From the human T2T-CHM13v2.0 reference genome, Homo sapiens, in the NCBI RefSeq assembly GCF_009914755.1, contig NC_060934.1: DNA of 64,000 nt; one strand, written 5' to 3'. Below are positions 1-64,000 of the stretch, piece by piece (the stretch's first letter is position 1; each line of letters opens with the position of its first letter). The notes below the pieces were generated by a model, which ran no database searches, had not been told where the DNA came from, and saw only the letters and a list, made by a program, of their open reading frames with translations. Both the position numbers and the translations under genes were made by a program.

Positions 1-199
1 GGCTGGGTACACGCAGGTTCACACCCAGGTGTGAGCAAGATTGCCAAACTATACCTATAAGGCGTTTGGAGGAGAGAGTCCAAAAGTCACGAGACCCGGC
101 TAATTTAGCTACTATTTCACAACAACCCTGATCGTGGTCGGACTTGTTTCTAGGAAGATGCGATGGGCTGGAACTTCCTTCAAGAACAGATTGCAAAAG

Positions 200-1200
200 G
201 CAGCCGACCAGGGCGTGTCAGGTCACTGCCAAGGGAAGCAGCAGCGGAAACCGTCGCCTCCGGCTTAGGCTGCGGAGCGGGAACCCCATTCTCTGAGTTA
301 TGTTTCTGCCTAAACACGCAGAACAAAAGAGTTCGTGGCTGCAAGGGTGGCGCGCGGTAGTATTTCTTGCTAATAAAAGGTCCCCACAGGGACATTTTTG
401 CTATGACTGCAGGCGTGGCCAGTCTCCCTGCACAGCTTCCGGGAAGAGGTGGGGATAGGAGGCTCGCCCCGGGGAAGGTCACGCTCGGGGTCCCCAGACC
501 AGGTCTCCGCACGCCCCTGCCCCGTCGCCTCCCGGGAGCGGCTGCAGTCCCCGTTGGCTGCAGACGGGCAGACACCCGAAGTGTCCGCGCCGGCAGCCGG
601 ACCGCAAGCGAGGAAGAGCGAACCGCGCTCCCGGGCCTGGCCGAAGCGCTTCCTGTGCCAGGTTTCCGGCTCCGGGTCCCGGGAGGAGGATCGCGGGCCA
701 GAGGCGGAGCCGCCGCCCTGCCGCGACTTTCAGACTCCGACCATGGCCTCGCGCTGGTGGCGGTGGCGGCGCGGCTGCTCCTGGAAGCCGGCGGCGCGGA
801 GCCCCGGGCCCGGCTCCCCCGGCCGTGCGGGACCGTTGGGGCCGAGCGCCGCTGCCGAAGTCCGCGCGCAGGTGAGGTTGGGAGGCGCGCGCCCGGCGGG
901 GCTCAGAGGTCACGGCTCCAATGACAGCAGTGGGCGGAATGAATGGGAGCGGGGAGCACGTGCGTCGCGACGCGGGGGCGCGCGGGGTAGCTCCGGGGTA
1001 GCTCCGGGGTGGGACTCCGGAGCTGAGGGGTGCCCGCGGTGGGACGGAGCCGCGCGTTGGACTGAAGTAGGGGCGCCCTACACGGGGTTGCAGAAAGCGG
1101 TGTCCTGGGGACCCCGGGAGCGTTTTGGGGGGTGGAGAAAGCGGTGGGATCCGTGTCCTGGGGGAAGCGCAGGAGCGATCAGATTGACCGCTGCTATATG
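200..1200 (+). promoter_or_regulatory. PDSS1: CpG island / PDSS1 promoter and exon 1 region
   Basis: Very GC- and CpG-rich, spans the ATG; ETS-like CTTCCGG/CCGAAGT motifs, TTCCGGGAA at 438-446, E-box CACGTG at 957-962; strong Kozak ccgaccATGG at 743. Confidence 0.85.
743..871 (+). CDS. PDSS1: PDSS1 exon 1 CDS (MASRWWRWRR...EVRAQ, Arg-rich mitochondrial-presequence-like)
   Basis: 129 nt, Kozak ATG, donor CAG|GTGAGG; matches the known PDSS1 N-terminus. Confidence 0.97.
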
Positions 1201-1875
1201 GACAAGGTTAATTAAGCCTGGAGAGCGACTGCAGCTATTTACTTTGGAGTTAGAGGAAGACAGATCTTGCCTGAAATTTTAGAGCCAAAGTGCTCAGAGC
1301 TCTCTCCGAGAAACGGAGGATCGAATCGGCCTCGGAATAGTCCGAAAAGGTCTTGTGGAGAATGCAGGGCTGGTGCTAGGGTGGACCGGACCTTAGTTGT
1401 CCAGCAGTGGCTTCGGGAGGAGAGCACACCTGGATGGGGCTGGAATGACACTGGAAGGAGAAAGGCCCGAGGCCGTCAGGAGGAGAGAAACCCTGGAGTC
1501 ATCTAAAGTCAGAATCTCAGTGATAGCCCATTCTTTCAGGGTCTCCTCTGCTGCCTTTGGGTTCCGATCTCCTTTTTCTCCCTTTCTGGTCAGTTTAGCC
1601 CCTGTAAATGGACACTGTGAGCCCTTCTGCACTTTGTAATGATTCTCAGTGTGCCATGGGGTAGGCCCATGCTATTAGCATAACCGTGCAAAATCTATGG
1701 ACTCACTGTTACTTAAGTTTATTTGAATTTAGTACTCTTTTAATTCAGATTTGGTATACTTTATGTGTCCGTGTTCTCATCAAACATCATTTCCCAGTAT
1801 GAAGTATATAACACTTATAAATATCTACTTTGTACCAAAGTAGATGCGTATCACAAATTATCCAAAACAAGGCTT

Positions 1876-3330
<1,455 letters not shown>

Positions 3331-3470
3331 TTTGATTCTTACCCAGCACTTTCTCTTTAGCTGAGCGTGGTGGCTCACGCCTGTAATCCCAACAGTTTGG
3401 GAGGCCGAGGCAGGAGAATCCCTTTAGCTCAGGAGTTCGAGACCAGCCTGGGCCACTTAGTGAGACCTCC

Positions 3471-5721
3471 TGATACGGTTTGGCTCTGTATGCCCACCCA
3501 CATCTATCTCGAATTGTAATCCCCAATTACATTTGGGGACCAGGGAGGGTCAAGGGAGGGACCAGGTGGAGGTAATTGGATCATGGGGGTGGATTCCCCC
3601 ATGCTGTTCTCATGATAGGGAGTTCTCACAAGATCTCCTGGTTTTATAAGTGTTTGGTAGTTCCTCCTGTGTTCATTCTGTCTCCTGCCGCCTTGTGAAG
3701 AAGGTGCTTGTTTCTCCTTCTCCTTCTTCCACCATGATTCTAAGTTTCTGAGGCCTCCCCAGCCATTCAGAACTGTGAGTCAATTAAACCTCTTTCCTAT
3801 AATTATAAATTGCCCAGTCATGGGTAATTTCTTTATAGCAGTGTGAGAATGGACCAATACAGATAATTGGTACCAAAGTAGTTGGCATTGATATAAGATA
3901 CCTGAGAATGTGGAAATTACTTTGGAACTGGGTAACAAGCAGAGGTTGGAATAGTTTGGAGGGCTCAGAAGAACAAAGGAAGATGTAGGAAAGTTTGGAA
4001 ATTCCTAGAGTCTTGTTGAATGGCTTTGACCAAAATGCTGAAAGTGATATGGATGATGAAGTCCAGGCTGAGGTGGTCTCAGATGGAGATGAGGAGCTTC
4101 CTGGGAACTGGGCAAAGGTCACTCTTGCTATGCTTTAGCAAAGAGACTGGTGGCATTTTGCCCCACCCTAGAGATCTGTGGAACTTTGAGCCTGAGAGAG
4201 ATGATCTGAAATTGGAACTTAAATTTAAAGGGGAAGCAGAGCATAAACGTTTGGAAAATTTGCAGCCTGAAGATGTGATAGAAAAGAATTTTCTGGGGAG
4301 GAATTCAAGCTGGCTGCAGACATTTGCATAAGTAACAAGGAGCCGAATGTTAATAGCCAAGAGAATGGGGAAAATGTCTCCAGAGCATGTCAGAGACCTT
4401 CTCTGCAGCCCCTCCCATCACAGGCCAGGAGGCCTAGGAGGGAAAAATGGATTCATGGGCTGGGCCCAGGGCCCTGCTGCTCTGTGCAAGAGCAGCCTTG
4501 GGACTTGGTGCCCTGCTTCCCAGCCGTAGCTAAAAGGGGCCAAGGTACAGCTTGGGCCATTGCTTCAGAGGGTATAAGCCCCAAGCCTTGGTGGCTTCCA
4601 TGTGCTGCTGAGCCTGCAAGGTGCACAGAAGACAACAATTTGGGAACTTCTGCCTAGATTTCAGAGGATGTATGGAAATGCCTCAATGCCCAGGCAGAAG
4701 TCTGCTGAAGGGGGGAGAACCCTCATGGAGAACCTCTGTTAGGACAGTGCAGAAAGGAAATGTGGGGTTGCAGCCCCCACACGGAGTCCCTGCTGGGGCA
4801 CTGCCTAATGGAGCTGTGAAAGGAGGGCCACCGTGCTCTAGACCCCAGAATGGTAGGTCCACCAACAGCTTCCACCGTGCACCTGGAAAAGCTGCAGGCA
4901 CTCAATGCCAGCCCATGAGAATAGCAGTGGGGGTTGAACCCTGCAAAGCCACAGAGGCAGAGCCACCCAAGTTCTTGGGAGCCCACCCTTTGCATCAGTG
5001 TGACCTAGATGTGAGACATGGAGTCAAAGATCATTTTGGAGCTTTAAGTAATGACTGCCCTGCTGGGTTTGGACTTGCATGAGGCCTGTAAGCCCCTTCG
5101 TTTTGGCCAATTTCTACCATTTGGAATGGGAACATTTAACCAATGCCTGTACCCCCATTGTATCTTGGATGTAACTAACTTGTTTTTGATTTTACAGGTT
5201 CATAGGCGGAAGGGACTTGACTTGTCTCAGGTAAGACTTTGGACTTGGACTTTTGAGTTAATGCTAGAATGAGTTAAGACTTTTGAGGACTGTTCGGAAG
5301 GAATGATTGGTTTTGAAAAATGAGGATATGAGATTTGGGAGGAGCAAGGGGCAGAACGATATGGTTGGTTCTGTGTCTCTACCCAAATCTCATCTCAAAT
5401 TTTAATCCCCATGTGTCAAAGGAGGGCCTATGTGGAGGTAATTGGATCCTGGGGGCAGATTCCCCCATGCTGTTCTTGTTATAGCGAATTCTTATGAGAT
5501 CTGATGGTTTTATAAGTGATTGGTAGTTCCTTCTGTGTTCATTCTCCTTCCTGCTGCCTAGTGAAGAAGGTGCCTTGCTTTCCCTTTTCCTTCTGCCATG
5601 ATTGTAAGTTTCTTGAGGCCTCCCTAGCCGTTTGGAACTGTGAGTCAGTTACACCTCTTTCTTTTATAAATTACCCAGTCTTGGGTATTTCTTTATAGCA
5701 ATGTGAAAACGTACTAATACA
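3471..5721 (+). mobile_element. Full-length THE1 (THE1D-like, ERVL-MaLR) element: 5' LTR 3471-3861, internal 3862-5356, 3' LTR 5357-5721
   Basis: Two similar LTRs (tgatacggtttgg...aataca and cgatatggttgg...aataca), typical MaLR internal sequence, polypurine tract before the 3' LTR, 5-bp TSD CCTCC/CCTCG. Confidence 0.9.
5198..5230 (+). CDS. PDSS1: PDSS1 exon 2 (VHRRKGLDLSQ), derived from THE1 internal sequence
   Basis: 33 nt, phase 0/0; branch point TAACTAAC 5172-5179, acceptor tttacag, donor CAG|GTAAGA; peptide present in the 415-aa human PDSS1 as I recall it. Confidence 0.93.
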
Positions 5722-5732
5722 CCTCGTTTCTA

Positions 5733-5981
<249 letters not shown>

Positions 5982-6816
5982 TCACTGCTTTTCTGAGCAC
6001 CTCTCACCTCCCTTTGAAAAACTGCTCTAAAGTACTTTTAAAGCAGAAAATAGTAGCTTGATTGAATAGATACTGTATTAAATGTATATTGTGTACCAGG
6101 CTCTGAGCTAAGAGCTTTACATCTGCTCTCTAAATTAATCTCCACCTCTCTCCATGAGTAGGTATTATCAGAAAGACATCACAAGGTAACACAAATGTTG
6201 AGATTTGAACCGAGATCTGTCTTCCAAAGTCCATGCTACTAATAATTGTTAGGCCACTTGGTGGTAAAAAGCGTCCCCTGTATTAATTAGCTGTGTAATT
6301 TTAATCCTTCAACCCAGATTAGGGGTCTATAACTGAATAACCAAAAAGTTATTCAGTTAGAATAGTTCAGTTAGTTATTAACTAATCATAGTTATTTGGT
6401 CAAGCGCAGTGACTCACGTCTGTAATTCCAGCACTTGGGGAGGCTGTGGCAGGAGGATTTCTAATAATAGTAACTATTACTAGAGACCTGATAATAATTA
6501 TTAAGTCTCTTACTGAAGAAGTTTTACTCTTCCATTAAGATGCCCTTATTTATAAGTATTATAATAAAATACTGAACTCATATGAATTAATTACCCATGT
6601 AGACTGAAAGACATAGGTTGTCATATAATGGTTGTCATATAAAGCATGAAGGAGGATTGTCACTTTGTTTTCTTGTTGCACTGTAATTGCCTGGGATATC
6701 ATGAAAGTTCTTACTGGTTTAATGAATATGTAATGCTGTGGGGGAAAGAATGAAACTCAGGCCAACTACTTTGACTGGTGTCTGGCAAAGTCAACTTTCA
6801 TTGCCATTTTAATATG

Positions 6817-7100
6817 GCGCCGGGCGCGGTGGCTCACGCCTGTAATCCCAGCACTTTGGGAGGCCAAGGCGGGCGGATCATGAGGTCAGGAGATCGAGAC
6901 CATCCTGGCTAACACGGTGAAACCCCATCTCTACTAAAAATACAAAAAATTAGCCAGGCGAGGTGGTGGGCGCCTGTAGTCCCAGCTACTCAGGAGGCTG
7001 AGACAGGAGAATGGCGTGAACCCCGGGGGGCGGAGCCTGCAGTGAGCCGAGATAGCGCCACTGCACTCCAGCCTGGACAACAGAACGAGACTCCGTCTCA

Positions 7101-7141
<41 letters not shown>
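6817..7141 (+). mobile_element. Young AluY (AluYe-like)
   Basis: Many intact CpGs, gcgaggtgg and aaccccggggggcggagcctgc variants, ~40-nt pure A tail, TSD aatatggc. Confidence 0.85.
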
Positions 7142-7144
<3 letters not shown>

Positions 7145-7714
7145 GGCTAGAGCAATACATGTTCATTAGAGAAGAATCAGAAAATATCTACCAAAAGAAG
7201 GAATAAAACAAAACACCCCCACAATCCGATTCATTCCAGAATAACTACTTTTAACACCCTGGTTTATGTGCTTTCAAACTCTGTTCTCCCATTTCCAAAG
7301 TATGTTGAGGAACACGAACTTAAAATAGACAGTGTTTGTATAAATATAAATTCCTTCCTTGCTATTGAAATCTTTTTTCCTCTGACCAATCTTAGTTAAA
7401 TGGAAGGAAATTGTTTTAAAACTAATTTTCAGGTCTGGAAAGATAGATATGAATATGGAAATGGCTTTCTTTGGGGGAAGGGATGGACTGAAGATGGTTA
7501 TTATTTTCTCCTTTTTTCTTATTTATGTTTTCTGCAATGACAAGTATTTTGTAATAACAAAAGGAAACTTTAAAATTATTCTTCCTCTAAAGTTTGCAAT
7601 CTACCTGTAAATGGGTGATTAGAAGATAAAGATTATAATTATGGGGGTTTTATCATCCAATGTTACAGTTTTTCAGGAATATTCTTACAAGTTTCTTGAC
7701 ATTTTTATTTATAG

Positions 7715-7779
7715 ATACCCTATATTAATCTTGTGAAGCATTTAACATCTGCCTGTCCAAATGTATGTCGTATATCACG
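7715..7779 (+). CDS. PDSS1: PDSS1 exon 3 (IPYINLVKHLTSACPNVCRIS)
   Basis: 65 nt, tttatag acceptor, CG|GTAAGT donor, frame continuity. Confidence 0.95.
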
Positions 7780-8323
7780 GTAAGTTTACAGTCCATACTG
7801 CAACTACTAAAATTATCCATTTTTAAATTTATTATTGTTTAAAAATTTTTTTTTGTAGCGATGGGGAGCTCACTGTGTTGCCCAGGCTGGTCTTGAACTG
7901 CTGGCCTCAAGCTATCCTCCCACCCTCAGGTTCCCAAAGTGCTGGGATTGCAGACATAAGCACCCGGCCTAAAATTATTAATTATATTGCCTGTAAATTT
8001 CTATTCTAAATTGTAGATCTCTGCCTATTCAAAAAACAGGAATATAATAAAGTTTGAGCTCAAACCAGAACACAATGAACATAGTTTAGTTTTTCTTTGA
8101 TTTTGTGGGTTCTCAAGGCCCTATTTATAAAAGTGATCTATTGATCTGTCATTTAGCAAGAATAGAATTCTGTATGTTTTTCCAAATTATAATGACCTTT
8201 TCAGATTCATGATTAATTTCTAGCAAATATTTGGGCTGAATTTTCCGTATCTGAGTCTCCTAAATATATATGTATATAAAACTTACTTGAAAATGAAGTC
8301 ATGTGCATTTTTGCATGTCCCAG

Positions 8324-8432
8324 GTTTCATCACACAACCCCAGACAGTAAAACACACAGTGGTGAAAAATACACCGATCCTTTCAAACTCGGTTGGAGAG
8401 ACTTGAAAGGTCTGTATGAGGACATTAGAAAG
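8324..8432 (+). CDS. PDSS1: PDSS1 exon 4 (FHHTTPDS...YEDIRK)
   Basis: 109 nt, cccag acceptor, AAG|GTGAGT donor. Confidence 0.96.
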
Positions 8433-9156
8433 GTGAGTTTTTTATTCTGCTGTAATGTAATGTTTTAGCTTACCAAAACTTACTAAAATTTTATTTTATT
8501 TTTTATTCTTATAATTATTACTATTTTTTGAGCTGGAGTCTCACTCTGTTGCCCAGGCTTGAGTGCAGCGGTGCAATCTAAGCTCACTGCAACCCTTGCC
8601 TCCCAGGTTCATGCAATTCTCCTGCCTCAGCCTCCTGAGTAGCTGAGATTATAGGCATGCGCCATCACACCTGGGTAATTTTTGTATTTTTAGTGAAGAC
8701 GGGGTTTTGCTATGTTGGCCAGGCTGGTCTTGAACTCCTGACCTCAGGTGACCTACCCGCCTTGGCCTCCCAAAGTGCTGGGATTACAAAAAAACAGTGC
8801 AGGTTTTCAGATCTGTACAATGCAGTTTGCAATCTTGATTCACGTATGGTCAAGTTTCAAATGTTTCTTGAGAAGAATACATATGACCCAGTGCCAGGCA
8901 ATATGAAGAATGCAATATGTATTTATGTCCAGAAAGAGGTTATGGCAGGGTTGGGAACCTGAAGGAAAAAAATGGTCCAGGTAGCTCATGCTTGTCCAAT
9001 GAGTTATCCCACCTTTCCTCTTAAAACCCACCACCTCCCAGTGACTCCAGCTGTCTCTTCCTTATCTAATTCTGAATGTCATTGCCAGTGTGCCCCAAAT
9101 ATGGCTTTCTTCATTCAACTCTTTTTCCTGAAAACTTTCAGTAGTTTCCAACCTCA

Positions 9157-9354
<198 letters not shown>

Positions 9355-9399
9355 CTAGCACTTTGAGAGGACACCACTTCCTGTTTCACAGACAGTAGG

Positions 9400-11255
9400 G
9401 GCTGTGGAGGAAGAACTCCTTCAGCTCCTGCTCTGTCGCAATTGGCCAGCTTGCCTGCGCCTTCTCTGGCGATTGCCTGCTCTCCTCCCACCCGTGGAAG
9501 TCATGTCCCTTCCCTCTCTAGGGGCAGTCCCTTAGCCAACCTCCCTAGTTTCTTAGGAACTCCCCCAGACATGGCCTCTCCCTCTGTCTGCAAACTTTCA
9601 TTGGCATGGTCTTCCATATCCATTGGGTGTTCAGTTTCTTCACCTGCATTTTTAAAAGGCCCATCCACTGACCCAGTGCTTCACTCCCTCCCTTCCCTCA
9701 CAGTATCCCCTGCCCTCTGCCTTCCTCCAGTGCCTTCATGTTCCCTCCACTATTGCACTGGGGCCCCCTTTCCAGCCTCTCCTCTGAAGCTGGTTTTGCT
9801 TGGGTCACTGATAGCTTCCCTGTGCTAAATCCAATGGATGTGTTACCAGCAGCAAATTTGTACAGGTCTGCAGCAACCTTAATTCTTGCCTCCTCAGAAG
9901 AAAGAATTCGACTGAGGGGCCTAAGGCAGAAGGAGAGACGGAGGCAAGTTTTAGAGCAGGAGAGAAAGTTTATTATTAAGTGTAGAGTAGGAAGGGAAGG
10001 AAGTAAAGTACACTTGTAAGAGGGCCAAGCTGGTGACCTGAGAGAAAGTGTGGTTTGACCTTGGAATTTGGGTTTTAGATGTTGGCATACTTCCAGGGAC
10101 TTGCATCCGATCTCCCCGGTTTCTTCCCTTGGGGTGGGCTGCCCGCATGCGCAGTGGCCCGCCAGTGTTGGGGAGGGGAGCATGCTCAGTGTGTTTACCG
10201 GAGTTTTGCGCATGCTCACGTGAGGCATTCTTCCCATACCAGTCCCAGTTTTCCTAGAAGGACATACACCAATTAAGCTCTGCCATTTTGCCTCTTAGTG
10301 TGCATGGTTGAGCCGACTCACCCAACTCCCGAGATCTTATTGGGAAGCTGATCACCAGTTTCAGGTTTTTGTATCTATTGAGAGACTGCCGTCCCTTGGC
10401 ACCAGCTGTGACCAATTAGTATTTTAGCGACACAGTTAACAACTGCTTGACCATCACGTGATGGTCGCCTTCCTGTTGTGGGTCGGGGAGCCCTCTCCTG
10501 CCCTGCTCATGCCTGACTAGCTATCTACTGTAACGGACACTTCCTGGTTTTCTGACCATTGGGCACTATTGACTGTAACCCCTCCTTGAAACATGGTTCC
10601 CTTCACTCTGCACTTTGTTCCCCCTCCTTATCCTGAGGCTTTTCTTCGGTTCATCACCTCCAGCTCACTTCCTTTAATTTTGCCATTCCCTGGGGTTCCG
10701 TGGGCCCCCTCCTCTCTCTCTTCCTTATATATCTGTGTCCATACTTACGTCTCTCAAATAATATCACTACTCCAGGTTGAATCACATCTCCCACACCCAG
10801 GTAGCTAACTACTCACCGGGAACGCCATGGGGCGGCCATGACGGTCTCAGGCTTAACTCAGCTGAGACTCTACTTTTCCCCCACGAGTTGTTTGTTCTGC
10901 TGTTTTCCTGTTCCTTGGGAACCTGGGAAGAACCCAGGACTTGTCCCTCTCCTTCCCCTCTATGTCCTTCTAGTCTGCCTCTTGTCAGTCCCCACTGCCC
11001 CAGGCCAGGCAATTCCATGCCCCTGGTCCTTTCATTCGTGCTCTTCTCCTCCCTGTCTCAGCTTCCGAGGTGACAGCTTACCTGGGTGACAGCACCACAC
11101 CCATCACACTGTGTTGTGTCAACGGCAGTGATCGTTTTACTTCTCCCCATCTAGACCCTGAGCTCCTTGTAGGCAAGGCTTGTCTTACTTTACCTTTGTG
11201 ACCTCTGTGTCTGTTACAGTGCCTGGCACTAAGTCGGTAATTTACTGAATGAACG
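9400..11255 (+). mobile_element. Degenerate L2 LINE fragments flanking the LTR
   Basis: aaatccaatgg...ccctccttgaaac motif and L2 3' end (cagtgcctggcac...tgaatgaa). Confidence 0.6.
9841..10535 (-). mobile_element. Solo LTR, MER50-like (ERV1), inserted in an L2
   Basis: tgttacc...actgtaac termini, MER50-like body, 4-bp TSD GATG/GACA (CpG-decayed GACG). Confidence 0.75.
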
Positions 11256-12282
11256 ATGGGCCCACTTTGTTGTGTTCACCTGTGCCGAGCTGAGGTTCAT
11301 TGACTCCCACTGCATCCAGGGGATAAACTCTGACTTAGTCTTGGAGTGGCAGATACAAGCGACACACACCCGTCAGCTGGAAGGCTCTTGTCCTCTTTGT
11401 GAATCAGAACCCTGTTTAGGCTTCTAATCCCACATCAAAGCCCATCTCCTCCATGAAATACTCAGTTTTTCTAGCCTGCACTGATCTCTTCCTTCCCTGA
11501 ACTTTCAATGTATTTAATGTACAGCATTGTTCACGCTACCACTGTATTCGTCATTGATTGTTTCATATTTGCAAAATGTTTCTCTCCCCAGTTCAGTTGT
11601 AGGCTCCTTGTAATCCGGCAGCCCATGCCTTATATGGGCTCTATGCGCTTACGTGGGCCTCTATGAACCCTCAAAATGTCTTTTGCCAAATAAAGGCCAA
11701 GCCAGATGGACTGAGCCCTGTTTCTTCTCCTTGGCTGTGGCCTTACTATCTTCCTGCCCCTCGTAAACAGCTTTGCCCCTGGGAGTTTGAGGCTGCAGTG
11801 AGTTATGATCGTGCCACTGCCCTGAGGCCTGGGTGACAGAGCAAGACCTTGTCTCTAAAAAAATTAAAATAAAAAATTTAAAAAAACAACTTTGCCACCC
11901 TACCCATCACACCCCACCCGCCTGACCTGCTTCACAGGCTCCCGACGGCCACTGGCTTCCACCTTCCCCATCTTTCTCTTCCCGCCTCCATCTTTTAAGC
12001 TGCGAACCAGCCCCTGTTCCTTTCACTGTCCAGCTGTCAATGAGCCCAGAGTCCCTTAGCCACCTAGTGCTTTCTTCCCCCTCCTGCTGTCTCTTGGGGT
12101 CTTCTGGTGTCTGATTCTGTCAGCGGGGCAGGTGGCAGTACCTGTTCTAGCATTCAGGCCACTTGGGGCTGATCCACGCATTGTTTATGTTCTAGCCTGC
12201 AGGACAGCCAGGTGGATGGCCCTGCAGCGTGGGAGCCTTGCCCACGGAGTGTTGAATTTCTTAATTGAAATGAATACACTTA

Positions 12283-12595
<313 letters not shown>

Positions 12596-12673
12596 TCAAA
12601 AAAAAAAAGAAATCCTGTTGGCTTTCTGTGCAGTTTTTTGATGCCATTGTGACACAGAGAAACTTTATTTCAG

Positions 12674-12804
12674 GAACTGCTTATATCAACATCAGAACTT
12701 AAGGAAATGTCTGAGTACTACTTTGATGGGAAAGGGAAAGCCTTTCGACCAATTATTGTGGCGCTAATGGCCCGAGCATGCAATATTCATCATAACAACT
12801 CCCG
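12674..12804 (+). CDS. PDSS1: PDSS1 exon 5 (ELLIST...GKAFRP...HHNNS)
   Basis: 131 nt, GKxxRP prenyltransferase motif, tttcag acceptor, CG|GTGAGC donor. Confidence 0.96.
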
Positions 12805-12897
12805 GTGAGCTCTTTTTTTCATTCCTTTCTTGTTTTTATATTTGGCAAGTCTTTCTTCCCGGGGTTACTTACTGTTTCATTTCCCATTTAAGAATTA

Positions 12898-13224
<327 letters not shown>

Positions 13225-13599
13225 TTAAAACAAAACTTTGGAGGGGATTTTAATAAACGATAGAAGGTATATCTTAAGAAACAGAGCACGAGGGAGAAAC
13301 TACTACTTACTGATTTTTATATTTTCCTTTATTAAGCTTTTCAGTTGTCCATTAAATGTTCCCTACTAGATTACGGGGAGTTCTTAACTTGAGGTTCACG
13401 GGAGTTGTGGGATGTCTGTAAACAACTTGACATTGTATGCAAAATTTTGTGTATATTTGGATTTTTTGGGGAAGGATTTCTATGGCTTACAGTTTATTCT
13501 CAAAGGGAAGTAGGGCCCTGAAAAGCTCAGGACCCCGTGTTTGTTTTCTCTCTGAATCTTGCTAACCATGGTGTCTGGGTAGAGAAAGTAGGAATCCAC

Positions 13600-14029
13600 A
13601 CAACAGTAGACTCAGACTTGACATGTCCAGAACACAGAGTTGTGGTGGATCCTGAGACTTGCCCCCAGATCCCCCGTCAGTGCACGACTCTGCCCCAGCT
13701 GCTGTACCAGGTATGGTTGGTACCTGTTGGCCTTCATTTCTTAGCCTCTTCAAGGATTGCCTTGGCTACAAAGAGTCCTCTCACCTTAGGCTGTGCCCCT
13801 TCGGGAGGCAGCCCACATCCAGGGACTGATAGATGAAGGGCCATTCTACCTGCACACCCTAGAGGGTGTTTCAGGCTGTTGATTCCAGCTCAGCTTCTCC
13901 TGCTACCCAGTCCTGTATCCTCTCCCCCTCCCTCAGGTGTCAGTAATCCCAAGGGATAATCCCGAATAAACATCCTGTCCTTTAAACTTCATCTCAGAGT
14001 CTGCCTCCTGCAGAACCTAACTTGCAACA
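13600..14029 (+). mobile_element. Ancient ERVL LTR (LTR16-like)
   Basis: 3' end aataaacatcctg...ctcagagtctgc...gaacctaacttgcaaca resembles the LTR16 family. Confidence 0.6.
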
Positions 14030-14052
14030 GAGCTCAGCAAAACCCAAGCTCA

Positions 14053-14259
<207 letters not shown>

Positions 14260-14266
14260 CTACTCA

Positions 14267-14362
<96 letters not shown>

Positions 14363-14499
14363 TCAAAAAAAAAAAAAAAGAAAAGAAAAAGAGCTTTATG
14401 ATAGATTTCTATAAAATTGCTTCACTCACTGAATGCAGCACAGTTATAGTGTCTGCATGTTTCTCAGACAAGCCAAACCTACCTAGCCTGCTCAGCTGC

Positions 14500-16124
<1,625 letters not shown>

Positions 16125-17102
16125 CCCTCCCTACACACTGGGGGTTTACTTGCAATTTAAGACTTCACATTTTATATTAGTATGAACAGGGAAAATATAT
16201 TTTGTAAAACCACATGTAAACCTCGTAAAGGATTCACTGGTAGGGTCATTGTATTATTCTATCTATTTTTAGGTATGTTTGAAACTCTTCATTATTAAAA
16301 AAATTTTTTTGGCCGGGTGCGGTGGCTCACGTAATCTCAGCACTCTGGGAGGCCAAGGCAGGTGGATCATGTGAGGTCATGAGTTTGAGACCAGCCTTGC
16401 CAACATGGCAAAACCCCATCTCTACTAAAAATACAAAAATTATCTGGGCGTGGTGGCACACGCCTGTAGTCTCAGCTACCTGGGAGGCTCAGGCAGAAGA
16501 ATCACTAAAACAAGGAGGCGAAGGTTGCAGTGAGTCAAGATTGCGCCCCTGCACTCTAGCCTGGGTGAAAGAGCAAGACTCCATCTCAAAAAAAAAAAAG
16601 ATAATTTTTTAAATCTAATGAAGGAGGAAAGAAAAGTCCTGACAGGCATGCTGAATCATAGCATACTCTTGCAGGTGTGAAGTACAGAGGACGTAGCCAA
16701 CTCTCAAGACCAAGGGCTTCATTTTCCATGCTACCTTGCCTGTCACCTCTCCCAGATCCTGGGAAAATGTGATCCACTATTTCACAGTAGGAAATAGAAA
16801 TGGTGCCCAGTTTTTTGAAGGCTTGATTCAGTTTGGCATTTTGGAGATGTCATCTTAAGGACAGTGTGAGGTTTTTCTGTAATCTGTGCATTTTGGTCAT
16901 CTGTCCCACCCTCATGTTATGGATAAGCAGTGGCAGCATTTCCCAGATGTAAGCTGACACACACTAAAGCTGAACTGGATAAAAAATACATCAGGTAAAA
17001 CTATGGAACATCTGAAATATGATGTATATTCTACGTAGAAGCTGTGTTACAGTACCAAATAACATTTCAGTTTCATCCTGATTTCATCAGTCAACAATTT
17101 AG

Positions 17103-17495
<393 letters not shown>

Positions 17496-18299
17496 TAATA
17501 ATAGCTTCAGATTACCAAAACAACTCTAGTATCTTGGTGAGTGCTGCCAATTTCATTGCAACTTCTCAGCAGGAGCCCCGTCTGCTGATGTAATTTATCA
17601 TAATGGAAGTGGTGCCCAACTTCTGAATGCATGAGAAAGGCTAGACCTTACCTGTTGTTTTAAGGTAAGGTCTACTGCTAACTAGTAGGAGGTGTCTAAT
17701 TTATTAGACTGAAATTCACTTGCAAAAATATTCTAAAAGCCTTATATTAAAAAAAAACTGTAAAAGTTTATATCTTTTCCTGTGCATTCAACTCAAAGAA
17801 GATAGGGCCTAGTAAATTTACCTGAAAAATATTTAAGTATTCTAATATAAAAACTGAATCTCACTGAGGGATTCAGGTGGCTTAAAACTCACCTGAACCC
17901 TGAACCTCTATTTTCTCATTTACTGAAGTTTATTGGGGTTTTTGGTTTTTTTGTTTTTTTTTGAAATGAAGTCTCTGTCACCCAGGCTGGAGTGCAGTGG
18001 CATAATCTCGGCTCACTGCAACCTCCACTTCCCGGCTCAAGTGATTCTCCTGCATCAGCCTCTCAAGTAGCTGGGATTACAGATGCACACCACCATGCCC
18101 GACTAATCTTTGTATTTTAAGTAGAGTTGGAGTTTCACCCTGTTGTCCAGGCTGGTCTCGAACTCCTGACCTCAAGTGATCCGCCCGCCTCAGCCTTCCA
18201 GAGTGCTGGGATTACAGGCAGGAACCTGTAACTGTGCCTAGACTACAGAAGTGGTTTTTATATGCTAATTTGTCCCTACCCTCCACTGCTTTTGTTTTA

Positions 18300-18738
<439 letters not shown>

Positions 18739-20116
18739 TTAGTTCTAAGGCTGCTGGTAAGAGGAGCCAGCGTGACATCATATTTTAAAATTATATGTAA
18801 AGCAAGATCAAAAGCTTTCCTCATGCTGATTTAGTGTCGATAGTTAAATTACAGCACCTTTTATGTAGTTATACTTCATTTTTCATTGCTTTCTGCCGGG
18901 TCTGAGGAATTGGAATGAGCATTACCTTGTGCAGATGTTCAGATTCGATTTTTAAAGAAAAAGTCATATTTCAGAATCCCTCTCCCTTTTTTCCCCTCTA
19001 AGATACAACCTGATGGTATTTGAAAATAAGCATTTGGAATAAGTGCAACATTTGGTTAGTGTGTGTTTAAATGAGGATATGTTTTAGGTTCCAAATGGTT
19101 ATTTCGCCAGTTTGATTTTCTTGAAATTTAGTTTTTAAAAATTGCCATAGATGATGGTGGTAATAATGATTAAAATGAAATGGGGGACATTCCCTCTGAA
19201 CTGTAAAATTTATATCTGTGTCCTGTCTTCTTGAGCCTACTTATCCTATAGTTTGTGTTAAACTTGGGAAATAAAAGTTTAAATTTCTAATGAGAAGGTT
19301 AAATGTGAGTTGGAAGAAAGTTTTACAAACATCTTCTGTTGGTTACTGAGGTTGTCATACTAAACGTTTAATTTAAGACATTACTACGCGGGGTGCGGTG
19401 GCTTACGCCTGTAATCCACACTTTGGGAGGCCAAGGCAGGCGGATCACTTGAGGTCAGGAGTTCGAGACCAACCTAGCCAACATGGTGAAACCCCATCTC
19501 TACTAAAAATATAAAATTTAGCTGGGTGTGGTGGTGTATGCCTGTAGTCCCAGCTACTCATGGAGGCTGAAGTGGGAGAATCACTTGAACCTGGGAGGCG
19601 AAGGTTGTGAGCCAATATTGCACCACTGCACTCCAGCCTGGGTGACAGAGCGAGACCCTGTCTCAAAAACAAGAAAGACAGTATTAAAAGCCTTGAACAT
19701 TGAGACAGTTGAGTCTTTAAAATACTTTTAAAAAATGCTTCTCACCTATCTTCCCTATCCACCCCAAAATTTAATTGTAAACTTATAAACTTAAACACCT
19801 GACCAAGAACACTGTTATAAAGATGATTCTTCAGCCCAATAAGATCAGCCAGACTTCTGATCGTTTACTGTTTTTTTGGCTAATGGTACAATTTCTACTT
19901 CTTCAATGGGGAATTCATAAAATGTAGTTGTGGCAGGGTTTCTCATACATTTGTAAATGTATAGAAATGGCTGTGTGGTGAAGCCAGAGTTTTTATACCG
20001 TTTCTCTTAGAGAAATAACATTCTTTATCCTAGATCCGATGTCCAGTTTTCACAAGCTGATTGCTGAGAAGGTTCTAGGCGGCGTCTGTTAAAAAGCATT
20101 GCTTTCTGTTAATTAG

Positions 20117-20258
20117 ACATGTGCAAGCCAGCCAGCGCGCCATAGCCTTAATTGCAGAAATGATCCACACTGCTAGTCTGGTTCACGATGACGTTATTGA
20201 CGATGCAAGTTCTCGAAGAGGAAAACACACAGTTAATAAGATCTGGGGTGAAAAGAAG
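20117..20258 (+). CDS. PDSS1: PDSS1 exon 6 (first Asp-rich motif [13 protein letters not shown])
   Basis: 142 nt, [15 protein letters not shown] = FARM of trans-prenyltransferases; AAG|GTATGG donor. Confidence 0.98.
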
Positions 20259-20903
20259 GTATGGTTTTTTGGTTTTTTTAAAATCTCTCTTACTGAATCA
20301 CACGCTTTTCGGACCGCATTTGTTTCTCAGATTTGTCTCATTAAAAATATGCTTGCTCAAATGTAATGTGGTCTTCTGAATTTCAAAAAAGTATTCATGT
20401 CTTGTCCAAATACAGATATTTGATAAATAAATAATAAAAAATACCATGGAAAAATAAACTTAGTATTTCTAATAGAATTCCTTTGGTTATAAGGAAAGGG
20501 ATTTTCATGGGTGTCCAAAAAATGTATTTCATGAGGAATCATACGTTTTACTTTTGGGCTTAGATTACCCAGATTCAGTTTAATTTTTTAAACATTTGTA
20601 TAATTGAGTGCTGCATATAAATGCCAAAGCAAACAAATAAAACTAATAAAAGAAAAAAGAAACCTCAGAGAGATACTGTTCTGCCATGAAAATTCTGTCT
20701 TTTGAAATAGAAGTTCTGTAATTGGGTTTGGTTCATATATGTATATATTAAAGCATATTTCTATATTATTAGCATTGGGAATATGGGAAACAGGGACTTG
20801 GTTTGAGGATGCATAGATCCTGGGTTGAAGGATGAGAATAAAGTTGAACAGATGAGAATGAAAATGCACAGGCATCCATCGCCATCACCACACACGTGCT
20901 CTA

Positions 20904-21080
<177 letters not shown>

Positions 21081-21100
21081 TCAGCTACTCAGGAGGCTTA

Positions 21101-21226
<126 letters not shown>

Positions 21227-21318
21227 CTACCCCACCCTCACCTCCTTTTCTCTCATAGATTTATAGTATTCCTGGTTCATTCCTATTTAATTCTCCTTAT
21301 TAAAAGAAGAGATATATG

Positions 21319-21321
<3 letters not shown>

Positions 21322-21368
<47 letters not shown>

Positions 21369-21377
21369 TATATATAT
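21322..21377. repeat. (CA)n/(TA)n microsatellite
   Basis: About 20 CA units followed by TA. Confidence 0.95.
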
Positions 21378-22335
21378 GTTTATTGTTATCTTCACATGCT
21401 GGTTTTATTTGAACATAAATGACTGTTTTGAAATCGAGTCTTGCAATTTCATTTATATGCCTTTTATTTCAAATTTTAGATTAAAAGGTTTTACGTCCTG
21501 TTGACTAAATTCTGTACATCAGAATGTTGGCCAAAAAGCAGATGGCGTTTAGATTTGGAGAGGATGTGGGTAACTCTATGACCCATCCCTGCCGTCAGCT
21601 GTATCTGTTTTCAGGCATAGCCAGTCCTAAAGCCTTATGTGGAGCCTTGGGCGGGGGAAGAGGATCAAGAGAACAAATGATGGTCTCCGCCTTGGCTAGC
21701 CCCTGTGTGTCTGCCTCTGCCACTGGGGACCTCTTTCTGAGGGCAGGTCAAGGACACATGTGCCGCCTTCACCTGCCTCTTTCAGTTCTGACAGCCATCT
21801 GCTTAGCACAGGGCTACTTGCCAGTTCCTACCTGTTTCTGCCTCTGACCCACAACTGCTATGTTACCGGTACAAAACCCCCCACACACAGTGCCCCCTCG
21901 GTGAGCCCTTGTTAGGCCTGGCCTGGGCTTCCTAGCACTTCTTTCCTTTAACTCCCACCCCTGGCCGTCACAGTCCTGTGGCTTCCATGTCATATGCTGG
22001 ACCTTTGGTCTCTAGGATCTCCCCGGCCAGGTGAAGAAGGAACTAAAGGCCAAAGGATCCCGAGCCTTGAGCTGCTAATGATGTAGGGGCTGGGTCAGGG
22101 AATGTAAGTGGGTACCTATATATCATAATTTGTAAAATGACTTTATAGGCATATACTTACATCAGGATGTCTTACATAATATGTATATTATATAAAGTGG
22201 TGATTAATTGGTAAACACAATGAACATCACTGTTTAGATACTGAAGAACCTAAGACAATAAGTACCTAAATAGTTATGTTGAAAATTCTGTGAACTCTAG
22301 CCTTTATAACTAATTACTACAGAATGTAACACTTA

Positions 22336-22584
<249 letters not shown>

Positions 22585-23333
22585 TCAAGCCTGGGCAACA
22601 GAGCAAGACTCTTTCTCAAAAAAAAAAAAAAGAATGTAATATATATCTTTAAATATGCAAATTAATGTGATATATAGGGTGTATTTGGTTATAGCATATA
22701 ATTCAACTATTTATGCAGTAGTTTATAACTAGTTGCTAATACAGTGTAGACATCCATCACAGTCTAAAGAAGACTGGAAATATGTTGATTGCTTAGTGTT
22801 CAATGGAAAAACTTTTTTTTTTTTTGTCTAGGAATGAGGGGCAGTGTCACATAGTACAAAAAGCATTTCACTTGGAGCCAAAATTCTTTGGTTTAATTTT
22901 TATTGAAAATAACATGTATCGTGCCATGCTCTGGGGTGTGCTCAGTACTAGCTGAGATGATTCCTAGTCTGAGCTCCCACTCCACTCCACCCTCCCCACT
23001 GCCCTGGGAGCATAGAGACTAGAGCATCACTGACTGGTACGCAAGGTGTGATGGTCGCAGCGTGCATGGGTGTTGTACACGCACAAAAGGGAGGCATCTG
23101 ACCAGACTGAGGGATCGGGGGGAACTTCTTAGAGGTGGCATCTGAACCAATTATGCAAATAAGTCCACTCAGTGAAGAAGGGGGCAGAACTTTTTGAGCA
23201 GAAGGAACAGTAAGTGGAAAGGCACAAAGGAAGAATGAACATCCAGTGTAGTGAAACTGAAGGCAGCTGCATTTTGGTGGGGCTGGTGAGTGAAGCTGCT
23301 CTCCCTCTCCAGGCATTGATTTCTTCAGGTGTC

Positions 23334-23570
23334 AACTGGGGAGATGGACATGGTCATCTCTGAGAGCCAATACAGTTCAAGTACTGTCCCAAATCTGTAA
23401 CCGATTATTAGAAACTGGGAAGAGTGACATGGTCATCTCTGAGAGCCAGTCCAGTTCAAACACTGTCCCAAATCTGTAACTGATTATTACGAACTGGGAA
23501 GTGACATGGTCATCTCTGAGAGCCAGTCCAGTTCAAACACTGTTCCAAATCTGTAACTGATTGTTACGGA
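23334..23570. repeat. Tandem repeat, 3 copies of a 77-79 bp unit
   Basis: gacatggtcatctctgagagcca...aaatctgtaac recurs at 23347, 23426 and 23503. Confidence 0.95.
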
Positions 23571-23718
23571 CTCCTGTTGAGGAAGAAGAAGGTAAAAAAC
23601 CCTGCATCCAAGATGAGCCCCCACTTCCACGAAGCTCCCTTCCAGTCAGTTTCATCATTGGCTCTACTGCTCTGATGGATTTTTCAGAACGTTCTGTTTT
23701 CCCCCTGTCTTTTTCTAG

Positions 23719-23830
23719 GCTGTTCTTGCTGGAGATTTAATTCTTTCTGCAGCATCTATAGCTCTGGCACGAATTGGAAATACAACTGTTATATCTATTT
23801 TAACCCAAGTTATTGAAGATTTGGTGCGTG
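23719..23830 (+). CDS. PDSS1: PDSS1 exon 7 (AVLAGDLIL...EDLVR)
   Basis: 112 nt, AVLAGD motif, canonical splice sites. Confidence 0.97.
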
Positions 23831-23926
23831 GTACGTTGATTCTGATTTTTCTTCTTTGTTATTCAACCCTGGTGTTTAGCCAGGCAATAAAGCCACCTCT
23901 CAAATGACTCCTTTCCTTCTTTATAG

Positions 23927-24036
23927 GTGAATTTCTTCAGCTCGGGTCAAAAGAAAATGAGAATGAAAGATTTGCACACTACCTTGAGAAGACATTCAAG
24001 AAGACCGCCAGCCTGATAGCCAACAGTTGTAAAGCA
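23927..24036 (+). CDS. PDSS1: PDSS1 exon 8 (EFLQ...KTASL...CKA)
   Basis: 110 nt, KTASL motif, canonical splice sites. Confidence 0.97.
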
Positions 24037-24461
24037 GTATGTACGTTCTGTCTTTCTTCAAGTTAAAGCCTCATAGCTCTTTTTTGGGAGCTAATTTTCC
24101 TAGAAAATATTTCGGTGAAGAATCTTAAAATAGTACCCAAAAATCCCAAGAGGTTAATGAGGAAAAGAATGACATCCCCAAACAATAGAGGACTTCTGCT
24201 GTGTTTTCATTTTTGCCATCTTCTTTTGGTATGCAGGCGTTGACTTTTCATCTTTTCTTCCCAAGAATTCAATCAAAATAAGCTTTCCCGCACCTTCCCC
24301 AATCTGATTGCCAAACTGTATCATTTTGAACAATTTATCATAATTTCTCTAATGATTGATATCACACACACTCTTTCTGACACTTCACCTTTTAGAAATG
24401 AAGTGCTCTGTTCTTTAATATAATATTTACTCAGGAAAAGATATCTGTTAGATTGTACTAG

Positions 24462-24836
<375 letters not shown>

Positions 24837-26197
24837 TAAACAAGTCCTATTTCTTCAGAGTACAAATTGAGTATAAGCCATAACTGTTTTTCCCCTTGCT
24901 TTCTCCCTCCCTCCGCTGTGCATACACATGTATACATTTTTTTTTTAATGAGTAATACCTTTAATCCGTAGACAAATGTGTGGTATTCATCGTTAGTCCA
25001 AGAATGAAAAGCAGTCTCTCCATAGAATTGTTTATCTGCCCATCTCTAAGCCTGACAGATACACAGAGACAAAACCTGGACAAATGACATTCCCATGTAA
25101 TTACAGCCACAAAATAAGGAAGACCTGTAAGGGTCGCATGTCAATTGCTGTCATGATAGACTCCTAACATAATTAACAGGTAAAGAGAGCTTTTGCTCAG
25201 ACCTCTCAGATGAAAAAGTCTCTTGCTGTTAGTGTCTCTGTTTTGAAAAGTGTCAAGAAATGTATAATTGCAAGGCAGAAAAGAATGAGGACAATCTTTT
25301 CTTCCTAAAAAGACCTAATAGAAACTTTAAGGAATGTGAATTATGTAGAACATGCTAGCCACAGTCTCGACCACTTTTGTCTTTTTATTAAAAGGGCTAT
25401 TATGTTTTTATTTCCAAGAAATTATGTGGGTTTTTTTTTTAAAGTGAGATGGAAGAAAGTATAGACACGAGATGCTAAATAAGAGAATAGCCTATTTTAA
25501 GTGGGTGCTCTAACACTTTTACAGTAATCCTTTACATATTATCATGCCCTTGATGGCCCAACTCTCCCTGAAGGTCAGGATCCATCCTCTTAACACATTA
25601 GGGTGCCTTAATATTACTTACTAATATTTATCCTTAAGAGGATGTGTTAAGTGAGGCTCATTGATAATTTCACAATTTGAGACTGCAAACTTAGAAGCAT
25701 TAGCATGGTCAGGCAAGGTGGCTCACACCTGTAATCCCAGCATTTAGGGAGACTGAGGCGGAAGGTTTGCTTGTGACCAGAAGTTCAAGACCAACCTAGG
25801 CAACATAGCAAGATCCCCATCTCTACTTAAAAATAATGTTTAAAAAATAAAGTCTTAGAAGCATTAGTAGTAGTGAGACTATTGGAATTGGAAACACCAA
25901 GACTTACTGTCTGCACCATGCAGACATCCTGCAGGCACGGGGTGGGGCGGCACCAAATTGGAGCTAGCACAGAAATTCACTCAGTGATGGAAGCTTACAA
26001 AGGGTCCAAAGAAATGGACCTGAGTCATGATAGAGAGGTTTCCTTGTGGTCACTGTTTTCTGTTTAAGAAGCCAAAGATAATGCACAGGAATTCTTTTAT
26101 AAAGATATGCACCTCATTCTTCAAAGATTAGCAGCTGAACGAACAGTGAACATGTTAACGTGGCTGGACCCTTATTAAAAATGAAATGTTTCATGCT

Positions 26198-26214
26198 GCC
26201 CACTAGGGGGCATG
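26198..26214 (+). promoter_or_regulatory. Candidate CTCF site
   Basis: CCACTAGGGGGCA at 26200-26212 matches the core CTCF consensus in non-repeat DNA. Confidence 0.55.
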
Positions 26215-26760
26215 CTGGCATCGTCCCAGCACTACCTCCTTTTCATGTGGTTTATTCCTAAACTCCACAGCTCTTAGAATAATAAAGCAAAATGATAGTG
26301 TGAGCTATTTGAATAAAAGTTTCTATATTTAAGTGCCTATGGGTGGAAATATTCCAGAGGTGTTATGGATTCAAAATGGCTATTTTTACGTACTCTTGGT
26401 ATTTAAAATGCAAAGCCATGCGAGCTCCAAATAAATGCATGCAAAGCAAATTAGACACACCAAAAAGAGGGGAGGAGGAGAACTGAAAGAGCAGAATTAT
26501 TACAGAAGAAGAACTAATGGGATTGCAAAATGTATTGAGAATTGGAGGGAAACTTACAAGCTGCATTCTACTAAGGATACCATTTCTTCATCTCCCTTCC
26601 TTTTTTTAGTGAAAATAATATTAAAATCTAAGAGAGGGCTGTCTAGGGGGATTGTTTTGTGATTGACTGATATTAAAATAGAATCCATTTTAGGCCGGGC
26701 ACGGTGGCTCACACCTGTAATCCTAACACTTTAGGAGGCCGAGGCGAGTGGATCACTTTA

Positions 26761-27001
<241 letters not shown>

Positions 27002-27411
27002 TTATTATCAAAAGATGACTTATTTATTTACATACTTACTCACTTGCAAAATACATTTTGTACTCATGCAAAATACATTTTGTAGCTTACTAATAAAGAC
27101 AGTGGCTTGTTTCCCAGGAAATCTGGTGGAAATGAGACCTGAGAGGTCAGAGGGCCTGTCCAGTTGTTGTTAAGCCAGACAGTAGCTGAGTTGAGACTTG
27201 AACCCAGAGCTGGGTATGGTAATCCTGCCTTGTTTCTCTCTCTCTCTCTCTTTTTTTTTTTTTTCTGAATTTCTATTTTCTCCAGGGCTGCTTGTGGCCT
27301 GGAATTAATGGGCTCTCTTCCTATTACTTGATTTTCAAAGCCTCAGAGTACCACTACAGAATTGCATATTGTGGGTCACATTAGCAGAACACTCTTTTTT
27401 TTTTTTTTTAA

Positions 27412-27645
<234 letters not shown>

Positions 27646-28181
27646 TAACGAAAGGGAAAACATATTTTTCTGTTCCAGCATCCAGTCCAGGATTTCACGT
27701 TGCATTTTGCTGTCATGACTCTGTAGTCTCTTGTCATCTAGAACAGTCTTTCTTTGCCTCTCATTACCTTGGTATTTGGAAGAGTGCAGGCCAGTTATGT
27801 TGTTGAGCCTCTCAGTCGGGCTTCTCTGATACTTCTCAAGATTCGATCCAGGTTATGAATATTTGGCAGGAATACCACAAGAGCGGTGCTGTCCTCAGCT
27901 CCTCATACCAGGAGGCGCGTGCTGTCTTGTCTGTCCCGTTACTGGTGATGCATGCCTGGATCGCTTGATTAGGATACTGTCGGGCCGGGCACAGTGGCTC
28001 ATGCCTGTAATCCCAGCACTTTGGAAGGCCGAGGTGGGCAGATTACCTGAGGTCAAGAGTTCAAGACCAGCCTGGCCAACATGGTAAAACCCCATCTCTA
28101 CTAAAATTATAAAAAATTAGCTGGGCATGGTGGCGGGCACCTGTAATCTCAGCACTTTGGGAGGCCGAGGCGGGTAGATCA

Positions 28182-28397
<216 letters not shown>

Positions 28398-28453
28398 TCA
28401 AAAAAAAAAGATACTGTCTGCCAGGTTTCTTCAATCTAAAATTACTATTTTAA

Positions 28454-28813
<360 letters not shown>

Positions 28814-29599
28814 TGAGTAGCTGGGATTACATGCGGCTGCCACCATACCCGGATGACTTTTTTGTATTTTTAGTAGAGACGGGGTTTTGCCATTTTGCCC
28901 AGGCTGGTCTCAAACTCCTGGCCTCAAGTGATCGCCCACCTCGGCCTCCCAAAGTGCTGGGATTATAGGCGTGAGTCACCGTGCCCAGCCATCTTATTTT
29001 ATTCTGTAGATTATAACACTGTCATTATTTTAATACTCAATTATCCAACGTATGGCCAGTAGGGGAGGCCCTTTAACCTGGCTCTGTGTCCTCCATCATT
29101 TTTTCAGCACCCCATTTCTGGCAGGAGATATTCAGCCCTGTTATTCACTGTTCTCCAAGGAGCCCACATTCCTTTTGGTGGAAAATGGTGTTAAGAAACC
29201 AGAATTTGAGTACTGGGTGTCATCGTTTCTAGACCCACTCAATGGACAGAGCTAGGAAATACATGTATGTATTATATGTAATGTAGGTAGATACGTGTAT
29301 ATCTTTCTGTACCCATCCATACTTATTCAAAACCACGAGGTATCAAACAGATAGTTCCAAATCCATCTAACACCACAGGATTTGTGGTTTATTCCAGGAT
29401 TCCATCTTTCCATATTTGTAACCCCCTTCCCAAACAGTGAGAGACCTGGCTCCTCTTCTCCGCGGTGTATTTATTTGCACAATCTGAGAATATACCATAG
29501 GAGTTTACAAATTCATGACTCATATCTCTGTGAAAAACAAACCCAGTAGCTAGAATTCAGTATTTATCATTCCTTTTGTCTTGGGCCTGAGGATAATAG

Positions 29600-30025
<426 letters not shown>

Positions 30026-31665
30026 TAGCCAGGATGGTCTCGATCTCCTGACCTCGTGATCCGCCCGCCTCGGCCTCCCAAAGTGCTGGGATTACAGGTG
30101 TGAGCCACCGCGCCCAGCCTAGTTGGATTCATTTTTATTCCACTTTAGGGATTCCCTCTCATTCTTGCTGATTTCGTGTTTTGGTTTTGAGCGTTTTGTT
30201 ATTGTTGCTGTTGTTTTGAATGTTTGAAACAACGTGGCTGGGCACAGTGTCTCATGCCTGTAATCCTAGCACTTTGGGAGGCCAAGGCAGATGGATTGCT
30301 TGAGCCCAGGAGTTTGAGACCAGCCTGGGCAACATGGCGAAACCTCTGTCTACAAGGAATACAAAAATTAGCTGGGTGTGGTAGTGCACACCTGAAGTCC
30401 CAGCTACCTGGGAGGCTGAGGTGGGAGGATCACCTGAGCCCTGGGAGGTCGAGGCTGCAGTGAGCTGTGATCACACCACTGCACTCCAGCCTGGCAACAG
30501 AGTGAGACTCTGTCTAAAAAAATAATAATAATAAAAAAAATAAAAGACATTAATGTAGCTCCAAAAGTCAGAACTATACAATACAGTAACTCTCCCTTTT
30601 GCCCTGTTTTCTTCCCCTACCCCCTTGTAGGTAAGCAGTCTCGTTCACTTCTGGTTCCTCCTTCCTGGGTTTCGTTTAGCACAAACAGGCAGACACAAGT
30701 ATGCTATCTTCCCTTCTTTCTCACAGCAAGAAGTAGTACCCTAGACTACTCTGCTTTCCTTTTGCATTTCTTCAGTTAACAATTTATTAGGAAAATGATT
30801 CCACATTGGTTTGTAGGATCTTCCTCATTTTTAAAACCACTGTATCAGGGCTGGGCTTGTAATCCCAGCACTTTGGGAGGCTGAGGCGGCCGAATCACGA
30901 GGTCAGGAGTTCGAGACCAGCCTGGCCAACATGGTGAAACCCCTTCTCCACTAAAAATACAAAAATTAGCTGGGCGTGGTGGCACACACCTGTAATCCCA
31001 GCACTTTGGGAGGCCAAAGCAGGCGGATCACTTGAGACCAGAGTTCAAGGCCAGGCCGGCCAACATGGTGGAACCCCATCTCTACTAAAAGTACAAAAAT
31101 TAGCCAGGTATGGTGGTGGGTGCCTGTAATCCCAGCTACTCGGGAGGCTGAGGCACAAGAATAGCTTGAACCCGGGAGGTGGAGGTTGTAGTGAGCCAAG
31201 ATCACGTCACTGCACTCCAGCATGGGCGACAAAGTGAGACTCCATCTCAAAAAAATTAATAAATAAATAATTTAAAAATTTTTTTAAAAGCCTCTGTATC
31301 AGATCCCATTATGTGGACATAGCATGGTTTATTCAGCCAATCTTCTATACATGGGCATTTAGGTTTCCAGTTTTACAATTACAAACACTACTGCAAGGGC
31401 TGATCGTGCATAAACCTATTTTTGTGTTGTGAGAGGAGTGCCTGCAGGGTGAATTTAGGGGTAATTGCACATGTGGTTTTGTTAGGCACCACCAGATTTC
31501 CCTCTGTTGGGTCTGTACCAGTATGTGTTTCCACCAGCAGCTTTTCAGAACCTCTTTTCCCACAGCCTTACTAACTAAATGTGCCATTACACGCTTGAGT
31601 TTTTGCCAGTCCAGTAGAGGAGAATGTATTGCAGTGGAGTTTTAATTTACATCTCTCCTTTCTGA

Positions 31666-31900
<235 letters not shown>

Positions 31901-32715
31901 TGATGCAAGGTGTGAACCTTCCCCAGAAAGAAGTGCATACGCACAGCACAGCCTGGCTGCAGCATCTGCTTCAAACAAAACAGTTAGCCGAGCTCCACTT
32001 TCTTTGACTTAATCATTCTTCATGCTCCACCCATTTCCGGAAAGATGTGAGGCATCCCTCTGATGCTGAGCGCAAGTCTGTGCACCTCTTTGCCTTCTTG
32101 TATGTTGTGCTATGTTGCGTCCAATTTGTGGCAGTTGTTTTCTGTTTTCCTGCTACAGATCTAGGCAGTACTGACCTGGGATGGGGAAGCAGGACTCTCT
32201 GGCATGGTCTTTATGCTACCCCAGGGAAATCTGGGATAGTTGAAATCTGAGCAGTAATGTCCCTTCGCCATGTGTCAGGCAGAAGCTGCCCACTAAATAA
32301 GCTCTGTTCAGCATGTGTGGGCACAGAGGGGACAGTGCAGACAGACTGCAGCTTTATGCTTACTTGGACACATTCCTTGACCTCTTGGAGGTTCTATTTT
32401 GTTGCCCAGCATAGAAGCAGCACTCCTGTGTTGAAGTGATGAAGAGAACAGTGTCTGGAGCCAGACCATGTGGATGAAATTCAGGTTCCAGCGTGTTGGA
32501 GCCATGTAATGCCTGGTACCGTCTGTGTCTCAGTTTCTCGAACTTCATAAGTGACTTAAGATGTGAGAACTCTCAGAACAGTGCCTAGCACATAGTGGAC
32601 GCTCAGAAATTGTTAGCTTTTATCATCACCAACCACATAATCCATATTTGTGGGATATTGTGAGGTTTAACTCAAATCATACAAAGTGTTCATCATATGT
32701 GCTCCACACATTTTA

Positions 32716-33012
<297 letters not shown>

Positions 33013-35147
33013 TTAGAAAATCTTTCACTTTTCAGGAAGAAAGCTTATAGTCTCTGTGGCTCTGTGTTGAGGAAACAGCATTAATCTCACTACAGGAGAC
33101 TGCTTCACTATCAGTTATTTCTACGTGGAAATATCTTGATTCCCAGTATCATTCTGTCCTGAGCCCAGCACATCCCAGGCTGCCCAAATCTTGCCATGCT
33201 CTCCTTTGAGCCAAGCTGATCTTAGCTTCTCTCGAAAGTTTCTGAATTGTCCCCCATATGGTCTCCCAGACTCTTCAGTTGAAAAAAGGAGCCCTCCCTG
33301 ACAGCCCAGGGGTCGGTGCCTGCTCATGGGAAGGTGGTTGCTGTTGAAAGCAGTTATGAGCTTACTGTTCACTCAACTCAGTGGCCACCTGACCCTTTAT
33401 GGTGCATGCAATTTTACCATGTACTTATGGCCAAGCACTACATAGTCAACAGACCTCATTAAGTTGTCAAAAAGCATTCTCAGGCTGAGGACGTTAGGCA
33501 ACCTGGCTTTAGTTGGCAGAGGTGCGTGGACACTGCCAAGGCTCCTATTTCTGGTTCCAGTGGATGAGGTGGAGGAGGATTATTTGTAATAATAGCAAAC
33601 AGCCAGGTGCGGTGGCTCACACCTGATAATCTCAACGCTTTGGGAGGTGGAGGTGGGAGGATCACGAGCCCAGGAGTTTGAGGCCAGCCTAGACAACATG
33701 GTGAGACTCCATCTCTATGAAAAAATTAAAAATCAGCTGGGTGTGGTTGCGCGTGCCTGTAGTCCCAGCTACTCAGGAGACTGAGGCGGAAGGAACCCTT
33801 GAGCCCAGGAGTTCAAGGTTACAGTGAGCTATGATCGCACCACTGTACCCCAGCCTGGGCAACAGAGTGAGACCCTATTTCTAAAAAGAGATAATAATAG
33901 CAAACACACATTGAGTTCTAACCAGGTGCCAGGCAGTATACTGAGGGCTTAAATGCAGCATCATGTCTGTTTCTCACAGCAACCCTACAAGGTAAGTGCT
34001 TGTGATTTCTACATTGTACAGATGAGCAAGAGAGATTCAGTAACATGCCGAGGTCTTGTAGAGGGCACAAATGCAGCCCCACAGTCTCACAGCAGAGCCC
34101 GCAGCACTGCACCACACTGACGCCTGAGCAAAGTTCACTCCCTGACTGGAGAGCCACAGAGGCACGACCGAAGGTCAGGGGACAGGGTTTCCTAGCATCC
34201 GCGAGCCTTACAGAAAGGCAACTGTGCAGTGCTCCAGCTGGCTTTCTCATGGAGAGTCAACAGAGACATTTCCCCTCCAGTAGAACACAGACCGTCTCTC
34301 CCCTCCCCCTTGTTGGTTTTACCCAGGCTTTGTTTTCTGAAAATGTGGCTGGGCCTGCTTAACATGCTTAGCAGGGCACTGGGAAATGCACTTCAGTGGC
34401 CGGTGCCAGCTAGCTTTTTGGAGTTTTAAAAAGACTTTCAGAAGTCTTATTTCTCCCCCATTGAAAGGAGGGAAAAGGGTTTTTATACAGTTACTTCTTT
34501 TGAGAGAAATGTGGAAACAGTGGGACCAGTGAAGTTCCTTCCGATAATGAAAGAGCGATATCTGTGTCTGAAGCAGGAGGCTTGAGATGATTTTTATGGA
34601 CACACCAAGAAATAACTGCATTCAGAAACAGGTGAAATTCCCAACGATGATGAAAAGAAAGGACTACAGATGGGAAAATTGTGTGTGATTACATTAGTAT
34701 CTCTTCCTGAAATGAGGGATACATTGATAGAGATGATTAAAGCCAACAGTAATCGGGCTAGCTTGCCGAGTGCTAGAAGTCAGTATTTCACAGATGGGGG
34801 TCCGTTTCTTTTGCATGTCAAGAAGGTTTACTTAGCATGTTACCAGCAGAACTAGTCCAGTTGTAGCTCAGTTTTTCCTAAGCAGTGGGAAAGGCTGCTT
34901 ATCCTGTCTGAAAGCAGGGGTTGGAGAAGGAGAATTTTCTTAGAATTTAACAACACAATCTGAGACTGAAATTCTTGACTGGAAATGCGGTTTTGTACAT
35001 GCTTGGTGTCCCTCTGATGTCAGCATCTCCTGAGTGTGTATAATCTAGCCCCGCTGCCTCCTATTTTAAGGAATTCCTTCAGCCAGGGGTCAGCTGCTTT
35101 GTTGCTGCCTGGAAGCAGCTTATCTCAGAATGCTCTTTCTGTTTCAG

Positions 35148-35228
35148 GTCTCTGTTCTAGGATGTCCCGACCCAGTGGTGCATGAGATCGCCTATCAGTA
35201 CGGAAAAAATGTAGGAATAGCTTTTCAG
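35148..35228 (+). CDS. PDSS1: PDSS1 exon 9 (VSVLG...GIAFQ)
   Basis: 81 nt, GxAFQ motif, canonical splice sites. Confidence 0.97.
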
Positions 35229-35373
35229 GTTAGTATGCTTTTTATTTGTAAGAATGGTGGCGTAGTGATACAGTCAGCATTCTCCCCTAGTGTGTAATCG
35301 TCAAAATAGTAAGAACGATGGCAGCAGTGTTGGCATGGCGGTGCTCCTTACATCCCATTTTTCCTTTTGCCAG

Positions 35374-35487
35374 CTAATAGATGATGTATTGGACTTCACC
35401 TCGTGTTCTGACCAGATGGGCAAACCAACATCAGCTGATCTGAAGCTCGGGTTAGCCACTGGTCCTGTCCTGTTTGCCTGTCAGCAG
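35374..35487 (+). CDS. PDSS1: PDSS1 exon 10 (second Asp-rich motif LIDDVLD...GKP..DL)
   Basis: 114 nt, SARM DDVLD at 35380-35394. Confidence 0.98.
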
Positions 35488-37364
35488 GTAGGTTTTACAA
35501 ACTCCCTTTGACACATCACTGCATAGCCCCACAGAACTGATGTCCCGCGGCACAGCTGATGGGAAGATTGCATAAAGGAATAGATGGGAAGGCATTCAGA
35601 TAAGAGATCACAGGTCTGCATTTGATCCTGGCTGAGTGAGATGTTGGGGCTGGTCATTTCACCTTGCTAAGACTGTTTCCTTATCTGTGAAATTGAGAAG
35701 ATCACCTTTCTCCCAGGGTGGTTGTGAGGATTAGCTAAGATCCTATTTGAGATCTTTGTGTCTTGTGGTGTGCCATAGGCATTTGAGGTAGCATCGTGAT
35801 TATTTCCATATATTTTGGCCACTGGCAAAGTGAACGGTTTCTAAGTCTTGATTATAGGACTGGACTTTGGTGGTCCTCAGAGCCCCTTAAAAGGCATAGG
35901 AAGCATCAAGGGCCTCCAAGCATAAGAAATTCTCCGGTTCTAGAAGTTTAATGAGACTCTGCTGCTCTGAGAGAGGCTTTAGAACCTCGGCCATTGCCTC
36001 AAAATGTCAGGAAGTCAGTGGAGTGCAGTAGACCCACATAGTTCCTTCTTTCTCCGGATTGAGGGACTGAGTCCCCCTTAATGTGAATGAAAGGCTTAGG
36101 AAGCTTCAAAGATGTTCCCTCGACTGACAAAGCAGACATTCTCACAGCCTCCTCCAGACCCTGCCACATGGCTTGTGGCTGTACTGAATGTTACTTGAAA
36201 TAAGTGAGACATTAGCTGGTGTTGGAACATCTCGTTAATAGATTTTCATCTTAGTAGTATTTAATTTGTTATGTTGCAAAGCAGTAAGATGTTCATCACC
36301 GTGCCATGAAATTCAACATTAGCTCTTTGGTGTAAAATTATAGTAACTTTTGGTCTTTCAGAGATTTTGCCTCTATTCTGTCTTCACGTTTACAAAGGTC
36401 AGTCATGTCCTCCATAAAATTCAGTGATTCCACTGTGATACAGAAACCACGGCCCTTGCTTTTGGTGGGTTTCTGATTGGAGAGAGGAAAGGTCATCTTT
36501 CACCCACTATCTAGCATAGCCATTGGCAGCATGATTCTTCCCAGGGGAGGCTGACGTTCTGGGTGGCTGGACCAGGCTACTTTGGCAGCTTGCTAAGGCT
36601 ATGAATGGAGATGTTGGGGTACTCGGTAGGAACACCCACCCTCATTATTACAAGGCTTCCATCCTCTCAAACTTTGGAGGCTGAGGTAAGAAGTGAAAGG
36701 TATGCTGTAAATAGGTCCTCTCTCCCAATGAGGCTTACTTGCCAGCCCAAAATCAAAGAGTATAATACATGTGCCCAGTTTTGACAAAAATTTATAAAAC
36801 CTCCTTTTGTACATTAAGGCAAGAGTGAGGAACATTTGAGCCATGTAGGTGTTATGCTGGGGATTAGAAAAATGAGGCACTGGCTACCAGTAACCTATAT
36901 AACTGCGAACATTACTTCTCAGATACTTGTTAGTAAACATGAGTGAAGGAAAGCAAGATGGACTGAGTGTGCTGAAATCCAGCTAGCTTGGTAAAGATTC
37001 CTTTACCTAGGCTCAGATTATCAGGATAAAAGGAAAAAGCCTTTTTCCCTGGAGAAGTCTATGAGAAAGTTTTGGTTGCTCTATTTGTAAAAATCTTCAA
37101 ATTGTTAAGTACTTGTTATGAACCCCAGGATACTAAGTTACCGGTTGAGTCCTACTTAAACCTTAAGGTGACTGGGTGAGAGGAGGCTGGCCTCTTCGGA
37201 CTGTGTTTCACTCTGAATATATTTCAGAAGAAACTAACTTACTTTCCCCTACACACACAAAGGAGTAATGGCTATCTCTGCTTTCATATATAGTGGGGGA
37301 AAGGGGAAATGGACCTCTGCATAGTATCTGTCAGTAATCTACAAGAGACTGAAAAATGCTGGTT

Positions 37365-45780
<8,416 letters not shown>

Positions 45781-46240
45781 CTATTGGATAAAGTGAGTGC
45801 CTTTGGAAGAAAGGAAGCTGATTTTCATCATAAACCCTCTGTACTTTCATTTTGTTATGTCTTTATTCTTTATTTTTTAAGTAAGTTTTACTTGTGTTTT
45901 TTTTACATTTAAAAATGTTGTATAAAGATACTTTGTACATAGAACTTCTGAGAAATTCTAATAAGTAAAAATTAGGGGAAAACGAATGACTATGTAATAT
46001 TGATGAGCTAGTTGCTTTGCATGCTAATAGAATAAAAATTTGCTTCAATATGAGAAAAAGGCCTAAAGGAAGTTAGCACTATGAGTCGGGAAAAGAACAT
46101 TAGAGATGTAGTTTGACTGTTAACTGTAATCCTCAGCTCATCTGATCTCAAAACTATGTGTTCATTTATTATAGCAGGAAGTTAAAACGCTGATTCAGTC
46201 AGTGACAGGCATCTGTTCTGTTTTGTTCTGTATCTTATAG

Positions 46241-46381
46241 AGTGATGGTGTGCAACAAACAACCTACCTCGCCCAGCAGTACTGCCATGAAGCAATAAGA
46301 GAGATCAGTAAACTTCGACCATCCCCAGAAAGAGATGCCCTCATTCAGCTTTCAGAAATTGTACTCACAAGAGATAAATGA
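46241..46381 (+). CDS. PDSS1: PDSS1 exon 12 CDS (SDGVQQ...VLTRDK*)
   Basis: 141 nt to TGA; exon sum 1248 nt = 415 aa + stop. Confidence 0.97.
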   Translation, partial: SDGVQQTTYLAQQYCHEAIREISKLRPSPERDALIQLSEIVLTRDK

Positions 46382-46705
46382 CAACTCTTTCTGTTCTTTC
46401 TGGCAGCTATCTTACCAGACTGTGCCTAAAGAATTTTGTGGAATACACTTTGTTTGCTTCATGTGCAGATAACCAAAAATCATTTTAAAAGATATCAAAC
46501 TTATTGATGGGCAATTTATTTTTTTTTATTGCAAAAGTTTTTTCAGAAAACTTTTTAAATGTAATTAATAAACCACCTGAATCTGTCATTCTAGTCCTAT
46601 AAATTATAATCAAGGTATCTTGATGGTTATATGTGGTATTGTTTACACTGTTAATATCCACATGTAAGGCCATTACACAAATAAATAACCAATGTTAAAA
46701 TTCAA
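46382..46705 (+). other. PDSS1: PDSS1 3'UTR with poly(A) signals
   Basis: AATAAA at 46567-46572 and 46680-46685, GT-rich stretch after ~46705; end position inferred. Confidence 0.75.
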
Positions 46706-48477
46706 ATGGTTTGTCTTGATTTACCGTAGGAGTAAAGGTCAGAAAAATGTGAAGTCTGCATTGAAGTCCACATGAGTTATATTTTAACAGTATCCAAAAT
46801 TTCATATAGGAGAATGGTTTATTATAAAAGACTGTACATAAAATTTAGACAACAGGTTATATACAAATTAAGAGAACAATCCACTTGAAAAATGGAAAGT
46901 AGAAGGTAGCTAGCTGATCACTAATGATACTTTGTTTGTTTAAAATTAACAAAGGCAAAATGCATATGAAATAGTCACATTGATTTGGTAGCAATAATGG
47001 TCTTTAATTTTCAGAAATAACTGTTTTGCACTAGTCTTACCATTCACTATGCTGTTATAAGTCTGTAGCATCCAGTACATAACTGTAATTTGAATTCCAA
47101 ACAAATCCTCAATAACACAGAAACCCACACTTGAGTGCTCTACTTTAATATCCTAAGCAATAGAGAATTATACACAAGACAAGAAGAGAAAACATCCCTC
47201 AGCCCTCCCTTCAATTAAGAGGAGACACACAAAGTGCATGTGTTGCATTTTGATTATGTCAAAAGACAATCCAAGTCTGTTGGTTAGGTAAATCTCTGTT
47301 CACTGATTAATACATGACCCACCTTCTTTCCCAATTATTTTATTTTAAAATTCTAATGTTGCTAGTGCCAGGTAATGGATTAAAGAGTGCCTACTCACAA
47401 ATCAACTGTATCCACTTTTACAATATGTAAAAGGTACTTTTAACTTCCTTTCATTGAACCAGTGTACAACAGTTCACTGTACAACTGAAGGACTGACATG
47501 GCAATCCTTAAGAATTTTACCTACAGAATGAATGCACACAATTTGACACATTTTCTTAGTTTCAAAAGATTATTTAAAAAAGGAATTCAGTAGATTGACT
47601 TGTAAATAACCATTGCAGATTTTGAATCTGCAAAAATCCGTCACATTGCTGTTGGGACAGATTAAGATAAGGCTAAAATTTTTTTCCAAGTTAACATATT
47701 GAGAAAATAGAATCATAATTCTGCAATAAATCATTATCTTTTATTTTTTTTAAAGCAAATCAGTGAAGGAAAGGACAAAAACCTTTGGTTCACTTATGTA
47801 TTTATGAATGGAAAAAGTTTATAATGCAAATTTCACTCATTAAAAAACTTAGGTACAAATTACAACATTACAGATAATTCTCTTTTTGCTTGTTTCACAT
47901 GGAGACCTTGGAGACTCAATTCACGTTAAGACACCTAAGTACGAGTCCTCCAGGTAAATATTACACAAATGGGAAGCATCTTGAATTTTTAAGTATATTT
48001 CAATACATAAATTTTTATGCATGCTTTAAACAAACAGTATTTTTTTTAAATGAGAGAATCTAACAAAAAAAGTCTGACCAGCACCAGCATTTAAATTTTC
48101 TGATTTTAATATTAGTCTGACATAGCGTTAGTAACCATGCTGCACTGAAACATGTAATGGTACAATCTGAATCATGATTCGTTAAATATTATACCCCACT
48201 TCCCCCAGAATATTTAGGCTGGTCATAAAGTTAAAAATGTGTAAGTAAGTACATAAGCATAATCAGTTATGGACAGCTTCTTGTATAAATTGCTATTCAG
48301 CAATACATAAACTGCCTCAAAGATTTATGCTTACAGGTAGACATTCAATTTACCAATAAAACAGCATGTTCTGAAAATATGGGCACATTTTAAAACATAT
48401 TAAGACAGTTCTGTTAACCATAATAGTCCCACAGTATGACTGAGTAATAAGAATCTACTTCAAAAGAAAAAAAAAAA
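46495..48477 (-). other. ABI1: ABI1 3'UTR with several poly(A) signals
   Basis: Follows the ABI1 stop; minus-strand AATAAA (TTTATT on +) at 47740-47745, 47339-47344, 46818-46823, 46525-46530 and 46515-46520; repeat-free and AU-rich; distal end inferred. Confidence 0.7.
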
Positions 48478-48702
<225 letters not shown>

Positions 48703-49235
48703 TTACTTGAATTTTAAGACAAAGACAATTAAATATATAGCACAGCAAAACTATTTTTATGAAGATTTCTTAATTTTTGTATCTATCAATATAAGTAGGT
48801 CAGTGGCCAACCATGTACTTAAATCATTGGCTTAATCTTAGAGCCAAATGACAATCTGATTAGACTGAATACATCAATAGGTTCTGTCAATCACTTTAAG
48901 AAAGCTCTCTGAATTTTAGAATTTATTAGATGTTTCAATTCATTCAAATACCAAGTGCCTATCATATGCAAAGCACCGGCTTTTCAAAATAATTATCAGG
49001 CAAAGAAAGCTGCATAGCCATTCAGTAAACCAGGTAACAATCCAAGCTATCTAATTTGAAAAAACACAGTTACTGGAAGGTAAATCACATCCTACTCATT
49101 CAAGGACCCATGCTAATTTAAGGGACTGTCCCCAGATTTTTTTTTAAAGAATATTTACTTACTTTAAAGGATTTTAATTAATACTTAGAGAACTTTGCAA
49201 TTCTGTGGTGTCTGTAATTTTTTCAGTTCAAGATA

Positions 49236-49584
49236 CAGGTTGAGTAACCCTTATCTGAAATGCCTGGGATCAGAACTGCTTTGGATTTGGGATTTTCAGA
49301 TTTTGGAATTTTACATATGCGTAATGAGACATCTTGGAGATGGGACCCAAGTCTAAACACAAAACTCATTTTTGTTTCACATACACCTTATACACATAGT
49401 CTGAAGGTAATTTTATTTTTCCCTTGGGAACACTGAATAAACTGTGTCATGTGCCTGCATTTTGATTGTGACCCATCACGTGAGGTCAGGTGTGGAATTT
49501 TCCACTTGCGGCATCATGTTGGAACTCATTTTGGATTTTGGAGCATTTTGAATTTGGGACTTTCAGATAGGGATGCTTAGCCTA
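49236..49584. mobile_element. Tigger4/MER46-like TcMar DNA transposon
   Basis: TA-flanked caggttgagta...tgcttagcct termini and typical body. Confidence 0.75.
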
Positions 49585-49639
49585 TATTCACTTCCTTTGC
49601 AAACTGCTATGGAAAGAGAAAGTAATCCAAAATGTATAA

Positions 49640-49845
49640 AATGGCCCATGGACAAATCCAAACCACGCAATTTTTGTAAATAAAGGTTTATTGCAATATG
49701 GCCACATCTACTTACTCATGTATTGTCTATGTCTGCTTTTACGCTACAATAGCAGGACTGAGTAGTTGTGACAGAGACTGTATAGCCAGCAAAGTTTAAA
49801 ATATTTACTATCTGGCTTTATACCAAACAAAGTGTGCTCACCCCT
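49640..49845. mobile_element. MER58A-like hAT-Charlie element
   Basis: tttttgtaaataaagg...aaaatatttactatctggc motifs. Confidence 0.7.
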
Positions 49846-50295
49846 AGTTCTTGGGAATATACTTTTTAATCCTCCTCTACTATCAAATATATTACCCAAT
49901 ATATCATTCCAAATTTGTCAACTTATATAAATATGGTCCCATTTTCACAGTTAATTGGCTTCACCAAGTAAGAAAATATGGGTAAAAACACAATTCAAGG
50001 TCACTCAAGTTTATCATCCTCGTAAGTAACAACAGCTCTCTATTTGAAGGTATATGGGAATCTCAAGTAGAATATTCAAGACTTTCTTAACAATATGTAA
50101 ATTACTTACTGTTTAAAAATATAAGGCCACGCTCGGCTCATGCCGGTAATCCCAGCACAGGGAGGCTGAGATGGGCGGATCACTTGAGGTCAGGAGTTCA
50201 AGACCAGCCTGGCCAACATGGCAAAACCCCATCTCTACTAAAAATACAAAAGTTAGCTGGGCGTGGTGGCGGGCACCTGTAATCCCAGCTACTTA

Positions 50296-50433
<138 letters not shown>

Positions 50434-50899
50434 TTACTTTTGCCACATATCCAAAACTTGGGCAGGAAAGAATGCTGCTGGTCTCAAGAGCTACATCTAC
50501 TAGCTTAAAGTCCGTTAACCCAGTAAAGTCAATAGAAGGAAATATATTTCAAAGGCAACCAAAAGTGTTCAACTAAATCACAAGCATTTTTCAGAACTCT
50601 ATAGAAATACAGATTTTATTTTTAATTGATTCCCACTTCTGCAAAAAGAAATACAGATTTTAAAATAGCACAGAACTGGATGAAAAAATAAAAACTAGAA
50701 ACAGGATTTGTTTCTTCCCCACCTATATTTCTTAATAGATAATTATAGTGAATATCGGGTACTATAGGTAAATTAGACTTTAGAGTAGTTCATAATTTCA
50801 TGAAATACAATCCTGATAATTTCTCTTGTGTTTTATAAAATCACCTAATTGAAACCTTAATTGAGGCTTTTCTCATGATAGTACTAATATATTTTTAAA

Positions 50900-51135
50900 G
50901 ACCGATGCTCCTCCACTTACATACAATGGGGTTATGTCCCAATAAACCCACTGTTTAGTGGAAAATATTGTAAATTGAAAGTACATTTTCAACTTGTATT
51001 TTTTTTACTTATAACAGGTTTATCCAGACAAAGCTCCATCATAAGTTGAGAAGCATACTGAATGCATATCATTTTTGTACCATCATAAAGTTGAAAAGAT
51101 CCTAAAGTGAACCATCATAAATCAGGGACCGTCCA
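50900..51135. mobile_element. MER47/Tigger5-like element with internal fold-back
   Basis: gatgctcctc...ggggttatgtccc left end, tcagggaccgtc right end. Confidence 0.65.
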
Positions 51136-51485
51136 TATTTAGATATGAAAGGTAATCAATAGAGCTTGACAGAACTTTTAAAATCTTTACTAATTACATA
51201 TAACTCCATTTTTGTGCCTTAGCTGTTTCATCTATAAAATGCCGTCCAGCAAGTTAATCTTCAGCTGAACGCATATGTAGTTTGAAAGCAAATCTAACAC
51301 TGCAACTTTTATTTAAAATACAAAGAAAGAATCCCCCTGTACACTGGGAATAATACAAAACTTAGGAAGTAAGGTTTAAGTAAATCATCTTGGTTGGTAA
51401 GGCAGTTTAAAAGGCTGAGAAACATTGGATTAGATGTTCTTTATAGTTCTAAATTTCTACAATTAGGTTATTTTCCTTCACATCA

Positions 51486-51701
<216 letters not shown>

Positions 51702-54700
51702 TCATATGATTGATTTGAATCAAAAATAAGTCTAGATGGAAACTTATAAGTTAACAGAATTTAAGAAAGCTCTAACTTAAGTACAGCATGCACTATAATA
51801 AAACATGCAATGATTAGAAATAAAAGCTTGGTGTGTTAAAGTTTATGCTACTCAAGAATCATTTAAAAATAACAAAATGAGCTAAAAATAAGGGTATCTG
51901 GAAGTACTACAAATTAATGAATGCAGGGTGTTAGGAGACAATGTCTCTTTTTATAAGGATTATAGGAGTAGTTTCCTTATTCCAAGGTTCAGATCGGGAC
52001 AAATGTTAACAATCTAAAATAAATCTATGTCACTTTTGTCATTTGGACTGCAGTAATGATATGAGTAACATTACGTTAATGGTTTGATCACTCTTCACTC
52101 TGCTCATTCATGCCCCTGATTTTGGCTTGAAACAGCTTTGGTTCCCTAAAAATTCAGTCTCCTGTGGACAGATTTTTGTTTCTTTGTTGATTATTGTTTG
52201 TTTTGATGAAGAGAAAAGTAAAGTTGGTAGTATTAGGTCTGCTTCTGTGTGCAGATTTTCTACTCTGTTATTTACATTTTACAAGTTGAAAAAATGGAAA
52301 AAGAATCCCCAACCAGTAGAAAATCTAATTGAGTATTTTTAAAAAGGTTTATATTCATAATTAGTTTTTTAATGTAGAAAGCAAGCTAAAATTTTGCATT
52401 ATTGCTAGTAAAACATAAGCACGGGATGAGGGAAAGCCTAGATCCTAAAGATTCGATTTTCTAAGAATACATCAACAATTAAGATTTAAACATAAAGTGT
52501 TGAAGATGTAATTAAAAAAAACAAACAAAAAGGAACTTACAGTAAACAAAACAATAAAAATGACTCATACCTCAAACTCTAGATGGTCGTGGTCAGTATA
52601 TATGTGTGTGCTTTACACAGTCAAAGGTGTAAACAGGGAAATGGGAAAATGTCAGGCTAGAGCTCTGTTCAATGAACTAGTATAATATCAGGTAAAAATG
52701 CTCCTAAAATTTAAAGAATTCAAAGCTGGAACCCAATTAATGCTTAACTTAAATTTCTGATCAATAAATTTCTTTAAAAGTTCAAAAGACATATGAAAAT
52801 GTTTTCATACAAATTGATACAGGAATTACATAATTCCTGCAGGGGAGAAGTTCATAATACAAACATACTAAATCAAATGCCAATTTCTGGGGCTATTTAC
52901 GTGATCAAAGAAATCAGCCATAATCTATCTGTCATATAGGTTTAAACGTTTAGTCTACCCTCCTTGGAATAATGTGCTGAATATACAACCAAGGGCTCCA
53001 GGTTTAAAATATTTGCAGATAATGACCCTATTTCCATAACCACTTCAATGCTGTGATTTCTATTTTATCCTCTCGAGGGATGAAAGGGCTATTAGAAAAC
53101 AAACCCTATATGGTAATGCTCACTATAACACCTATCAAACGGGTCTACAATTAATTTTTCTGCCTCATTCCTAGATCCATTTTATCTTTGCCCATAACTT
53201 CCTCTATAAAACTTTTTAATATTATTGAGGAGAGGAAAATGGGTACAGACCCCTCCTGACATCAAACAGCCATAGTTCATATCCTTAATTTGGCTTAATG
53301 TGTAAATTATGTATGTTGGTACCTTGCATTTACTCTTGATTTATCACATTAGTTTAATGTTTTCACGAAATTGTCTTTATGTCCAACTGCTGTAAATCTA
53401 CATGTCTTATCTTCAAATTATGGCGAAGGAAGTCTTGGTTAATCTAATTCTCTGCATAATCATAAAGAGATGTAAACACACTGCTGACTTTTTTAGAGGC
53501 TCATATCTTAAACTGAAATACTTATTAATAGGCTGCTACATGCATTCATTATCACCCACTTTGAGTGTCATAAGAAACTGGGTATTTAAGAGAACACATA
53601 AAATTTGTACTTCATAAAACGTTTAAAGTACTGATACATATTTTAACACCAATCCTCCTAACACACTTTCAAAGAAAACAGAAACCAAATAAAGTTAGGG
53701 AATCTGTGGCACAAGGAGAATCACTGACTGACCCAAGTTCATATGTTTGGTAAAAAGAACTAATATAGTACCAAGAGCCTCTTTAGCAAAGACCACACAT
53801 GCCTAGAATAATGTACACTAATACTGGATTTCTATATAAAGAAAAGATTTACCAAATAGCTAGTCAGTCACTTTGGACCCACAAAACTGATGTTCATTAT
53901 GGCTATTTTAAATTATTTCCTAATAATTCTTACTGATATGGCAGTTCAAAAGTTTACACTGGCCTTGTTTTTAAACTCTGCAGCATTAATGACCAGCAGT
54001 TTACCCTTACTCATTTATTTTTAAAAATAAGATTCACATCTATCTATCCATCCATCCATGCATTTATTTATTTTTGCACTCTATTTATTTTTGCACGTCT
54101 AGGCTGGAGTGCAGTAGTGTGATCATGGCTCACTGCAGCCTTGACGTCCTGGACTCAAATGATGCCCCAGCCTCAGCCTACCTGGTAGCTGGAACTACAG
54201 GCACATGCCACTACACCTGGCTAATTTTTTATTTTTTTGTACAGACAGTCTTGCCATGTTGCCCAGGCTGATTATTCATATCTTTTTAAATGTTTGCACA
54301 CATTAGGGTTTTCAAACACATATTAACAGTAAGGATGGCTTACACTCAGAAATTTCAACATTACAAAACAACATTTTATAACAAGCCAATTGGATCACAC
54401 ATTTCCTGAAGGAAGGGGCTTTTGTCTTAAACTGCTGGTATTCTTCCCGGAGTCTGGCACGTAACATCGGGTACACAAATATTTGACTGGCAGGAGGGAG
54501 GGAATGGGGAGAATAACACAACAGGGTCAGCAAAAGCTGAAGAATGGAATTTGCCACAATATATTTTCTTGGAGGATAGGCTGGGCAAGTGGGTTATTCA
54601 TTTGTTCAAACCATCCTGAGATTTATTTTCATGGTGATGGTCCAAATGAAGTAAATTAAAAATAGACCACATTACCATCAACAGCTTTTCTAGCATATTA

Positions 54701-55461
54701 TAATTCAGTAATAGTGGTATTTTTCACTTTATATAAGATTCACTGTGATCATGCAGTTAGGATTACACATCTTCTGGAATTTCAAAAGTAATCAGGCAGT
54801 AATATAAACTAGTCTATCCTGATTAAAGCCATATATCCAAAATAACTTCTCCCCCCCCACAAAAAAAAATCCCTGAACTTCATTCGAGAGAAGATCTAAA
54901 AAAGTTAACTGATTTTCATATTCAGGAACAATCTTCGTGGGCCTGGATGTAGCCAAAATGTGAAAAGGATGCTAAATTGCTTATCACTCACACTGAAATG
55001 GATAGCATGAATGTAATTTACTTATTCCTGGTCATTCAATCTTATCCTAACAATGAACCTTTACGTAGGTTCAATATCATGTATGTACAAAAATCTGAGG
55101 CTACAAAGCTTTCCCTAAAATTTTGAAATTAAGGGGGGAAAATCTGCCCCAATTTCATATTAAATTTAATCTTACAGTATATCTACCTATCTCTTGATAA
55201 ATTTATTAGAATTAAAAATGTCTTCTAATTCTAGTAACTGTTAGAAGCTAAAAGTTTCCATATAATTTGAATTTTTGTGTTTGATTATTCTTTCCTTAAG
55301 AATATGTAAAGATCAGATCTCCTGTTTTAGGATCATGTAAAGACATAAGAAAATTGCAGCTTTGAAATTTATATGGGTCAGTAACCATGCACACAAAGAG
55401 AAAAAACTGAAGACCGTGCTCTTCAGTTTCAGTAACATGTCTGCACCTATTTTCAAGATTA

Positions 55462-55902
<441 letters not shown>

Positions 55903-57111
55903 TCAATCCTAATGTTACATTGTTTGGGGAGGATTTAAATTTACCATCACATTCACTTTAGTAAAATAAAATTTTCAAATTCTAAGGAAAGACTTCTAAA
56001 ATAGGTAACAATGAAATACCTACATAGGTTTCCAGAATATTGTGTCTTTGCCATAGCTATAACAGGTTTGTCTAGCTTTAAGGTAATGTTGTAAATTAGG
56101 ACCCAAATAAATAAAACAAATATATAATAGCTATTTATTTCATATATCAATAAAAATATTAATCACAGGTTTCCTTTAAAGACAGTTCTTATTATATATC
56201 TAAATTCACACACAGCTCTCCAGGAAAAACTCTTGTTTGTAAAACAAGGTTGTTATTTTTTTAAGTTGGCAATTTTATGTTTAAAAATATCAGTCCTAAA
56301 TTTACAAGGGAATATATCATGTTAATCAGTCAGAGTTTCATGGGATATCTCAAAAGTGACCTTTTCATCACTGTTCTGAAAAAGGAAACCTGATCTCCAA
56401 TAAGTTAAAATACGTAGTTCTTTGCATTAAAGTAATTTTTAACAACTCATTGGATAGCTTGAAACACATTCATATGCATTTGTGGAGATGACATAATTGA
56501 CAGGAAATTAATACCAAATACTCATGTATTAAAAATTATAACATACACTAGAAGTAAACATTCATATGTTTGTGACTTTGTCTCACTTTAACAAGACAGT
56601 AATTGCCAAAGATTGCTTAGAAAAAGTCAGTAGGACTAGATAGCAAAATTTAGTCTATCGGTAGTCACCAAGTAGTAACACTAAATTGATAGAGAAAAAC
56701 AATTTATTGGTTACCAAGGATTAATCAAAAGGTTGTTTCAATTAATCCAACATGCAAATTCTGTTGGTAAGCATAAAAATTTGAAAGAAGTTCAGTGTTC
56801 AAAGAAGTAACAAAGCAATTATGTGCATTAATATTCATTGTATAGCTAAAGATAACATTCAATTCACTATGAAAGCAATCCTATTTCATTCTAATACTCT
56901 ATAGAAGGCTCCTAAATAAAAGGTTAGAGGTTTTGACTTAAAAAACAAAAAACTCTCACAAACCTAAAAAAGTGTTTAGAAACAACTCTTAGTAACTAGC
57001 CATGCTGGTTAGTATGTAATGAAAAAGAAAAGCTATGCTGTGAAGATACTAATCATTACTACATTTAGACAGAAGGGAAAATGTGCACATCAAAACACTA
57101 AAAACATTCAC

Positions 57112-57133
57112 GTACTACTACTACTACTACTAC
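57112..57133. repeat. (TAC)n microsatellite
   Basis: About 7 units. Confidence 0.85.
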
Positions 57134-57704
57134 AACACCAACAGTAACTCAGATTGAAGGATAATTAATTTGACAAAACATAATAATTTATTTAAAATCT
57201 GAGGCCAAATTTGCTTTCCAATATTCAAAAGAATGTGGTCATTAATTAAAGTATACGGTTTGAAAATAATCCACACAAGCATTGCTAAAATAAAACTATA
57301 AAACTATGTATTATATAAAAAAGTCACAAAAATCCTATTTGCAGAGTAAATTAAATGTCTAAGTGGGGAAAAGAAAAATAATACACAAAAAGATGGGATC
57401 TAAAAATTCAGAATATGAAAAAAATAAAGTTGATGAAACAAGTGAAGTGAATTATTAGATAATCTGGAATATTTAGACAGACACTGGCTACCTTTTGATA
57501 CCAAATGTTAGGTAAAATCCTATTTAGTGAAGTTTAACACTTCTCAGTAGCTTTAATATTTTAGTCTGGAAAAAAAGCTATATAAATTTTGGGATTATTT
57601 GTGAATTTTGATATTTCTGATAAAGTGGTTTTCAATTCTTAGGAATTTTTGCTATAACATAATTTATGTTTAAAATTTAAACAAAAAACTAATGAGAACT
57701 TTCA

Positions 57705-57830
<126 letters not shown>

Positions 57831-57869
57831 CTAGGTGTAGTGGCAGGCGCCTGTAATCCCAGCTACTCA

Positions 57870-57974
<105 letters not shown>

Positions 57975-58910
57975 TCAAAAAAAAAAAAAAAAAAAAAAAA
58001 AACTTTCCCCTAGCTCTGCTTTAAAATACATATACAGGTCATTCATTATAAATAAAAAGAACTTAAAGCAACCTCCTATGTAAATATGGAGAATTCACTG
58101 AGTATTAAGTGTTTTTATATAAACAAAAATAACATGTGGCTCTAGAAAGAGCCACAAAAGCCATGTAGGAAAGCTTGTCTCATTCTATGCCCAGTGGGCA
58201 CAACTTTTTAAGCTAAAAGCAAACAGTGGACAACAGGTTCATTTCTAATTTTGTTTTTTTTCCTTTTTGCATTGAACATCTTAATATGGAAAGTGATATT
58301 AATGACTACCCTACACTATTCTAACTTCCTAACATTATATGCTAAAACTATTTTCTTTTCTTACCAGCTTTTAAACACTGACTGCAATTAGTGTTGAGAT
58401 GTGCAATTTGAGGTAAACAGAAAGAAATCAAAAGAAATTCCCACCATTAGAATTATTCAAAGACAGAGTAATTAAGCAGGCATCACAAACAGTTTTAATC
58501 GGTTTTGAACTCATTTCTGAACACGTTAATGACCTTAAAAGTGATAGCCAGCAATTTCATTATATTAATTTGAAGGAAAACTTTGACAATGTTTGTGTCT
58601 TTAATTTTACCATTACTACGCTGTCTCAAACATGCCAATAAATTCAGTTTATTTCTGCAATGTTTTTGTTCTCTAGTTCTACTTATGTAATAAAATCGCA
58701 TATTAAAGTTAAATTTTGGTATACTCAATATAGACACGTCTCGATAAATTTAGTTAAGTATACTTGGTAAGTCTAAATTTTGGAAGAGAAAGTGGTAAAC
58801 AATTACTCTTAAAATGGTATGATTCAAGGACTAATATCCTAAAACAAAAATAAACATGAAACATCATGGTTTTCAATTGTTGTCTATCACTGGCAAGAAT
58901 AACAGTTTCA

Positions 58911-59156
<246 letters not shown>

Positions 59157-60442
59157 TTAGTCAAAGGCAACCAACAAAGAGACTTGAGCATTGTAATCAC
59201 CTTAGATGGCAGAACAAAGCAGGAGGGGGCCTCAGTAAGAAATATTTATTACTTTTTCAAGACCAAGGCACAAAATAAAGAGAAAAGTAAAGATAAAAAT
59301 CAGTAACTTTATCTCCAAAGTCAAAAACAGAGAGAAAAAAAAACAGCTGCATGGAAAGCTGCAAAAGTAAATAAGTAATATTCTCAAGCTTTTAAAAACC
59401 ATAATCCCAAATGGTACTTTGCTAATATGATATATAAATTTTTTGTGCATTTTCAAATACATAGCTTTTATATGTAAATTGTCTTTCCAATAAAATAAGT
59501 ACCAAAAGATGGTGTGAGGTAGGAAGCATCAGTCTTTAGATATAAGTAGATTCATGTCTGAGTTACAAATTTCTTCCTTTCCACTGACAAAACTTTCAGA
59601 ATTTTGATTTGGCTAGATAGAGTCTTATAATGATAAGTCTCTATCTAGCCAAATCCAAGTTAAACAATAAATTTTTATTTACTAATATTTTTGAGTTTTT
59701 ATTGAATTAGCAGTTATTAGTATCAATACATATTAAGTAAAATCATTTTTAAGAAATGTGCCATTTCTCGTTTCAAAGCACTTTCATGTAATGTCAGATT
59801 TGTTGTAGATCTCCAAAGTTTTAAGATTAACATACATTTTCCCTATTAAATTTTTATAACTGACAGAAGCAGAAAATTTTTTGACTCTATAAAATATGGC
59901 ATTTTAAGGTAGTTTTGTTTAGCAAATCTATTCTCTTTCTCCATGCCTGGAGGGCTTCTTTTTCATAGTACATCCAAAGAATCTGCTTTTAAAAAAAAAA
60001 AAAAAATTAGCATGCTCATATATTTTCATCAGTTAATATCGAAACTGATGAAAATATTAATACTTAACATTGTATTAAGTGTCATCTTTCCCAACATTTC
60101 AAAAGTTTCATATTTAAAATGTTAATAGAGTTCAAAGCCTCTAAAGTTAACTATACTTTCCAAAGTTAACTTTGGGATTATTATTATTTTCCTTGCCCCA
60201 TCTAAACAACAAACAATGACAGAGTAAGTAAAAAGCCAGCGTCCTAGTTTATCTTCATTCAGTTGTCTAATCCTTCTTAGAGGTCACACAAGGTATCAGA
60301 TAAAACCATACAGCAGAGGTTGTTCATTAAGAGAAGTGCTGATCTAACATTTTGGAACTCCCAAGTCATAGGCAGTCACCAATTATTTGAATCATCCACA
60401 TGCTCATTTTCTAAATAGAAACAGTTTAAAAATAATTGTCTA

Positions 60443-61126
<684 letters not shown>

Positions 61127-61523
61127 TGAGTCACCACTCCCAGCCAACCATTTTTAATAGAAATCTCTGTAAAAGGATTTTACATTTCTCCGGCTTGTAT
61201 AAAAAAGTGTACAGAAATCGAGTTATTTTTATTGGTGATTCAAGAACAAAAGCCAATCATTTAGCAATTCTGAGCCTATTTTAGAATTTAACATTTTATC
61301 ATAAAATAAATAATGCCAAAGAGTGTGTGACTTATATGCATAATTATATGTTATACATGTGAATTATACACATACATGTGTGTATAAAAAAATTTAAATA
61401 ATATACAGCTCAAGAAATCGAATATTAACAAGATCACTGAGGCTTCCTGTGTGCTCCTCTCCTGGATTCCAACCCCCACAAGGTGTATGTTAAACATTCT
61501 CTTTCTTCTGTAAATAGTTTTTG

Positions 61524-61525
<2 letters not shown>

Positions 61526-61588
<63 letters not shown>

Positions 61589-61598
61589 TACACATATA
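61526..61598. repeat. (TA)n(CA)n microsatellite
   Basis: About 26 TA units then CA. Confidence 0.95.
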
Positions 61599-61766
61599 TA
61601 ACCTTAAACAATACACACAGTTTTTACAAATTTATAAACTTTTGTAATGGAATCAATCTGTACATATTGTTGAATTGCTCTTTTTCCTTGATAATATTTT
61701 CAAAAATTCATCCATGTGGCTATGCATATCAATGTCATTCATTTTTGCTATTTTATTTGTATGTAA

Positions 61767-62204
<438 letters not shown>

Positions 62205-63795
62205 TGAGCCACTGTGCCCAGCCTTACAGCTTGTTATAATATAGACTGCTGTATTATAACAGCAGAAACTCCCATCCTCAAGAGTTTCCCGATTGAAGCA
62301 GGTCTAGAAGGGACCTGAGAATCTGTATTTCTAACTAATTCTCAGATACTGATTGTCTGGGGATGACACTCTGAAAACCACTGTTCTAGGACAGCAGTTT
62401 TCACACTTTTTGGTCTTAGGGTCCACTCTTAGACAACCCCAAAAGCCTTTTGTTGACATGGGTTATAGCTGTAGATAATTACCATATTAGATACTGAAAC
62501 TGATATATCTTTAAAACATATGAATACACAAGTACACATTTCATTAGGAGTCAAAGCAATGACTTTATCATACTTCATGCAGCTTCTAGAAAATTCTACC
62601 GTATAGTTATAACAGAATGAGAATGAAAAGGACAAATAATGAATAGAGCTCTGACCTCAAAAACTTCATGAAAGGATCTTGGTAATCCTCAGGGGTCCCT
62701 TAACCATATTTTGAGAACTAGTGCTCTAGGGTAAATATGTAGAAATGAAATTGATAAATCTAGGGTAGGTACATGTTCAACTTGACTAGGTATCAATAAA
62801 TTACTTTCTGAAGTGAGTGTATACATTAATAAACTCCCACCAGCAATTTGCTTTCCTCACCAACACACATCCTCACCAACACTGGTACTAGCTAACTTCT
62901 ACCTTTTTACCTGTCTGCTGGATATAAAATAGTATCTCACTGTGGTTTTAATTTTAATTCTTCTGGTTATTAATTGGGTTGAGGCTATTTTTTTCTCACA
63001 GATTTTCTACCAACAATTTCTATTCTTAGGGTCTTCATTTTACTACCTCCTTTCTCCCTTTTCCTTGGTATGTGCAAATGTTTGGAAAAGATGTTGTTAG
63101 ACAGCTTTATTTCACTTAACCTGAAACTCAGCTCTCATTATTTGAAACACCTCATTATCCATTTCTACCCAGATTACTGTGATTGTGTATTTCTAGACTC
63201 AATGGTTTTTACATTGACATTTAAAATATATTTAAAATTCCTTATATGCTCAGTTCAGTCATCCCCAACTTGTGAACAATTTAAATGCATTTTATCGAGA
63301 AAACTATTTCATGGCATCCTGAGATGTCATAAAAACTGGGCCATATCAGAGTTTTTCAAACTATGATCCACAGGAAAGCCTCAGAGTACCCCATCCCACA
63401 CATATCGTTTGCCTTTCAATTTTTCTCCTCCTGTCCCCACCTTCACCCTGATCCTTTGACTGTTGTATATACCAGAGAGTTCCAAATTAAGTTTCACTTG
63501 TGCGGGGCAGGGGGGATTAGACTAGAAAAATCTAAACAAACAACAAATTAAAAACACATTAAGTTGGTTATAAACCAAGCATTTCATATTATAGAAAAAG
63601 TTGTTTTATATTTGTTTACTGTATAAGTGCAGAAGCCTTTCACCAGAAGTTAGTGATATTAGATTTAATACTTTAAACTTTGTATTATCACCTGCAACCT
63701 AATAACTATAAAAGCCAGCACTCTACTAGCACAGAGGAGTTTATTATGAATTATGTAAAGTGAGTTCAATGGCTCCAATGGCTATGCAATCTCAC

Positions 63796-63876
63796 CTATC
63801 ACAGTGCTCACTGGGAGAAGTGGTGCCAGAGGTGGTGCTGGTGGAGCTCCAGAAGGAGGAGGGACAGAAATGTTTT
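63796..63876 (-). CDS. ABI1: ABI1 alternative exon (NISVPPPSGAPPAPPLAPLLPVSTVI)
   Basis: 81 nt symmetric exon, ttattag acceptor, TAG|GTGAGA donor; upstream ABI1 exons lie beyond the window. Confidence 0.9.
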
Positions 63877-64000
63877 CTAATAAAATAGTTTATAATTCAG
63901 GTCAGAGTACAAGAAAAGAAAACTCAACATTTTGAAACAGCAAGAAAGTACAATGTATCGGGAAGAAAAAGAAAAAAGATACCCCCATGTAAAGCATGCT

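What the first reader, a model, noticed from the sequence alone, without database searches (positions are those of the whole stretch)
5172..5236. PDSS1 coding exon 2 is an exonised piece of a THE1 retroelement
Seen: the 33-nt exon (VHRRKGLDLSQ) lies inside the internal region of a sense-oriented full-length THE1, about 125 nt before the 3' LTR. It has a textbook branch point TAACTAAC and acceptor tttacag. From memory of the THE1-int consensus (ccttgtctcagATGAGactttgg), this copy reads ctcagGTAAGactttgg, so point mutations appear to have created the donor. Inference: an anthropoid-primate-specific 11-aa basic insert next to the mitochondrial presequence of an essential CoQ10 enzyme. It could alter import, cleavage or abundance, and it is skippable in frame. 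I recall rodent Pdss1 joining ...RAQ directly to IPY..., which needs checking.
Basis: partly seen in the sequence, partly recalled or inferred. Interest (0 to 1): 0.85.

Follow-up and report, generated by a model that had tools for sequence, protein, structure and literature searches.

The report
PDSS1 exon 2 from a retroelement
The 33-base second coding exon of the human coenzyme-Q enzyme gene PDSS1 is a piece of an old LTR retroelement that became an exon through a point mutation, a clear but ordinary case of a mobile element adding 11 amino acids to a protein.

Summary
PDSS1 exon 2 (window 5198-5230, 33 nt, VHRRKGLDLSQ, phase 0-0) lies in the internal part of a complete 2251-bp LTR element (3471-5721). 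That element split an Alu, so its insertion is primate-specific.

The exon region belongs to a high-copy human repeat (at least 5858 first-look candidates, copies 86-88% identical). The acceptor, branch-point motif, 33-nt length and open frame are already present in most other copies. The GT donor is not: +1 is A in 27 of 29 copies, and genome-wide the G context occurs twice against 90 for A.

Gorilla and gelada PDSS1 carry the peptide. 21 non-primate mammals, including rat and mouse, join exon 1 directly to exon 3. Two human processed pseudogenes contain exon 2. One is shared with Old World monkeys, so inclusion predates the ape/monkey split.

The insert lies 66 residues before the catalytic domain and inside a presequence that MitoFates predicts is cleaved at residue 77. 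It is probably a tolerated presequence extension.

Open points:
- New World monkeys and tarsier were not seen.
- One white-rhinoceros model has a similar 11-aa insert, which is unexplained.
- The name THE1 could not be tested against a repeat library.

This is a new member of a known kind, of moderate interest.

The parts
732..871 (+). PDSS1 exon 1 (coding from 743); ends ...VRAQ, phase 0
   Evidence: Hub annotation; translation
3360..3470 (+). Left part of the Alu that the LTR element split
   Evidence: Rfam Metazoa_SRP match 3360-3471, E=1.3e-9, below gathering score. Flank 3340-3470 has 62 blastn hits in the window.
3466..3470 (+). Target-site duplication, left copy (CCTCC)
   Evidence: Read; matches 5722-5726 (CCTCG) at 4 of 5 positions
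3471..3861 (+). 5' LTR (391 nt, TG...CA)
   Evidence: Global alignment with the 3' LTR: 56 mismatches in 362 aligned sites, JC K=0.173; direct repeats
3862..5356 (+). Internal region of the element (1495 nt); the longest stop-to-stop frame overlapping it is 156 aa
   Evidence: Its 3' part (5000-5340) is a high-copy repeat.
5172..5179 (+). Branch-point-like motif TAACTAAC, 18-25 nt before the acceptor
   Evidence: CTAAC kept in 21 of 29 other copies
5180..5197 (+). Pyrimidine-rich tract and AG acceptor (TTGTTTTTGATTTTACAG)
   Evidence: AG present in 27 of 29 other copies
5198..5230 (+). PDSS1 coding exon 2, 33 nt, VHRRKGLDLSQ = residues 44-54
   Evidence: 27 of 29 other copies keep 33 nt and an open frame here. 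Present and contiguous with exons 1 and 3 in two retrocopies.
5231..5236 (+). Donor GTAAGA; G at +1 and A at +3 are copy-specific
   Evidence: +1 is A in 27 of 29 copies and +3 is G in 23 of 29. Genome-wide, 2 sites have G at +1 and 90 have A.
5357..5721 (+). 3' LTR (365 nt; first base now C, ends CA)
5722..5870 (+). Right part of the split Alu; 5722-5726 is the right copy of the target-site duplication
   Evidence: Flank 5722-5900 has 41 blastn hits in the window. In 17 other Alu copies it continues 18-37 nt after the end of the left-flank match.
7715..7779 (+). PDSS1 exon 3 (begins IPYINLVKH...)
   Evidence: Hub annotation

Best explanation
A full-length, sense-oriented MaLR-type LTR retroelement (THE1-like by anatomy, copy number and age) inserted into an Alu in PDSS1 intron 1 in an early anthropoid or catarrhine ancestor.

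Its internal region already carried a near-ideal branch point, a pyrimidine tract with an AG acceptor and, 33 nt further on, an open frame ending in CAG followed by AT. An A-to-G change at the next base made a GT donor. The +3 position is A here against G in most copies, giving CAG|GTAAGA, which matches 8 of 9 positions of the consensus donor as I recall it.

The 33-nt, phase 0-0 cassette was then spliced between exons 1 and 3. It adds 11 mostly basic residues (44-54) to the long, acid-poor N-terminal targeting region, 66 residues before the polyprenyl synthase domain. The exon was already in germ-line mRNA before apes and Old World monkeys split, and it is part of the RefSeq-selected transcript today.

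Shown: the origin, the splice-site history, the frame, the presence in catarrhines and the absence in 21 other mammals. Inferred: the insert sits in the part that is removed on import (MitoFates predicts the cut after residue 77), so it was tolerated as a nearly neutral lengthening of the presequence rather than as a new function of the mature enzyme.
For: Anatomy of the element and its insertion into an Alu.

The exon region is a dispersed repeat: (at least 5858 candidates; 40 of 40 scored match; 39 others at 86-88% identity).

Acceptor, branch point, length and open frame pre-exist in the family: (27, 21, 27 and 27 of 29).

The donor is copy-specific: A at +1 in 27 of 29; 2 against 90.

Frame and skippability.

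Species distribution.
- Gorilla P0005 and gelada P0006 have the peptide.
- 21 non-primate models join exon 1 to exon 3 directly.

Retrocopies:
- A full-length copy on contig 9 (mRNA 1-1580, 102 mismatches in 1542) and a partial copy on contig 2 both carry exon 1-2-3 contiguously.
- Retrocopy-derived models of gorilla, chimpanzee, gibbon and Rhinopithecus share 8 derived residues in 192 informative columns. That retrocopy, and hence exon inclusion, predates the ape/Old World monkey split.
- Both retrocopies have C at the site of 5199, as do 24 of 29 element copies, where the gene now has T.

Position in the protein:
- The Pfam PF00348 match starts at residue 120.
- The N-terminal 82-97 residues are basic and acid-poor in 12 species (net +8 to +15).
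- MitoFates gives 77(MPP) for Q5T2R2 in supplement files 5 and 13 of PMC13672106.
Against: - No repeat library was available, so THE1 as opposed to the related MST family is not tested. The LTR divergence (K=0.16-0.17) fits the 55 My quoted for THE1 in PMC1794541 Table 1 only roughly.
- A predicted white-rhinoceros PDSS1 (P0018) has VWRPKGLRMSQ at the same junction, 7 of 11 identical to the human exon. The horse model P0122 lacks it. The human element cannot be orthologous because it sits in an Alu, but I could not see the rhinoceros locus.
- No New World monkey, informative tarsier or clean lemur model was seen. The Microcebus model P0020 lacks the insert but is an odd fusion.
- TargetP2 calls human PDSS1 'No mTP' in the same supplement. 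No experimental N-terminus of PDSS1 turned up in that paper's 18 supplementary files.
- The R at -2 of the predicted cleavage site is Q in rat and mouse.
- Present-day inclusion level was not measured. A siamang isoform X2 (P0007) lacks the exon.
Confidence: 0.85

Rival explanations
1. The insert is functional rather than a passenger. It changes import efficiency, the processing site or the stability of PDSS1, or it stays on the mature enzyme and was fixed by selection in catarrhines.
For: - The exon has been kept open and in frame in gorilla, gelada and human.
- It has strong splice signals and is in the selected RefSeq transcript (hub table).
- It adds three basic residues and one acidic one directly after the RAQ motif that ends exon 1 in many mammals.
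- TargetP2 finds no transit peptide, so the MitoFates cut at 77 is not secure.
- The same N-terminal region also lost 4 residues (AVCC-type) in catarrhines relative to tarsier, lemur and other mammals, so the region was remodelled twice.
Against: - Eleven residues over about 30-50 My give no power to show constraint. Gelada already differs (R to W), and the gene changed A to V after the retrocopies formed.
- 21 other mammals do without the insert.
- No experiment bears on it.
Confidence: 0.2
2. The 11-residue segment is older than the primate element, or arose more than once. A related MaLR internal fragment in the same intron was exonised in other mammals too, as the white-rhinoceros model suggests.
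For: - Rhinoceros P0018 has an 11-aa insert at the same exon junction, 7 of 11 identical to the human exon.
- The family provides a ready acceptor, branch point and open 33-nt frame in 21-27 of 29 copies, so one base change is enough.
Against: - The human exon sits in an element with its own LTRs and target-site duplication, inside a primate Alu.
- No second copy of the element is detectable in the 64-kb window at E up to 0.01.
- Horse and 20 other non-primates lack the insert.
- The rhinoceros protein is a 'PREDICTED' model and its exon 1 end is also unusual, so a homology-guided model is possible.
Confidence: 0.1
3. Exon 2 is a minor or artefactual annotation and does not normally contribute to the protein.
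For: - It is skippable in frame.
- A siamang isoform model lacks it (P0007).
- No expression data were available here.
Against: - It is in the RefSeq-selected transcript (hub table) and in the UniProt Q5T2R2 sequence printed in file 7 of PMC13672106.
- Two independent ancient retrocopies were made from mRNA that contained it.
- The donor matches 8 of 9 consensus positions (consensus recalled), and acceptor and branch point are strong.
Confidence: 0.04

Closest known systems
Exonisation of MaLR / ERV internal sequences in human genes (survey by van de Lagemaat et al. 2006, PMC1794541; passages and Table 1 read)
   Same: Sense-oriented LTR element in an intron. Splice sites inside the internal region are used by the host mRNA. 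THE1-int, MST-int and MLT1-int were among the families analysed.
   Different: That work is a genome-wide survey. I saw no mention of PDSS1 in the passages read, and its additional data files could not be opened. Here the exon is coding, in frame, in the selected transcript, and its donor can be traced to a single copy-specific base.
MaLR-derived exon of SUPT16H (PMC3647538; search listing and start of the abstract only)
   Same: A new exon derived from a mammalian apparent LTR retrotransposon in a housekeeping gene.
   Different: I read only the title and the start of the abstract, so details are not compared. The PDSS1 exon is a constitutive-looking coding exon of the main isoform.
Alu exonisation (general knowledge, recalled, no call)
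   Same: A mobile element in an intron carries near-splice sites, and one or two point changes turn it into an exon. It is primate-specific.
   Different: Alu exons are mostly antisense, alternatively spliced at low level and often disruptive. This one is a sense LTR-internal fragment, 33 nt, frame-preserving, and apparently the default form.

Membership tests
THE1-type MaLR LTR retroelement | Two LTRs of roughly 350-390 bp in direct orientation around a 1-2 kb internal region; total about 2.3 kb | tested here: met
   LTRs of 391 and 365 nt, internal part 1495 nt, total 2251 nt. An internal consensus of 1-2 kb for MaLRs is stated in PMC1794541; the 2.3 kb figure is recalled.
THE1-type MaLR LTR retroelement | TG...CA LTR ends and a short target-site duplication | tested here: met
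   The 5' LTR runs TG...CA. The 3' LTR runs CG...CA, with the first base changed. Flanking CCTCC and CCTCG match at 4 of 5 positions, and the two flanks rejoin into one Alu.
THE1-type MaLR LTR retroelement | Thousands of dispersed copies in the human genome, moderately diverged | tested here: met
   At least 5858 first-look candidates for 341 nt of the internal region; 39 scored copies at 86-88% identity. PMC1794541 Table 1 gives 9,019 THE1 copies with internal sequence.
THE1-type MaLR LTR retroelement | No retroviral genes in the internal region | tested here: inconclusive
   The longest stop-to-stop frame overlapping the internal region is 156 aa. No protein-family scan of these frames was run.
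THE1-type MaLR LTR retroelement | Best match to the THE1 / THE1-int consensus rather than MST or MLT1 (Repbase/Dfam) | not testable with these tools
Indirect evidence: insertion into an Alu and LTR K=0.16-0.17, against ages of 55 My (THE1) and 75 My (MST) in PMC1794541.
Transposable-element exonisation | Exon and both splice sites lie wholly within the element | tested here: met
   5172-5236 lies inside the internal region 3862-5356 and aligns to 29 of 29 other copies examined.
Transposable-element exonisation | A splice site was created or improved by mutation after insertion | tested here: met
   Donor +1 is G here, against A in 27 of 29 copies; genome-wide 2 against 90. The order of events relative to insertion is inferred.
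Transposable-element exonisation | The exon is present in mature mRNA | tested here: met
   It is in the RefSeq-selected transcript (hub table). Two processed pseudogenes carry exons 1-2-3 joined. No RNA-seq was available.
Transposable-element exonisation | The exon is absent in lineages that lack the insertion | tested here: inconclusive
   It is absent in 21 non-primate protein models, but the white-rhinoceros model P0018 has a similar insert. No orthologous DNA of any other species could be read.

The most novel reading that the evidence does not exclude
The internal region of this MaLR family is a ready-made 33-nt coding cassette: branch point, acceptor and open frame are present in most copies and one base is missing from a donor. 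On this reading it was recruited independently into the same intron of PDSS1 in catarrhine primates and in rhinoceroses. In primates the basic insert retuned import or processing of the rate-setting CoQ10 side-chain enzyme.
Probability: 0.08. Interest if true: 0.65.

Novelty: new member of a known kind. Interest (0 to 1): 0.4.

Why it matters
Most exons born from mobile elements are weakly included, alternative and often harmful. Here one became part of the default coding sequence of an essential mitochondrial enzyme.

The steps can be read from the genome itself. The element supplied the acceptor, the branch point and an open frame. One base made the donor. Two old retrocopies preserve the exon's early state.

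It is a clean teaching case. It also has practical use for clinical reading of PDSS1 variants: residues 44-54 are lineage-specific and probably not part of the mature enzyme. It also matters when mouse models, which lack the exon, are compared with patients. It does not open a new kind of biology.

Tried and rejected
- A solved structure of PDSS1: searching the PDB sequences with exon 5 gave 0 hits.
- Earlier notes of this scan were not open to the session.
- A second, older copy of the element in the 64-kb window, which could be the counterpart of the rhinoceros insert: none at E up to 0.01 with two blastn settings.
- New World monkey or tarsier N-termini: three protein searches returned none that is informative.
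  - Tarsier P0013 and tree shrew P0031/P0027 start downstream of the junction.
  - Pygathrix P0132 joins exon 1 to a late exon.
  - Hipposideros P0059, Cynocephalus P0019 and Nannospalax P0042 carry unrelated extra sequence at the junction. They were left out of the count of 21.
- Literature: PDSS1 with THE1 gave 1 paper, unrelated (a MER44B 15 kb upstream). PDSS1 with 'exoni' gave 28 papers, of which 20 were listed and none is about exonisation by title; the one opened concerns tandem donors. PDSS1 with 'retrotranspos' gave 4, none relevant. PDSS1 with 'primate-specific' gave 1, unrelated by title. The six-term search listed no paper holding PDSS1.
- Reviews on CoQ gave nothing on the PDSS1 presequence.
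- The MTSviewer supplement lists PDSS1, but I could not interpret its columns.
- A bacterial promoter/terminator scan of 5100-5300 was irrelevant to a human intron and found nothing.
- The other Rfam matches in 3300-5900 were all below gathering score and are not claimed as genes: the mir-3135, mir-1285 and mir-1268 matches lie in the split Alu, and the MIR1888 match (5313-5405, E=0.6) lies inside the element.

Full report
**What is at the coordinates**

PDSS1 exon 2 is window 5198-5230, 33 nt. Exon 1 contributes 129 coding bases, so the exon is read GTT CAT AGG CGG AAG GGA CTT GAC TTG TCT CAG = VHRRKGLDLSQ, residues 44-54 of a 415-aa protein. Leaving it out joins ...VRAQ to IPYINL... in frame.

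Upstream lie TAACTAAC (5172-5179) and TTGTTTTTGATTTTACAG (5180-5197). Downstream lies GTAAGA, so the donor reads CAG|GTAAGA. This matches 8 of 9 positions of the textbook donor, which I recall rather than took from a call.

**The surrounding element**

Direct repeats 85% alike flank the region. A global alignment sets the element at 3471-5721 (2251 bp), with these parts:
- 5' LTR 3471-3861 (391 nt, TG...CA);
- internal part 3862-5356 (1495 nt);
- 3' LTR 5357-5721 (365 nt, CG...CA).

The two LTRs differ at 56 of 362 aligned sites. That gives JC K=0.173, or 0.156 without CpG sites. The longest stop-to-stop frame overlapping the internal part is 156 aa.

**The element sits in an Alu**

- The left flank (3340-3470) has 62 blastn hits elsewhere in the window and the right flank (5722-5900) has 41.
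- 20 other copies are hit by both flanks. In 17 of these the right flank continues 18-37 nt after the left-flank match ends. In the other 3 the hits overlap by 40 nt.
- Rfam places 3360-3471 on Metazoa_SRP at E=1.3e-9, below the gathering score, as expected for a 7SL-derived Alu.
- The five bases on either side (CCTCC, CCTCG) are the target-site duplication.

Alu elements are confined to primates (established knowledge). The insertion, and with it the exon, cannot therefore be older than primates.

**The exon is repeat sequence**

Window 5000-5340 found at least 5858 first-look candidates in the same genome. 40 were scored and all matched: the window itself and 39 others at 86-88% identity. 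I compared 29 of them position by position.

| Feature in the 29 other copies | Count |
|---|---|
| AG acceptor present | 27 |
| CTAAC of the branch motif present | 21 |
| 33-nt length kept | 27 |
| Frame open (among the 27 with 33 nt) | 27 |
| Donor +1 (5231) | A 27, T 1, G 1 |
| Donor +3 (5233) | G 23, A 4, T 2 |

An exact 24-nt pattern over the whole genome gives 2 sites with G at +1: this exon and a copy on contig 1 that has a 5-nt deletion in the exon equivalent. It gives 90 sites with A at +1, and reversed controls give 0.

So the element brought the acceptor, the branch point and the frame, and the donor is a change of this copy. No other copy of the element lies in the 64-kb window.

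**Which species have the peptide**

Searches with exon 5 and with the gorilla N-terminus returned named mammalian PDSS1 models (sequences).

- With the peptide: gorilla P0005 (identical) and gelada P0006 (VHRWKGLDLSQ).
- Exon 1 joined directly to exon 3 in 21 non-primates: rat, Mus spicilegus, guinea pig, beaver, rabbit, marmot, deer mouse, otter, pig, red deer, cow, vampire bat, elephant, dunnart, horse, horseshoe bat, naked mole-rat, false killer whale, sloth, wallaby and grey seal.
- Also without it: a mouse-lemur fusion model and a siamang isoform X2.
- Left out as uninformative or aberrant: tarsier, tree shrew, Pygathrix, Hipposideros, Cynocephalus and Nannospalax.
- No New World monkey was returned, and the 415-aa primate cluster itself did not appear.

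The exception is white rhinoceros P0018. It has VWRPKGLRMSQ at the same junction, 7 of 11 identical to the human exon. I cannot explain this without the rhinoceros locus. It cannot be orthologous to the human exon. It might be an independent MaLR exonisation or a homology-guided gene model.

**Retrocopies as fossils**

The human genome holds two processed copies of PDSS1 mRNA:
- a full-length one on contig 9 (mRNA 1-1580, 102 mismatches in 1542 sites, K=0.069);
- a partial one on contig 2 (mRNA 77-479, K=0.104).

Over the same stretch, 77-479, the two have 33 and 39 mismatches, so they are of similar age. Both carry exons 1, 2 and 3 joined without a gap.

Protein models derived from the contig-9 copy exist for gorilla, chimpanzee, gibbon and the colobine Rhinopithecus. 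They share 8 derived residues in 192 informative columns. The retrocopy, and therefore inclusion of exon 2 in germ-line mRNA, predates the split of apes and Old World monkeys.

Both retrocopies read GCT (Ala) where the gene now reads GTT (Val). C is also the state of 24 of 29 element copies. The retrocopies thus preserve an earlier state of the exon that is closer to the element.

**Age**

The LTR divergence of 0.16-0.17 corresponds to about 40-55 My under commonly used primate rates. The rates are recalled and the figure is rough. PMC1794541 Table 1 gives 55 My for THE1 and 75 My for MST. This fits a THE1-type element inserted near the base of the anthropoids, but it does not prove that New World monkeys share it.

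**Where the insert sits in the protein**

- The Pfam polyprenyl synthase match begins at residue 120.
- Before the conserved DPF motif, the N-terminus is basic and acid-poor in all 12 species checked (net +8 to +15). The exon adds three basic residues and one acidic one.
- Supplementary files 5 and 13 of PMC13672106 list Q5T2R2 as 'possessing mitochondrial presequence' with a MitoFates cut at 77(MPP), but TargetP2 'No mTP'. Residue 76 is R, so the predicted cut is ISRF|HH.
- PDSS1 is absent from the remaining files of that paper, so I found no experimental N-terminus there.

On this prediction the 11 residues are removed with the presequence. That would explain why the insertion was tolerated and could become the default form. 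This step is inference.

**Comparison with what is known, and verdict**

Use of splice sites inside MaLR and other ERV internal regions by host mRNAs has been surveyed (PMC1794541, passages read). A MaLR-derived exon in SUPT16H has been described (PMC3647538, listing only).

I found no paper that names PDSS1 exon 2 as element-derived. Catalogues in supplementary files could not be searched, and paper reading closed before I could open those of PMC1794541.

The finding is correct and well resolved. It is a new member of a known kind and of moderate interest. The family name THE1, the anthropoid range, the present inclusion level and any effect on import remain to be tested.

Noticed in passing
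L018-type protein P0018 (Ceratotherium simum), residues about 44-54: A predicted white-rhinoceros PDSS1 has an 11-aa insert, VWRPKGLRMSQ, at the exon 1/3 junction. It is 7 of 11 identical to the human element-derived exon. The horse model lacks it.
   Followed up: partly
L031/L032 (own genome contig 9, about 5.09 Mb, minus strand): A full-length processed pseudogene of PDSS1 covers mRNA 1-1580 at 91% identity counting gaps. It extends upstream of the annotated transcription start. It is modelled as a protein in gorilla, chimpanzee, gibbon and Rhinopithecus databases.
   Followed up: yes
L033/L034 (own genome contig 2, about 44.17 Mb, plus strand): A partial PDSS1 retrocopy covers mRNA 77-479 at 88.8% identity. 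About 80 nt further on lies a 143-nt piece equal to exon 6 at 98.6% identity. That is much less diverged than the rest, which suggests a later conversion or a composite origin.
   Followed up: no
L041 (own genome contig 1, 112165079-112165102): This is the only other copy of the repeat in the genome with the exact context and a GT (GTGAGA) at the donor site. It has an intact acceptor but a 5-nt deletion in the exon equivalent (28 nt). Whether it is spliced into any transcript was not checked.
   Followed up: partly
window 8324-8432 (PDSS1 exon 4): Catarrhine PDSS1 (human, gorilla, gelada and the retrocopies) lacks 4 residues (AVCC-type) that tarsier, mouse lemur and all other mammals seen have just after HHTTP. 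This is a second lineage-specific change of the N-terminal region, next to the predicted MPP site.
   Followed up: partly
window 3780-3790 and 5645-5655: The 5' LTR, which is sense to PDSS1 and upstream of exon 2, still reads ATTAAA where the 3' LTR reads GTTACA. If this is the element's polyadenylation hexamer (recalled, not tested), the gene must read through an intact signal in intron 1.
   Followed up: no
window 5194-5230: The hub table lists another transcript with this exon starting at 5194. The two bases before 5194 are TT, not AG, so this is more likely a transcript end or an alignment artefact than an alternative acceptor.
   Followed up: no
window 743-1600 (P0127): The protein database holds a 277-aa frame that starts upstream of the PDSS1 ATG, runs in frame through exon 1 and reads on into intron 1. 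Similar read-through models exist in other mammals (P0130, Cynocephalus P0019).
   Followed up: no
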